A DNA stretch of 61,628 nt, taken from NCBI GenBank assembly GCA_021803425.1, contig JAJZLN010000030.1, positions 1 to 61,628 on the forward strand, given 5' to 3'. Shown here in pieces: positions 1-61,628 of the stretch. The position numbers and the translations under genes are program-made. Each line of letters starts with the position of its first letter. Position 1 is the stretch's first letter. Below the pieces are notes generated by a model. That model did no database searches and had not been told where the DNA came from. It saw only the letters and a list, made by a program, of their open reading frames with translations. This stretch comes from Candidatus Micrarchaeota archaeon (lineage in GTDB: Archaea; Micrarchaeota; Micrarchaeia; Micrarchaeales; CABMGC01).

Positions 1-2472
1 GACTCCTGTGTTGCTGAAGTTTATCTGCTGCGATGCTCCATGCGTCAAGTTAACTGTCTGATTGAGCGAAGTTGATGGAGGCACTGTAGTTACCACTGTT
101 GATGGCGTGGTAGTTGGGGCAGTTGTAAGTTGAGTCGTTGGAGGAGGGGATGAAGATGACACTCCAGATCCGCCGGTGCCGAGCGATCCGACCTTCAGCG
201 ATGATGTAAGAGATTCTGAAGTATAGTTTGCGTTTCCGGGATTGGTGAATGTGAATGAATATGTGCCAGGTGAGCCCTGCTCAGTCCAGTGCATCACTGA
301 ATCGGTCTTTCCGAAGAGCGCTCCGTTGACGTAAAGCGACCATGCGCTCTGGTTGCCTATTGTAGGCGTACCAGTGAATGTTACATTCACTGCTGAATAG
401 AAGCCCGCGAAGCCAGGATTGCCAGATGAAGTCGCAGACAGCAAATCGTTCGATTCTACTACCACGGTGTTTGTCACCTGAGGCACTGAATAATGCGTCG
501 TAGTTCCGGTGTCAGTGACTATCACATTGAATACGTAGTTTCCAGGTATTGTGTTTGAATTTAGCGTATTTGTTGATGAAAGAGTAGTTGATGAGACTGT
601 ATTCTGCACTTCTGCGTTGTTGAGCGTGAATGCATATATGAAGTTGCCTGTGCCGCTTCCTCCAGTGACTGCTGCAGTTGTGATTATCGAGTTTCCGTAA
701 AGTATCGAGTTTGTGGCTATTCCGGAGCCAGTCTGCACGGTGAGAGAGACCGACGGAGTTGAATATGCGACTATTTGCGAAGAATGGAGAGAGTTCATTG
801 TAACAGAAATAGATGCATGATCAGAAACGAATACGTTTGACACAAGCGTGTTTCCTGCGTTTCCATTAGCTTGCCAGAGGAATGAGTTTGATGATGTAAG
901 CATGTTAGCCACCTGTATGTTTGTAACGCTGTTGTATACGATGAAGTTGTATGTGTATGGAGGTGTTCCTCCTGTTTCATATGCTGCAAAATTTACGTAT
1001 TGTCCTGTGTCTACGAGCGTGTTCGATGCGGAGATTGTCGGAGTCACGAGCGCAGGATCCACTGTAAGAGTGTTTGAAAGAAGAATGACATTGCTGCCAT
1101 AGTAGTATGGATTGGTTCCGTTGTCCTGCGCAAATCCGTAGAGAGTCCAAGGCCCGTAGAGCGTGTAGCCAGGAAGGAGAGAAAATGTTTTGGAGATTCC
1201 GTTGAATGTTAGAGAGAGCGAGTTGCTTGTAAGCGCATCTATTGAGAGCTGAAGCGCGCCTGTGCCAGACTGCAGACTATTTGGCGTATATATCGGAGTT
1301 TCAGGAAGGCCGCTTATTACGCTTATTGTATTTGTAAAAGTACTGCCCATAAGCCATACATTTCCGGTTACTGGATTAATAGCTAGATCGGCAGAATTCT
1401 GGACACTTATCGTATTCACAACCGTGTTTGTCGCAAGATTAATTGCACTTAGCGTTTGACCCCCCTGATTGCTTACATATGCAAGGGTGTTTGAGGGATT
1501 CAATTGGATTAGTTGAGGGCCGCTTCCTGATGGAACAGAGATAGTATTTACCACTGTGTTTGTAGCGAGGTTGATAATGCTTACTGGATTGCTGTTAAAG
1601 TACGAGACATACGCAAGGGTGTTTGAGGGATTTATTGCAATAAAATCAGGGTCTGAGCTTACGTCTATCGTGTTTACCACAGTATTGGTTGCAAGGTTGA
1701 TCACGCTTACTGAAGCGCTTCCTAAGTTAACTGCGTAACCTAAAGTATTGGAAGGATTTATTGCTATGGTATAGGGATGCACGCCGCCATCCAGTATTGT
1801 ATTTACCACTGTATTTGTAGCGAGATTGATCACGCTTATCTCACCAGGACTTGTAAGCGAAGCCACATATGCAAGTGTGTTGGATGGATTGAATGTTATA
1901 CCAGTTGGATACGAAGTCGAAAGCCCGATTACATTTACCACAGTAAAGGACGATGTGCTTATTACTATTACATTTGGACCGAAGTTGCAGTAGAAATTAG
2001 ATTGTTCAACGTATACCAGCGTATTTGTCGGATTTACTGCAAGTTGGCCCGGGCATGCAACTGGTATTGTTGCAACAACTGAACCTGTTGCCGTATTTAT
2101 AACATTGACTGTGCTTCCTGCATCTACATTGCTTATTATATTTGAATTGACAACATACGCAAGAGTGCCTGAAGGATTGAATGCGACTAACTTAGGATCA
2201 TACCCTTCGGATATTGTACTTACGGTCTGGCTGTTCAGCGCATTTGCCTGCAATCCCACCCATTCTCCAGAATAAGAAAGACCTGCTCCGCCGCTTATGA
2301 ATGTGTTTGCAGTTGCATACTGCCCTATGTCTATTACCGTGTTGGAAAGCGTGAACGGGTTCGGAGAGGCTGAAAGCGAAGCTGCGTATGCTATGCTTTG
2401 AATCAGGGCAAACGCGGATACGATAAGAAGAATGAATGTTCTGGAATTTGCACTCATACGAACCATGGCCAT
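1..2472 (-). CDS. Cell-surface protein (3' end outside window): signal peptide, 7-bladed YVTN-type beta-propeller, Ig/PKD-like stalk, Ser/Thr/Pro-rich linker
   Basis: Missing from the ORF track, translated by hand. Open frame from ATG 2472/2466 to position 1: MAMVRMSANSRTFILLIVSAFALIQSIAYA..., seven repeats like TVVNTI...P..IAINPSNTLAYV...VSVINLATN, then a region colinear with 60628-61506. Confidence 0.85.
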   Translation of the reverse strand, partial: MAMVRMSANSRTFILLIVSAFALIQSIAYAASLSASPNPFTLSNTVIDIGQYATANTFISGGAGLSYSGEWVGLQANALNSQTVSTISEGYDPKLVAFNPSGTLAYVVNSNIISNVDAGSTVNVINTATGSVVATIPVACPGQLAVNPTNTLVYVEQSNFYCNFGPNVIVISTSSFTVVNVIGLSTSYPTGITFNPSNTLAYVASLTSPGEISVINLATNTVVNTILDGGVHPYTIAINPSNTLGYAVNLGSASVSVINLATNTVVNTIDVSSDPDFIAINPSNTLAYVSYFNSNPVSIINLATNTVVNTISVPSGSGPQLIQLNPSNTLAYVSNQGGQTLSAINLATNTVVNTISVQNSADLAINPVTGNVWLMGSTFTNTISVISGLPETPIYTPNSLQSGTGALQLSIDALTSNSLSLTFNGISKTFSLLPGYTLYGPWTLYGFAQDNGTNPYYYGSNVILLSNTLTVDPALVTPTISASNTLVDTGQYVNFAAYETGGTPPYTYNFIVYNSVTNIQVANMLTSSNSFLWQANGNAGNTLVSNVFVSDHASISVTMNSLHSSQIVAYSTPSVSLTVQTGSGIATNSILYGNSIITTAAVTGGSGTGNFIYAFTLNNAEVQNTVSSTTLSSTNTLNSNTIPGNYVFNVIVTDTGTTTHYSVPQVTNTVVVESNDLLSATSSGNPGFAGFYSAVNVTFTGTPTIGNQSAWSLYVNGALFGKTDSVMHWTEQGSPGTYSFTFTNPGNANYTSESLTSSLKVGSLGTGGSGVSSSSPPPTTQLTTAPTTTPSTVVTTVPPSTSLNQTVNLTHGASQQINFSNTGV
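167..1045. repeat. Dispersed repeat copy 1 (paralogous to 60628-61506)
   Basis: Constant offset of 60461 at both anchors; 284-360 vs 60745-60821 match at 76/77 nt. Confidence 0.9.
1300..2230 (-). repeat. Seven ~42-48 aa YVTN-like propeller blade repeats
   Basis: Recurring NPSNTLAYV / INLATNTVVNTI motifs; boundaries approximate. Confidence 0.8.
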
Positions 2473-2583
2473 GAAGTAGTTTTAATAAAGAAGGCTTTAA
2501 AATATGTGTTTTTTTTTTGATTAGCGGAATTACAATTGCTTTTTACCTTAATTTCAGGATGCATGGAGATTTGCCATAATAAA

Positions 2584-3510
2584 TTACTTTATTTCTTTTT
2601 TTAGCTTCTCTATCAGTGATATGTCTGTAGGATTTACTTTGCGCAGCGTTCCCAGATGATAAGAAACATAATCGCCGTAGTGCAGCATGTAAAACATGCG
2701 CGGAATTTGGCTGCTGCCTTTTGGGTTTATCATGTTAAACCTTGATTTTGTTGCCTTCTCTGTTACATTTATGCGCTTCTTTATCTTGCTGGCATCTGAT
2801 CCGAAAACCAGAAAATAAAATTCATCTTTTCTGTACGTCTGCGCTATTGCCATTGTGTCGTTGTGGTTCAGTTCGGGAAAGCTGTTGGAGTAAGCAATGA
2901 CCTTTGCGTTCTCGTTAAACTGCGTCTTCCATCTGTATGCTATGCTGCATAATGGCGGTGAACCGTAGATTACAGGTATGAGGCTCTTTTTTGAGATGTT
3001 CTTAGCGTGAATCTTGCACTCCTCGTCGTTCTTATCAAGCTGGTCTAGGAGCCCATACGACTCATTAATCTCAGACTTGGATATCACACCGAATCCTTTA
3101 AGCAAAGGGATGAGCATGTACCCTGTTGCAGACCTCGGTTGTATGTCGTTCCTCGGTATCTTTATGTTCTGGTCGCCCATCTCGCTGAGCGCTCCGCCAG
3201 AACTTATTGTAACCATATGAGCACCTGCCCTTGCGGCCTGGCTTGCCGCACTTATCGTCTCCTCAGTATTGCCTGAAAAGCTTATCGCTATGAAGAGCGT
3301 TGACTTTGATACAAATTTTGGCACTGCGTAATTGTCTATCAGGTGCACCTTGAATTCAGTGAAGAGCTCCTGGAATATCTTTCCAGCTATTCCTGATCCG
3401 CCCATTCCAGCAATAACCACTTCGCTGGCGCCTGGAGGAACATCAACTTTCTCGTTGAACTTGAGCTGCTCCTTGAGAAATCTCAGTTCATCCATGAATT
3501 CCATGATCAT
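2584..3510 (-). CDS. Bifunctional phosphoglucose/phosphomannose isomerase (SIS domain)
   Basis: GMGGSG, SFSGNTEET, RWKTQFNENAK and PELNHN motifs. Confidence 0.9.
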   Translation of the reverse strand: MIMEFMDELRFLKEQLKFNEKVDVPPGASEVVIAGMGGSGIAGKIFQELFTEFKVHLIDNYAVPKFVSKSTLFIAISFSGNTEETISAASQAARAGAHMVTISSGGALSEMGDQNIKIPRNDIQPRSATGYMLIPLLKGFGVISKSEINESYGLLDQLDKNDEECKIHAKNISKKSLIPVIYGSPPLCSIAYRWKTQFNENAKVIAYSNSFPELNHNDTMAIAQTYRKDEFYFLVFGSDASKIKKRINVTEKATKSRFNMINPKGSSQIPRMFYMLHYGDYVSYHLGTLRKVNPTDISLIEKLKKEIK

Positions 3511-5009
3511 CCCACATCTAATGTTTTCAGCAGCCTGTCCTTCAGGCTTAGTCTCCTCACAAGATGATTGTTTGTATCAACAATATATAGATTGCTGCCG
3601 TTAACCTTTACATCGTTTGGCTCAAAAAGGCCAAGAGTATCGCATTCCGGATCCCCGAACCTGCACATTGATTTTTTGTTGCCTGATATGACATATGATG
3701 ATATGCCGGTCTTCACATCTATTGATTTTATTGCGCTGTTGTATGTATCCGCTACATATATTGTGGTTCCGCTTGAACACAGCCCGATAGGATGCTGAAG
3801 TTTTGTTTCAGAAAGCCTTCCTGCCGCATCACCAAATCTGAAAAGCCCTTCCCCTGCAATAGTGCTTACATGCCTGTCCTTGATTGATATCGACCTTATT
3901 GAGGATGTCTCGCTGTCTGCGACATGTAGCTTGTTCCCGGAAAGCCACAGGCCGCTTGGCTGGGCGAAATCTGCGCCTTCCAGGTCTCCATCGGTTATAT
4001 CCTCCCTTCCGGATCCTGCAAATACGGATATAGTCTTGTTTTTCATTGAATATCTCCATATTTGATGAAGCCCGGCCATTGCAATGAAAATGTAATCCCT
4101 GTAAGCAGCAACATCCCAAGGTGAATTAAGCGCGGTCCCGTCTGCATCGTATTCTATTCCATAATCGATAAGGAACCCTTCTGAGCCCGTTCCTGCAAGC
4201 GTCCTCACCTTCTTCTGATCTAGATCTATTTCCCTTAATGCATGATTTCCAGTATCTGCAACATATACTTTATTTGAATGCCAGAGCACGCCCTGGGGCC
4301 TTGAAAATGATGATTCCCTGAAATTGCCGTCTGAAAGCCCGGGCTTCATGCCTCCTATGGAATTGAGTATCGTTCCTTTTTCAGAATCCGCTATTATTAT
4401 GCGGTTGTGATTTGAGTCGCTCAGCGCGAACATCGAGCCGTCATCGGAGAACGACATCTTTCCGGGATACGAAAGGGCGGAAAAGTTTCTTGGTTTACTT
4501 GTCTTTATCCGTGGTCTGAATCTGGAAATAAGGCCATTGCGCCGATACTTGTCGATTACGTCCTGTATCAGCAATTCTAATTGTGCGACGCTGATCTCAC
4601 CCGCTGCCTTGAATTCTACCCTTCCAGTAGGGCCTATTATCACTACGGTTGGCCATGCGCTTACTCCGAATGCACGCCATATGCGCATGTCCCTGTCCAG
4701 GGCCACAGGATGTTCTATGCCATACCTTGAAACAGCTTCGATGACATTTGCAGGTTTTTTCTCGTTGTCGAACTTTGGGGAGTGAATTCCCAGTATTATT
4801 ACAGGCATTCTTGAATACTTTTTCTCTATCTCCGAAAATACTGGAACGAGATGAATGCAGTTTATGCAGCAGTATGTCCAGAAATCAAGCACTACCACAT
4901 TTCCCCTAAGATTTTTCAGTGATACTTTGAATCTGGTGTTTATCCACTCCGTCCCCTCGGGAAATTCCGGAGCATCGTGCATTATCAGATCCATTATGCC
5001 TTCCGACAT
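3507..5009 (-). CDS. Thioredoxin-like domain plus NHL-repeat protein (NHLRC2-like)
   Basis: DFWTYCCINC, AWPT, then NHL repeats (PQGV, SPWDV, QPSGL, HPIGL); 4-nt overlap with the next gene. Confidence 0.85.
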   Translation of the reverse strand: MSEGIMDLIMHDAPEFPEGTEWINTRFKVSLKNLRGNVVVLDFWTYCCINCIHLVPVFSEIEKKYSRMPVIILGIHSPKFDNEKKPANVIEAVSRYGIEHPVALDRDMRIWRAFGVSAWPTVVIIGPTGRVEFKAAGEISVAQLELLIQDVIDKYRRNGLISRFRPRIKTSKPRNFSALSYPGKMSFSDDGSMFALSDSNHNRIIIADSEKGTILNSIGGMKPGLSDGNFRESSFSRPQGVLWHSNKVYVADTGNHALREIDLDQKKVRTLAGTGSEGFLIDYGIEYDADGTALNSPWDVAAYRDYIFIAMAGLHQIWRYSMKNKTISVFAGSGREDITDGDLEGADFAQPSGLWLSGNKLHVADSETSSIRSISIKDRHVSTIAGEGLFRFGDAAGRLSETKLQHPIGLCSSGTTIYVADTYNSAIKSIDVKTGISSYVISGNKKSMCRFGDPECDTLGLFEPNDVKVNGSNLYIVDTNNHLVRRLSLKDRLLKTLDVG

Positions 5010-5043
5010 AACTTTATTTTATGCACATAAACTTTTATTCGGA

Positions 5044-5355
5044 TTAGTATACCGTATAAGACGTGCCTGGATTATCCGAATATACTGTACAATTGCTTGG
5101 GATCTTCACGTTGCCGAATATTATTACGTCTGACGCTACATATGTGCTGTCAGGCACCTTTGCGCCGCGCTCTACCCATCCCCCTCCGTTGCTGTGCCTT
5201 GAAAAGACCCTTTCGCTGCCGTTTGAGTTGAATATGTATTTACTGCAGGACATATCCAGATCGAGCAGCGTTCTTACTATAGAGGCTTTATTGTAATCCT
5301 TTCTTTCGAGGCTTATCAGTTCCCTGATCGCGGTTTTCGATTGTTTCACAAACAT
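5044..5355 (-). CDS. Small hypothetical protein with a short left-handed beta-helix-like segment
   Basis: HSNGGGWVERGAKVPDSTYVASDVIIFGNVKI. Confidence 0.55.
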   Translation of the reverse strand: MFVKQSKTAIRELISLERKDYNKASIVRTLLDLDMSCSKYIFNSNGSERVFSRHSNGGGWVERGAKVPDSTYVASDVIIFGNVKIPSNCTVYSDNPGTSYTVY

Positions 5356-5427
5356 AGCAATCTATAGAATGATTTTTAAAAAGGTTTAAAAAAGACGAAT
5401 TAGAAGACGACTAATGCCGAACTTGGT

Positions 5428-6312
5428 TTACGCCTTGCTGGCGAAGGCGTATCCGAGGGTGAGCAGGATGAGTTTCGCAACAAGGAAATTTGGGGCTACA
5501 ATCCCGCCTATCGGGCTCAGCTCATTGAAATCTGCACCTATTAGCTCTTTTTTTGTAAGTATGTTCTTTAATATGGATGCAAGTTCGTGAAAACTGAGTC
5601 CGTCAGGTTCGGGAGTGCCAGTACTGGGTAGAATGCTGGGATCTAAAACATCCAAGTCTATTGTTATGTAAACCTTGTTTTTTGTCTTTTTTATTATTTC
5701 ATCCGCAATATCTTCCGCTTTCCTTCCGTGCATGTCCTTTCTGTATATTGTTTCATTGCGGTATTTTTTGAAACCTTCCTCGTCAGTGCTTCTTACGCCT
5801 ACACTGATGCAGCTGCTGCACGACTCCCTTGCCCTAGCCATAACGCAGGCATGGCAGTACTTGCTGCCCATGTATTCGTCGCGGGAGTCGCTGTGGGCAT
5901 CGAAATGTATGACACTGAAGCCGTCCTTCCCGTACTTCTTGCCTTCGGCGCGTATGGAACCCATAGCTATTGAATGCTCTCCTCCAAGAAGAAGGGGCAT
6001 TTTGCCTGCTTCCAATATCAGGCTTACCTCTTTTTCTATCCTGTTTATCGTTTCGTCGGGAGACTTGAAACTGGGTTCAAGCTCTTCAAGGGTGAATATG
6101 CCTATTTTTGTCACGTCGTCGCCTATCTCCTCATTGAAGAACTCAAGATTCCTGCTTGCGTCTATTATTGCGTGGGGACCGTCTCTTGCACCGCTTTTGT
6201 AGGTAGTTGTAGAGTCATAGGGAATAGGGAGTACAACTACCTTTGCACTCTCGTAATCCGGATCAAATACACCGAACAGGTTATATGGCGGCATCTGATG
6301 AAGCACTGGCAT
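5428..6312 (-). CDS. speB: Agmatinase / ureohydrolase
   Basis: GGEHS, DAHSD, DLDVLDP and GTPEPDG motifs; start moved to ATG 6312, just after the upstream stop. Confidence 0.9.
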   Translation of the reverse strand: MPVLHQMPPYNLFGVFDPDYESAKVVVLPIPYDSTTTYKSGARDGPHAIIDASRNLEFFNEEIGDDVTKIGIFTLEELEPSFKSPDETINRIEKEVSLILEAGKMPLLLGGEHSIAMGSIRAEGKKYGKDGFSVIHFDAHSDSRDEYMGSKYCHACVMARARESCSSCISVGVRSTDEEGFKKYRNETIYRKDMHGRKAEDIADEIIKKTKNKVYITIDLDVLDPSILPSTGTPEPDGLSFHELASILKNILTKKELIGADFNELSPIGGIVAPNFLVAKLILLTLGYAFASKA

Positions 6313-6316
6313 AGTA

Positions 6317-7342
6317 TTACAGTTTTTCCAGTCTGTTATTATAATTCTTTGGTTTCCTCGGCTTCCATGTGCTGTTATGGTATGCATGCGATACAAGCAG
6401 TGGCATGGCTATGGTCGCTTCCGAGAACACCATCTGCGTGTGTTTTGTGTCCACCTTGCCCCATGAGTGCGCTTCCTTAAGCGTAGACCCTGACAGCGCC
6501 CCGTCCCTCTCGTCTGCAACAGTTATCTGCACGGCGTATTTGTGCATCGGGGCGGATTTTTTTAGCACCTCGGCTGCGACCACGGTATCCTGGACAAAAT
6601 TCTTGGGCACGCCGCCGCCGACCATGAATATGCCTGTCTCCTTTGCATCCATCTTTACCTTTGTAAGCTCGAGAAAGTCCTTCACGGAATCTATTGACAC
6701 ATGAGAATCCTTGTTTTGCCATTGATGCTTTATAAGGCCGAAGCCTGCACTTGAATCCGAGAAGGCGGGAACGAATATCGGAACCCCTTTTCTGTATGCG
6801 GACAGCACCACTGACTCTTTGTTCTTTCCATGCTTCTCCAGGTATTTCCCCATTTCCATTATGAACTCCCTTGATGAATACGGCTTGGGGTCGAGCCTTC
6901 CTGCTATTTGTGCTATAGTGTCATCGCATATCCTGAGCTCGTCCTCGCTTATGTACGTGTCATATATCCTGTCTATCCTGTTCTTCCTAAGCTCTTCGTC
7001 GTCTGTGAGGCTTGAACCCACATAATGGCTGAAGCCAAGCCCTTCGAAGAAGTCCTGGTCGACAATTATAGCCCCGGTGGATACTATCACATCCACCATG
7101 TTGTTCTCCACCATGCCATATACAAGCTTCTTCAGACCTGCACTAAAGAGAGAGCCAGCAAGGCACAGTATTACTGTGCAATCCTTGTCAGAAAGCATGC
7201 GCTCGTATATCCTTGACGCGTTTGCAAGATTGCGGGATTGAAATGACATTGAAGAGAATGCGTCGAAAAGTTCGGATATGGTATTTGTCTTAATGTCTAT
7301 ATGTTTTATGCGGCTTTTGGAGAACTTGTTTATGTTGGACAT
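6317..7342 (-). CDS. Deoxyhypusine synthase-like protein, bacterial SpeY / 1,9-bis(guanidino)-5-aza-nonane synthase type
   Basis: STGA, RIYDTY, PAFSDSSAGFGL, GGGVPKNFVQDTVV, HKYAVQITVADERDG and EAHSWGKV motifs. Confidence 0.85.
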   Translation of the reverse strand: MSNINKFSKSRIKHIDIKTNTISELFDAFSSMSFQSRNLANASRIYERMLSDKDCTVILCLAGSLFSAGLKKLVYGMVENNMVDVIVSTGAIIVDQDFFEGLGFSHYVGSSLTDDEELRKNRIDRIYDTYISEDELRICDDTIAQIAGRLDPKPYSSREFIMEMGKYLEKHGKNKESVVLSAYRKGVPIFVPAFSDSSAGFGLIKHQWQNKDSHVSIDSVKDFLELTKVKMDAKETGIFMVGGGVPKNFVQDTVVAAEVLKKSAPMHKYAVQITVADERDGALSGSTLKEAHSWGKVDTKHTQMVFSEATIAMPLLVSHAYHNSTWKPRKPKNYNNRLEKL

Positions 7343-7358
7343 GACACCATTCTACAGT

Positions 7359-7877
7359 TTACACATGATCGAGAAGAGGCTGGCTGAATGCGTCGGAATT
7401 AAGAAAATGCGCTACCATTTTTGCGTCCGCCCCGCAGCGCCACAGGCATTCTCTTGCAGACCTTAAGCAGGATTCTTGCTTGTCAGCGAGCTCCAGCTTC
7501 TTGTAGATCTGCGCTGCCTTTCGCAGCTCGGATGCCGCAACAAATGACTGGTATATTTTCTTTTCGAACCCTGACGAGCCCTCCATGGCTTTGTTCCCAG
7601 CCTTTTCATACGCTTTTGCGGCTTCAAGCCCCATGCCCGCCCTTAGGAAGTAACTCCCGGCAACGCCATATAAGTATATGCTGTCAATATACTTCGGGTC
7701 TACGGAAGGATGCATGCCTAATTTCACTCTGTCTATTAATCGGTGCTTGCTTGATTCATATGTCTCGATTATCTCTGCCAGCTTCATTGCGTGTCTAGCG
7801 TGTTTCTCAAAATACATGCTCTTCAAGTTTTCTATCAGCTCTTTTTTATTTTTGCTCAGTTTCTGCATTCTATACAA
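7359..7877 (-). CDS. Hypothetical alpha-helical (TPR-like) protein
   Basis: 172-aa ORF overlapping the upstream gene; AAKAYEKAG-type helical repeats. Confidence 0.55.
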   Translation of the reverse strand: MYRMQKLSKNKKELIENLKSMYFEKHARHAMKLAEIIETYESSKHRLIDRVKLGMHPSVDPKYIDSIYLYGVAGSYFLRAGMGLEAAKAYEKAGNKAMEGSSGFEKKIYQSFVAASELRKAAQIYKKLELADKQESCLRSARECLWRCGADAKMVAHFLNSDAFSQPLLDHV

Positions 7878-8628
7878 TCCTCTCCTTTATTATCCTGTCA
7901 AGCTTGTCTGAAAGCCTTTCGCTTCTTTCCTTGAATCTGATAATCTTGAGCTTTTTCTGCGAAAGCCTTACCTGGAATTTGTCCTTGGGATTAAGTTTCG
8001 CTATTTTTATGCCATCATAAATAAGCATGCCGGAATATTTGGCAACCTCTATCTCTATAGTCATCTGCAAGCCGAAAATTATCGGATTCCTGTACGGTCC
8101 CTCCGCATTTAGGAAGGTGAGGCACATTACATCAGGCGCGAGGATTATGGGACCTCCTGCAGATTTGTTGTATGCCGTTGAGCCTATAGAGCCCGTTATC
8201 AGCGCTCCGTCCCCGCTCATTGTATAGGGATATATCTCATCTCTGTGTCCATCCTTTACCCCGTATATCTTGAATGATATTTCCTCAAGAGAGTTTCTTA
8301 GCAATGCCTCATTCACTGCGTAGTAGCTCTTGCCACAGTATATTATCTCTATCTTGTTTCCTATGTGCTCTATGTTGTAATTCCCAGAGCCAAGATTCTT
8401 CTCGATGAAGGACAGGTCTTTGAGGGTCAGGTCTGAATAGAAGCCTACGCTGCCTTCCTCTCCGCTCCTTATCGGGAGTATTGGGCCTTCGTGATCCCTG
8501 GCTGCGCGCACAAACGTTCCGTCGCCACCCACGGCCAGGCAAATCTCAGCGTCATTGGATACCTTGAATTTTTTATACAGCGATTTGAGTTCAGGATATT
8601 TCTTTTTTGATATTATCTTTATCTCCAT
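7870..8628 (-). CDS. nadK: NAD(+) kinase
   Basis: GGDGT, NE, GDG and GSTAYNKSAGGPI motifs; start moved to MEIKII. Confidence 0.85.
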   Translation of the reverse strand: MEIKIISKKKYPELKSLYKKFKVSNDAEICLAVGGDGTFVRAARDHEGPILPIRSGEEGSVGFYSDLTLKDLSFIEKNLGSGNYNIEHIGNKIEIIYCGKSYYAVNEALLRNSLEEISFKIYGVKDGHRDEIYPYTMSGDGALITGSIGSTAYNKSAGGPIILAPDVMCLTFLNAEGPYRNPIIFGLQMTIEIEVAKYSGMLIYDGIKIAKLNPKDKFQVRLSQKKLKIIRFKERSERLSDKLDRIIKERIV

Positions 8629-8632
8629 GTAA

Positions 8633-10006
8633 TCAGTCCTTGCTTGACTTTCCGTAATAAAAGTGGATGGGCCTTCCAAGCGCTGCGCCTGCCACCTCCT
8701 GCATAAGCTCTGAAAATGTAGGATGAGGATGTATTACGTCCGCCATATCCTCAAGCGTTGCCCCCATCTCTATCGCAAACGCGGCTTCCGATATCATTGC
8801 GTTAGCGTCTGTAGAAACAATTTCAACTCCCTTGATGATATTGCTTTCATCGTATGCTACCTTTATGAACCCGTCTGTCTTTCCGATAGCTATCGCCCTT
8901 CCCAGCGCGGTCAGGGGGAACTTCTTCATCTTTATGCCGTCTCCTTCCATAGTGCCTGCAATTGCTATCTCGGGGTCTGAAAACACCACGGAAGGTATCA
9001 CAGTATTGTCGAATGCAGAGTTCCTGCCTGCCGCGACCTCTGCGGCAATCCCCCCCTGCCTTATCGCCTTGTGTGCAAGCAGCGGTTCCCCTATTACATC
9101 ACCTACTGCAAGTATGCTTGGATCATCAGTTTGAAGTGAATCATTAACTTTAACAAATCCTTTTTCGTCAAGCCTTACCTTTGTGTTTTCAAGCCCAAGT
9201 CCTTTTGTATAAGGCTTAAGGCCTGTTGCAACGATTGTTAGCTCTGAAGTTACTGACTCTCCGTTGCTCAGCGCTATTGTACTGCCGGATCTTGACACCG
9301 GAGATGCTTGCAGGTGCATGTTCACTCCAAGCTCCTGCATCCTCTTTTTGACTAGTGACGATGCGTCCTTGTCGAACTTTGAGAGGATGTCTGAGTGGGC
9401 TATTATATCGACCTTTGCTCCAAGCTTTGCGTAGAGTGTCCCTATCTCAACTGCAACAAATCCTGCGCCTATTATGGCAATGCTTTTTGGCACCTGTTTC
9501 AGCATAAGCGCAGCTTTGTAGTCCAATACGGATTCACCGAACTCAAATCCCTTAAGTTCTGACGGCTCAGAACCAGTAGCTATTATGGCTTTCTTGAAGT
9601 CAAGCTCTTCGCCGTTTACCAGCTGGAGCTTGCTTGAAGAAAGGAACGTGGCCTCGCTCTTTATGACCTCTACACCGTTTGATTTGCATAGGTATTCGAC
9701 CCCCTGCTCAAGCTTCCTCGACACGTCCATCCTCCACTGGTACATTTTTTCCGGGTCTATGCTTGCGCCGCTTGCCTTTATGCCGAATTTTTCCGAGTGC
9801 GTAATATCATAAAAAAGGTCTGCGATGTGTATGAGCGTTTTTGAGGGTATGCACGCGTAGTTAAGGCAGTGCCCGCCCATCTTTTCCTTCTCAACAAGGG
9901 AAACGTTCAGGCCAAGCTGCGCTGCGCGTATTGCGGCCACGTATCCCCCCACTCCTCCCCCTACAACTGCAAGGTCAACCTCCTCAGGCAAGGATCCCAT
10001 CACCAT
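8633..10006 (-). CDS. lpdA: Dihydrolipoamide dehydrogenase (E3)
   Basis: GGGVGG, GGHCLNYACIPSK, HPHPTFSE. Confidence 0.95.
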   Translation of the reverse strand: MVMGSLPEEVDLAVVGGGVGGYVAAIRAAQLGLNVSLVEKEKMGGHCLNYACIPSKTLIHIADLFYDITHSEKFGIKASGASIDPEKMYQWRMDVSRKLEQGVEYLCKSNGVEVIKSEATFLSSSKLQLVNGEELDFKKAIIATGSEPSELKGFEFGESVLDYKAALMLKQVPKSIAIIGAGFVAVEIGTLYAKLGAKVDIIAHSDILSKFDKDASSLVKKRMQELGVNMHLQASPVSRSGSTIALSNGESVTSELTIVATGLKPYTKGLGLENTKVRLDEKGFVKVNDSLQTDDPSILAVGDVIGEPLLAHKAIRQGGIAAEVAAGRNSAFDNTVIPSVVFSDPEIAIAGTMEGDGIKMKKFPLTALGRAIAIGKTDGFIKVAYDESNIIKGVEIVSTDANAMISEAAFAIEMGATLEDMADVIHPHPTFSELMQEVAGAALGRPIHFYYGKSSKD

Positions 10007-10010
10007 ATAT

Positions 10011-11237
10011 TCAGCTCAGCCCTTCAAGAAAAGCCCGGTCTTGAAGATATTTTTTTATTGAATTTACAAAACGCGCCGCATCCGCCCCGTCTATGACTCT
10101 GTGGTCGAATGAAAGCGAAAGCGGAAGCTCCTTTCCTATCACTATCTTTCCGTTCTCTGCAATAGGCGCATCCTTTATCATGTGGACCCCGAGTATCGCG
10201 ACTTCGGGATAGTTTATTATGGGAACGGACAGGAACCCTCCTCCGAGGCTCCCTATGTTCGTTATGGTGAACGTGCTGTCCCTCATCTCCTCTATCGTTA
10301 TTGTGTTTTCTTCAAGCTTCTTGTGGAATCCCTGTATCTCGTTCGCTATGTCGATTATGTTTTTTGTGCCTGCATCCTTTATCACAACTACCTTAAGGCC
10401 GTCCTTTGCCTCGGCAGCAAGACCTATATTGTAATATTTTTTGAGTATTATTTCCTGCCTGTCGCGGTCATAGCTTGAATTTACTAGCGGATTCTCCTTT
10501 AAGGCCTGGGCTGTTGCCTTTATTATGAAAGGAAGGAATGTGAGATGCACATTTTTTTCCGCTGCCTCCTTCTTTCTCTTGGTTTCAACCTCATACAGTG
10601 GCCTTGCATCGATTATGTCCATATGCACTGCGGCTGGAACTGATAGGGACAGCTCCATGTTCTTTGCTATTGTCTTGCGCGTCTGCGACATCGCAACCCT
10701 TTCTATCTCGTGCGAATGCTGCTGTTCGAGTATTTCCGAAAATTTCGGTGCTGTGCTTTGCTGCTGCTTCGAGGCGTGCGACTTTAGGTCGTTTTCAAGA
10801 ATCCTGCCCCCTGGGCCTGTTCCTGCTACGGTTGAAAGATCTATGTTATAATCCCTCGCAAGCTTCCTTATGTACGGGGTGGCAAGCACTTCGTGTTTCT
10901 GAACATTAGTCGCGCCTTGCTGCGGCTGCGAGGTTTTGTCTTGTTCATTTGGTTTTGGCTGGGCTGGCTGCGGTTGTTTTTGCTGATTTAAAGAGGAAAG
11001 CTCTGACTCTGTACCTATATATGCAAGAACGTCGCCTACATGCACCGTGGAGTTTTCTGGTATGTTTATCTTTATTTTTCCGCTTACTGGGGCGGGGGCG
11101 TTGACTATTGCCTTGTCAGTCTCCACCTGGACGACAGGCTGGTCTTCCTTGACGTCATCGGCATCCTTTACAAGCCATTTCTGGACATGGCCTTCAGTTA
11201 TGCCTTCTCCAACATCAACAAATTTTATCTCCTTCAA
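10011..11237 (-). CDS. pdhC: Dihydrolipoamide acyltransferase (E2)
   Basis: Lipoyl domain ETDKA, E3-binding ATPYIRKLA...GTGPGGRI, catalytic DHRVIDG. Confidence 0.95.
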   Translation of the reverse strand: MKEIKFVDVGEGITEGHVQKWLVKDADDVKEDQPVVQVETDKAIVNAPAPVSGKIKINIPENSTVHVGDVLAYIGTESELSSLNQQKQPQPAQPKPNEQDKTSQPQQGATNVQKHEVLATPYIRKLARDYNIDLSTVAGTGPGGRILENDLKSHASKQQQSTAPKFSEILEQQHSHEIERVAMSQTRKTIAKNMELSLSVPAAVHMDIIDARPLYEVETKRKKEAAEKNVHLTFLPFIIKATAQALKENPLVNSSYDRDRQEIILKKYYNIGLAAEAKDGLKVVVIKDAGTKNIIDIANEIQGFHKKLEENTITIEEMRDSTFTITNIGSLGGGFLSVPIINYPEVAILGVHMIKDAPIAENGKIVIGKELPLSLSFDHRVIDGADAARFVNSIKKYLQDRAFLEGLS

Positions 11238-11241
11238 TGGA

Positions 11242-12213
11242 TCACGCCGACATTATTTTGTCTATGTGCATTGCAATCTTCTTCTCGTTTGGTATGTAAA
11301 ATCTTTCATAGCCCGGGAACGGATATGGGAGGCTGTTTGAAGCAACCCTGAGTATTGGCGCCTTTAGCTCAAACATCGCCTTTTCAGCTATCCTTGCCGA
11401 AACCTCAGCTCCGACTCCGTAGCTTAGCGGAGCTTCATGAACGATTATAACCCTGCCGGTCTTCTTCGCGCTGGCAAGTATCGTCTGCTCATCAATTGGA
11501 TTTATTGTCCTTAGATCTATTATCTCCGCATCGACCTTCTTTTTCTCAACTACATTCTTTACAGTATGGACCATTGTGCCATATGTTATTATAGTCAGAT
11601 CATTACCGCTCTTTATCACGTTTGCTTTCCCTATCGGGATTTCGTATGCTTCCTCAGGTATATCCTGCTTGGTAAGCCTGTAGAGTTTCGTAGGCTCAAG
11701 GAATATGACAGGGTCATCCATTCTTGAAGCCTTTATCATGAGGCCTTTTGCATCGTATGGATTTGATGGTTCAACCACTATAAGCCCGCCTATATGCGAG
11801 TAAAGGGCTTCAGGGCTCTCCGAATGATGCTCTAATGTCCTTACCCCGCCGCTTACCGGAGTGCGCACAGTCATGGGCACCTTGAAGGAAGACCTTGATC
11901 TTGTCCTGTACCTTGCAGCGTGGTTGACTATCTGGCTGAATGAAAGGAACATGAATCCTGCAAATTGTATCTCAGGTATCGGATGCAGCCCTGCAAGCGC
12001 CATGCCTATCGAGGTGCCTATTATTCCTGATTCTGCAAGCGGCGTATCTATCACCCTGTCTTCGCCGAACTTGTCTATCAGCCCTTCTGTGACCCTGAAT
12101 ACTCCGCCATCTCTCCCTATGTCCTCTCCAAGAAGCACTACGTCATCGTTTTCCTTCATGCTGAGCTCTAGTGCATTGTTTATCGCGGAAACCATGTTTA
12201 CCTGCATATTCAT
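11242..12213 (-). CDS. pdhB: 2-oxoacid (pyruvate) dehydrogenase E1 beta
   Basis: GEDIG..GGVFR, DTPLAE, EIQF, EHHS. Confidence 0.93.
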   Translation of the reverse strand: MNMQVNMVSAINNALELSMKENDDVVLLGEDIGRDGGVFRVTEGLIDKFGEDRVIDTPLAESGIIGTSIGMALAGLHPIPEIQFAGFMFLSFSQIVNHAARYRTRSRSSFKVPMTVRTPVSGGVRTLEHHSESPEALYSHIGGLIVVEPSNPYDAKGLMIKASRMDDPVIFLEPTKLYRLTKQDIPEEAYEIPIGKANVIKSGNDLTIITYGTMVHTVKNVVEKKKVDAEIIDLRTINPIDEQTILASAKKTGRVIIVHEAPLSYGVGAEVSARIAEKAMFELKAPILRVASNSLPYPFPGYERFYIPNEKKIAMHIDKIMSA

Positions 12214-13292
12214 TCGCCCTCCCAGAATCCGTTTGCCTCGGACTCTTCAAGCTCGCCCTTGAGAACGTCCGGCATGAAGCTGTATACGTGCTGGAAGATG
12301 CTCCTTGGATCAGGCTTGAACGATTCAGCAATCTCCACCTCTTTGTCTATAAGCTCTTTCTGCTCGTTTGAAACCTCTTCCTCTATCTTCTCATTCCATA
12401 ATCCCTTATTTGCAAGATGGAGCTTGAGCCTGAGTATCGGATCCTTAAGCTTCCATGCCTCGACATCCCCTTCGTTCCTGTACTTTGATGGTTCGTCTGA
12501 AGTTGTATGCATGCCCATCCTGTAGGTCAGGCATTCTATCACGGTCGGACCGTTTGGAGAATTGGCTAGCGCTTCTGAAGTTGCCTTGTATACCGCTACC
12601 GGATCATTCCCGTCGACCTGTATTCCCAGAATTCCTGCAGCTATGGCCTTTTGCGCAAGGGTCTGTGCAGCGCTCTGCTTTGACCTCGGAACGGATATTG
12701 CCCACCCGTTATTCTGTATTATTACCACAAGAGGCGCCTTCCATACCCCTGCGAAATTTATGGCTTCGTAGAAGTCGCCTTCTGAAGTGCCGCCGTCGCC
12801 CACATAAGCAACAACCGCATTGCCGGTTTTTTTGTATTTCTGTGCAAATGCGATGCCTGCGGCGTGGGGCATCTGCGTACTCACAGGTACTGCCATTGGA
12901 AATCCTCTTACCTCCGGAGGCATGACATTGCCTTCCTCGAAGCCCATCCAGTATAAGTAAAACAGGTGAATTGGAAGCGACCTTGCAATGTAGACACCAT
13001 GCTGCCTGAATGCCGGCACAAATATGTCGTCCTTCCTCAAGGCCATGGCCGTGCCTATGTTTACTGCTTCCTCGCCTAGTGAAGGCGCGTAGGTTGCCGA
13101 TCTTCCCTGCCGCTGCAGGCTTACTGCCTTTGCGTCGACATTCCTTGTCAGCATCATGAGCTTAAGCATTTCAAGCAGCTTCTGGTCTGAAAGCTCCTTT
13201 GGAAAAAGAGGCGCATCGACATTTCCCTTTTCGTCCATTATCTGCATGTACTTTATGTTTGCGCTAAATACCTCCTTGATCACACCAATCAC
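12210..13292 (-). CDS. pdhA: 2-oxoacid (pyruvate) dehydrogenase E1 alpha
   Basis: QRQGR, GDGGTSEGDF...NNGWAIS TPP motif, HTTSD. Confidence 0.93.
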   Translation of the reverse strand: MIGVIKEVFSANIKYMQIMDEKGNVDAPLFPKELSDQKLLEMLKLMMLTRNVDAKAVSLQRQGRSATYAPSLGEEAVNIGTAMALRKDDIFVPAFRQHGVYIARSLPIHLFYLYWMGFEEGNVMPPEVRGFPMAVPVSTQMPHAAGIAFAQKYKKTGNAVVAYVGDGGTSEGDFYEAINFAGVWKAPLVVIIQNNGWAISVPRSKQSAAQTLAQKAIAAGILGIQVDGNDPVAVYKATSEALANSPNGPTVIECLTYRMGMHTTSDEPSKYRNEGDVEAWKLKDPILRLKLHLANKGLWNEKIEEEVSNEQKELIDKEVEIAESFKPDPRSIFQHVYSFMPDVLKGELEESEANGFWEGE

Positions 13293-13428
13293 TGATCTAT
13301 TTTATTGATAAATGTTTATTAATTTGAGATTTTTGAGGTTTTATTTAAGTAAGATGAACGCGCAAAAGAAAGCTATTTATTGTTTTGTGGCACCATAAAA
13401 AAGGTATTATCTGGAGTTAGAGATATTT

Positions 13429-14175
13429 ATGGACGCGTTGATTCTCTGCGGCGGTTTTGCGACAAGGCTTGAACCGATAACTTTTTTCGTGCCTAAACCG
13501 CTCCTTCCGGTTGGCGGAAAACCGATACTTGACCATATAGTTGATTCTGTTAAAAAAGCGGGAGCTAAAAGGATAGTGCTGTCTACAAACAAAAAGTTCT
13601 ACGACCAATTCAGATACTGGTCTGAAAGCGCCGAACTTCACGGCATAAAAGGCGGAGTCGAGATTGTTATGGAGCCTACAATGAACCACGGCGAGAAATA
13701 CGGCGCAATAAAAGGCATAAATTACGCCATTGAAAAGCTGGGGCTTGATGGCGACCTTATGGTTATTGCAGGGGATAATTTCTATACGTTTGGGCTGGAT
13801 AGGATCACCGAAAAATTCACGCAGACGAGGAAGACCACGATAGCGGTGCATGACGTCAAATCGCTTGATGACGCACGTCGTTTTGGCGTAGTAGACATGA
13901 AAAATGACAGAGTGGTGGGATTTGAAGAGAAACCGAAATCCCCGAAATCATCGCTCATAAGCACTGGAATATACGTTTTCCCTAAGGAAATGCTTGGTAT
14001 GCTTAAGGAATATGTGAGCGGAGGGAACAATCCCGACGCTCCAGGATATTTTCTGCAGTGGCTTATGAAGAAGGACGCTGTTTACGGAGTGGTATACACG
14101 GATAATTGGTATGACATAGGCACAGTTGAGACTTACAAGGAAGTGTTCGACAGGTATGTTTCTAGGCAGGCTTGA
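13429..14175 (+). CDS. Sugar-phosphate nucleotidyltransferase
   Basis: LCGGFATRL, PKPLLPVGG, EEKP, WYDIG. Confidence 0.9.
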   Translation: MDALILCGGFATRLEPITFFVPKPLLPVGGKPILDHIVDSVKKAGAKRIVLSTNKKFYDQFRYWSESAELHGIKGGVEIVMEPTMNHGEKYGAIKGINYAIEKLGLDGDLMVIAGDNFYTFGLDRITEKFTQTRKTTIAVHDVKSLDDARRFGVVDMKNDRVVGFEEKPKSPKSSLISTGIYVFPKEMLGMLKEYVSGGNNPDAPGYFLQWLMKKDAVYGVVYTDNWYDIGTVETYKEVFDRYVSRQA

Positions 14176-14356
14176 TGGAGCATGTGCCTGCAAATAATAT
14201 TGCGCTATTTATGGCTTTGATGTATTTGTGCTTGAGTTTTGAAAAGGCTTGTTGATTTGGATTGGGGCGGTGGCTGGCTGCATGCTATCTCTCTGTATAC
14301 AACCTTAAGGTTCTTCGTATTTCTATTTCGTACTTTCGGTATATTTAGATGCTTCT

Positions 14357-14410
14357 GTGACATCCTCCAACGACTGAAGATCGTTGGCTTCCAGCGGTGT
14401 TTTTATATTG
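14357..14410 (-). mobile_element. Solo IS200/IS605-family right end
   Basis: 52/54 nt identical to 54023-54076; minus strand GAAG-CCAACGA..TCGTTGG-AGGATGTCAC. Confidence 0.85.
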
Positions 14411-14458
14411 ATAAAAGCTGGAATAATCAAAACCCATTAAAATCTGCATTTGCAAGAT

Positions 14459-15595
14459 TCAGAAGCTGCCGATCAGATTGCAGTATACTTTCTCGAGATC
14501 TTCAAGGCTGCGCCTTGAGACCCACTCGTTCGGTGCATGCTCGTTGCCTCCCTCTGGCCCTATAGTTACTATAGGTATGTCCAGTGCGTTTGCAAAGATA
14601 TTGTCGTCTGCCACAGAGCTGCCGTAGTTTATTACGGGCTCGCCGAGATTTTTGCGTATTACTGAAAGAACAGCTTTTATTTTGGCATTTTTTGTGCTGT
14701 TTTCATAGGGCTCTATGTATGGAGTAGGCCTCTTCTTAACGGCGACTGTTACTTCCGTTCTGCTGTCCAGTATCTTTCTTGCTTTCATGGATTTGACCAT
14801 TGACTCCACCCTGTATTTTGCATCCTTGATGCTGCTTGGTGGAACAAGCTGTATATCAAATTCTAAATGGGCCCTGTCGGGCAGATCCAATGCGCTCTTC
14901 GATTTGCCTTCCATGCATCTTACAAATATCGTTTCGGAGCCGAGATTCCTGTGGATGCGCAGCTTGAATAAATCCGTATTTTGAACTATTTTTGAAGCTT
15001 CGTTTATGGCGTTTACGCCGCGCTGGGGATTCGCTCCATGCGCAGACAGCCCATATACATCGGCTTCTATAACAACCCTCCCCCTCCTCCCTACAGTAAC
15101 TATATTTGCGCCTCCGGTATGTTTTTTCGAATCTCCGGCCTCGCATGATACTATAAGAGATATGTCTTTGAACCATTCCTTTTTTCTTATCGCGGCCCAT
15201 GCACCCTGGGATATGTTCTCCTCGTCAGCACAGAGAAGCACCTTTACGCCCCTTGGTCGGCAGTTGCTTACTGCGGAGAGCATTGCAGATATGCCGCCCT
15301 TCATATCGCATGCTCCAAGACCATACATCCTGTCTCCCTCTCGCGCCATGTTAAGTGGTCCGTGTTTCCATCTTCCATGCGGCACAACCGTATCCATGTG
15401 CCCGTAGAACAATATCGGACTCCCTTCTCCAGCTCTCTCTGCGAATATGTTGAACCTGCCTTCTGCGATATGCTGCCTCTGCGTTTTGAAACCCATTTTG
15501 ACAAGCAAAGATTCAAGGTACCTTCCTATTTTTTCTTCGTTTCCGAATACAGAATCGGTTTGTATTAGCCTTTCGAGGATTTGCTCGGCTTCCAT
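14459..15595 (-). CDS. M20 family metallopeptidase/deacylase (ArgE/DapE-like)
   Basis: GHMDTV, GACDMKGG, DEE, HAPNEW. Confidence 0.88.
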   Translation of the reverse strand: MEAEQILERLIQTDSVFGNEEKIGRYLESLLVKMGFKTQRQHIAEGRFNIFAERAGEGSPILFYGHMDTVVPHGRWKHGPLNMAREGDRMYGLGACDMKGGISAMLSAVSNCRPRGVKVLLCADEENISQGAWAAIRKKEWFKDISLIVSCEAGDSKKHTGGANIVTVGRRGRVVIEADVYGLSAHGANPQRGVNAINEASKIVQNTDLFKLRIHRNLGSETIFVRCMEGKSKSALDLPDRAHLEFDIQLVPPSSIKDAKYRVESMVKSMKARKILDSRTEVTVAVKKRPTPYIEPYENSTKNAKIKAVLSVIRKNLGEPVINYGSSVADDNIFANALDIPIVTIGPEGGNEHAPNEWVSRRSLEDLEKVYCNLIGSF

Positions 15596-15628
15596 GCCAC
15601 TACCACGCTCTGATGAATATGAAAGGGT

Positions 15629-16744
15629 TCATTTTCTTAATGCTTCCTGTATTGCAGATTCCGCATCAAACCTTTCAACGGTTTTGCTCATTCCGTCACG
15701 GTCAAGGTAAGTGACTGCAAAATTTTTGGGGCTTGAATTGCCGCTGCTGTCTTTTATTTCTACATGATTCGGAAGTATGCCTGCAAACCCCCTGCCGTGC
15801 GCTGCCGCGGTTTTTATTATTGAATCGCTCGATATGTTGGATTCGGCATATATCAATTGTATGTCGCCCCTGTTTGAGCATATGTTCCTCAGGACCTCTA
15901 TGAGCAGCCTCGAATATGTTGATTTGCCGCGCGACTCCTTGCTTATGTGCGCATCCGTAAGCTCGGCTATGTTGATCGTATCTCCATTAGACAGTTTTAT
16001 GCTCCTGGATTCTGTTACTGATATTCCAACTATGTTTCCTGCGCCGTTATAAACGAGGCCGATTATGTTTGATCCGTTTGTAACTGTGGATATGGCATCA
16101 CTTCTATTGTATCCGAATATGCTGAGAAGCGAGGAGATTTCATCAAGCTCGCTGTTTGAAAACAGCCTTTGCTGCGAATCGATGATTTTTATTTGGTATC
16201 TGGTTTTGTTGCTCTGGGAAGAAGAAGGTGCGCTTGCTGCGCTTAGCCCAAATTCAGCGGAATCCCTGGCAAGCTCCTTCATTGATTTTTGATTGTCTGT
16301 TTTGCTGAAGGTCTCATTTATTTTTTCCCTGAAAGAATTAAGAGTACTTTCGTCTATCCTGCGCGAATTTGAATTATATCCTATGTATATTATCGAGTAG
16401 GTTTCATTAACAGGTATTTGGGCTTCGATTTCCGCTCCTGAGCGCCTTATCTCGTTGTCCAGAAACGCAATTGCGCCTGAAGTCGCTATAACACGCAATG
16501 AGAGTCGCGTGTTACTGGTTTCCTCAAGCCTTTTTATTCCTTCCCGCACTGCATTCCCTATAAATTCCGCATGCTCCCGGTTTTCCACAGGAGCTATCCT
16601 TCCATCGTCTTTGCCATGCCTTACTGCAGGGCCTATGAATCCTTTCAGCCTTCCGGAGCTTGCAAGCGATATGAAACCTATGGAGCCAAAGCTACTTGAA
16701 TCGGTTTCATCCCTAAATATTCTTTTCACTGATGCCGTAGACAT
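15629..16744 (-). CDS. Hypothetical protein with a C-terminal GNAT acetyltransferase domain
   Basis: AELTDAHISKESRGKS motif-A-like segment; GFAGILPNHVEI. Confidence 0.6.
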   Translation of the reverse strand: MSTASVKRIFRDETDSSSFGSIGFISLASSGRLKGFIGPAVRHGKDDGRIAPVENREHAEFIGNAVREGIKRLEETSNTRLSLRVIATSGAIAFLDNEIRRSGAEIEAQIPVNETYSIIYIGYNSNSRRIDESTLNSFREKINETFSKTDNQKSMKELARDSAEFGLSAASAPSSSQSNKTRYQIKIIDSQQRLFSNSELDEISSLLSIFGYNRSDAISTVTNGSNIIGLVYNGAGNIVGISVTESRSIKLSNGDTINIAELTDAHISKESRGKSTYSRLLIEVLRNICSNRGDIQLIYAESNISSDSIIKTAAAHGRGFAGILPNHVEIKDSSGNSSPKNFAVTYLDRDGMSKTVERFDAESAIQEALRK

Positions 16745-16864
16745 TCACTATAAAAGCGGTTGTTTAGGTATTTAAATATGTGTATTTACATTACGAATTT
16801 AGTAATATAGTGGAATATAGGTAAAAACGTTAAAAATATTTCACTTTATTTACGGATATCGTAA

Positions 16865-17257
16865 TCATTTAAGAACCATGTTGGTTGACGTGTCCGCTAC
16901 TCCTTCAAGCGCCCTTATGGCGTCTATCATACTATTCACTTTATCCATAGTCTCTGCGGTTATGAAGCATATTATATCAAAATTGCCTGACACCTCGTAC
17001 ACCTCGTTTATTCCTAGTTTTTTTATGGCTCCGGCAACGTCGGATGTTACTGATTTAGATGTTGCGACCATGACTATGGCACTGACAGTTTCGGACGTAT
17101 CTACAGTAAACTTCTTGATTATGCCAGAAGACGTCAATTTTTTGATCCTTGCACGGATCGCCCCCTCAGTAAGGCCAGTCTCCTTTGCTATTTCTACAAA
17201 CGGCTTCCTGCCGTCTGATTTAAGCGCCTTAAGAATCTGCGAATCTATGCTGTCCAT
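16865..17257 (-). CDS. Lrp/AsnC family transcriptional regulator
   Basis: MDSIDSQILKALKSDGRKPFVEIA HTH; EVSGNFDI C-terminal domain. Confidence 0.9.
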   Translation of the reverse strand: MDSIDSQILKALKSDGRKPFVEIAKETGLTEGAIRARIKKLTSSGIIKKFTVDTSETVSAIVMVATSKSVTSDVAGAIKKLGINEVYEVSGNFDIICFITAETMDKVNSMIDAIRALEGVADTSTNMVLK

Positions 17258-17303
17258 AATTAACTAAAGAAATTGTAATATTTATATACCTGAATGTATC
17301 CAT

Positions 17304-17528
17304 ATGGAAATGATTTATATGAAGTTTTCTTTGTTCAGAAAGGGTGGAAAAGAGGTAAAGGAAGAAAGCGACTCTTACAGCAGAAATGGAGACCTCAAAG
17401 CAGCAGCGAGAGAAGCTGAAGGGGCTAAAAAACGCTCCGACACCGACCCAAAGGATATAGAATACCTTAAATGGAAGATTCTTGTGGAGAAAGAAGCAAG
17501 GGAGAATGCAAAGAGAAGAATAAGATAA
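17304..17528 (+). CDS. Small hypothetical charged protein
   Basis: 74-aa ORF filling the gap between Lrp and aroF. Confidence 0.45.
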   Translation: MEMIYMKFSLFRKGGKEVKEESDSYSRNGDLKAAAREAEGAKKRSDTDPKDIEYLKWKILVEKEARENAKRRIR

Positions 17529-17534
17529 CTGTCT

Positions 17535-18563
17535 TTATTTATTATTCAACTTTCTGAGAAGCTTGTAGAGTTCATTGCTGTCATTTATGAGTTTGCCCAG
17601 CAGTTTTGGTTTTATGGCTTGGGCGCCGTCACTTAAAGCTTCCTCAGGTCTGTCATGTACCTCTATCATAAGGCCATCGGCCCCGCTGGCTATAGCTGCC
17701 ATAGACATAGGATATATCAAATCCCTCCTTCCAGTTCCGTGGCTTGGATCGACTATTACAGGAAATGGTGTCTCTTTTTTGAGTATCGGGACCGCACTCA
17801 TATCAAGCGTGTTCCTTGTCTTGGAAGGAAAAGATCCGCCAAGAGGGATTATGCCCCTTTCACAGAGGATTATTTTCCTGTTTCCTTCTGCAACTATCCG
17901 CTCTCCGAAACTCAGATATTCATCTATCTGGGAACTTGGTCCGCGCTTGAATAAAACAGGCTTGCCCTGCCTTGCGACCGATTCTATTAAATCCTGATTG
18001 AACATGTTCCTTGCGCCTATCTGAAGAATGTCCGAATATTTGGATACTATTTCCACGTCAGTTTGGCTCCTTACCTCAGTTATTGTAGGCATATCAAATT
18101 CCTTGCCGGCTTCATACAGATATTGAAGGCCGCTGAGGCCGAGGCCTTGGAATGAATGCACCGAAGTCCTTGGCTTGAATGCCCCTCCCCGCAGTATGTC
18201 TGCGCCTGCCTCTTTGACCTGCTTAGCTATCCTGAAGATCTGTTCTCTGCTCTCTATGGAACACGGGCCGGCAATATATATTGGCTTGTTCTTTCCTATC
18301 TCAAGCCTGCCCGCCTTCACAGAGATATCGTCTTGAATGTATTCCCTGCTCATCAACTTATACGGCACAGTTATATGTAGTGCTCTCGATACGCCGCGCA
18401 TTGCCCTTAGCTGATCGAAGTCAATTTTGCTTTCGTCTCCTATAATGCCTATAACTACTCTGGATTCCCCGACAGACACGTCTGCCTTCAAGCCTGAGGT
18501 TTCTATTTTGCGGATTACGCTCTTAATGTCTTTTTCAAGAGCATTTCGCTTCATTATTATCAA
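17535..18563 (-). CDS. aroF: DAHP synthase, class I-beta, with N-terminal regulatory domain
   Basis: IAGPCSIE, GGAFKPRTS, QIGARNM, DPSHGTG, EVH...ALSDG; start taken at TTG (MIIMKR). Confidence 0.9.
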   Translation of the reverse strand: MIIMKRNALEKDIKSVIRKIETSGLKADVSVGESRVVIGIIGDESKIDFDQLRAMRGVSRALHITVPYKLMSREYIQDDISVKAGRLEIGKNKPIYIAGPCSIESREQIFRIAKQVKEAGADILRGGAFKPRTSVHSFQGLGLSGLQYLYEAGKEFDMPTITEVRSQTDVEIVSKYSDILQIGARNMFNQDLIESVARQGKPVLFKRGPSSQIDEYLSFGERIVAEGNRKIILCERGIIPLGGSFPSKTRNTLDMSAVPILKKETPFPVIVDPSHGTGRRDLIYPMSMAAIASGADGLMIEVHDRPEEALSDGAQAIKPKLLGKLINDSNELYKLLRKLNNK

Positions 18564-18717
18564 AAAATCACTGTTAGGTGCCTTTCTTAAATTTTGTATT
18601 TTCATTTGATTATTGAATATAATTTAAAGCTTTTGTTCAAGTTGCATGTTTACAGTTGTAATGCGCAGATACAGATTAGGGATACAGGAACGGACTTCGC
18701 GCTGATGCAGAGGATCG

Positions 18718-19329
18718 TCAAGATACAGTCGCGGTTATTCTGGCAACGCGTTCTACAAGGATTCTCTGGCCGTCTGGCGAGGTGTTGTTGAATATTATCC
18801 ACACATATCCGTCAAAAGGGGAGCCTATGGAATTGGAGCTTATAAGAGGTCCGGCCTCCTCATCTATAGTTGGATATCCTGGTACTTTAAGATTCCCGTT
18901 GCCGATATAGATATTTATGGTGTTCGTAGAACCCTCGGGAAACGTGGACATTGCGCCGTCCGTTGATATGTATTCCATAATTGAAGACGCCAGGGGATAA
19001 GGAACATGGGTGTTCCCGAAAAAGTTCTTTATTGTGGTATTAAGCGGCGAGACTATCACTATTGCGTTGTAGATGTCTGAACCGGTAGCCTGCCCGACAG
19101 TGAAAGACAGCGTCGCCAGCGAGTTGACAGGAGCCGAGGATGGAACTATGTTTGTAAGCGTGAGGCCGTTGCACTCGAACCCTGATTCTGCAATGCAGCT
19201 CGTTCCGAGATTGTTGTTGCTGAAAACCCCGAGAGAGAAGAGCGCGATAAGCACGATCGCGATTATGAGTATCGCCCATCCGTACGTCATCAGGTACTCC
19301 ATCGCGCTCTGGAGCTTTGTGCTAAACAT
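18718..19329 (-). CDS. Class III signal-peptide pilin-like protein
   Basis: KLQSAMEYLMTYGWAILIIAIV, followed by C...GFEC. Confidence 0.85.
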   Translation of the reverse strand: MFSTKLQSAMEYLMTYGWAILIIAIVLIALFSLGVFSNNNLGTSCIAESGFECNGLTLTNIVPSSAPVNSLATLSFTVGQATGSDIYNAIVIVSPLNTTIKNFFGNTHVPYPLASSIMEYISTDGAMSTFPEGSTNTINIYIGNGNLKVPGYPTIDEEAGPLISSNSIGSPFDGYVWIIFNNTSPDGQRILVERVARITATVS

Positions 19330-19377
19330 GATATTTTATTTAGAGGTGACACTATTTTAAAATATGATGTGATAGTC

Positions 19378-19570
19378 GCGAAACTGCCTACAGCTAAAGC
19401 ATGTGGGCTTCCAATGATTGATGGTTTTTATGAAAAAACAAAAACCAAATATAGTTCCTGATTCGGAGACACCGCTTGCGACTGCCTAGTTTGCAGTTGT
19501 AGAGGCGAATATCTCCCTGAGCGTTAGTTGAGTTTAAAGGCAAGTTCTTGAAAACGTTTGAATCAGGCTG
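19378..19570 (-). mobile_element. Degenerate tnpB 3' end / omega-RNA-right-end remnant
   Basis: 19450-19464 identical to 54096-54110 (ESGTI codons); ends GGAAGCCCACATGCTTTAGCTGTAGGCAGTTTCGC; left boundary approximate. Confidence 0.65.
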
Positions 19571-19628
19571 CACTGAGCCTTTCCATTAACAATTAACGTA
19601 TTTGCCCATTGCCCATGAACAAAACTTT

Positions 19629-19750
19629 TGGCGAGGGCGAGATTTGAACACGCGGCCTCTAGATTTCTTAGCAATCACAGCAAAATGCTCATCACTCATA
19701 AAAGCTTAGCATATGAGTCTAGCGCTCTAACCAGGCTGAGCTACCCCGCC
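19629..19750 (-). tRNA. tRNA-Met(CAT) with a 47-nt intron at 37/38 (19665-19711)
   Basis: GGCGGGG/CCTCGCC acceptor stem, CTAGA-CT CAT A-intron-A-TCTAG, GTTCAAATC T-arm. Elongator Met vs Ile2 identity not proven. Confidence 0.9.
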
Positions 19751-19800
19751 AGCACTTAAGTATTGTCCCGAATTGGTTTTTATTTGTTTGTTTTGCAGCT

Positions 19801-20646
19801 TTACAGCGAGCTTACTATCAGGGCGCCAATTATTATTATTGCAAATCCCAGAAGTTGGATTTTTGTGAATCTTTCCCTGAAAAAGTATATGCCTATCAAT
19901 GCCGCAAACACTGGAGCAAGAGAATTGATCACTCCGGTAAGCCCCACCGCACTCAGCATCACCACCGCGCCGAACCCCACGGATCCCAAACCGTCAAGTA
20001 TGCCTACGGATAGGATGCCTTTTGCATATGCTGAAATTTTATGGTTCGTCTTTTTGAACCTTACGAATTGCGCTGCAATTACGAAGGCGATCAGTGATGT
20101 GAGCTTCATGGCCATTATTGGAACTGCAAAAGTTCCTGATGAGTCAATAGCATATGCGTATATTATGAATGATGCAGCCCAGAGAATGAAGGCCAATGCC
20201 GCTGGAAGGAGCTTTCTATTGAATTCATGTTTTTCAGTAGTTGCAATGAGCGCAGCGCCTATGAATACCGTTATCACGCCAATGACGCCTATGCTGCTTA
20301 AAGATTCGCCGAATATGAGGAATCCAAATACAACATATACCAGCGAACTTAGTTCTGCAAAGGCCATTGAGTTTGCTACCTGCTCGGTTTCAAGTGACAT
20401 GTAAAATGAGACATACCCTAGGGCAAGGATTATCCCGGCTGCAACAGAAAGTGCGATAGGGTATACAGAGATTGAGCCGGTGTTTACGAAGAATAAAGAC
20501 GCAAATGCGGGCATAAGCCCAATCACCATTATCATGATGCCCGTCCTGTAAGCACCCACCTTAAGCACAAATTTCTTGCTTATCGAATCGGCCAGAAGGA
20601 ATGAGATTGAATAAAGCAGTGCAGCTGCAATTTGATAGGTTGTCAT
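19801..20646 (-). CDS. EamA/DMT family transporter
   Basis: About 10 TM helices in two repeats; FFRERFTKIQLLG ending. Confidence 0.85.
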   Translation of the reverse strand: MTTYQIAAALLYSISFLLADSISKKFVLKVGAYRTGIMIMVIGLMPAFASLFFVNTGSISVYPIALSVAAGIILALGYVSFYMSLETEQVANSMAFAELSSLVYVVFGFLIFGESLSSIGVIGVITVFIGAALIATTEKHEFNRKLLPAALAFILWAASFIIYAYAIDSSGTFAVPIMAMKLTSLIAFVIAAQFVRFKKTNHKISAYAKGILSVGILDGLGSVGFGAVVMLSAVGLTGVINSLAPVFAALIGIYFFRERFTKIQLLGFAIIIIGALIVSSL

Positions 20647-20703
20647 GAAATACCCAAGATTTATATTATAGATTCTGTATTTATACAATGTCTACAAAAA
20701 GAT

Positions 20704-20777
20704 GGCCTTGGTAGTGTAACGGCTTGCATAGGAGGCTGTGGACCTCCAGGACCGGGTCCGACTCCCGGCCTAGGCCC
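20704..20777 (+). tRNA. tRNA-His(GTG) with encoded G-1
   Basis: GGAGG-CT GTG GA-CCTCC anticodon arm; G-1:C73; T-loop reads TCCGACT. Confidence 0.88.
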
Positions 20778-20976
20778 TGCTAGATATTTTAACGATGATT
20801 CTGAAGTCCATGAAGACAGGCATTGAAGCCAGAAACATGGAACTTAAATTTAAAAACATTTTGCAATGTTTTTTGGTACTATTTTTCATCCGCACTGTAG
20901 TGCTTGTTTAAATATTTTTGTTGTGAATTCAATCTTTGCTGACGACTTATATACGATGCATGATTTTGGCGATGAT

Positions 20977-23343
20977 ATGGCTCCGAAGGATGAAAACAAA
21001 TCTATTACTGAAGTTGAAATGACGCCAAACATCAATAGAATAGACTTGCCTAAGGAGACCCTGGATTTCTTTAACGGAGACGAGATAAGGGCGCGCGTTT
21101 TCTTTGAGAAGTACTCCCTAAAGGATGATTTAGGAAATATTACGGAAAAACTGCCTTCGGAGATGTGGGACAGGATTGCCGGGGAAATATCGGGTGTTGA
21201 AAAAACTGAAGAGAAGAGGAAGGAATGGAGAGAAAAATTCAGATGGCTGCTCGGGGATTTTAGGTTCCTGCCAGGAGGAAGAATACTTTTTGGTGCGGGA
21301 CAGAAGAGGAATTCGACGCTCCTTAACTGCTATGTCATTCCGATAAAGGACGACACTCTGGAGGCGATATTTGACTGGTGCAAAGAAGCCGCAAGAACAT
21401 ATAGCTACGGAGGCGGGGTAGGAACTGATTTGAGCGTATTAAGGCCTTCGAAGTCTCCCGTGAACAATTCTGCCATAGTATCAAGCGGGGCCGTGTCATT
21501 CATGAATATATTCAGCGAAACCACGCACACAATAGGGCAGAATGGGCGGCGAGGGGCATTGATGATAACGTTGGATGTAAATCACCCGGACATAATGAGG
21601 TTCATAACTGTGAAAAGGGATATGGCGAGCGTGAGATATGCCAACATAAGCGTTAAGGTAACTGATGAATTTATGAGGGCGGTAAAGGAGGATGGAGAAT
21701 TTGCATTATGGTTCGAAAACCCCGTGATTGGTCGCATTGAAAAGAAGGTAAAGGCCAGGGAGGTATGGAATGAACTGGTAAAATCTGCGCGTGACTGGGC
21801 GGAGCCAGGGCTCATATTCTGGGACACCGTGAAGAGATACTCTCCTAGCGAATACAATGGCATGAATGTTATAAGCACAAACCCGTGCTCTGAGCAGCCG
21901 CTGGAAGGATATGGAGCATGCGACCTTGGCAACATCAACTTGTCGGCTTTCGTGCTTGAGCCGTTTAGCGGCAGCGCAAGGCTTGATTGGATAAATCTTG
22001 AGAAAGCTGTGAGGTACTCTGCGCGGTTCCTTGACAATATTTTGGATTACAATGCAGACAAGCATCCGCTTAAGCAGCAGAAGGAAGCGGGCCTCTCAAG
22101 CAGGAGGATAGGAATAGGCATAACGGGGCTTGGTGACATGCTGGTAAAGATGCACATAAAGTATGACAGTGAAAAGGCCCTTGCCCTAGTAGATGACATG
22201 TTCAATAGGATAAAACTAATTTCATACGACGAAAGCTCCAACATAGCGAAGGAAAAGGGATCCTTCCCTCTTTTTGACGCAAATAAACATGTTTCAATGG
22301 GATTCATAAAAACGCTACCCGAAGCGACAAGGGAGAAGATAATGAAAGACGGATTGAGAAATGTTGCGATACTCACCGTGCCGCCTACCGGGAGCGTGTC
22401 TGTACTTGCGGGCACTTCAAGCGGCATAGAGCCGATATTTGCATTCAGCTACACGAGGAGATCAGAGTCGCTGAGCAAAGAATTCTTCAAAGTATACCAT
22501 CCAATTGCCTTTGAATACATGAAGCTTTTTAACATATCAGATGAGAAGGATCTGCCGGAATTCTTCGTGCCGGCACACAGGATAAAACCTGAATTTAGAG
22601 TCAAAATGCAAGGAATAATACAAAAGCATATTGACAGTGCCATATCATCCACGGTTAATCTGCCAGAGGATACGTCCGTTGAGCAGGTAGGGGAGATATA
22701 CCTCAAGGCATGGGAGTCTGGATGTAAGGGCATAACAGTATACAGGGAAGGTTCAAGGGAGGGCATACTTATAACCAATGACGAACAGGAAAAAAGCGCG
22801 GCAAAAAAAGAAAATAATAAAGAAGCATGGGACAGGGGAAGATTATTGACTGGGCAGACCATGAACATAAAGCTTCCTGATGGCGGGCTTTATGTGACTG
22901 CAAACTTTGATTCGATATCGATAAGGGAGGTATTTATAAATCTTGGAAAGACCGGTAGCGAGGAAAAGAGTTATACGGAAGCGATAGGCAGACTGATAAG
23001 CAAGTATCTGCAGATAGGGGGGGATGTGCGTGAAGTCGTTGAAAGCCTTAAGGGCATAAAATCCAACTCACAAATTACATGGGACAAGGGAATGAAGATA
23101 TACAGCGTGCCTGACGCAATTGCAAAGTCTCTTGAGATAATGGCTGGTATTGCAAATCCGGGATCAACTGCAAGCCTGTTCAAAAACGCCGAAAAATCAG
23201 GAAAGCAGATGCCAATGAGCACTTCTGTTAGCAAGGACGAGGGGATAACGCCAGACGAATGCCCAAAATGCAGCGAAAACACGCTAGTGAATGAAAACGG
23301 ATGTTTCACCTGCATGTCGTGCGGATTCACGAAATGCGAATAG
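20977..23343 (+). CDS. nrdJ: Class II (B12-dependent) ribonucleotide reductase
   Basis: PGGRIL, NCYV, TNPCSEQ, CDLG, VPPTGS, TVYREGSR and a C-terminal CPKC...CMSC; no intein seen. Confidence 0.92.
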   Translation: MAPKDENKSITEVEMTPNINRIDLPKETLDFFNGDEIRARVFFEKYSLKDDLGNITEKLPSEMWDRIAGEISGVEKTEEKRKEWREKFRWLLGDFRFLPGGRILFGAGQKRNSTLLNCYVIPIKDDTLEAIFDWCKEAARTYSYGGGVGTDLSVLRPSKSPVNNSAIVSSGAVSFMNIFSETTHTIGQNGRRGALMITLDVNHPDIMRFITVKRDMASVRYANISVKVTDEFMRAVKEDGEFALWFENPVIGRIEKKVKAREVWNELVKSARDWAEPGLIFWDTVKRYSPSEYNGMNVISTNPCSEQPLEGYGACDLGNINLSAFVLEPFSGSARLDWINLEKAVRYSARFLDNILDYNADKHPLKQQKEAGLSSRRIGIGITGLGDMLVKMHIKYDSEKALALVDDMFNRIKLISYDESSNIAKEKGSFPLFDANKHVSMGFIKTLPEATREKIMKDGLRNVAILTVPPTGSVSVLAGTSSGIEPIFAFSYTRRSESLSKEFFKVYHPIAFEYMKLFNISDEKDLPEFFVPAHRIKPEFRVKMQGIIQKHIDSAISSTVNLPEDTSVEQVGEIYLKAWESGCKGITVYREGSREGILITNDEQEKSAAKKENNKEAWDRGRLLTGQTMNIKLPDGGLYVTANFDSISIREVFINLGKTGSEEKSYTEAIGRLISKYLQIGGDVREVVESLKGIKSNSQITWDKGMKIYSVPDAIAKSLEIMAGIANPGSTASLFKNAEKSGKQMPMSTSVSKDEGITPDECPKCSENTLVNENGCFTCMSCGFTKCE

Positions 23344-23395
23344 CTCCTGATCCGCCGCCTGAAACTGAAAAACATGCAACAGATGAAAGTTGCCG

Positions 23396-23896
23396 TCAGC
23401 TTGTTGCTTTAACGCTTATCTTGCCGTATATCGTTCCCGGGATGCCAGTATAGGAATTTGTATAATTTATTTCCACATATCCGGTAAATATTGAACCTAT
23501 CCTTCCGAAGAAAGCCGTGCCGTTCGAGTAGCATTGTATGTTGGAGAATATGTAATTTGAGCCTATGGGCATCTCAAGTATGTTTACGGGAAGGCCCGTA
23601 GCGGGAGGGTTTGTAACCTGGTTTACGGGCAGATCGTATGAGAAACTTTGTGGATTTGTGCATCCTATGGCAGTTACGCCTATCGGGTCAGAGGTTGTCT
23701 GGAGCAGATTAAGGGTGAGTAGCCCGTTCTGAGTCATAAAAAAATTCTGGCATGAAAATCCTGCGGGGAGTATGCACTCCTGAGGGGAGGAAGATGACAC
23801 ATTGATGAATGTGAAGAACACAACACCCACAATAGACAGTATTAGTATCGCCCACCCGTAAGTTGAAAGATACTCAATTGCACTCTGTAGCTTCAT
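23396..23896 (-). CDS. Class III signal-peptide pilin-like protein
   Basis: MKLQSAIEYLSTYGWAILILSIV, CILPAGFSC. Confidence 0.85.
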   Translation of the reverse strand: MKLQSAIEYLSTYGWAILILSIVGVVFFTFINVSSSSPQECILPAGFSCQNFFMTQNGLLTLNLLQTTSDPIGVTAIGCTNPQSFSYDLPVNQVTNPPATGLPVNILEMPIGSNYIFSNIQCYSNGTAFFGRIGSIFTGYVEINYTNSYTGIPGTIYGKISVKATS

Positions 23897-24079
23897 GAAT
23901 CTGTTTTGAACATAAACCAATAAATAAGTAGTTATTACGGATTTGCTTGGGAGCGGCATCTGTACGTAATGTGCAGAATTATGTGGCATGCGCCTCTTGT
24001 ATTCAGTCGAATTTTCTTGGATGAGGAAGGTCTTTAATACTTGTGCTTTAAGTAATATAGGAAGTTAGGTGTTTGATTT

Positions 24080-24304
24080 ATGACGCAGGAAAGACCTTTT
24101 GACCTCTTGAACAAGTCCATAGGACAACAAGTGCTCATACGGCTAAAGAATGGTACTGACATACGCGGCAAGGTAGTTTCATTTGACGCTCACATGAACA
24201 TTGTGATAGAAGGCGCAGACGAGCTCGATGGCGGCGACTTAAAGGCAAAGCTCGGAACTATACTGCTCAGAGGAGGAAACATTTTATTCCTATCCCCTGT
24301 CTAA
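24080..24304 (+). CDS. Sm-like archaeal protein (Lsm/SmAP)
   Basis: RPFDLL, FDAHMN, LRGGN. Confidence 0.93.
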   Translation: MTQERPFDLLNKSIGQQVLIRLKNGTDIRGKVVSFDAHMNIVIEGADELDGGDLKAKLGTILLRGGNILFLSPV

Positions 24305-24313
24305 ATCTAATGT

Positions 24314-24399
24314 GGGCTCCTGGCGCAATGGTAGCGCGCCTGCATGGCATGCAGGAGGTTGCGGGTTCGAAAACTATGCCGAAAATCCCGCGGAGTCCA
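24314..24399 (+). tRNA. tRNA-Ala(GGC) with a 14-nt T-loop intron at 59/60 (24372-24385)
   Basis: CCTGC-AT GGC AT-GCAGG; TTCG/CGAA helix with a 3-nt bulge (BHL motif). Confidence 0.88.
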
Positions 24400-24440
24400 C
24401 TTTGCTTAACTATAAATAGGAGTTAGGATAATAATATTTC

Positions 24441-25184
24441 ATGCCGAATGGACATCACAGGCATAGAAAAAGGAAGGCGCACAATCACCATAAAGTCACT
24501 GCAGGACCTGTGAAGGAATGCATTAATTTATACAACAGCACAAACGCGACAGCAAAGATGCACAGGCACGTAAAAAGCGTGGTGCGCAACGACACAAAAA
24601 TAGTGCATCAGGGGGACAATATAGTGCTCAGTGACGGAAAAATACTGAACCAGACAACTGAGATTAAGGGACAGTATGAAGCTGCGATGAAGGATGTATT
24701 TTTGAGTCTTGGGATCCTGCCACGCTACGAGGCGCTGAAATTCGAGATAAAGAACAATGATCTTTGGCCGCCGGACTTTATAACAAGCTTGTTCGTGAAT
24801 GGGAAGCAGGTAATATTTGAACCACATTCCAGAATAGATGAACACTACCTTGCAAGGATGGAAATTTTCAAGGAGAAGTGGCCTAACTTTTATTTGATAC
24901 TTATAAAAAGCAAGCTAGATAATCCAGACATGTCACATATAGACAAGAATGTGAGCGGACCTCATGGCAAGTATATAGATGAATTATGGAATCTGCCGTA
25001 CATACATACATCAAAAACCGAATATCAGAGCGACTCCAAGATATGGAAGAAAAAATTCGTTGAGCTGCTTGAGGACCTTGTCAAGAATAGGGCCGATAAT
25101 CCAGCAAGGGAAGAATATATTAAAGCCCTGAAAGGGATGAGAAGAGATGGCAGAGATTTTGATGCAGGAACAGATTCTGCATAA
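24441..25184 (+). CDS. Hypothetical protein, possible PD-(D/E)XK-like nuclease fold
   Basis: WPPDF...VIFEPH pattern; His/Arg/Lys-rich N-terminus. Confidence 0.5.
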   Translation: MPNGHHRHRKRKAHNHHKVTAGPVKECINLYNSTNATAKMHRHVKSVVRNDTKIVHQGDNIVLSDGKILNQTTEIKGQYEAAMKDVFLSLGILPRYEALKFEIKNNDLWPPDFITSLFVNGKQVIFEPHSRIDEHYLARMEIFKEKWPNFYLILIKSKLDNPDMSHIDKNVSGPHGKYIDELWNLPYIHTSKTEYQSDSKIWKKKFVELLEDLVKNRADNPAREEYIKALKGMRRDGRDFDAGTDSA

Positions 25185-25914
25185 TACAGCCATATCGATC
25201 GGGAGCACACTTGCTGACGCGCACTGCCATCTAGATATGTTCGCAGACCCGAATACTGTGATAAATGATTCAGTTATTGGCGGAGTGAGTCTCATCATAA
25301 CTGCAGGAGGAAGCAAGAAATCAAGCCTTGAAGCTGCAAGGATTGCGGATGGAAAAGTCGTGTTTGCAGTCATAGGGATAGATCCGTCAAATGCGAAGGA
25401 AGATGTCGATTTTATAGTTGACATTAAAAATGTGCTAAAGTCCAACAGAAACATAGTAGGCATAGGCGAGATAGGGCTTGACTATAAAATAGACGTTGAA
25501 AAGGAGATACAGAGGAAGGCATTTAAAAGGCAGATAGGAATCGCAAAATCGTTTAGCATGCCGATAGTAATTCATTCAAGAGGGGCTATTGACGACGTAA
25601 TTGAAATAGTGAAGGAGAGCGGCGTAAATAAGGCTCTGTTCCACTTTTTTGAGGGGAATGAAATACAGGCAAAGACACTTGCTGAAATGGGAAACCTCAT
25701 ATCACTGCCTCCGCAGGAATCCGCGCGGAGGAAAAGGATTATAAACTCTCTAGACATAAGGAGTATCGTTGTTGAAACCGACTCGCCTGTTGTTGGAAAG
25801 AGCCCGCTTGATGTGATAGGCACTATCGGGTGGATAGCAGAATTGAAAGGCATGGAATTTAAGGATGCTGCATCTGCAATTACGGAAAACGTTAAAAAGC
25901 TCTTTTCCATATGA
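25147..25914 (+). CDS. tatD: TatD family DNase
   Basis: DAHCH, GIGEIGLDY, IHSR, HFF, ETDSP. Confidence 0.92.
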   Translation: MAEILMQEQILHNTAISIGSTLADAHCHLDMFADPNTVINDSVIGGVSLIITAGGSKKSSLEAARIADGKVVFAVIGIDPSNAKEDVDFIVDIKNVLKSNRNIVGIGEIGLDYKIDVEKEIQRKAFKRQIGIAKSFSMPIVIHSRGAIDDVIEIVKESGVNKALFHFFEGNEIQAKTLAEMGNLISLPPQESARRKRIINSLDIRSIVVETDSPVVGKSPLDVIGTIGWIAELKGMEFKDAASAITENVKKLFSI

Positions 25915-25923
25915 TATAAGGCT

Positions 25924-26010
25924 GGGCCTGTAGCTCAGCTTGGATAGAGCAGCACCCTTCTAAATTCTGAAGAAAGGTGATGGTCGTGGGTTCAAATCCC
26001 ATCAGGCCCG
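25924..26010 (+). tRNA. tRNA-Arg(TCT) with a 12-nt intron at 37/38 (25963-25974)
   Basis: CACC-CT TCT A-intron-A-GGTG; CTTC/GAAG helix. Confidence 0.88.
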
Positions 26011-26036
26011 AGCGCAAAGAAATGTAAAGTGATTAA

Positions 26037-26306
26037 ATGGAGAACAATCAAGAAGCAGATGCGAAGATTACGCAGATAAAGCAGCAGATCGACGTTTTGC
26101 TGAATGACAACAGCGTTCCGAGGAATGTCAAGAACGCCCTTAGCGAGGCGAGGAAGGCTCTCGACCAGCCAGAAGCGGAATACACTGTGAGATCTTCTGC
26201 TGCCACATACAAGATTGACGAAATAAGCAATGACATAAACCTGCCGCCTTATGCAAGGACGGTAGTGTGGAACCTACTGAGCATGCTCGAATCTATCAAG
26301 GAGTAG
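26037..26306 (+). CDS. UPF0147 family protein
   Basis: DNSVPRNVK and DEISNDINLPPYARTVVW. Confidence 0.88.
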   Translation: MENNQEADAKITQIKQQIDVLLNDNSVPRNVKNALSEARKALDQPEAEYTVRSSAATYKIDEISNDINLPPYARTVVWNLLSMLESIKE

Positions 26307-26467
26307 CCAGATTTAAATAGCAGTACTTGATCTTTTCTTCGGCGATGAATTTAAAAGCCGAGTAACGTTGGTTTTTATCCCATTTTTACAAAAAGTCACT
26401 CCAAAAATTGATAAGGCCCGCATTACTAACTGTACGAATAATTTTGAAAGATATAAATCTCTATTAT

Positions 26468-28738
26468 TTAAGTTCCGTCTTGTTCTCCGATCGGACAAAA
26501 ACCGCCGCTGGTAAGCGACCCTTCATATCCTGCTCCACCGTTGGTACTGCTGCCCGGCAACCAACACAGAGTCACAGGACTATCGCCACTAACCCAACCT
26601 GGGCAGTCATTAGCATTCTGCACACCTGCTTCTGCACATAGATTAGTTGTCTGACCATTTATTACGCAAAAGCCATCAACATTGATACTAACAGAACCTG
26701 GAAGGAATCCTGTACCATAGCATCCCGGGCTAGGAGCAGTAGAAGTATATTCGGCATTTTCAATTATATCGCCATAGAAAGTTATCGTTGCAGGATTGTT
26801 TGGACCGGCATATGCGCCATTTCCTAATGCAGTCCATTGGCTAAACGCGTAACCTGATGCAGGTGTTGCAGTTATTGTAACAGATGTCCCATATTGGTAT
26901 CCTGAAGTGCATGCGCCTGAATAAAATGAACTTACAGATTCAGTTCCGCCGCCTGTGCTGCTTTCAAGAGTCAATGAATAACATATAGGGTTGTAGTTTG
27001 CATTGTAATTAGTTATTCCAGAAGGCATTGTAAATCCATACGCATTATTTGAACTTCCGCATCCTGGATAGTTGTTTGGATAGTAATTAGTGAAAAAATA
27101 CATGTAGGAGCTGAATGTCCAGCCAGAAGCTGCTGCCGAATACAGGCAAACAGTGTTGCCAGGGACTACATTTTGCATTGTAAGCGTTGAAGTTGAGGTT
27201 CCAGAGCAGTAGGACGGCATTGGATTGGCTTGCGGATTACATATCTGTACAGGATTACCAGAAGAATCAAGTTCCGCTATTTCTGCGTTAGATTGTCCTG
27301 CGGAAGGGTTTGGCGAAAGGGAAACGCTTGGGTTGTAGTTTGCATTGAAGTCTATATTCGAACTAGACATTGTAAACCCATATGGATTATATATTGAACT
27401 TCCGCATCCCGGATAATTATTTGGTGGTATTTGAGTGAAGAAAGCTTCATAGGAGCTGAATGTCCATCCTGGAGCCGCGTCTGTAGTAAGGCATACAGTA
27501 TCTCCTTGATTGACTCCAGACATTGTAAGCGTTGAAGTTGAGGTTCCCGAGCAGTAGGACGGCATATTCCCAGCTCCAGGATTGCAATCTTGGCCGTTGG
27601 TTAGATCTTGTATTGCTGCATTTGTCTGTCCTGCGGAAGGATTTGGCGAAAGGGAAACTGAATATGAAACAGCGCTTGGAGGTATGGTTATTTGAAGCAT
27701 GGAGTTCGTTGAACATATATTCGGATTAAATGTAACATCACAAGCTTGAAGCTGATAATTACCTGATGCGAAAGTTCCTACATCATATGAGAATGTGCCC
27801 GCGCTCTGACCGAGCCATCCACCATAAACACCGTTGCAAGGGCCCCCATAGGAATTAGTCTGGCACCAATATAGTGCAACGTCATCAGAAGTTATTGAAG
27901 TGATTCCGGTAGCATAATCTGGATTTCCTTCTGTATCCACGCTTTTCTGAAGTGATAATGAAACTATTGGCGAATATACAGCTTCTATGACTCCGCTAGA
28001 AACTGCGCTTGCGGTTGTCTGCTTTGAAGTGGTGCTCTGGACTGAAGCTCCTCCGCTCGTAACCCACTTGAATGTGGCCTGTGGCGCGCCTGGATATGAA
28101 GACGCTATGTTGTATGTTATTCCTTTTATGAAGTTCACGTATGAACCGCTCGGATATGCAACTCCGTTAAGCACTATATTTGCTGTGCTTGGCTCAGAAA
28201 TGAGCTCAACCTGAAAGAGAGGTAGTGTTGGGGAGACATAGACGACTGCTGATCCGGTTGTGTTTAGCGTTGGGCATCCGCTCTTAGCGCACTGCGAATA
28301 TGAGAGCTGGAATCTTGGCTGAAGCTGCGAACCTGCGCCGGGTGCGAAGTTCTGTATTATTGCATTGCAGACGACAAGTGAGCCTTGCGGCGCGTTTGCC
28401 GGAAGGCATTCGCCATGAGAATACGTTTGGGATGAAGTTGGAAATACCGTGAAAGCGTTGCCTGGTGCAAAGTACATTGTTGTGCCGAGGTTGTTGGTGA
28501 AGACGGCTATTGCCGATGTCTGAAGCGCGTTTGACGAAACTGCAAACTGCTGGCAGTCCAGCTGCGCAGATATGAAGCATGTTGAAGGCGTGAATGTAGA
28601 GGTCTTTCCCTGAAGGAAAAGCACAGCTATTATTCCGACGACTATCACAAGAATTACTATTGCCAATGAGAATGATGACAGATACTCTATGGAACTCTGG
28701 TTCTTTGAGCGTTTATGCATGGGTTTTACCTGCAACAT
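26468..28738 (-). CDS. Large class III signal-peptide protein (pilin-like N-terminus, Cys-rich tandem repeats, InlB-B-like domain)
   Basis: KNQSSIEYLSSFSLAIVILV; CFISAQLDC; two ~111-114 aa repeats; GTSVTITATPASGYAFSQW. Confidence 0.8.
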   Translation of the reverse strand: MLQVKPMHKRSKNQSSIEYLSSFSLAIVILVIVVGIIAVLFLQGKTSTFTPSTCFISAQLDCQQFAVSSNALQTSAIAVFTNNLGTTMYFAPGNAFTVFPTSSQTYSHGECLPANAPQGSLVVCNAIIQNFAPGAGSQLQPRFQLSYSQCAKSGCPTLNTTGSAVVYVSPTLPLFQVELISEPSTANIVLNGVAYPSGSYVNFIKGITYNIASSYPGAPQATFKWVTSGGASVQSTTSKQTTASAVSSGVIEAVYSPIVSLSLQKSVDTEGNPDYATGITSITSDDVALYWCQTNSYGGPCNGVYGGWLGQSAGTFSYDVGTFASGNYQLQACDVTFNPNICSTNSMLQITIPPSAVSYSVSLSPNPSAGQTNAAIQDLTNGQDCNPGAGNMPSYCSGTSTSTLTMSGVNQGDTVCLTTDAAPGWTFSSYEAFFTQIPPNNYPGCGSSIYNPYGFTMSSSNIDFNANYNPSVSLSPNPSAGQSNAEIAELDSSGNPVQICNPQANPMPSYCSGTSTSTLTMQNVVPGNTVCLYSAAASGWTFSSYMYFFTNYYPNNYPGCGSSNNAYGFTMPSGITNYNANYNPICYSLTLESSTGGGTESVSSFYSGACTSGYQYGTSVTITATPASGYAFSQWTALGNGAYAGPNNPATITFYGDIIENAEYTSTAPSPGCYGTGFLPGSVSINVDGFCVINGQTTNLCAEAGVQNANDCPGWVSGDSPVTLCWLPGSSTNGGAGYEGSLTSGGFCPIGEQDGT
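26987..27661 (-). repeat. Two tandem intragenic repeats (start-to-start 333 bp)
   Basis: SVSLSPNPSAGQ...MPSYCSGTSTSTLTM...GWTFSSY...PNNYPGCGSS...NANYNP occurs twice, starting at 27661 and 27328. Confidence 0.9.
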
Positions 28739-28888
28739 TTACTTTGATATGTATTGATTTTATACGGCAAAGATTTATTAAAACGCTGTGATGAATGCTT
28801 GCTGCGTCGTGCATCTGCACATGCAAGTTTTGTTTAACCCAGCTCAGTTTATATAAATTTAGGCGCAGATTATGCTGGGGATGTTTCA

Positions 28889-30415
28889 ATGACAGATAGT
28901 GATCTTGTTGCAGAACTGGCAAAGAGGCTTGTGGGGATAGCGATAATCAGCTCGGACATAAATGACGGGGACTTGAATGGAAAGGACATGGAGGCGCTTA
29001 TAGGCAAAATAACTGTTTTTTTTGAGAATGCTGAAAAACCTGCAATATTGACTAGGGAGGTGCTTTTGCTGCTTGAAGGCGCGAAGGATACTAAGAATGA
29101 GATTACGGTGGAAATAGCTGCGCTTCTTGATTTTAGGCCTCTGGCAAAGGAAACGGAAGAAAATTTCATGATACGAAGCGTGCATGGTCAGAAGACCGAT
29201 GGCACAGTTGCGGACTTCACGCGCCATTTCAGCGATAGGCTCGAGCAGGTGAAATCGATGATACAATCGGGCCTGAATAATAACACAGTTGGGATGCTGC
29301 AGGGAATAGAGGATATGAAGAGATTCACCGTTGGAAGGGAGATAGTGATAGCTGGAATGGTCTATGAAAAGTCAATTACAAAGAACGGGCATATTCTTGT
29401 TACTGTGGATGATGAAACAGGACGCGTGAAGGTTCTTTTCGCAAAGCCATCGAGAGAGGTGACGAATAGCGCAGCCGCAACTCTTTTCTCAAGCGCTTAC
29501 AAAATAATTAATGACGAGGTAATAGCGGTAAGGGGGAAGGTGTCTGGAACAGATTTTATAATAGCGAAGTCGCTGATGTATCCCGGCGTGCCTGTGCATC
29601 AGCGCAAAAAAATAGAAGAAGACATATCGATAGGTTTTTTGTCGGATATACATGTGGGGAGCAAGCTATTCATGCAGAAGCAGTTTGACAGGTTTACAGA
29701 ATGGATGAATGGAAAATTCAAATACAGGTCCGATTATGCAGGCAGGATAAAATATGTGGTAGTCAGCGGGGATCTTGTTGATGGCATAGGGGTATATCCG
29801 AACCAGGACAGGGAGCTGGCAATAGATGACATTTACCTGCAATATAAAAAACTGTTTGAGATGCTTGGAAAGATACCGGAATATGTCCACATATTCCTGC
29901 TGACTGGAAACCATGATGCTGTGCAGCGGGCGGAGCCGCAGCCGGAGCTTCCAAGCGAGTTCTGCAAGGATTTTATGCTTGAGAACATGCACCTTGTCTC
30001 GAATCCAGGATATATGACTCTGCATGGCATGCGCATACTCGGGTATCATGGGACATCACTTGATTCCGTAATACAGGGAATACCGGGATGCAGCTATTCG
30101 AGGCCCGAGGAAGCGATGGTTGAGGTGCTGAAAAGAAGGCACCTGTCCCCGATATACGGAGACAACCCGATAGTCCCTTCAAAAAGGGATGAGATGGTGA
30201 TAGACCAGGTGCCGGATATATTGCATATGGGCCATCTTCACAAGAACGGATATTCAGAATATCACGGCACACTGATAGTCAATAGCGGAACATGGCAGTC
30301 CAGAACGTCGTATCAGGTAAGGCTTGGACATATGCCGACACCTGCCGTGTTGCCGGTGTATGAAGCAGGCAGGATGGAGCTTGGGACTGTTGACTTCAAC
30401 AATGTATTCGAGTGA
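28889..30415 (+). CDS. DNA polymerase D small (exonuclease) subunit DP1
   Basis: SDIHVGS, GDLVDGIG, GNHD, HMGHLH phosphoesterase motifs. Confidence 0.93.
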   Translation: MTDSDLVAELAKRLVGIAIISSDINDGDLNGKDMEALIGKITVFFENAEKPAILTREVLLLLEGAKDTKNEITVEIAALLDFRPLAKETEENFMIRSVHGQKTDGTVADFTRHFSDRLEQVKSMIQSGLNNNTVGMLQGIEDMKRFTVGREIVIAGMVYEKSITKNGHILVTVDDETGRVKVLFAKPSREVTNSAAATLFSSAYKIINDEVIAVRGKVSGTDFIIAKSLMYPGVPVHQRKKIEEDISIGFLSDIHVGSKLFMQKQFDRFTEWMNGKFKYRSDYAGRIKYVVVSGDLVDGIGVYPNQDRELAIDDIYLQYKKLFEMLGKIPEYVHIFLLTGNHDAVQRAEPQPELPSEFCKDFMLENMHLVSNPGYMTLHGMRILGYHGTSLDSVIQGIPGCSYSRPEEAMVEVLKRRHLSPIYGDNPIVPSKRDEMVIDQVPDILHMGHLHKNGYSEYHGTLIVNSGTWQSRTSYQVRLGHMPTPAVLPVYEAGRMELGTVDFNNVFE

Positions 30416-30419
30416 TTTT

Positions 30420-33400
30420 ATGGCGATAAAAGAATATTTTGATACGCTTTCCTTGGAATTCAACAAGGCGTACGGAGTTGCAAAGGAGGCAAGATTGAAG
30501 GGATTTGACCCTAAAGAAATAGTAGAGATATATCCTGCCCCAGACCTTGCCAGCAGGGTTGAAGGGCTTATAGGCATTGAGGGCCTGGCCGAAATAATAA
30601 GGACGCTAGCAAAAGGGCAATCCAGAAGCAAGCTTGCATTCAATGTAGTGGAGGAGATATGCAAGGATCCAAGGTTTGATACATATGAGCTAATAAAAAG
30701 AATAGAACTTGCAGTGCGGGTAGGCGCGGCAATACTTACCGAGGGGGTTCTCGTAGCTCCCACAGAAGGGATAACGGGCATCAAAAGATACAAAAATTAT
30801 GACGGCACAGACTATATAGCCGTACTCTATGCCGGTCCAATAAGGGGCGCAGGAGGGACATCGGCGGCACTGTCCGTGGCGCTGGCGGATTATGCGAGAA
30901 GGATATTCGGTATTGGAAGATACAAGCCGACCATGGATGAAGTGGAAAGATATGTTGAGGAGGCTGAACTGTACCATACAAGAGCCGCAAGGCTGCAGTA
31001 TAAACCATCGGATGACGACTTAAGGACCATAGTGAATAATTGCCCTGTATGCGTTGATGGGGTATCTACCGAAAACCTCGAAGTGGGAGTGCATGCCAAC
31101 ATAAAAAGAATTACTTACGAAGGAAAAGAGGTAATGATACCAAATAGGGTAAGAGGAGGGGTACCTTTGGTTCTATGCGAAGGAATAGCCCAGAAGGCGA
31201 AGAAGCTGATGAAGGAGGTGAAGCCTTTCGGGCTTGAATGGGACTGGCTCGGCAATATCATAAAGATAGACATAAAGAAATCGGAAAGTGAGAAACAGTC
31301 GTCTACATTTCTTGATGAACTCGTTGCAGGCAGGCCGATACTGGCTTATCCTGATTTTATCGGAGGCTTCAGGCTTAGATATGGAAGAAGCAGGATGACG
31401 GGCATAGCAAGCAAGGGCTTCAACCCTGCAACGATGATACTTACACTGGGATTCATAGCAGTAGGAACGCAGTTAAAGGTAGAATTTCCGGGAAAAGGAT
31501 GCATTGCAGTTCCTGTTGATTCCATAGAAGGGCCTTTTGTCAGGCTGAAATCCGGAGAGGCTTTGAGGATAAACGACGCGGAAAGCGCAATTAAGTACAA
31601 GGAGGATATAGAAAGCATAATCTCGATAGGGGACATGCTCGTGACTTTCGGTGATTTCAGGAAGTCGAACTCGCAGCTCAAGCCGACCAGCTATGTTGAA
31701 GAATATTGGGAAGGCCAGCTTGCAAAATCAGGATTCCAGGGTCACGTGGACAACGCAAAGATAGGATTTGATGAATCTTACAGGCTTTCTTTGGAATATG
31801 GCGTGCCGATACACCCAAAGTTTCTTTTTGAATTCCAGGCGGTAAGCGGAGGCATGATACGCAACCTTGCAATGCACATAATACGCAATTCCGAATTTTC
31901 CGGGGAGGGCATATACGACATGAGCGACATGAGGATAGGTAATGACAAGGAAATAAAGAGGACCCTGGAGCTGCTTAATGTCCCCCATAGGATTGAGGAG
32001 GGCAGGATATTTATAAAGAGCGATTTTGCAAAGAGCCTTGTCGCCTCGTTGGGGTTTGTGGATACTGACAAAATTAAGCTTAAGGTAAATGAGCTGGTGA
32101 CGGACGGATATGACACATCGGTAAATGACGCATTATCGCTGCTTGGCAAAGTTTCCGCATTCCAAATACCGAAAAGATCCACTTATATCGGGGCAAGGAT
32201 AGGAAGGCCGGAAAAAGCGAAGGAGAGGCTTATGAAACCGGCCCTGAATGTCCTATTTCCTGTTGGCTCATTCGGAGGAAGGGACAGAAACATAACCTCT
32301 GCATATACTTCACAGTCAAGAAAATTCAGGAGCGACATAAGTGTGGAAATAGCGCGGTACAGGTGCAGGAACTGCAAAAGAATAATGCCGGCCCAATTCT
32401 GTTACGACTGTGAAATGCGCACAGCGGTTGAAAGATCTTGCACAAACTGCGGTTCGCTGTCCGATACATTTATTTGCGGAAAGTGCGGATCCGGGACGGT
32501 GGGATATGAAATCAGGGGCATAGACATTGAAAAAATAGCGTCAATGGCAATGAAAAAGACGGGATTGGGGACGCTTCCTAAAGTCATAAAGGGGGTAAAA
32601 GGAATGATGAACAGGGACAAGGTCGTAGAGCCCCTGGAAAAAGGAATACTGCGGACCATTAACGGCGTATATATATTCAAAGACGGGACCGCGAGGTTTG
32701 ACGCTACAGACGTCCCGATAACGCATTTCTATCCGAATGAAATTGGCGTAAGCGTGGAAAAGCTCAGAGAGCTTGGATATGATAAGGATTGCCTTGGCAA
32801 TGACCTATGCGACGGTGAACAGCTTGTTGAACTAAAGCATCAGGACGTGCTTATCAACAGGCATGGGGCGGAATACATGCTGAAGATAACACACTTCGTA
32901 GATGCAGAGCTGGAGAAGATTTATGGATTGAAACCTTTCTACAACGCAGCAACCATAACAGATTTGGTTGGAAAGCTCACTATAAGCCTTTCGCCGCACA
33001 CGTCATGTGGGGTGCTCAACAGGATAATAGGCTTTACTGAGGCGTATGTGGGATTCGCCCACCCTTATACAATATCGGCAAGGAGAAGAAACTGCGACGG
33101 AGATGAGGATACCACGATGCTGCTTCTCGATGCGCTCATAAACTTTTCTAGGGAATTCCTTCCGCAGAGTGTCGGAGGAACGATGGATACGCCGCTGATA
33201 CTTACGGTCAACCTTGATCCGCGCGAAGTTGATGATGAAGTACATGCAATGGAAACAGTAAGCAGATACCCCATGGAATTTTATGAGAAGACGCTTGCAT
33301 GCGCATCTCCAGGAGAAGTGAAGATTGAGTGTGTTGAAGACCGCCTTGGAACCGAAGAGGCATTCAGAGGCATAATGTTCACGCACGGAATATCATCAAC

Positions 33401-33869
33401 AACGGTGAGAAGCTCCCCAAAGAGATCCACATACACTACGCTGAAGACCATGAATGAAAAAGTGGAGGCGGAATTCAGGCTGATGAGCATGCTTGAATGC
33501 GTGGACATACGCGACGCGGCGAGGAAGGTGATAACAAGCCATTTCATGAGGGACCTCATAGGCAACATGCATTCCTTCTCAAATCAGCAGTTCAGGTGTT
33601 CGGTGTGCAATGCTAAGTACAGAAGAGTGCCGATTGCAGGAGTATGCGCAAAGGAAGGAGGAAAGCTGCTTCTTACAATATCAAAGGGCAGCATAGAAAA
33701 ATACCTGGATGTTGCAACGGGGCTTGCTGACAGATACGGCCTGGACAATTATATAAAGCAGAGGCTATACCTTATTAAAATGGAAATAGACGGAGTATTC
33801 AGCGGAACGGTGAATGATGAAAACATGAATTCGGAGAACCAGCAGTTCAGCTTGATGAAATTTATGTAG
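30420..33869 (+). CDS. DNA polymerase D large subunit DP2
   Basis: AGPIRGAGG, GGFRLRYGR, RIGRPEKA, RRNCDGDED and Zn fingers; no intein seen. Confidence 0.95.
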   Translation: MAIKEYFDTLSLEFNKAYGVAKEARLKGFDPKEIVEIYPAPDLASRVEGLIGIEGLAEIIRTLAKGQSRSKLAFNVVEEICKDPRFDTYELIKRIELAVRVGAAILTEGVLVAPTEGITGIKRYKNYDGTDYIAVLYAGPIRGAGGTSAALSVALADYARRIFGIGRYKPTMDEVERYVEEAELYHTRAARLQYKPSDDDLRTIVNNCPVCVDGVSTENLEVGVHANIKRITYEGKEVMIPNRVRGGVPLVLCEGIAQKAKKLMKEVKPFGLEWDWLGNIIKIDIKKSESEKQSSTFLDELVAGRPILAYPDFIGGFRLRYGRSRMTGIASKGFNPATMILTLGFIAVGTQLKVEFPGKGCIAVPVDSIEGPFVRLKSGEALRINDAESAIKYKEDIESIISIGDMLVTFGDFRKSNSQLKPTSYVEEYWEGQLAKSGFQGHVDNAKIGFDESYRLSLEYGVPIHPKFLFEFQAVSGGMIRNLAMHIIRNSEFSGEGIYDMSDMRIGNDKEIKRTLELLNVPHRIEEGRIFIKSDFAKSLVASLGFVDTDKIKLKVNELVTDGYDTSVNDALSLLGKVSAFQIPKRSTYIGARIGRPEKAKERLMKPALNVLFPVGSFGGRDRNITSAYTSQSRKFRSDISVEIARYRCRNCKRIMPAQFCYDCEMRTAVERSCTNCGSLSDTFICGKCGSGTVGYEIRGIDIEKIASMAMKKTGLGTLPKVIKGVKGMMNRDKVVEPLEKGILRTINGVYIFKDGTARFDATDVPITHFYPNEIGVSVEKLRELGYDKDCLGNDLCDGEQLVELKHQDVLINRHGAEYMLKITHFVDAELEKIYGLKPFYNAATITDLVGKLTISLSPHTSCGVLNRIIGFTEAYVGFAHPYTISARRRNCDGDEDTTMLLLDALINFSREFLPQSVGGTMDTPLILTVNLDPREVDDEVHAMETVSRYPMEFYEKTLACASPGEVKIECVEDRLGTEEAFRGIMFTHGISSTTVRSSPKRSTYTTLKTMNEKVEAEFRLMSMLECVDIRDAARKVITSHFMRDLIGNMHSFSNQQFRCSVCNAKYRRVPIAGVCAKEGGKLLLTISKGSIEKYLDVATGLADRYGLDNYIKQRLYLIKMEIDGVFSGTVNDENMNSENQQFSLMKFM

Positions 33870-33878
33870 TTGAAAGCA

Positions 33879-34349
33879 ATGGATGTGATAGTTGGAGGCA
33901 CGTTTGGATATTTGCATTCAGGACACAAGGCACTGCTTAAAAAGGCGTTTGAGATAGGAGATTTTGTGTGCATCGGGCTTACCACGGACAGATACGTGAA
34001 AATGAATAAGAATGCGGATATACCTGTTTACACCGAGAGAAAAAGGATTCTGGAGGATTTTGCAAGAAGGCAAGGTAAAGGATTTGAAATCGTGCCGATC
34101 GATGATGGATTCGGACCTTCAATCACTGGAAAGTTTGATGCAGTGGTGGTAAGCGAGGGCACCATAAAGGGCGCGCTTGAGATAAACAGGATTAGAAAGG
34201 AAAGGAGGCTCGAAGAACTGGAGATAATCAAGATAGGCTATGTAATGGCGGATGATTCGATTCCAATATCCACATCGCGCATAATCCGCAAGGAGATAAC
34301 TGCGGAAGGGAGGCTCATTGCAAGAAAGCGGAGGAAGAGCATGGCCTGA
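33879..34349 (+). CDS. coaD: Phosphopantetheine adenylyltransferase (archaeal type)
   Basis: GGTFGYLHSGH, VVSE, ISTSRI. Confidence 0.88.
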   Translation: MDVIVGGTFGYLHSGHKALLKKAFEIGDFVCIGLTTDRYVKMNKNADIPVYTERKRILEDFARRQGKGFEIVPIDDGFGPSITGKFDAVVVSEGTIKGALEINRIRKERRLEELEIIKIGYVMADDSIPISTSRIIRKEITAEGRLIARKRRKSMA

Positions 34350-34453
34350 AGCAAATATAGAAGATTTTTATTTATTTTGTATATTTTATTGAAATTTCAA
34401 CTTTTTATTGAAAAAAACAAATATTTATATATTAGTTTGACTATAATTGCATC

Positions 34454-34882
34454 ATGGTTTTGGAAGAAAAGATTGTATTAAAGACCATGAATAGGCCGAG
34501 CAAGGAAAGCGTTGACAAGTTATCGGAATGGTTCTGCCAGGTGCTTGGCCTCGGAAGCAAGGACAATGAGCTTGAGCCCGAAATACTCAAGGCAGTAATA
34601 AGCGGAAGCGTTGTAGGAAATGGGATTACAAGCAAGGACCTGAACACGGAGCTTGAAATCCCGAGAAGCACGGTAATATACCATCTTAACAGATTCATAT
34701 GTTCAGGGATAGTTGTAAGAAAAGGGAGGAAATATTATCTTAGGTCTGAAGACATGAAAGGCACGATTGAGGAGCTCCAGGCGGACATGGAAAGGGAGTT
34801 TGTGCGCATGATGGAATTCGCGGACAAGATGGACAAATTGCTTGAAGATGATTTTCATGGGAGAAAAAGATCCAAAAGATGA
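34454..34882 (+). CDS. Winged-helix (ArsR-like) putative regulator at the head of the chaperone operon
   Basis: ITSKDLNTELEIPRSTVIYHLNRFICSGIV HTH; overlaps grpE. Confidence 0.75.
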   Translation: MVLEEKIVLKTMNRPSKESVDKLSEWFCQVLGLGSKDNELEPEILKAVISGSVVGNGITSKDLNTELEIPRSTVIYHLNRFICSGIVVRKGRKYYLRSEDMKGTIEELQADMEREFVRMMEFADKMDKLLEDDFHGRKRSKR

Positions 34883-35378
34883 AACCAAAAAGAACACGGA
34901 AAGGGAAGGAGGCGAGGGAGCAGGAATTTCCGCTGAAGCTGCTGCAGAAAAAGAATGCGCAGAGACCAAGGACAGGCTCCTCAGGATGGCTGCGGAGTTT
35001 GACAATTACAAGAAGAGGGTTGCAAAAGACATAGATATTTCAAAAGACTCCGGAAAGGCGGAGGTGATTGCGCGCCTCCTCCCAACGATAGATGAATTCG
35101 AGCTTGCGCTGGGGTCTTCGGATGAGAAGGATGAACATATGAAGGGGATGGCACTGGTGTTTTCCAACCTGATTTCGTCGCTGAAACAGTTTGGACTAAG
35201 TGAGATAGATGCAAAGGGGAAGTTTGACCCGTATAAGCATGAGATAGTACTTACAAGAAAAGGGAGTGGAAAGGAGGATGGAGTGATAGTTGAAGTGGTA
35301 AGAAAAGGTTATATGATGAATAATATAATGCTTAGGCCTGCATCCGTAATAATAGCAAAATCGGATGCCGAAGGCTGA
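34857..35378 (+). CDS. grpE: Nucleotide exchange factor GrpE
   Basis: [30 protein letters not shown]. Confidence 0.93.
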
Positions 35379-35398
35379 AAAATAAAAAAGTTGGTAAT

Positions 35399-37228
35399 AT
35401 GAAAATAATAGGAATAGATCTTGGAACTTCGAATTCTGCTGCAGCTGTGCTTGAGGGAGGAAGGCCGGTCCTTATACCAAGTGCGGAGGGGACCTCGCTT
35501 TATGGAAAGTCTTTTCCAAGCTACGTTGCCTTCACTAAAGAAGGAGACAGGATTATGGGAGAACCCGCAAAGAGGCAGGCGGTGGCCAACCCTGAAGGCA
35601 CGGTGAATGCCTTCAAGAGAAAGATAGGCACCGACTTCAAATATAAGATTTGGGGAAAAGATTACACGCCACAGGAACTGTCTGCAATGCTTCTGCAGAA
35701 GATAAAAAAGGATGCTGAAGCGTTCCTGGGCGAGGAGGTTAAGAAGGCCGTGATAACAGTGCCTGCATATTTTGATGACAATCAAAGGCAAGCCACGAAA
35801 GATGCAGGTGAGATAGCCGGACTTGAAGTTGTGAGGCTTGTGAATGAGCCCACCGCAGCGGCGCTTGCGTACGGAATTGACAAATTGAGCAAGGATATGA
35901 AGATATTAGTATACGACTTTGGAGGCGGCACGCTTGACGTTACTATAATGGAATTTGGAAACGGCGTGTTTGAAGTGAAGTCAACGAACGGGGATACGCA
36001 TCTCGGAGGCACGGACATGGATAATGCAATAGTAAGCTTCCTTCTTGAGGAAATAAAAAAGACGACAGGCATAGACGTCTCAAAGGACAGGCAGGCGATG
36101 CAGAGGATAAGCGAGGCTGGAGAAAAATCCAAGATAGAGCTTTCTACGACGCTGGGAAGCGAAATAAACCTACCTTTCCTGACCATGGGGCCGGGAAACT
36201 CACCAGTGCATTTCACATATAAGCTCACTAGGGCGAAGCTTGAGGAGATAGTGGTGCCCATAGTAGAAAAAACCACAAAGCCGGTGATGCAGGCGCTAAA
36301 AGACGCGCATCTTGAGCCGAACCAGATAGACAAGGTAATAATAGTTGGAGGACCTACGAGGATGCCAATAGTGCAGAGATACGTGGAGCAGCTTCTTGGA
36401 AAGAAAATTGAACGTGGAGTCGACCCGATGGAAGCCGTGGCTTTCGGAGCCGCGATACAGGCAGGGGTGCTTACCGGAGAGATAAAGGATATAGTATTGC
36501 TGGATGTGACTCCGCTTTCCCTGGGAATAGAAACTCTTGGAGGGGTAATGACCAAGATCATAGAGAAGAATACCACAATACCGATAAAAAAGACGCAGAC
36601 CTTTACTACGGCTGAAGACAACCAGCCTGCAGTGGATATCCATATCCTGCAGGGAGAGAGGACGATGTCAAAGGACAACATAGAGCTTGGAAAATTTGGG
36701 CTTACAGGAATACCGCCTGCACCGAGGGGCGTGCCGCAGATAGAGGTCTCGTTTGACATAGACGCAAATGGGATACTTCACGTTAGCGCAAAGGACAAGG
36801 CGTCGGGAAAGGAGCAGACCATGAAAGTCGTGGCCCCGAACAAGATGAGCAGAGATGAAATAGAAAAACGTATCAAGGAAGCTGAAAAGTTCGCCGAGGA
36901 GGACAAGATGAAGTTTGAGAGTTCGCAGGCGAGGAACGAGGCCGAAAGCATAGTCTACACTACAAACAAAAGCCTCAAGGAATTCAAGGATAAAATGCCT
37001 AAGGAAGTGTATGAAAAGGTTGAAGCTGCAAAGAAGGAGGTTGAAGAATCCCTTAAAGGAGATAATTACAGCGACATAAAAAGCGCTGTGGAGAAGCTGA
37101 AGGAAACGCTGCAGGAAATAGGATCGAGCATGTATGGAAAGGGAGGGGCGGAAGGAACCGGAGGGGGCGGAGATGCAGGGACCGAAAGCGGACAACCGGA
37201 CGGAAACGCAGAAGGGGGCGGAACGTGA
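35399..37228 (+). CDS. dnaK: Hsp70 chaperone DnaK
   Basis: [25 protein letters not shown]. Confidence 0.97.
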
Positions 37229-37248
37229 ACTGAGATGTAGTTGATTTT

Positions 37249-37992
37249 CTGGCAAAAGATTATTACAGTTTATTGGGAGTGGGAAAAAACGCCAGTCAGG
37301 ACGAGATAAAGAGGGCTTACAGGGAGCTTGCCATGAAATACCACCCCGACAGGAACAAGGACAAGGATGCGGAAGCGAAATTCAAGGAGATAAACGAGGC
37401 TTACGCTGTGCTCGGGGACGAGCAGAAAAGGAAGCAGTATGATACATACGGGCCTTCGGGATTCGGGCAGAGGTTCAGCGAAGAGGATATATTCAAAGGA
37501 TTTAATTTTGAGGATATATTCAAGCAGATGCAGGATAATGTCTTCGGATTCTCCGGCATGGGCGGCCAGTTCGGGGACATGTTCAACGAAGCCGAACAGA
37601 CAGGAGTGAACATAAACCTGCAGTTCAGCGACATGGAGAAGGGGTTTGACAGAACGTTTGAGGTGAAGCACTACAAGACATGCAGCAATTGCAGGGGCAG
37701 CGGAGGAGAGCCTGGATCAAGGCAGATTAAATGTGAATCATGCAACGGGACCGGAAGAAGGAGGATGCAGCAAAACTCGATACTTGGAAGATTTGAGATG
37801 ATAACGACATGCAACAGGTGCAGCGGAAGGGGCAAAATATTCGAATCGGCTTGCAAGGTGTGCAGGGGGCACGGAAGGGTAATTGCTACGGAAAAATTCA
37901 GAATAAGGGCGGAGAGCGTGGATTCCGCTGATAAAGAAGAAAAGGACGGAAATGCTTCAGGAGGGGGGAGAAAAAGATTCGGATTCATGTAG
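37249..37992 (+). CDS. dnaJ: DnaJ (J domain, G/F region, four CxxCxGxG), lacking the C-terminal domain; apparent CTG start
   Basis: CTG GCA AAA GAT TAT TAC = (M)AKDYY; HPD motif; in-frame TGA at 37231. Confidence 0.88.
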
Positions 37993-37994
37993 AT

Positions 37995-38522
37995 TCATGA
38001 ATACTGAGTGCTGAATGACGCTATCTCCTGCGTATATGAAAGCCCGGACGAAGGCAAAGTATAATTAAGCCACATAAACCCGGAGAATACGGTTCCTGGA
38101 GAACCCTTCGCAATTGCGCCGCCCCTATAGCAATATATATAAAATATGTAGGAAGAACCGCTGTATATTATGTTGCCCGGAGGGAATAGTGGCTTTGCTG
38201 GATAGAATGTGGACAACGAATTTGTGTCTATATTTCCGTAGCGCGGCGCGTCTTGGCTGGATCCCTGCTGGTCTGCGCAGGAGGCTCCATTTATTATTAT
38301 TTGCTGGCCGAGTGCCTGCGAAAATTTTGCGGTGAGAATGCCAGTGCTGTTTATTGATATGTAATTACAGCTGAAGCCGGGCGAAGAGGCGCAGAAGTTG
38401 GAGGGCTGCGGCCTGAATGCAATAAGAGCTATCGAAGCCAGGGCTACGGTTATAACAATAATGGCAAGCCCGTATGACATAAGAAAATCTAAAGCCGATT
38501 GCTGCTTCAGGTTGCTGCGCAA
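37995..38522 (-). CDS. Class III signal-peptide pilin-like protein
   Basis: KQQSALDFLMSYGLAIIVI, CASSPGFSC; TTG start abuts the rps2 stop. Confidence 0.8.
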   Translation of the reverse strand: MRSNLKQQSALDFLMSYGLAIIVITVALASIALIAFRPQPSNFCASSPGFSCNYISINSTGILTAKFSQALGQQIIINGASCADQQGSSQDAPRYGNIDTNSLSTFYPAKPLFPPGNIIYSGSSYIFYIYCYRGGAIAKGSPGTVFSGFMWLNYTLPSSGLSYTQEIASFSTQYS

Positions 38523-39137
38523 TTATTTCGCCTTTATCTCGACCTTAGCCTCAAAGTCAGAGATCTTGTAGTTAAACTCTTCGTTGGATTTTATTAAGCC
38601 TTTCGCTTTGAGGAACTCCCTGGCCAGCAGGAAATACATGAGCGCAAGCGATCTTCTCCCTTTGTTGTTGCAGGGGACGACGAGATCTACGAATTTTATC
38701 CAGTTGTCGGTATCGGACAGAGCTATTATAGGTATGCTGGTCTTGCTTGCCTCCTTTATGGCTTGGCGCTCGTTCCTTGTATCACTCAACAGCATTATCA
38801 TGGGTTCTGAATAATCCTCCCTGTTGGGGTTTGTGAATACTCCGGGAGTGACTCTCCCTACCATAAGCTTTGTGTTGGTTATCTCGGCAAATTTTGTTGC
38901 AGCGGATATTGCGTATATCCTGGATGCAGTTACCACTATATCCTTTGATTCATACTCTGAAAGGAGCTTTGCAGCAAGCCTTATCTTCTGGTCTATTGTG
39001 TTGAGATCCAGGAGGTAAAGCCCGTCTTCCCTTATCTTGAATATGTACCTTTTCATCCCTGGGGTCTTTATCTTGGTGCCTATGTGTATCCCGGCTTCAA
39101 GATATGTCGCCTGATCGATAAGCAGCTCGTTTGTCAT
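38523..39137 (-). CDS. rps2: 30S ribosomal protein S2
   Basis: YLEAGIHIGTK, PCNNKGRRSL. Confidence 0.95.
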   Translation of the reverse strand: MTNELLIDQATYLEAGIHIGTKIKTPGMKRYIFKIREDGLYLLDLNTIDQKIRLAAKLLSEYESKDIVVTASRIYAISAATKFAEITNTKLMVGRVTPGVFTNPNREDYSEPMIMLLSDTRNERQAIKEASKTSIPIIALSDTDNWIKFVDLVVPCNNKGRRSLALMYFLLAREFLKAKGLIKSNEEFNYKISDFEAKVEIKAK

Positions 39138-39183
39138 CTTTTCACTTTTTTAATATTTTTGTCATCAATATATTATTGAAATT

Positions 39184-39278
39184 TGGGGTCGCCGAGATTT
39201 TCATGGGTGGAAACCCAATTTGAACTCGGGTCTTGTGCTCCCTAAGCACAGAGCCTAACCAAGCTAGCAGACGACCCC
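39184..39278 (-). tRNA. tRNA-Pro, anticodon AGG (39241-39243), with a 21-nt T-loop intron at 59/60 (39198-39218)
   Basis: GGGGTCG/CGACCCC acceptor; TGTGC-TT AGG GA-GCACA; perfect BHB (TTCA/TGAA helix, two AAT bulges, TGGG/CCCA). Confidence 0.88.
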
Positions 39279-39319
39279 TCGTCTCATATTTACATCTCTT
39301 ATTATCTTAAACATTGCTA

Positions 39320-39520
39320 TTATTTCCTGCTATAGTTTATTATATCATCAATTAGCTCGACATGGCTTATGAGCATCCTTCTGCAGCAGTATCGCTTTAT
39401 TCCCATATCATCGAGAACTTTGCTTGAATCCTCTTTTTTCACGTTCACTCTTTCTGAGTACTCCTCCCATTTGTCGCCGACGACTTGGCCACATGAAAAG
39501 CATCTCACAGGTATCATCAT
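39320..39520 (-). CDS. rpoN: RNA polymerase subunit N (Rpo10)
   Basis: PVRCFSCG...RYCCRRM. Confidence 0.96.
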
Positions 39521-39563
39521 TTTATCACGCTTTATAATTGAAAACTAACATGCCGCAATACAA

Positions 39564-40112
39564 TCATCTGTACGACTTCTGGAACCTGGCCCTTGCCTTT
39601 GGTCCCCTGAACTTCTTTGGTTCGACCCTCCTTGTATCGTCTATCAAAAGATTTCTGTCGTAATCCATGTAAAGATTCCTCAGCGACTCCGGGGATGCGG
39701 ACGCTTTGAGGATTGCCTTTGCCACTGCAGACCTTGCAGCCTGCGCCTGGCCGCTGAATCCGCCTCCATAAACATTTATGCTTATATTTGATGTGCGCAT
39801 GATGTCGCCTGCAGCGCTAGTTGCCGTTATTGGTTCAAGTATCATGTCCCGTATCTCGCTCGGTTTTACCAGATTTATGTCCATGCCGTTGAATGTAACC
39901 CTCCCCGTGCCACCATACGAGAGTGTGGCTCTTGCTATGGCTCTCTTCCTCTTTCCCTTGGTGACGAGGTTCTTCTTTGACACTGCCTTTTTCTTCTGCT
40001 TTGAGGCTGCAGGTTTCCTGTTGGGCTGCGCCCTTGAAGCCTGTACTTTGGGCTGATACAGAGTTTCAAGCTCCTTGTCAAGATTCGAAATCGGCGTGTT
40101 TTCCTTTGGCAT
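39564..40112 (-). CDS. rps9: 30S ribosomal protein S9 (N-terminally extended)
   Basis: GKRKRAIARA, GGGFSGQA, ARARFQKSYR. Confidence 0.95.
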   Translation of the reverse strand: MPKENTPISNLDKELETLYQPKVQASRAQPNRKPAASKQKKKAVSKKNLVTKGKRKRAIARATLSYGGTGRVTFNGMDINLVKPSEIRDMILEPITATSAAGDIMRTSNISINVYGGGFSGQAQAARSAVAKAILKASASPESLRNLYMDYDRNLLIDDTRRVEPKKFRGPKARARFQKSYR

Positions 40113-40118
40113 TTAATA

Positions 40119-40556
40119 TCACCTGTCATAGCCCAACTTTTCAGTAAGCTGTTTTATGGTCATTGTACTCTCAAATATTTCATTGGGCATCTTTGACTTA
40201 ACATTATACACCTTAAGTTTTTTAAGCTCTTCAGGAGCGCCGATGTATACCCTTAGTCGCTTGAAGGCAGCTTTACCCTTCGGTTTCTTGTAAGGCAGCA
40301 TTCCCCTGACCACGCGCTTTACGAACATGTCTGGCCTCCTTGACCAGTATGGGGAGTGTTCCGGATTCGCCTTGTCCTTAAGCTCTATAAGCCTTTTGTA
40401 TTTGTCCGTGAGATCCTTAACGTGTCCGGTTATTACCATCTTTTCTGAATTTATCACCGATACGCTGTTTTCGTCAAGAAGAAGCTTGGCTACGCTGCTT
40501 GCCACCCTTCCGATGACCTTGTCAGAACCATCTATTACGTACTCCATAACCATCAC
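40119..40556 (-). CDS. rpl13: 50S ribosomal protein L13
   Basis: GRVAS..AK, RVVRGMLP. Confidence 0.95.
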   Translation of the reverse strand: MMVMEYVIDGSDKVIGRVASSVAKLLLDENSVSVINSEKMVITGHVKDLTDKYKRLIELKDKANPEHSPYWSRRPDMFVKRVVRGMLPYKKPKGKAAFKRLRVYIGAPEELKKLKVYNVKSKMPNEIFESTMTIKQLTEKLGYDR

Positions 40557-40901
40557 TCATATTATTATCCTTGCAGTCTTGTCGTTGAGTAAAGATTCTA
40601 CGCCAACTATGTTGCAGTTTGAAGACTTGAGCTTCTTTACTGCATCTGATGAAAAATCCATTGCAGCTATAGTTATCTTCTTTGCCATGCCTCCTGATCC
40701 AAGGACCTTTCCAGGCACTATGATCTTGTCGTTATCGTTTGCATACCTGCTGAGTTTTCTGAGATTCACGCATACCCTGGACCTCTTTGGCTTGGATGAG
40801 AGCTTGAGCAGATACGAGAGTTTTTTGCTCTTGTCTGCAGAAGCCGACATCGCCTTGTCTATGGAATTCGTCCAATCATTTATTTTTGTATTTTCTTTCA
40901 T
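40557..40901 (-). CDS. rpl18e: 50S ribosomal protein L18e
   Basis: VNLRKL, IVPGKVLGSG; start at MKENTK. Confidence 0.92.
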   Translation of the reverse strand: MKENTKINDWTNSIDKAMSASADKSKKLSYLLKLSSKPKRSRVCVNLRKLSRYANDNDKIIVPGKVLGSGGMAKKITIAAMDFSSDAVKKLKSSNCNIVGVESLLNDKTARIII

Positions 40902-40915
40902 GAAACCACGTGTTA

Positions 40916-41002
40916 TGCGGGGGGAGGGATTTGAACCCACGCAAGCACTAAAGCTACTGACACCTCAAGCCAGCGCATTTGGCCAAGCTCTGCCACCCCC
41001 GC
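40916..41002 (-). tRNA. tRNA-Leu(GAG)
   Basis: CTGGC-TT GAG GT-GTCAG, long variable arm, GGTTCAAATCC. Confidence 0.92.
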
Positions 41003-41010
41003 CTATAAAT

Positions 41011-41589
41011 TCATTTTTTAATCTCCTTTATTACCTCTTTTAATTCAGTATTTATTGCATTGAGAGCTTTTTGGACTATTTCAACTGGGGACATCTGGCC
41101 GAATGTTTCTATGTAGAATTCGAAGGATGAATCGCCAACTGATTTGTAAGTCACAAGTCCCGGCTGAAACTTCGAGCTTTTAATGGCATTTCGGCATATG
41201 GCTTTTGCGTCAACTTTTATTTTCTGCCCCTCGGCAAGCTTTATTATGGGTATCTTGTCATTGGCGACACTTACTTTGCTTGAGGTGCTCACGAGGTCTT
41301 TCGAATATACCGTGGCAGGCCCATCCACATTCAACGAGAATACAACCTCGTCCTTTTCATCGTAGTCCTTTGGAGTGCGTATTGGTATCAGCCCGATTCT
41401 ATGCGCAAGATACTCATCGAACATTGCACTGGAATTTTCATAGAACGTCACCTTATCTATGGCAAGTGAGCTTACGTTGTTTATCATGGACCTTCTGAGC
41501 GAGTTTGCGAACGCGAAGTTGGTTCCGTCTAACTTGAAGCTCAACGAATTGCCGTCATTGTGTAGAATGGAAAGTTTCATGCTGACCAT
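41011..41589 (-). CDS. rpoD: RNA polymerase subunit D (Rpo3)
   Basis: FANSLRR, DEYLAHRIGLIP, KSSKFQP. Confidence 0.93.
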   Translation of the reverse strand: MVSMKLSILHNDGNSLSFKLDGTNFAFANSLRRSMINNVSSLAIDKVTFYENSSAMFDEYLAHRIGLIPIRTPKDYDEKDEVVFSLNVDGPATVYSKDLVSTSSKVSVANDKIPIIKLAEGQKIKVDAKAICRNAIKSSKFQPGLVTYKSVGDSSFEFYIETFGQMSPVEIVQKALNAINTELKEVIKEIKK

Positions 41590-41665
41590 ATCAGACTCCT
41601 AAAACTAGGTTAATCAAGGAAAGTAATAGACTTTAATATATATAAATATTGGTTTACTTCCGCTA

Positions 41666-41683
41666 TTACGCAATTTTGCGTAA
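41666..41683. promoter_or_regulatory. Perfect inverted repeat TTACGCAA-TT-TTGCGTAA upstream of the rpoD promoter
   Basis: Seen directly; function unknown. Confidence 0.4.
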
Positions 41684-41737
41684 TTATAGAATCATAGCGG
41701 GAAAACCAACGAATTTGAACCGTTGGATGAAAGCGAA
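41684..41737 (+). mobile_element. Solo IS200/IS605-family left end
   Basis: 46/54 identical to the reverse complement of 54613-54666, with a compensatory A-T/C-G pair in the hairpin; begins with TTAT. Confidence 0.8.
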
Positions 41738-41848
41738 AGAGCCGTTACGGGCCTTTTAATCTCCGTGCCGAAGCGCAGCAGCATAGGATTTCCGCATCCG
41801 CATAGAATCTTTAAATACTTTTAAATTGAATTGTATTTACTGTATAGT

Positions 41849-42436
41849 ATGGACTTATGGGACTCTTTCAGAAGAAGAAAGGCGGACATGCTTGGATCGC
41901 AACCGTTGTTGCTCAACACCGGGGAGAGATGGAATTCGTCTTTTAATGCAGTGAAGGATACGTCCTTTGAGCTTCCAATAAACAAGGCAGTCTCCCTAAA
42001 ATATGAGGAAGAGCGGAGATATTTGGTGGCAAGAGACATAAACTATGACATGCTGCTAACTGTTTATGACGTAAATACACGCTATTTGTTTGCGGCAAGG
42101 ATTACTTTGATTCCGGGAAACGCTTCGTGGAAGTCCATTTTTTCAAAGCTGAAGAATATACGAACCCCAAATTTTGAGTTCAGGGCGATAGGGCTGCAGG
42201 ACAATTACACCGGGCCGATTGACGCCTTGGAGGTTCTGCACCGCAAAGTAAATGGAAAATTCATGGAATTTGATTTATTCGGAAAAAATACCAGGCATAT
42301 AGTGATAGACACTAAAACAGGTATGCCTTACGATCTGCTTCTGCTAAACAAAATATACAGAGCCGGAGAGCTGGCTTGCCAGACAAAAAAAGAAGATTTT
42401 AAGGACCTACAGGAAGTCACATTCATAAATGGTTGA
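41849..42436 (+). CDS. Hypothetical protein, CheD-like fold without the catalytic Cys/His
   Basis: LTVYDVNTRYLFAARI, FEFRAIG and EFDLFGKNTRHIVIDTKTG align by eye with CheD motifs. Confidence 0.5.
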   Translation: MDLWDSFRRRKADMLGSQPLLLNTGERWNSSFNAVKDTSFELPINKAVSLKYEEERRYLVARDINYDMLLTVYDVNTRYLFAARITLIPGNASWKSIFSKLKNIRTPNFEFRAIGLQDNYTGPIDALEVLHRKVNGKFMEFDLFGKNTRHIVIDTKTGMPYDLLLLNKIYRAGELACQTKKEDFKDLQEVTFING

Positions 42437-42943
42437 GTATACTGGCCCGGAAAGTGAAAGGTCACTCCTCTCCAACGACAACGAAGAAACCAGTATTTTG
42501 CCGAAAAAGAAATCGGAATGCTCATTTATATACGCGCGCAGGTCTTTGTTGTTTCCGCCTTTTACCCTGCACAGTGTCACGTGTGGGATATATTCCCTCT
42601 CGTTTTCGATTATTATTCCGTGAAGCTTAAGCTTTTCGCTTATGTTTCTGTATATTGATGGTATTATTACAGGATCATTTACCCTGGCGTATACAGTATG
42701 GATCTTATGTGCGCCGAAATAGGATATGCCCCTTATCTCAGCGTTGAACTTCTTGATTTTTATTGAGGAAAGTATGGCCTTCGCAGCGGCTTCCTGCTCG
42801 GCATTTATGTTTCCGAGATATTGCAGGGTTATGTGCAGATTTTTATTGCTGACTTTTATTACATTCCCGGGAATGCTTGTTATTACTTCTGAAATTTTGG
42901 CTTTTACGTCGTCTGGAAGATTTATGGCTATGAACGCACGCAT
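42407..42943 (-). CDS. thpR: RNA 2',3'-cyclic phosphodiesterase (2H family)
   Basis: MRAFIAI, HITL and PHVTL motifs. Confidence 0.92.
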   Translation of the reverse strand: MRAFIAINLPDDVKAKISEVITSIPGNVIKVSNKNLHITLQYLGNINAEQEAAAKAILSSIKIKKFNAEIRGISYFGAHKIHTVYARVNDPVIIPSIYRNISEKLKLHGIIIENEREYIPHVTLCRVKGGNNKDLRAYINEHSDFFFGKILVSSLSLERSDLSLSGPVYSTIYECDFL

Positions 42944-42983
42944 ACACTATATATAGCTTATTGCTTTATTTATCTTGATTTTG

Positions 42984-43310
42984 ATGGTAAGCCTCGAAAC
43001 CTTCTCCGCTTTGGACATAAGAATAGGAAAAATTGTGAATGCTGAAGAGCATGAAAAGGCGAGGAAACCAATGTATAAACTTACTGTTGATTTTGGCAGC
43101 AGCATAGGCACTCGCACCATTATCGCAGGCATAAGGGACCAATATGGAAAGGACGAACTGCTGGGAAAGAAAGTTGCATGTATTATAAATCTTGAACCCA
43201 AGATTATAGCTGGGGTAGAATCGCAGGGTATGATGCTTGCTGCAGGCGAAGAAAAAATTTCTGTGCTTGTGCCCGAAAGAGAGGTAGATGAAGGTTCAAG
43301 GGTGCACTGA
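42984..43310 (+). CDS. tRNA-binding OB-fold protein (CsaA/Trbp111-like)
   Basis: LDIRIGKI, NLEPK, ESQGMML. Confidence 0.88.
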   Translation: MVSLETFSALDIRIGKIVNAEEHEKARKPMYKLTVDFGSSIGTRTIIAGIRDQYGKDELLGKKVACIINLEPKIIAGVESQGMMLAAGEEKISVLVPEREVDEGSRVH

Positions 43311-43320
43311 TGTGGGTTTG

Positions 43321-43908
43321 ATGAGAAAGGATAACTTTGTGATTATGGGGATTTCGGGGCTGGGTGGCAGCGGAAAGGACACCGTGATAAACCACATACT
43401 GAAAAAAAGAAACGCAACCGTAGTGCACCTTAGAAAGCCTGTTGAAGAAGAACTTATAAAGAGGCATAGAAAGATTAACAACAAAAGCCTTAGGGAAATG
43501 GCGACTGCGCTTAGGGTAAAGCATGGTCCTGCGGTAATGATTCGCAGAAGCGTCAAAGAGATAGAAAAGGCATTTGGTAATTCGGATCTTGTGATAATAA
43601 ATTCGATAAAGTCTCTTGATGAGGTAGATTTCATAAACAATAGCCTTGACTACAGGTTTGAGCTTGTGGCAGTATATGCGAGCCCAGTCAAAAGATTCAG
43701 GAGGCTTGCGAAACGCGGGCTGAAATGGGACATGAAAGACTACAAAAGCTTCAGTTGGAGGGATAGAACCGAGCTTAAATGGGGGCTTGGAAGTGCAATG
43801 GCACTTTCAGACCATGTAATAGTCAATGACGGGACGATAAACGAACTTAATAAGGGCGTAGATTCGCTACTTAAGAAAATAGATTCTGATTCTAGAAGGA
43901 AGGATTGA
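43321..43908 (+). CDS. P-loop nucleoside/nucleotide kinase (UPF0200, dephospho-CoA kinase-like)
   Basis: GLGGSGKD, RLAKRG, RDRTELKWG, IVNDGT. Confidence 0.8.
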   Translation: MRKDNFVIMGISGLGGSGKDTVINHILKKRNATVVHLRKPVEEELIKRHRKINNKSLREMATALRVKHGPAVMIRRSVKEIEKAFGNSDLVIINSIKSLDEVDFINNSLDYRFELVAVYASPVKRFRRLAKRGLKWDMKDYKSFSWRDRTELKWGLGSAMALSDHVIVNDGTINELNKGVDSLLKKIDSDSRRKD

Positions 43909-43925
43909 ATTTGGATAGACCGAAA

Positions 43926-44267
43926 TCATAGCCTGGACATGTTTGCAACTATTACGTTGCGGTACTGTCTTTTGTCAACTTCGACTATCTTGCTGCGGAT
44001 TACGCGCATGCCGAATTCCGTCAATCCTAGCGGCTTTGCATCTTCGCCCTTTTCAGTAAAATCGACTATGCCCTCTTTTTTGAGTTTTTTAAGAGTATAC
44101 CATACTCCGCTTTGCGATACCTGGTACTTTGAGGCTATATAATCCACAAAATCTGTCGCAGTAGGGATCACGTTTAATCCGATTTCATACATCATGGTAA
44201 GTTCCTTCTCGGTGACCCTGAGTCGTTCCGGAACTTCATTTTCGATAACACTAGTTTGCAAAGGCAT
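43926..44267 (-). CDS. Winged-helix DNA-binding protein
   Basis: SQSGVWYTLKKLKKEGIV...LTEFG. Confidence 0.65.
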   Translation of the reverse strand: MPLQTSVIENEVPERLRVTEKELTMMYEIGLNVIPTATDFVDYIASKYQVSQSGVWYTLKKLKKEGIVDFTEKGEDAKPLGLTEFGMRVIRSKIVEVDKRQYRNVIVANMSRL

Positions 44268-44493
44268 AAGAGCACCACAAAAAAAGATTTTTATTTTTTG
44301 CCCTTATGCACCAAATATATTTGTATATATTTGATATATAACGAATGATGTTGCTACTGATACTGTTGGCACTACCGTTGAACCGGAAGTGCAGATGTTT
44401 CCCAAACCCTTACCAACTTTCATATGCAACACTATAATCTTATTTTGGATATAGCGTATTTAAATCTTTTCTTCAAAAAAATATTCTGTTGGT

Positions 44494-45351
44494 ATGTTGA
44501 CTTACCCTGAAGTGCCGGTAATAATATTGCTTCTTGTTAGTCTTGCATATGCGATGTTTGATGTATTTAACAGACGGAACGTGCCAAACACATTTGTTTA
44601 TGCAACTGTAATTCTTGGCTTTATTGTTGCAATAGCATTCAATTACAATGTTTTGACAACTATGTTTGGAATTGTTGCAGTTGTAGCCGTCTTCGGGTGG
44701 ATCCTGTACAAAAGCGGATTGCTAGGCGGCGGGGATGTTATGGAATTCATATTCATATCTCTTGTATTCCCGATCCAAAACATCCCGTATGTCACATCGC
44801 TCCCGCAATTTAACTTCCCTTTCATAATATCCGTGCTGATAGCTTCAGGATATGCTGCCTTGATATATATACCGATATATTATATCGCAGTGAAGAGGAA
44901 TTGCAAGCCCAGCAAGCCCAATGGAAAGGATGTAAGATCAGGCATCCTTATATTAGCCTCGTATATTATCTTCATTTTTTTCATCTATTTAACTTTCGGG
45001 CTGCGGATTGACGGGATTATTCTGATAGTTTTGCTGGCAGGGGCTTCTGCGCTGACAGTAATATATGAAAAGGATGTGTATAGGGGGATGGTCGAATTTA
45101 TATACCCTAAAATGCTTGAAGAAGGGGACATGATAGCTACAAACATGATGAGCAATACTCAGAAGAAGCGTTTTGAGGGCATAAGATCATTCGGAAGGCT
45201 AGCTACAGGCAAACTGATAAACGACACCAAGAACATCAAGATAAAGATACCGGTATACAGGGATTCTGTCCCGTTCGCGCTGTTTATATTCATTGGCGTA
45301 GTTATCTCGTTGGTTCTGGGCAACCTCATATTATTCATTATTGGAGTATAA
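44494..45351 (+). CDS. A24 family prepilin/class III signal peptidase
   Basis: AMFD (first Asp), LGGGD (second Asp), VPFALFI C-terminus, many TM helices. Confidence 0.85.
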   Translation: MLTYPEVPVIILLLVSLAYAMFDVFNRRNVPNTFVYATVILGFIVAIAFNYNVLTTMFGIVAVVAVFGWILYKSGLLGGGDVMEFIFISLVFPIQNIPYVTSLPQFNFPFIISVLIASGYAALIYIPIYYIAVKRNCKPSKPNGKDVRSGILILASYIIFIFFIYLTFGLRIDGIILIVLLAGASALTVIYEKDVYRGMVEFIYPKMLEEGDMIATNMMSNTQKKRFEGIRSFGRLATGKLINDTKNIKIKIPVYRDSVPFALFIFIGVVISLVLGNLILFIIGV

Positions 45352-45380
45352 GATTTCTAATGTGCACAACTAGGTGTAGT

Positions 45381-45968
45381 ATGTTTATTTCATTCGAAGG
45401 TATTGATGGTTCGGGAAAAACTACCCAAGCAAAGCTTATTTATGGGGAGCTTAAAAAAAGCGGGAAGTGCATGCTGACTAAGGAGCCAACGCAGGGAGAC
45501 ATAGGCAACTTCATCAAGAAACTGATAAAAAGGAGCAAAATAAATCCAATGGCAGTGCAGCTTCTCTTCGCAGCGGATAGATCATTTCATTTAGAAAACC
45601 TTGTAAAGCCAAAACTTGCGGAAGGATATACAATAATAACTGACAGATATCTGTTTTCAACAATAGCTTATGGAAAGGCCAGCGGCATCGATGAAACTTG
45701 GTTGAAGTCCGTAAATTCAAATTTCATGTTGCCTGATATAACCATCATATTTGACATAGAACCAAAAATCGCGATGGAGAGGATAGAAACTCGCGCAAAA
45801 ACACAGGCATATTTTGAGAAGGTAAAGTTCATGGAAGAGACGCGGCACATGTACCTGAAGCTTGCGAAAGAATATGAGAATTGTTTTGTGATAGATGCAT
45901 CCAAGCCAACAGATACGCTTAAAGATGAGATACTATCAATAATTAAAAATAATGCTCCTATCGTCTAG
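45381..45968 (+). CDS. tmk: Thymidylate kinase
   Basis: FEGIDGSGKTTQ, KEP, DRYLFS. Confidence 0.95.
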   Translation: MFISFEGIDGSGKTTQAKLIYGELKKSGKCMLTKEPTQGDIGNFIKKLIKRSKINPMAVQLLFAADRSFHLENLVKPKLAEGYTIITDRYLFSTIAYGKASGIDETWLKSVNSNFMLPDITIIFDIEPKIAMERIETRAKTQAYFEKVKFMEETRHMYLKLAKEYENCFVIDASKPTDTLKDEILSIIKNNAPIV

Positions 45969-46028
45969 TCCGGCCAAGGACGCGGGGCTTTCAACCCTGC
46001 AACTCGGGTTCAAATCCCGATGGGAGCA
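45954..46028 (+). tRNA. tRNA-Glu(TTC), overlapping the last 15 nt of tmk
   Basis: GCTCCTA/TGGGAGC acceptor; CGGGG-CT TTC AA-CCCTG. Confidence 0.92.
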
Positions 46029-46256
46029 ACCTAATCTATGAAGTATTCTAAGTCAACCGTTAGTATTATATACAATACTAACACGTATTGTATTATTATA
46101 CTCGACGAATGGCATCCGAAATAAATGCATTCCAGCGCATATCATACACGTCATCACTTATCTTATCTTTTCCAAGGTAGTCAAAGATTGCATCTGGATA
46201 GGCAAAAAAATTAACCACGCACAGCATATTAAAAATTAGTCGGATAATTAATTATT

Positions 46257-47567
46257 ATGACAAGGACTAACATAATGAAAACAAACATTGCATATTTTCT
46301 CCTTATTCTAGTTGTCTCGGCAATTATAATAATTGTCATTGCCGGATTTTTGAATCATAAAACGCCTGTTGAAGAACCCGTGTGTGTGCCGTTCTACTAT
46401 TACAATTCAACATCAAAACAATGCCAGCCCCAAACAATCTCCCCTGCATGCCCACCAAACCGTCCAGATTCAGAGGTATACTTCGCCTGCTCAGGAACCA
46501 AAATCACACCTGACATATGTCCTAGCAATTACACTTTCAACCGTGCGAAGTCACAATGTATAATCAACAACGGTGCAACTACAGCATCAACCACTACATT
46601 GATCTCTCTTAATACTTCCATCACTACAACACTAAATACCGCTAATCATAAATTTTCACAGCAGTTCTGCCTAAATGGAGATCAAAATACAACAGTAATG
46701 CGATATGCAATAGCTAATGGGATAAAATGCTTCAGAGCCGATATTTACAACAGCGAAAGCGAAATAAACTTTATTGCTAACGCAACTAAGGCCGGAGCAC
46801 AATATATCGGCATATTAGATTACGCGACGGTGGGAGCGCAACCTTCTATATATGGATGCGTATCAGGATGCAATTGGACATTGGACACGTGGAATGCGAG
46901 TATCGTAACAGCAATTGACGATTACCCCGAAATCCATGTATGGGAGATTTATAATGAGCCACTCGGAGCTAATTTTGCGAGCGGATATGAGAATAGAAAT
47001 GCGTCCCATTATTTCAACATGATAAAAAGTGCATATTCTATAATAAAGAGCAGGGATCCTAACGCCACAATTGTATGCTTTGGCGGAGCGCAGATGTTCT
47101 CAGCATTTTCAAGCAATAGCGTCCAAAATGAATTTATATTCTATCAGCAGGTATGGAAATATGGCGCATCAAAATATTGCGATGCAATATCTTTACATGC
47201 TTATAACCAGCCATATTACAACTTTGACCAGATAGTTAATAATGGAGTAACACTTGAGCAATCATATAATAATACATTGAATATGTACGAAAATCTTACA
47301 AACAAGCCTATCTGGATAACGGAGACAGGTATGCCATCCAATAACTGGACACCAGGAATCAACTATTCCGAGCAGAAACAGGCGGCATTCCTTGTGCAGG
47401 ACCTTAACTTTTTTGCGTCACATCCGTTTGTAAAGCGGATATATTGGTTCCACCTTATAGGTTATGCTAACAAAAGGGAAGACTATGGTTTGCTTAATAT
47501 GACAACATTGCAGCCAAAGCCGGCGTGGTATTCCTACCTTTATTTTATAGATAATGAAACAAATTAA
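46257..47567 (+). CDS. Membrane-anchored GH-A clan glycoside hydrolase (GH5/GH39-like)
   Basis: N-terminal TM, Cys-rich domain, Thr-rich linker, WEIYNEP, ISLHAY, KPIWITETG. Confidence 0.75.
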   Translation: MTRTNIMKTNIAYFLLILVVSAIIIIVIAGFLNHKTPVEEPVCVPFYYYNSTSKQCQPQTISPACPPNRPDSEVYFACSGTKITPDICPSNYTFNRAKSQCIINNGATTASTTTLISLNTSITTTLNTANHKFSQQFCLNGDQNTTVMRYAIANGIKCFRADIYNSESEINFIANATKAGAQYIGILDYATVGAQPSIYGCVSGCNWTLDTWNASIVTAIDDYPEIHVWEIYNEPLGANFASGYENRNASHYFNMIKSAYSIIKSRDPNATIVCFGGAQMFSAFSSNSVQNEFIFYQQVWKYGASKYCDAISLHAYNQPYYNFDQIVNNGVTLEQSYNNTLNMYENLTNKPIWITETGMPSNNWTPGINYSEQKQAAFLVQDLNFFASHPFVKRIYWFHLIGYANKREDYGLLNMTTLQPKPAWYSYLYFIDNETN

Positions 47568-47655
47568 GCTAGGTAAGGGAATCTCTGACATAATATCATT
47601 ATAGAAAATGTGCTACTACCATGGTGCCAAGATGAAGCTAGAAAAAGACGACAAA

Positions 47656-47677
47656 TCCGGCCAGGGACGCGGGGCTT
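47656..47677 (+). repeat. Partial tRNA-Glu copy (att-like direct repeat of 45969-45990)
   Basis: TCCGGCCAGGGACGCGGGGCTT vs TCCGGCCAAGGACGCGGGGCTT, 21/22. Confidence 0.75.
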
Positions 47678-47758
47678 CAGTTGGGATATAAAGCATAATG
47701 ACGCAATTTAGAAGAAAATGCTTTTAAATGGACTTGAATCAATAGTTTCTGATAAGAA

Positions 47759-48721
47759 ATGAAGAAGCATGTCATTGAGTTGGAAAGCAGCAGCGGACAA
47801 AAGAAGACGGTGTCTATAGAACCGAGCCAGAAAGAGATAGAACTCCTAAAAAAACTTGTTGACATTTACAGAGAAAGGGTGGGCAACTTAGACCATAGCT
47901 CCACAGATCTTAATAAAGTGAATGAGATTGTGGCAGTAAGGGAGCACCTTACGGAAACATTGATATCGATTGATGAGGAGATTGAGGCCAATAAGCTAAG
48001 GAAAGAAACAATAAAATTACTTCTTGATAAGTCTGAGTCGTTTGAAGGATCGTTGCGTGATACTGCAACTGCGAATAAAAAACCTGACGCTAATTCTGAG
48101 GAGATGCAACAATTGAGGCAAGAATTAAACAATGAAGTGTTACAATTTTCATTGGGATTCAAGCTCGTTGCAGCGCGGATAATGCTGCTGATGAAAAACT
48201 ATACAGGAGCAATGGATATGGTGCAGAACACCATAGATCTCTACCATAAAAACAGGATATGCGGAGAAAAAAACTCAGGAGAGACATTGCTGGAAAGGAC
48301 GCTTTTTGCTGCAAAAGATATTGTTATGCAATCAATTAATGACGGAGCTGCAGATGATGCAAACAAACTGGCGCAGATTTCCATTGAAAATGCACTTGAA
48401 GCAGCTAAAAAGATTGAAGAGTCAGTGCAAGCGAAAGTATTTACAGATGAAAAGATCAACATTGCTTTCGGATTGCGCAAGATTGCTGTGGCTTTTGCAA
48501 GCATTAAAAAAGACTACAAGATAGCTGAGGATATAATAGATTCAGCAGTGTCTCTTTACGAGGAAAAAGGATACAACAAGACCCTGGTTGCCGAACTGCT
48601 TGAGCTGGGCGTTATGGTAGCTTCCACGAAATCCAGAGAGGACTCCTTGAAAAAATTGCTGCGGGACAGTGGAATCGCCGCAGAAAGCAGTCATAAAAGA
48701 GACCATATAGGTTATTTATAA
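47759..48721 (+). CDS. Hypothetical alpha-helical / coiled-coil protein
   Basis: 320-aa ORF; no recognised motif. Confidence 0.6.
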   Translation: MKKHVIELESSSGQKKTVSIEPSQKEIELLKKLVDIYRERVGNLDHSSTDLNKVNEIVAVREHLTETLISIDEEIEANKLRKETIKLLLDKSESFEGSLRDTATANKKPDANSEEMQQLRQELNNEVLQFSLGFKLVAARIMLLMKNYTGAMDMVQNTIDLYHKNRICGEKNSGETLLERTLFAAKDIVMQSINDGAADDANKLAQISIENALEAAKKIEESVQAKVFTDEKINIAFGLRKIAVAFASIKKDYKIAEDIIDSAVSLYEEKGYNKTLVAELLELGVMVASTKSREDSLKKLLRDSGIAAESSHKRDHIGYL

Positions 48722-48785
48722 AATCCAATCAACATTTACAGGCAGTATATTATATTTTGCTGAATTAGTAAATTGTCTGGATTAA

Positions 48786-49322
48786 ATGATACTTTCAGAT
48801 TTTGATCTTGAAAGCCTCCTGAACGAAGGGAGGTTGGGAATAAAGCCATTCGGCAAGGATATAATAAGGGAGAACGGTCTTGACTTGCGGCTCTCGGATC
48901 AAGTTGCAAGGCACAACGAGAAACTAGGCGCGGATTTCATAGTAGACCCTTCCAATATGAAGTCGCTTCACGATGAGTATGTCATTGAAAAAGGACAGAA
49001 GAATATAATTGTAAAACCTCTTACTCAGGTACTACTTTCTACAATTGAGAGCGTTGCACTGCCAGACAATCTCATTGGATTCGTTGAGTTGCGCAGTACA
49101 TGGGCAAGGCACGGTCTGATCATGCCGCCAACAATAATAGATGCAGGTTTTGCGGGAACCGTTACGCTCGAGGTGTTTAACGGCAGCAGGTTTCCAATTT
49201 TATTGAGGCATAAGGTAAGGTTTGCGCACGTGATATTTGCTACTACTCTTAATAAGGTCAGAAAACCGTATAATGGCACTTATCTTAACCAGAAGGGCAT
49301 CTTCCTTCCAAAGAAGCTTTGA
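48786..49322 (+). CDS. dcd: dCTP deaminase
   Basis: MILSD, GLDLRL, RSTWARHG, IDAGFAGTVTLE, YLNQKG. Confidence 0.92.
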   Translation: MILSDFDLESLLNEGRLGIKPFGKDIIRENGLDLRLSDQVARHNEKLGADFIVDPSNMKSLHDEYVIEKGQKNIIVKPLTQVLLSTIESVALPDNLIGFVELRSTWARHGLIMPPTIIDAGFAGTVTLEVFNGSRFPILLRHKVRFAHVIFATTLNKVRKPYNGTYLNQKGIFLPKKL

Positions 49323-49601
49323 TTACCTTGTAAGGTCGTCCACTTCTTCCTTCTTTGCGTCTTGGAGCGACACTGACGGAGTAGATACAAGAACAACATC
49401 GCTTACATTCTTCACGCTCTTGTACAGTATAGACTTGTTCTTCAGGACTACCTTTGCATCTCCCTTTGCATTCTTCCAGGGAACCATGAGTAGCCTGCTT
49501 ACTTCTCCGCGTTCCAGGTCTATTATAACATCCTGGACTTCTCCAAGATATTGACCAGCATCGCTGTATATATCCATGCGGTATATTTCCGAGAGTTTCA
49601 T
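49323..49601 (-). CDS. PRC-barrel domain protein
   Basis: IYSDAGQYLGEVQDVIID, VKNVSDVVLV. Confidence 0.85.
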   Translation of the reverse strand: MKLSEIYRMDIYSDAGQYLGEVQDVIIDLERGEVSRLLMVPWKNAKGDAKVVLKNKSILYKSVKNVSDVVLVSTPSVSLQDAKKEEVDDLTR

Positions 49602-49706
49602 AACATTCGCCTCGAAAATACTGCTCAATGAATGTTTATTAAGCTTTTTAGTGGTGCTGGGCACTCGATTATACTGCATTTTATATGTTGCTATCGAAAA
49701 TCAAAT

Positions 49707-50627
49707 ATGCAAAAAGGCAAAATAAAGGTCTTGGGTTCTGCAAGCATGACTGCGGTAGTGGAGATTGACAGGGTGCCCGGACCAGGGGAACAGGTTGTTG
49801 GAAGAAGAATGCTTATGACTCCGGGCGGCAAGGGCTCCAATCAGGCAATAGCGGCAAGCAGGCTTGGCGGGGACGTAGAACTTTACTGCAAAATGGGAAA
49901 CGATTACTTCCGGAATGAACTTGTAGGATTGCTCAAAAAAGAGGGAGTAAAACTTGTGGAGCTGCACAGGAGCATGATGCATACAGGAACCGGAATAATA
50001 ATGGTGGAGCCTACCGGAAGGAATACAATAATATCTGTACGGGGAAGCAACAATGACATAAAGGATTTAGACATAAAGAGAGTGCGCCTGCATAATGGCG
50101 ACATAGCCGTATCACAGTTGTCGGTGACCCATTCAGCAGTGATTGAATTCTTCAAAAAGGCAAAACAGGCAAGGTGTACCACTATATTGAACTGCGCACC
50201 TAGGGTGGAATGCAGCTCGGCCCTCCTTGATATGGCGGATTATCTCATTTTCAATGAGTTTGAGCTTATGCATTTTGGCGGAGTAACATTCATGAACCAT
50301 GAGACTGAAAAGATTCTGGATGCGGCAAACCAGCTTAGATCCAAGAATCAGGTCGTTATAGCTACGCTTGGTGCTGACGGACTTTTAGCCGTAGGTCCTT
50401 TCGGAAATATAAGACTGAAGGCACATAAGGTAAAAGCGGTTGACACGACTGGAGCTGGAGACTGTTTTGTGGGTGCCTTCGCTTTTGCCATGTCAAATGG
50501 GAAGGATATAAATTATGCGCTCAAATTTGCAAACGCGGCTGCTGCAATATCTGTAACAGAGCTTGGCGCAACGACTGCATTTCCGAATAGCGCCATGGTT
50601 AAATCACTGATGCAAACGCGTATCTGA
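49707..50627 (+). CDS. rbsK: Ribokinase (PfkB family)
   Basis: PGGKGSNQA, NEFE, DTTGAGDCF. Confidence 0.88.
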   Translation: MQKGKIKVLGSASMTAVVEIDRVPGPGEQVVGRRMLMTPGGKGSNQAIAASRLGGDVELYCKMGNDYFRNELVGLLKKEGVKLVELHRSMMHTGTGIIMVEPTGRNTIISVRGSNNDIKDLDIKRVRLHNGDIAVSQLSVTHSAVIEFFKKAKQARCTTILNCAPRVECSSALLDMADYLIFNEFELMHFGGVTFMNHETEKILDAANQLRSKNQVVIATLGADGLLAVGPFGNIRLKAHKVKAVDTTGAGDCFVGAFAFAMSNGKDINYALKFANAAAAISVTELGATTAFPNSAMVKSLMQTRI

Positions 50628-50713
50628 TTGCTTTGCAACATCCAGCCTCCAGGAAGTCCAAAGATTTCTCCGATCACCATCGGGTTTTTAAAGATAAACG
50701 ATGATATAATTCC

Positions 50714-50983
50714 GTGGATAAAATGGTAGTTTTGAAAAGTCTGGATTATGTGGCTACAGGAAAAGTGTTTGCAGTGTTGGGAGCTATAGGAGGAATATTA
50801 GACGGGATAATAGCTCTTGTTGTGGGAATCATTGCAGGCGGTCTTCTGGGAGCAGGTATAGGAGTATTGGGTCTGGTTTTCGGCATAATAGGTGGATTGA
50901 TAGGAGGATTCATAGGCGGACTGATACTCGCACTTCTTTACAACTTTATTGTAGTTAAAGTAGTGCAGCTTGAAGGAAACTAA
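50714..50983 (+). CDS. Small Gly-rich membrane protein (DUF3566-like)
   Basis: Two Gly-rich TM helices ending in LLYNF. Confidence 0.6.
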   Translation: MDKMVVLKSLDYVATGKVFAVLGAIGGILDGIIALVVGIIAGGLLGAGIGVLGLVFGIIGGLIGGFIGGLILALLYNFIVVKVVQLEGN

Positions 50984-50991
50984 AGTATTTT

Positions 50992-51013
50992 GCGCCGCAA
51001 TGCGGCGCTTTTT
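50992..51013. terminator. GC-rich hairpin plus T tract between convergent genes
   Basis: GCGCCGCA-A-TGCGGCGC-TTTTT. Confidence 0.55.
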
Positions 51014-51031
51014 ATTGCATTTTGGTCAGCT

Positions 51032-52183
51032 TCAGGGCTGGAACCAATCTATCTCGTAATAGTCATTGTCGCTTCCAGCCAGCTTTATTTGCCGTATCTT
51101 GTAATAAGTGACTGAGGTTTCACGGTCGGCTATCGCTATTATAGGTTCAAGCTTCATCTTCCTGGCCGAATTTACCGCAGCCGCAAACTCGCTGCCCCCT
51201 ATGTGCTCATCTTCGCTGAAGGAAAGCATTGCATATCTGGGCTTTGAATTTTCAGGGCTTTCGGCCTCCCCCCCTTTTCTATGGTAAAGCACATAATCTA
51301 TCTCAACATCGTGCCTTGAAGGCTTGCCAGGAACGGCGAGTATGAATGTTTTCCTTACCGAATGCGCAACGCGTATTGCCCTTGCCCACTCAGATATCAG
51401 CATCTTTGACTCTTTTGGGAATACATGTATTACGTGCTTTGAGTGCACCCATGAAGCATTGTTCCTCTTTGTTGGAGTCGCGCCTGGAAAGTACACCCTG
51501 AAATGGGTTCCGAACTTGAATCCGGTCTTTATTACATAATCTTTTTCCCTCCAGTCCTTGTATACCGAATAAAGCCTGCCGAAATCCCTTCTCCTGGATG
51601 TCGCAACTTTTATCAGGTCCTCCAATGTTATGTTGCCAAGATGAAGTATGCCGTCCGACACAAGGAATATCGTTTCGTAAATGTCAAGCTTGTTCAGCTG
51701 GCCCCTGTCCGGAGCCTTGTATGAACCGTATTGGCCAAACCAAAGATCCTCATAGATTTTCTTTCCTGCTTCCCTTTCGCTTACCACGGTTATGAGATCC
51801 GACTTGAAAAATGTTCCGTTCATTTTCAATTTTGGCAGTTTTATTGAAGATCTTGGATACTCCTTGGACGGTGCGCTTTCCTCACAGCGAAACTTGAACG
51901 GCCTTTTAATCATTAAGCCCCTATCCCTCCAATCCTTGTATGTAAAGTACCTGGCAGTGAACTTCTTCGATTTCCAGAACCTTGATGCAATGCCGTTGAA
52001 AGAGATAGGCGCTCCCGCGGAAACGCATTCCGCATTCCTCACGTCCATCAGGTAAAGCACCTCCTCGGGATGAAGGACAAGCACATGCGCCGCAAGATTC
52101 CCGAAGCTCCCTTTGCGAAGTATGTCAATGCTTGACTGATCTTCAACAAAAAACTTGTTTTTAGAATACCTTATTTGTATCAT
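51032..52183 (-). CDS. endA: tRNA splicing endonuclease, three-unit (epsilon-like) form
   Basis: KTGFKFGTHFRVY (Tyr), HSKH (His) and VRK (Lys) in the middle unit; 383 aa with repeated units. Confidence 0.88.
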   Translation of the reverse strand: MIQIRYSKNKFFVEDQSSIDILRKGSFGNLAAHVLVLHPEEVLYLMDVRNAECVSAGAPISFNGIASRFWKSKKFTARYFTYKDWRDRGLMIKRPFKFRCEESAPSKEYPRSSIKLPKLKMNGTFFKSDLITVVSEREAGKKIYEDLWFGQYGSYKAPDRGQLNKLDIYETIFLVSDGILHLGNITLEDLIKVATSRRRDFGRLYSVYKDWREKDYVIKTGFKFGTHFRVYFPGATPTKRNNASWVHSKHVIHVFPKESKMLISEWARAIRVAHSVRKTFILAVPGKPSRHDVEIDYVLYHRKGGEAESPENSKPRYAMLSFSEDEHIGGSEFAAAVNSARKMKLEPIIAIADRETSVTYYKIRQIKLAGSDNDYYEIDWFQP

Positions 52184-52210
52184 TTTTTCAACTGTTTTGA
52201 CAAAAAGCCC

Positions 52211-53044
52211 TTACTTCAGTTTCTTCATTAATGAAAGATAATAAATAGGCGCTATGAGCATTGAAAATACGCCAATAAATATGCTCAATATCAAATTTAT
52301 TATTGTGCCGAGCAGCGGTATGATGCTGAATACCGCTATGATAAGGTCGACTGCGAGGATGACAAGAAAGCTTAACAGCAGTAGTATGAAGATATACATG
52401 CAGTTATTTTTGCCTATATTTATGCTTTCCCTTAATGCATCAATTGGTCCTTTTTTGCCAAGCACCACCATAGGCGGAGCTACAAAGAAAAGGATTGAAA
52501 GAACGATTGCAACTGCAATGTATATTATACCGAACATGAAGGAATATGAAACAAATTCAAGGAGATGCGCCATTATATGCCCTGCACCGGACTGTATTGC
52601 TGAAATTAGGGACTGGGCAGGGCCGATTACGGGATAGAGTATTACAATGGCCGATAGCAGGTATGCAAAAGACACTATTATTTCCAAGATTAGCAGGTCC
52701 TTGAACCTTGCTGCTGAAGCAGACAATGCCTTGGTTATTGAAGGATTGCCATTGGCCACATATAAAGAAGCCATCGAGATATAAACTCCGTTTAGGTATA
52801 CATAAACCAGGAAGATAAAGGCCGCAGCAAGAATAAAGAGAGGTAACAGCGTTATTATTACGGAGAGAATGTGCATGGATACGGTTGATGAGGAGGCAGA
52901 TGTAGACAGATATATGATTACAGCTACTGCCACAAATATGCCTATAAACACTGAAGCTACTATGAGGCCAAGATAGGGTAGAAGGAATTTGGGATGCTCT
53001 TTTATTGCATTTATAGATCTGGAGATGATCGCTGCCTGGTTCAT
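52211..53044 (-). CDS. Multi-pass membrane protein
   Basis: About 6 TM helices; GPIDALRESINIGK motif typical of DUF975/DUF7847-like proteins. Confidence 0.65.
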   Translation of the reverse strand: MNQAAIISRSINAIKEHPKFLLPYLGLIVASVFIGIFVAVAVIIYLSTSASSSTVSMHILSVIITLLPLFILAAAFIFLVYVYLNGVYISMASLYVANGNPSITKALSASAARFKDLLILEIIVSFAYLLSAIVILYPVIGPAQSLISAIQSGAGHIMAHLLEFVSYSFMFGIIYIAVAIVLSILFFVAPPMVVLGKKGPIDALRESINIGKNNCMYIFILLLLSFLVILAVDLIIAVFSIIPLLGTIINLILSIFIGVFSMLIAPIYYLSLMKKLK

Positions 53045-53191
53045 GGTGACATATTTGCTGCCAAAATATTTAAAGGTGATACAGATATTTGCACATTTGT
53101 GCAACCGGGCGCCTGAGGAGTAAATTATGCATATTTCCATATTTTTGGTATTTAAGTTTGATTTAAAAGCTTATCCTGAGGATAATATAAC

Positions 53192-53884
53192 GTGATAAGG
53201 ATGGTCTGGGATACCTTGAAAAAAGGTTTGGATGCATTTATGCATCCGGTAAAGGGAACTGCGAAGAAGATGAAACTTGGAGACGCGTTGGGAATGTATT
53301 ATAGATTTTCTGTAATACCACTGATAATCTTCATAGTTTTGGGCTTCTTGGTTACAGCGTTAGTGGCTTCGGGACTGAGCTCCTTTGGAAATACAGGATT
53401 GGCAGGAATTGCGACCACGGCTCTTGTGGTTGGCGCAATAGTGCTGTTCTGGATAGTGTTGCCTATAGGAATGCTTATTGAGTCAATAATACTACACCTG
53501 GTAGGAAAGGTGATGAATGACTTCAAAGGAGACTTTGAAAACACCTTCACTGCAGTAGTATTCTCAATCTTCGGGACTGTTGCCGTGCTTTGGATGGTGT
53601 TTATACCTATTATAGGCGGCGCGATAGTGGCAGCTTTCGGGCTGGCAAGCGTTTATGTTGCAGTTGTTGCACTGGGAAACCAGCACAAGACAAGCAATAC
53701 GCTCGCACCATGGATAATAGCAACAATAATAGTGCTGCTCATAGCAGGCTTGCTATTCTCATGGATACTAGCATGGGTTTATACAGTGATAGGCCACTTG
53801 ATAGGCACCTCTGCAACATTGCCTTTGGGCAGCGGAGTATTACCAAGCGGAGCATACCCATCGGCAGGAGCAGTTCCAGTGTAA
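53192..53884 (+). CDS. Yip1-domain membrane protein (paralog 1)
   Basis: MHP..TAK, IILHLVGK...GDFENTF, GNQHK. Confidence 0.75.
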   Translation: MIRMVWDTLKKGLDAFMHPVKGTAKKMKLGDALGMYYRFSVIPLIIFIVLGFLVTALVASGLSSFGNTGLAGIATTALVVGAIVLFWIVLPIGMLIESIILHLVGKVMNDFKGDFENTFTAVVFSIFGTVAVLWMVFIPIIGGAIVAAFGLASVYVAVVALGNQHKTSNTLAPWIIATIIVLLIAGLLFSWILAWVYTVIGHLIGTSATLPLGSGVLPSGAYPSAGAVPV

Positions 53885-53899
53885 GCTAAACGTGATTTT

Positions 53900-53926
53900 G
53901 CAGCAGCTTTTTGCTGCTGCTTTTTT
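53900..53926 (+). terminator. Hairpin plus T tract downstream of the Yip1 gene
   Basis: GCAGCAGC-TTTTT-GCTGCTGC-TTTTTT. Confidence 0.55.
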
Positions 53927-54022
53927 ATATTTTAATGAAAAGCTAGTGCAAACGTTCCCTGAATCCTGAATGACAGAAGAATCCTAAAACATTATGATTG
54001 GGCAGTATAACGTTTTCCCACC

Positions 54023-54662
54023 GTGACATCCTCCAACGACTGAAGGTCGTTGGCTTCCAGCGGTGTTTTTAGATTGGTCATCGTGAAACACCACGTATAG
54101 TTCCTGATTCAGCGACATCTGCCTTCATGTGCGAAGGTCTTACATTGTCTCCAGAGGCGTGACTTCCCGAATGTCCTTCGGTAGCTCTTTTGAGTATGTT
54201 CTTTGATGCATTCAGGTCCCTGTCAATCTTCAGACTGCATCTTTCGCATTTGAATATTCTTTCCGAAAGGGGGATATCCTGCACATTTCCGCATCCACTG
54301 CACGTCTTTGACGTGTTTTGAGGATTAACTCCGACTGCCGCGCAACCGGCACTCTCAGCCTTGTATTGCAGCATTTGGATGAAATTTCCCCATGAGGATT
54401 CGCTGATGGACTTTGCAAGATGGCGGTTTTTCACCATGTTTGCGATCCCGAGTTCCTCGTATGCAATGGATGAGTATGAATGGACAAGATTGTGTGAGAG
54501 TTTGTGAAGATGGTCTTCCCTGATTCGTGAGATATGTCCTGAATTTATATGCCGTTTTCACGATGACCATAGTTATTACTTTGTTAATATTTATGCATCT
54601 TTTGTTATTGCATTCGCTTTCATCCCACGATTGAAATTCGTGGGTTTTACTGCTATGGTTTT
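54023..54662 (-). mobile_element. Internally deleted, non-autonomous IS200/IS605 (IS1341-like) element
   Basis: Minus strand: TTAT, then AAAA-CCCACGA..TCGTGGG left hairpin, tnpB remnant, GAAG-CCAACGA..TCGTTGG right hairpin, TCAC end. Confidence 0.85.
54078..54570 (-). pseudogene. tnpB: tnpB remnant (N-terminal MVIVKTAYKFR joined out of frame to the C-terminal part)
   Basis: HLHKLSHNLV...AYEELGIANM, SWGNF, NTSKTCSGCG, CERC, DRDLNASKNI; RuvC-I and most of the recognition lobe deleted. Confidence 0.88.
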
Positions 54663-54686
54663 ATAATCTTGTTTAGAAAATAATGA

Positions 54687-55331
54687 ATGGATATCATGTT
54701 GCTTGAAAATCTTAAGAAAGGATTTGATGCATGGCTTCACCCCGGCGCAGGAACTGCGCAAATCATGACTTTAAAAGACGCATTCAAGATGTATTACAGA
54801 TTTACTGTGATTCCAGCAGTCGCTGCAATAGTTATATCCTTCGCCGTAGTATTTACTTTTGGCCAGACTATAGTTTCAGCTGCAGGCGTGCCGGAAACTT
54901 TTGCAGGCTTTTGGGCTGCTGCAATAATTGCCATATATACTGCAGCAATTATATGGATATTTGAACCTCTATCGATTCTGGTTGAAGGAGGAGTATACCA
55001 CATGGTTGGAAAGCTGTTTGGTAAATTTACAGGAACCTACGCAAACACAGTAACTGCAGGAGTATACGCCACCTTCGGAGTCATCGGGCTGTTGTGGCTG
55101 TATGCCATACCTGTTGTTGGCACAGTGGCATTGATAGTCGCAGGCATATGGAGCATTTGGGTGCTGATTTCTGGGCTCTCCAACCAGCATAGAATATCGA
55201 AAGTGGATGCGTTTGTGGTTTGGATAGTTGGAACTGCTATATTCGGAATATTGGTGCTTGCGGTTGTTTTTGCGACAGCTTCAGTATCGTCTGTTGCAAT
55301 TAACACAGCCATCACGGCAAATGCAAGCTAA
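54687..55331 (+). CDS. Yip1-domain membrane protein (paralog 2)
   Basis: LKKGFDAWLHP...MYYRF.VIP, SNQHR. Confidence 0.75.
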   Translation: MDIMLLENLKKGFDAWLHPGAGTAQIMTLKDAFKMYYRFTVIPAVAAIVISFAVVFTFGQTIVSAAGVPETFAGFWAAAIIAIYTAAIIWIFEPLSILVEGGVYHMVGKLFGKFTGTYANTVTAGVYATFGVIGLLWLYAIPVVGTVALIVAGIWSIWVLISGLSNQHRISKVDAFVVWIVGTAIFGILVLAVVFATASVSSVAINTAITANAS

Positions 55332-55339
55332 GAAAAGGG

Positions 55340-56350
55340 ATGGTAATGGCCAGCGGACAATCACCACAAGTGCCTGAGGAACTCGCGTCAATGATGAAGA
55401 AACAGGGCTATCACTTTGTAGGAAAGCATTCAGCAACAAAGATATGCAACTACACTGCAAGCAGCCTTAAGAAAAATACGCGGGATCATACATGCTACAA
55501 ACATAGATTTTATGGGATAATGAGTTGGAGGTGCATACAGGCGACCCCTGCAATAGGATGCAACCTTGCATGCACGTTCTGTTGGAGGATAATACCTGAA
55601 GAGGAAGGATTCAGGTGGAATGAGATAAATGCAATTAAGGAATGGGATGAACCGGAAATGGTTGTAGAGGGGCTTATACGTGAGCATAAAAGGATAATAA
55701 GCGGGTATAAGGGAAATGAACACGTTGATATTGATAGATGGAATGAAGCACAGGATCCTGCACATGTCGCACTGAGCCTAACTGGAGAGCCGTTGTTCTA
55801 TACAAAGATAGGCGGACTGCTTAGAGAGTTCCACAAAAGGAAGATATCAACGTTCTTGGTGACCAATGGAACAATGGTAACTGCCTTGAAGAAGTTGGAT
55901 GTGATGCCGACACAGCTGTATGTCTCCATACAAGCACCCAACCAGGAAGTTTACGAAAATATGACAAGGCCGAAAACCGTTGGGGCTTGGGACAACTTCC
56001 AGAAATTCCTTGAAGTATTCGCGGAATTGGATACAAGGAGGGTGTTCAGGCTCACGCTCGTAAAGGGCAAAAGCATGCTTGATGCAAAAGGCTATGCAGA
56101 TCTGATAAGGAAAGGAAGACCGCATTACGTAGAAGTTAAAGGATTCGTGTTTGTAGGAGGCGCAAGGAACGAAGCGCGAGGGCTTTCATATGAAGACATG
56201 CCCGGCAGGGACGAAATAAAGGATTTTGCACGCGAGATAGCGAAAGAAAGCGGGTATCTGTTTACAGATTTCCACGAAAGCAGCAATGTTGCACTCTTGT
56301 GCTCGGATAATGAAACGGCAAGGAAAAGGATAATAAACTTTGAGAAATAG
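55340..56350 (+). CDS. taw1: 4-demethylwyosine synthase TYW1/Taw1 (radical SAM)
   Basis: HSATKIC, CYKHRFYGI, CNLACTFCWR, LSLTGEP, EVKG. Confidence 0.93.
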   Translation: MVMASGQSPQVPEELASMMKKQGYHFVGKHSATKICNYTASSLKKNTRDHTCYKHRFYGIMSWRCIQATPAIGCNLACTFCWRIIPEEEGFRWNEINAIKEWDEPEMVVEGLIREHKRIISGYKGNEHVDIDRWNEAQDPAHVALSLTGEPLFYTKIGGLLREFHKRKISTFLVTNGTMVTALKKLDVMPTQLYVSIQAPNQEVYENMTRPKTVGAWDNFQKFLEVFAELDTRRVFRLTLVKGKSMLDAKGYADLIRKGRPHYVEVKGFVFVGGARNEARGLSYEDMPGRDEIKDFAREIAKESGYLFTDFHESSNVALLCSDNETARKRIINFEK

Positions 56351-56358
56351 CATCAGTT

Positions 56359-57408
56359 ATGCAGACTGAAAAAGCGCATTATTCAAGAAGGATGGATAGT
56401 ATTAAAGTGAAGTCTGAATACCGCGAAAGCGTGTATGCAGCAAGGAAGGCAGTGACCGCCATACTTATAATCAGTTTCATTCTGTTTCTTGCAATAGCAG
56501 CTCTTGCTGTAGCTAAAGAAGGCTTAAACCAGTTCGTAGGCACTTTCAAGTCGATGAACTTGTGGTATTTCCTGCTTGCTTTTGCAATAATACTTTCCAG
56601 TCACGTGATCAGGTATCCCAAATGGTCCTTTTACCTGAAGAGGCTTGGAGTCCATATCCCTACATCAAAGAATTTTGTAATTTATATGTCAATGTATTCG
56701 ATGGATATAACTCCGGGAAGATGGGGCAGAGCGATAGTCTCATACACAATAAATAAGCTTACCAAAGTTAAATTTGCAGTCACATTTCCAGCAGTGGTCG
56801 CGGACATATTTACCGACTTCCTGGGGTTTGCAATTGTAGCCGATATCACGGCAATTATAGTAAATAAATTTATAATAGTCGCGTTTTTTCTGACTTTTCT
56901 GCTCATGATCCCTTTTCTCTTTGTATATGTGCAGAGGCCATTCAATTACATAAAAGGGAAGATAAACAAGATGAAGAAAAGATTTACATTTCTTAAGAAA
57001 CTTGACGTGATTTTTTATACGGCGACATTATACTTCAAACACAATAAAAAGCTTGGAAAACGTTCTTTTATATACTCGATAGCAATAACGGTGCCTTCGA
57101 TGGTGCTTAATGGAATGGCCCTGGTTGCAGTAATGGCAGCCTTCAGAATACCAATAACCGTATCGAATATACCTACAATAATATTCATATTTTCATCCTC
57201 GCTTGTCCTTGGGATGGTGACGGGGATACCTGGCACACTGGGGGTTACGGACGCCGCGCTGATAAGCCAGCTGCAGTTTTTCTTCCCAAATTTCATTACA
57301 TTTGGGATAGCCGCAGCCATAACTATCGTATTCAGGATAGTGAGCGTATGGTTTGTGCAGGCTTTTGGATTTGCTTCGCTGATTTATACGTTAAGATATT
57401 GGGATTGA
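56359..57408 (+). CDS. UPF0104 / lysylphosphatidylglycerol synthase TM-like (flippase-like) membrane protein
   Basis: ITPGRWG, PGTLGVTD, FRIVSVW. Confidence 0.8.
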   Translation: MQTEKAHYSRRMDSIKVKSEYRESVYAARKAVTAILIISFILFLAIAALAVAKEGLNQFVGTFKSMNLWYFLLAFAIILSSHVIRYPKWSFYLKRLGVHIPTSKNFVIYMSMYSMDITPGRWGRAIVSYTINKLTKVKFAVTFPAVVADIFTDFLGFAIVADITAIIVNKFIIVAFFLTFLLMIPFLFVYVQRPFNYIKGKINKMKKRFTFLKKLDVIFYTATLYFKHNKKLGKRSFIYSIAITVPSMVLNGMALVAVMAAFRIPITVSNIPTIIFIFSSSLVLGMVTGIPGTLGVTDAALISQLQFFFPNFITFGIAAAITIVFRIVSVWFVQAFGFASLIYTLRYWD

Positions 57409-57496
57409 GCGCAGGCATTTGCAGTAATAACATGTTTTCTTGAAACCTGCCAATGCCCGCCAGCTCACTTGGATGAATACTGCTATGGCGTGGATC

Positions 57497-58303
57497 TCAG
57501 GGTCCCTTCTTGAATTTTGAGATTGACTCCTCCTCCGCAAAAGATAATCCAGATGGTATTATTAGGGATATCTTTCTTTTGGCGAACGAAGCGTAAATCT
57601 TATACGCGTCCTTTACTTTTACATATGCGATTTCCTGCGTATCCATGCCGACGTCTCCAAGTACAAGGATTTTAAGATCGTCATGGATTATGCCTGTGCC
57701 TTTTTGGAGGTCTGCATCGCGGAGTATTTTAAAGGCTTCTTCAAGTTTCATATGCCTCTTTTCATCGGCATTTATATCTAATAACAGTAATGTGTGTTCA
57801 TTGTTCCTGAGGTTCTTGCTTAGCGTGTCAATAAATGAGACAGGCTTGTATTTTTCGTACCAATATGGGATTGTGACTATCTGCCCGAATTTGTAGACAT
57901 CAAGTCCACTGGACCCTATCGCAGCCGAGAATATAGAAGACGCATGGTACACCTTATACCTTACACCGAGCCTTGTTGCGATGTCAAGTATCGTAGCGCA
58001 ATGTGTTGTTGCCACAAGAGGGTCGCCTGGAACGAGTATGGACACGGTTTTTGATTTTGACGCTTCGATTATTGATTTGGATCCTTCCTCAAGCTCATGC
58101 CTGCCCACTATAAATATCTCCTTTCCAGTTTCCTCACGCAGGTACCGGACATAATCATCGGATATTATCGTAGTATACTGCTCAAGATATACTATGTCAG
58201 AGGATCTTATAGCCTCCATGGCCCTTATGGATATGTCTTTTGTTTCAAGCCCCAATCCTATCAGATTGAGTGTATATTTTGCCGTGTTTTCTTCTTTCAT
58301 CAT
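57497..58303 (-). CDS. dph5: Diphthine synthase
   Basis: LIGLGL, VYLEQYT, GDPLVATTH, YKFGQIVTIP, HTLLLLD. Confidence 0.93.
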   Translation of the reverse strand: MMKEENTAKYTLNLIGLGLETKDISIRAMEAIRSSDIVYLEQYTTIISDDYVRYLREETGKEIFIVGRHELEEGSKSIIEASKSKTVSILVPGDPLVATTHCATILDIATRLGVRYKVYHASSIFSAAIGSSGLDVYKFGQIVTIPYWYEKYKPVSFIDTLSKNLRNNEHTLLLLDINADEKRHMKLEEAFKILRDADLQKGTGIIHDDLKILVLGDVGMDTQEIAYVKVKDAYKIYASFAKRKISLIIPSGLSFAEEESISKFKKGP

Positions 58304-58393
58304 ACCGCCAATGCAGCCAGAACAATATTTTATATGAATTGATGTTGATGCAAGTATTAAAATTGTTAAGTAGTATATATTATTGGTGGGAAT

Positions 58394-58549
58394 GTGGTGA
58401 AAAAACAGTTAAAGAGACCTGCATCTAAGAAGAATATGCAAGGCAGAAGATTCGGGTTTGATATGATGTCCAGCGCGGCGCTTGTTGCCTCTCTTGTAGT
58501 TATAATGACATTTACAGTAATGGTTGTAATTGTTTTAGGGAGCATTTGA
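58394..58549 (+). CDS. Putative 51-aa tail-anchored membrane peptide
   Basis: GTG start; MVKKQLKRPASKKNMQGRRFGFDMMSSAALVASLVVIMTFTVMVVIVLGSI; below the track length cutoff. Confidence 0.4.
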   Translation: MVKKQLKRPASKKNMQGRRFGFDMMSSAALVASLVVIMTFTVMVVIVLGSI

Positions 58550-58622
58550 AATTGAAAGGTAGCGAATGCTCCGCACTGTTCTGGGTTGCACATGGCTTAA
58601 GCGCACTTCGTGGCCCGTTTGG

Positions 58623-59573
58623 TTAGTCTTTTATGCCGTCAGGGGTAATTTTTATCACAGATTCGCCTTCAGGCATATTTGGGGAATCTACAAGCCTGAC
58701 GATTCTCTTGTCCTCCTTTGACTTCCTCAGGTATAGCCTTGTAGTGGCTGCATGGGCAACTATATTGCCGCCGACAGGCGTAGTTGGATCGCCAAACAGT
58801 ATCGCAGGGTTGTCCATTACCTGATTGGTTATGTACACCGCAAGGTCATATGTGTCAGCAAGTTTCTGAAGCTTGTGAATATGGCTGTTGAGCTTCTGCT
58901 GCCTTTCCCCAAGAGCCCCCCTGCCAAGGAACTCGGACCTGAACAAAGCCATGAGTGAATCGACAATTACGAGCTTGACGTTGCTCTCTTTTATGAGTTT
59001 GTCAGCCCTCTCTACGGCAAGTATTTGCTGGTCAGTGCTTGTGGCGCGCACTACCAATATGTTATCAAGCGTATCCTTTATTTCCATGCCAGCGGCCTTT
59101 GCGATCTGCTCGATCCTGTCAGGCCTGAATGTCCCTTCCGTATCTATAAAAAGGACCTTGCCCCCTAGCCCTCCAGATTCTATTGGCCTCTGGACGTTTA
59201 CTGAAAGCTGGAAGCCTAACTGAGTTTTTCCTGAAGCAAATTTTCCATACGCTTCCGTGATTGCATTGGCTTCGACTCCGCCGCCAAGCATCTCATCAAG
59301 CCCTTTTGACCCTGTCTCTATCCTCCCTAGCGATTTTCTCTTTTCATATACTGTGGTGCCTGTAGCGTATTCCAACGTTGTGGCCTGCTTTGCTGCATCG
59401 ACTGCCTGTTTTGCGGCTTCAAGTTTCATGCCTGAAAGTTCGGCAAGCTCATGGGGCGAAGCCGTGGCTATCTTCTCTACAGAATCAAAACCCAACTGTT
59501 TAAGCTTCTCTGCCGTAGTAGGACCTATTCCTGGAAGGTCCTCTAGTTCCTTTATAGCCTTCTCTTTTGCCAT
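58623..59573 (-). CDS. radA: DNA repair and recombination protein RadA
   Basis: HhH N-terminus, GKFASGKTQ, IDTEGTFRPDRI, GGNIVAHA; no intein seen. Confidence 0.96.
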   Translation of the reverse strand: MAKEKAIKELEDLPGIGPTTAEKLKQLGFDSVEKIATASPHELAELSGMKLEAAKQAVDAAKQATTLEYATGTTVYEKRKSLGRIETGSKGLDEMLGGGVEANAITEAYGKFASGKTQLGFQLSVNVQRPIESGGLGGKVLFIDTEGTFRPDRIEQIAKAAGMEIKDTLDNILVVRATSTDQQILAVERADKLIKESNVKLVIVDSLMALFRSEFLGRGALGERQQKLNSHIHKLQKLADTYDLAVYITNQVMDNPAILFGDPTTPVGGNIVAHAATTRLYLRKSKEDKRIVRLVDSPNMPEGESVIKITPDGIKD

Positions 59574-59963
59574 ATTACTACCTTTTTTCAAAATTAGCGG
59601 TTAGTATTAGCGCAGACAAAAATTATAAAGTATATGCCCGCATACAGCAGAGTGGGATTATGCCATCCAATCAGCAAAAAGAGCATTTCCAGGCATTAAA
59701 AAGGAAGAGGCCAGCATGCAGAAAACTGCAGCTGGCAAGGCGACCAGTTCTTACTCCTCCATTATAGAGAACTCGTATTGAGTATATGTTTGCCTTCTTT
59801 TAAAAACCTTTCGAAATAGTGGAAGTGAGGGTTACTGATTCCATTGTTTTGGAACTAAAATGTTGTTGTTTTGGACCATAAATGTTGATTTACCATAGCA
59901 AAGCGCTCAACGAATATTACTGATAATATATGAGTTTCAAATTGAAAGCTTTGCGGCCGGCAA

Positions 59964-61628
59964 TTATTTGTATGGTTTGGAGCGCAATTTTTTAAGATGG
60001 ATAATGTATGCTATGAATGCGATTGCCATCGCTATGATTACTGCCAGAAGTATTGTTGAAAGGGATATTGGCTTTGGAGAGGTGGAGAGAATCGCTATCA
60101 GCCCCGCGGACGCTGAAGGCACCTCGACCGTGCACGTGGAAGGATTTATGGTATAATTCGACATCTCCTGCCATGCGCCGTCCACGAACATGTAAGGAGC
60201 CACGGAGTTCGATGGGAAGCTGCATGAATAGCTCACATTGACATCTATGCGCGAGAGCTGCGAGTTCGAAGATATGTTGAGCACTGATACTGCGTAGAGG
60301 CCTGCGGCGAGCTTCACGCTGCCAGACGCATTTGAGATCATGAGCGTTATCCTTGTCGGGGCCTGTGATGCTGAATAGACCTTTATGACTGCACCTGAAT
60401 TGCTGAAGTTTATAACTGCAGGATAAGTCGCTGATGAATTAGCAGAAACTGTCGCCGAAGTGACGCTGCTGTTGAGCATGGGAGGGATTGCGGAAGTTGT
60501 CGATGCAGGAAGAGTGGTTGTAGGAATGGAAGTGGTAGTGTTCACAACAGAAGTGGTTGGTATCGTAGTCGTAGGAACGGTCGTGGGCGGGATGGTTGAA
60601 GGAGGAGGTGGAGAAGATGATGCCGAAGATCCGCCGGTGCCGAGCGATCCAACCTTCAGAGTGGACGTAAGCGATGATGAGGTGTAGTTTGCGTTTCCGG
60701 GATTGGTGAATGTGAATGAATATGTGCCGGGTGAACCCTGCTCCGTCCAGTGCATCACTGAATCGGTCTTTCCGAAGAGCGCCCCGTTGACGTAAAGCGA
60801 CCATGCGCTCTGGTTGCCTATCGTCGGAGTTCCGGTGAATGTTATATTCACTGCTGAATAGAAGCCCGCGAAGCCGGGGTTTCCTGATGAAGTCGCAAAT
60901 AGAAGGTCGTTTGATTCTATTACCACGGTGTTTGTCACCTGCGGCACTGAATAATAGGTTGTGGTTCCGGTGTCAGTGACTATCACATTGAATACGTAGT
61001 TTCCAGGAACTGTTAATGCATCGAGAGTGTTGGTAGAAGAGAGAGTTGATGATGAGACTGTATTCTGCGCTTCTGCATTGTCGAGCGTGAATGCGTATAT
61101 GAAGTTGCCTGTGCCGCTTCCTCCGGTGACTGCTGCAGTTGTGATTACAGAATTTCCGTAAAGTATTGAGTTTGTGACGATTCCTGATCCTGTCTGAACG
61201 GTGAGGGAAAAAACTGGAGTTGAATATGCAACTATTTGCGATGTATGAATAGAGTTCATTGTAACAAAAGTAGATGCATGATCAGAAACGAATACATTTG
61301 CCACAAGCGTGTTTCCTGCATTGCCATTTGCCTGCCAGAGGAATGAGTTCGATGATGTAAGCATGTTTGCGACCTGTATGTTCGTAACGCTGTTGTATAC
61401 GATGAAGTTGTAGGTGTATGGAAGTGTACCTCCAGTCTCGTATGCTGCGAAATTTATGTATTGTCCCGCGTCTACTAGCGTGTTTGATGCTGAGATTGTC
61501 GGGGTCTGAAGCACCGAATTGACTGTGATTGTGGATGTATGCAACGAGTTCACTGTCACTTGAATTGATGCGCTGTCCGTTACGAATACGTTTGCCACAA
61601 GCGTGTTTCCTGCATTTCCCGTTGCCTG
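59964..61628 (-). CDS. Cell-surface protein (5' end outside window): tandem Ig/PKD-like modules, Thr-rich linker, C-terminal domain, TM anchor and basic tail
   Basis: Frame open to the window edge; ends ILLAVIIAMAIAFIAYII-HLKKLRSKPYK; paralog of 1-2472. Confidence 0.85.
   Translation of the reverse strand, partial: QATGNAGNTLVANVFVTDSASIQVTVNSLHTSTITVNSVLQTPTISASNTLVDAGQYINFAAYETGGTLPYTYNFIVYNSVTNIQVANMLTSSNSFLWQANGNAGNTLVANVFVSDHASTFVTMNSIHTSQIVAYSTPVFSLTVQTGSGIVTNSILYGNSVITTAAVTGGSGTGNFIYAFTLDNAEAQNTVSSSTLSSTNTLDALTVPGNYVFNVIVTDTGTTTYYSVPQVTNTVVIESNDLLFATSSGNPGFAGFYSAVNITFTGTPTIGNQSAWSLYVNGALFGKTDSVMHWTEQGSPGTYSFTFTNPGNANYTSSSLTSTLKVGSLGTGGSSASSSPPPPSTIPPTTVPTTTIPTTSVVNTTTSIPTTTLPASTTSAIPPMLNSSVTSATVSANSSATYPAVINFSNSGAVIKVYSASQAPTRITLMISNASGSVKLAAGLYAVSVLNISSNSQLSRIDVNVSYSCSFPSNSVAPYMFVDGAWQEMSNYTINPSTCTVEVPSASAGLIAILSTSPKPISLSTILLAVIIAMAIAFIAYIIHLKKLRSKPYK
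60628..61506. repeat. Dispersed repeat copy 2 (paralogous to 167-1045)
   Basis: See copy 1. Confidence 0.9.

Follow-up and report, generated by a model that had tools for sequence, protein, structure and literature searches.

Reviews and a 2026 survey describe archaea as having neither anticodons that start with A nor enzymes that modify them (PMC8879553; bioRxiv 10.64898/2026.05.15.725136). In the survey's count, only three of the 10,517 tRNAs that GtRNAdb lists for archaea are ANN, and TadA/ADAT is said to be missing from archaea. The closest exceptions on record are ARMAN-4 and ARMAN-5, which carry tRNA-Pro(AGG) and tRNA-Leu(AAG) without the G34 counterparts (Fujishima et al. 2011, NAR 39:9695, PMC3239211). 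That study also reports tRNA-Ile(UAU), without tRNA-Ile(CAU) and TiaS, in ARMAN genomes. In ARMAN-2 (Candidatus Micrarchaeum acidiphilum) it describes a pre-tRNA-Pro(GGG) with T-loop introns at 53/54 and 59/60 (its Fig. 1C), as well as weak D arms of the Pro tRNAs.

In bacteria, the corresponding anticodon is known from proL G34A mutants. The 2026 survey, citing Chen et al. 2002, describes the mutant tRNA-Pro(AGG) of E. coli as unmodified, at wild-type level and tolerated, and in Salmonella it gives fitness and elongation as unaffected (bioRxiv 10.64898/2026.05.15.725136).

The gene considered here was read from the minus strand at 39184-39278 of the window (the whole 61,628-nt stretch of DNA analysed, contig 29 of its assembly), as a 95-nt pre-tRNA-Pro(AGG). 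Its letters on that strand are GGGGTCG TC TGCT AGCTTGGTTA GGCT C TGTGC TTAGGGA GCACA AGAC CCGAG TTCAAA[TTGGGTTTCCACCCATGAAAA]T CTCGG CGACCCC A. Exon 1 (39219..39278, minus strand) comprises the acceptor 5' strand, the D arm, the anticodon arm, the variable region, the T-stem 5' strand and T-loop nucleotides 54-59. It is followed by a 21-nt intron at tRNA position 59/60 in the T-loop (39198..39218, minus strand) and by exon 2 (39184..39197, minus strand), which brings T60, the T-stem 3' strand CTCGG, the acceptor 3' strand CGACCCC and the discriminator A73. The CCA tail is absent from the encoded sequence.

The anticodon loop consists of seven nucleotides, U32 U33 A34 G35 G36 G37 A38. Since the loop has this length, contains U33 and G37 and is closed by the 5-bp stem TGTGC/GCACA, the anticodon is AGG (39241..39243, minus strand), with A34 at 39243, G35 at 39242 and G36 at 39241; A34 reads T on the plus strand. 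The features of an elongator tRNA-Pro are present: an NGG anticodon, U33, G37, the G1:C72 pair and, once spliced, the T-loop TTCAAAT. At the top of the D stem there is a U10:U25 mismatch (39269 and 39252), the one systematic mispair of the cloverleaf, common to AGG and GGG orthologues across the order. On genomic DNA, neither ARAGORN nor the Rfam tRNA model RF00005 gives a match at this gene, because of the 21-nt intron in its T-loop; when the intron is removed in silico, ARAGORN calls tRNA-Pro(agg).

The intron has the strict hBHBh' layout, CCGAG-TTCA-[AAT]-TGGGT...ACCCA-TGAA-[AAT]-CTCGG. Its outer helix is the T stem itself (CCGAG/CTCGG), its central 4-bp helix pairs TTCA (T54-A57) with TGAA, and its inner helix is TGGGT/ACCCA; the two 3-nt bulges are AA|T and AA|T. 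As these repeats leave the sequence alone ambiguous, the cut site was set by the symmetry of the motif. The fold derived by hand has an energy of -13.1 kcal/mol, essentially equal to the minimum of -13.2. Among distinct orthologous introns, which range from 11 to 45 nt in length, the central helix is perfect in 79 of 80. Many relatives have a second T-loop intron at 53/54 (33 AGG loci and 8 GGG loci); in the source genome, the one at 59/60 is the only intron of tRNA-Pro(AGG). The window also encodes a three-unit, epsilon2-type splicing endonuclease EndA of 383 amino acids (51032..52183, minus strand; PF01974 matches), which aligns over its full length with the epsilon2 EndA of ARMAN-2, PDB 4FZ2 (498 bits, E = 1e-148). 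This EndA, of a type able to cut at non-canonical positions, would be expected to excise the intron in the T-loop.

Immediately upstream of the tRNA gene lies rpoN, for RNA polymerase subunit N (39320..39520, minus strand; PF01194, 105 bits), and immediately downstream rps2, for ribosomal protein S2 (38523..39137, minus strand; PF00318). The order rpl13-rps9-rpoN-tRNA-Pro-rps2 is the same in genomes with AGG and with GGG, so that the two kinds of gene are orthologues differing at position 34. What the sequence-only reading had seen in the gene is thereby borne out in every element: the AGG anticodon in a loop TT-AGG-GA closed by TGTGC/GCACA, upheld by the sequence and by ARAGORN on the spliced form; an intact gene with a perfect BHB intron, in agreement with the motif, its energy and the conserved stems of the orthologues; and a housekeeping position between rpoN and rps2, which the Pfam matches and the order common to GGG relatives corroborate.

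The source assembly is of 881 kb in 33 contigs, 93% complete and with 42.6% GC. A search with the S2 protein retrieved close relatives, every one a MAG of Candidatus Micrarchaeota, and in 68 of the 72 species-level loci retrieved in this way an AGG tRNA stands just upstream of rps2. BLAST with the 95-nt gene turned up orthologues containing introns in almost every genome of the source genus and family, without exception with AGG. We then surveyed 401 genomes of the phylum Micrarchaeota for patterns of the AGG and GGG forms. In the source family, 75 of 83 genomes have the AGG form and none the GGG form; in two sister families of the same order (95 genomes), the AGG form is absent and about 59 genomes have GGG; in the other families (223 genomes), GGG occurs in about 40, and AGG in two genuine cases beside one chance match. 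Family labels split AGG and GGG genomes perfectly, and A34 is kept in all 102 parsed loci of the source family.

No GGG anticodon arm in tRNA context exists in the 93%-complete source genome, where nine GGG stem-loops lie outside such a context; a separate Pro-GGG gene, which the sequence-only reading had named among the refuting findings, was not found there or in any of the 83 family genomes. The remaining Pro-like tRNAs, followed in 18 family genomes, are all UGG or CGG, and GGG-pattern matches in one family genome (G013) proved to be Pro-UGG read one base out of register. That a Pro-GGG gene has been missed through assembly incompleteness is possible in the source genome, but not plausibly in all 83. 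These comparisons show that the A34 tRNA-Pro has replaced the G34 form, is fixed across this Micrarchaeota family and derives from the GGG orthologue.

The two genuine cases outside the family belong to f13/g115, a genus placed in a different Micrarchaeota family; the genomes are 0.5-0.6 Mb in size (L177, G272:C11:14009-14083; L178, G383:C98). Their tRNA-Pro(AGG) is canonical and intron-less, with the backbone GGGGATG... and the loop UUAGGGA, and evidently represents an independent second G34-to-A34 switch in the phylum. Another observation concerns the family genome G026, which holds, on a 4-kb contig, an additional tRNA-Pro(AGG) whose backbone is unrelated (GGGGCAG...) and whose loop is CUAGGGC (L179, G026:C25:1083-1157); contamination, a mobile element and duplication are all possible origins.

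Position 38 (39239 in the window) co-varies strictly with position 34 across the loci L001-L122. All 16 parsed GGG genes have U38; among the 102 AGG loci there are 82 with A38, 10 with G38 and 10 with C38 accompanied by C32, and U38 never occurs. Separately, the independent AGG tRNA of f13/g115 also has U32/A38. So strict a co-change suggests a re-tuning of the anticodon loop, which a purely neutral switch does not predict.

The source genome gives 36 matches to tRNA models. Its set includes tRNA-Pro(UGG), tRNA-Pro(CGG), tRNA-Ile(UAU) and several others with non-canonical introns, and A34 is confined to Pro: the Leu, Ala, Thr, Val, Arg, Gly and Ser-GCU tRNAs found have G34. Like the tRNA-Pro gene, other intron-bearing tRNAs of this genome are missed by tRNA models or matched in part. 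In the window, a tRNA-Ala(GGC) at 24314-24399 (plus strand) is hidden by a 14-nt intron at T-loop 59/60 with the central helix TTCG/CGAA; it is missed by ARAGORN, and Rfam matches only its 5' part, below threshold. The stretch at 19629-19750 (minus strand), named 'Ser-cga' by ARAGORN, reads as a tRNA-Met(CAU) whose 47-nt intron includes a GUGAUGAG box-C-like motif, and the one at 25924-26010 (plus strand), named 'Pyl-cta', reads as a tRNA-Arg(UCU) with a short intron. Outside the window, the tRNA-Ile(UAU) carries an intron (G000:C24:65730-65840), and three further loci with non-canonical introns (G000:C27:18695-18792, C18:5837-5902 and C27:970-1038) comprise a Leu-CAA whose intron lies in the T-loop, what is probably a Leu-UAA carrying its insert in the D region, and an unassigned partial match. 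Standard models did not find Asp, Tyr, Trp and several other tRNAs in the source genome; these are probably hidden likewise by non-canonical introns.

The sequence-only reading had also pointed to TadA or CDA-fold deaminases, and none of the TadA/ADAT kind was detected in the source genome. A profile search with PF14437 gave no match there, and the single PF00383 match belongs to the homotetrameric cytidine deaminases (135 bits to TIGR01354, exceeding its cut-off), the lone CDA-fold gene: a motif scan of all its ORFs yielded no further candidate. Of 61 genomes compared, 17 of the 37 with AGG have CDA-fold genes, as do 12 of the 24 with GGG; AGG genomes that lack them include near-complete ones such as G015 (97%, 3 contigs) and G028. 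Their distribution is patchy and unrelated to AGG/GGG status. A few ORFs resemble the TadA superfamily (in G029 and G010), at 74 bits against a TadA cut-off of 150. The one in the congeneric genome G010 (L124, G010:C25:~17000-18150) is 385 amino acids long, its TadA-superfamily-like deaminase domain (74 bits) being fused to GTP cyclohydrolase I (FolE). The ADAR/ADAT1 domain PF02137 gave no matches anywhere, in a search whose prokaryotic controls included no positive one. We rejected a TadA/ADAT route in the source genome on the outcome of the PF14437 and PF00383 searches and the motif scan, and the sporadic TadA-like ORFs do not track AGG.

CCC codons are in use, as had been noted from dnaK, where 35849-35851 is indeed an in-frame CCC for the P of NEPTAA. 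Genome-wide, CCC makes up 12.6% of Pro codons in the source genome and CCU, the commonest, 32%; rps2 has four CCC and one CCU. In syntenic 20-kb ribosomal-protein regions, the proportion C/(C+U) for Pro is 0.36 in AGG and 0.39 in GGG genomes, following GC content, and in one AGG genome with 57% GC the share of CCC reaches 30% of Pro codons. Comparing AGG with GGG relatives, we found no codon-usage sign of impaired CCC decoding, as no difference is left once GC is considered. Codon usage does not discriminate between decoding mechanisms, and free use of CCC fits I34 equally.

Over 35 distinct spliced orthologues, pairing in the cloverleaf reaches 95.5%, and both partners have changed in 10 pairs, a figure to be read with the fact that the orthologue parser had admitted only loci whose anticodon, T and acceptor stems pair; none of 500 shuffles reaches this pairing, and slid controls give 39-46%. 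Within the AGG clade, stems of 7, 4, 5 and 5 bp are held by compensatory substitutions. It is vanishingly improbable against this background that A34 stems from an error in assembly or sequencing, or that the gene is a decaying, unexpressed pseudogene. Such a reading could appeal to the failure of standard tRNA finders to call the gene and to the U10:U25 mismatch in its D stem. However, the finders fail only through the T-loop intron, and the mismatch, which GGG orthologues have as well, is therefore a conserved feature and not decay. The same A in 75 of 83 independently assembled family genomes rules out an assembly error, and the BHB conserved among orthologous introns, together with the compensated stems, argues against decay. 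Comparative analysis thus presents the tRNA-Pro(AGG) gene as real and under selection.

We propose that tRNA-Pro(AGG) is probably a functional housekeeping decoder of CCY codons, whose unmodified A34 would read CCU and CCC with back-up from the UGG and CGG isoacceptors. The tRNA would be transcribed with rpl13-rps9-rpoN or just after it, and the broad-specificity epsilon2 EndA would cut the 21-nt T-loop intron at the BHB to leave a 74-nt tRNA with anticodon AGG. From an ancestral tRNA-Pro(GGG), the change of G34 to A34 was fixed at the base of the family and has been kept since, with U38 turning into A, G or C alongside. A34 would stay an unmodified adenosine and read CCU by Watson-Crick pairing and CCC presumably through A:C wobble, made tolerable by two strong G:C pairs in the CCN box; tRNA-Pro(UGG) and tRNA-Pro(CGG) would take CCA and CCG and back up the rest. 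The switch from G34 to A34 may have been nearly neutral and become fixed in small, AT-biased DPANN populations. Of the two alternatives left by the sequence-only reading, unmodified A34 or an unrecognised A-to-I activity, both are live, and the evidence favours the first: there is the precedent of proL G34A, no known wobble deaminase was found and CCC is not avoided.

Inosine at position 34 would require an unrecognised archaeal enzyme, without homology to TadA/ADAT, that yields a tRNA-Pro(IGG) reading CCU, CCC and CCA as in eukaryotes. Archaeal tRNA does undergo such a reaction elsewhere, as an unidentified enzyme deaminates m1A57 to m1I57. The G34 isoacceptor has been lost completely, as wherever I34 is used, yet the UGG and CGG partners are still present and A34 occurs only in Pro, though one would expect an I34 system to have reached further boxes too. 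The unrestrained use of CCC, up to the 30% of Pro codons seen in the GC-rich AGG genome, is in keeping with inosine, and the joint change of position 38 could mirror a new recognition requirement. But the source genome is without a TadA-like gene, the ADAR/ADAT1-type domain was not found in the search that lacked a positive control, CDA-fold genes have a patchy distribution and are just as common in GGG genomes, and the TadA-superfamily-like ORFs stay at 74 bits, against the cut-off of 150. Taken together, this makes I34 unlikely.

Less likely still, in our judgement, is that the AGG tRNA reads CCU only, CCC being read mainly by four-way wobble of tRNA-Pro(UGG), so that cognate CCC decoding would in effect be lost. 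In Salmonella, all of the CCN box can be read by one Pro tRNA with U34, as a review also states (PMC8879553). The source genome and its relatives keep tRNA-Pro(UGG); CCU is moreover the commonest Pro codon of the source genome, at 32%. However, CCC is not depleted relative to GGG-bearing sister genomes, even in ribosomal-protein regions, rps2 itself has four CCC and one CCU, and the Salmonella data in the survey indicate that an A34 tRNA works without elongation cost (bioRxiv 10.64898/2026.05.15.725136). More doubtful again is the wider proposition that the source family, the f13/g115 genus and ARMAN-4/-5 all convert A34 of tRNA-Pro to inosine through a deaminase unrelated to TadA/ADAT. If true, wobble-inosine decoding would here be met for the first time in Archaea, as a eukaryote-like strategy invented independently, and the strict co-change of position 38, which is U beside G34 and A, G or C beside A34, would belong to the recognition signature of the deaminase.

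Returning to unmodified A34 as the favoured reading, its interest lies in the avoidance of this state throughout life. Dozens of archaeal genera have long had an A34 tRNA-Pro as their only CCY-cognate tRNA, without a recognisable wobble deaminase and with CCC not avoided. The data suggest that, for the strong CCN box at least, this 'forbidden' state can be attained and that DPANN have reached it repeatedly. There is also a consequence for annotation: T-loop introns hide such genes from standard finders, and so these genomes are likely annotated without a CCC/CCU decoder and A34 tRNAs are likely under-counted in archaeal surveys.

The gene is a genuine, ancient and clade-wide exception to the rule of no A34 in archaea, and the phenomenon itself was already published. 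The premise of the sequence-only reading, that ANN anticodons are essentially absent from archaea, agrees with their rarity in surveys, but it overlooks Pro-AGG and Leu-AAG of ARMAN-4/-5 (PMC3239211). Its framing as a one-off in 'an archaeon' has to be given up, the trait being fixed family-wide (75 of 83 genomes) with a second independent origin in the phylum. In the literature, we found no publication on family-wide fixation in Micrarchaeota, on a second origin or on the co-change of positions 34 and 38.

With ARMAN-4/-5, the source lineage has much in common: both are ultrasmall DPANN with A34 in a four-codon box, without the synonymous G34 tRNA and with tRNA-Ile(UAU). Those two come from another lineage of DPANN and have Leu-AAG besides, where the source genome keeps Leu-GAG; and their report is one paragraph on two genomes, where here we have 75 of 83 family genomes, GGG ancestry and a second origin. 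ARMAN-2 matches in the strict BHB intron at 59/60 and in its epsilon2 EndA, and its intron at 53/54 recurs in many family relatives. It is reported with G34, unlike the source family with A34 and a non-U38, and the source genome has the 59/60 intron only. The source gene joins the gene architecture of ARMAN-2 to the anticodon type of ARMAN-4/-5.

Eukaryotic tRNA-Pro(AGG), turned into IGG by ADAT2/ADAT3, and bacterial tRNA-Arg(ACG) with TadA resemble the present case in the encoded A34, the missing G34 isoacceptor and the UGG/CGG partners that are kept; they differ in that such an enzyme was not found in the source genome and that one codon box is affected here. A naturally unmodified A34 is known from the tRNA-Thr(AGU) of Mycoplasma. 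With unmodified-A34 tRNAs such as proL207, the source tRNA shares an A34 in a four-codon box, and a known deaminase was not found in the source genome; its A34 would probably be unmodified as well. The proL G34A mutants (Salmonella enterica proL207; E. coli), on which the proposed decoding is modelled, carry the same GGG to AGG change in the only CCC-cognate tRNA. They are laboratory mutants of bacteria with a TadA that is inactive on that tRNA, whereas the change here is natural, ancient, clade-wide and archaeal: the source family would be their natural counterpart.
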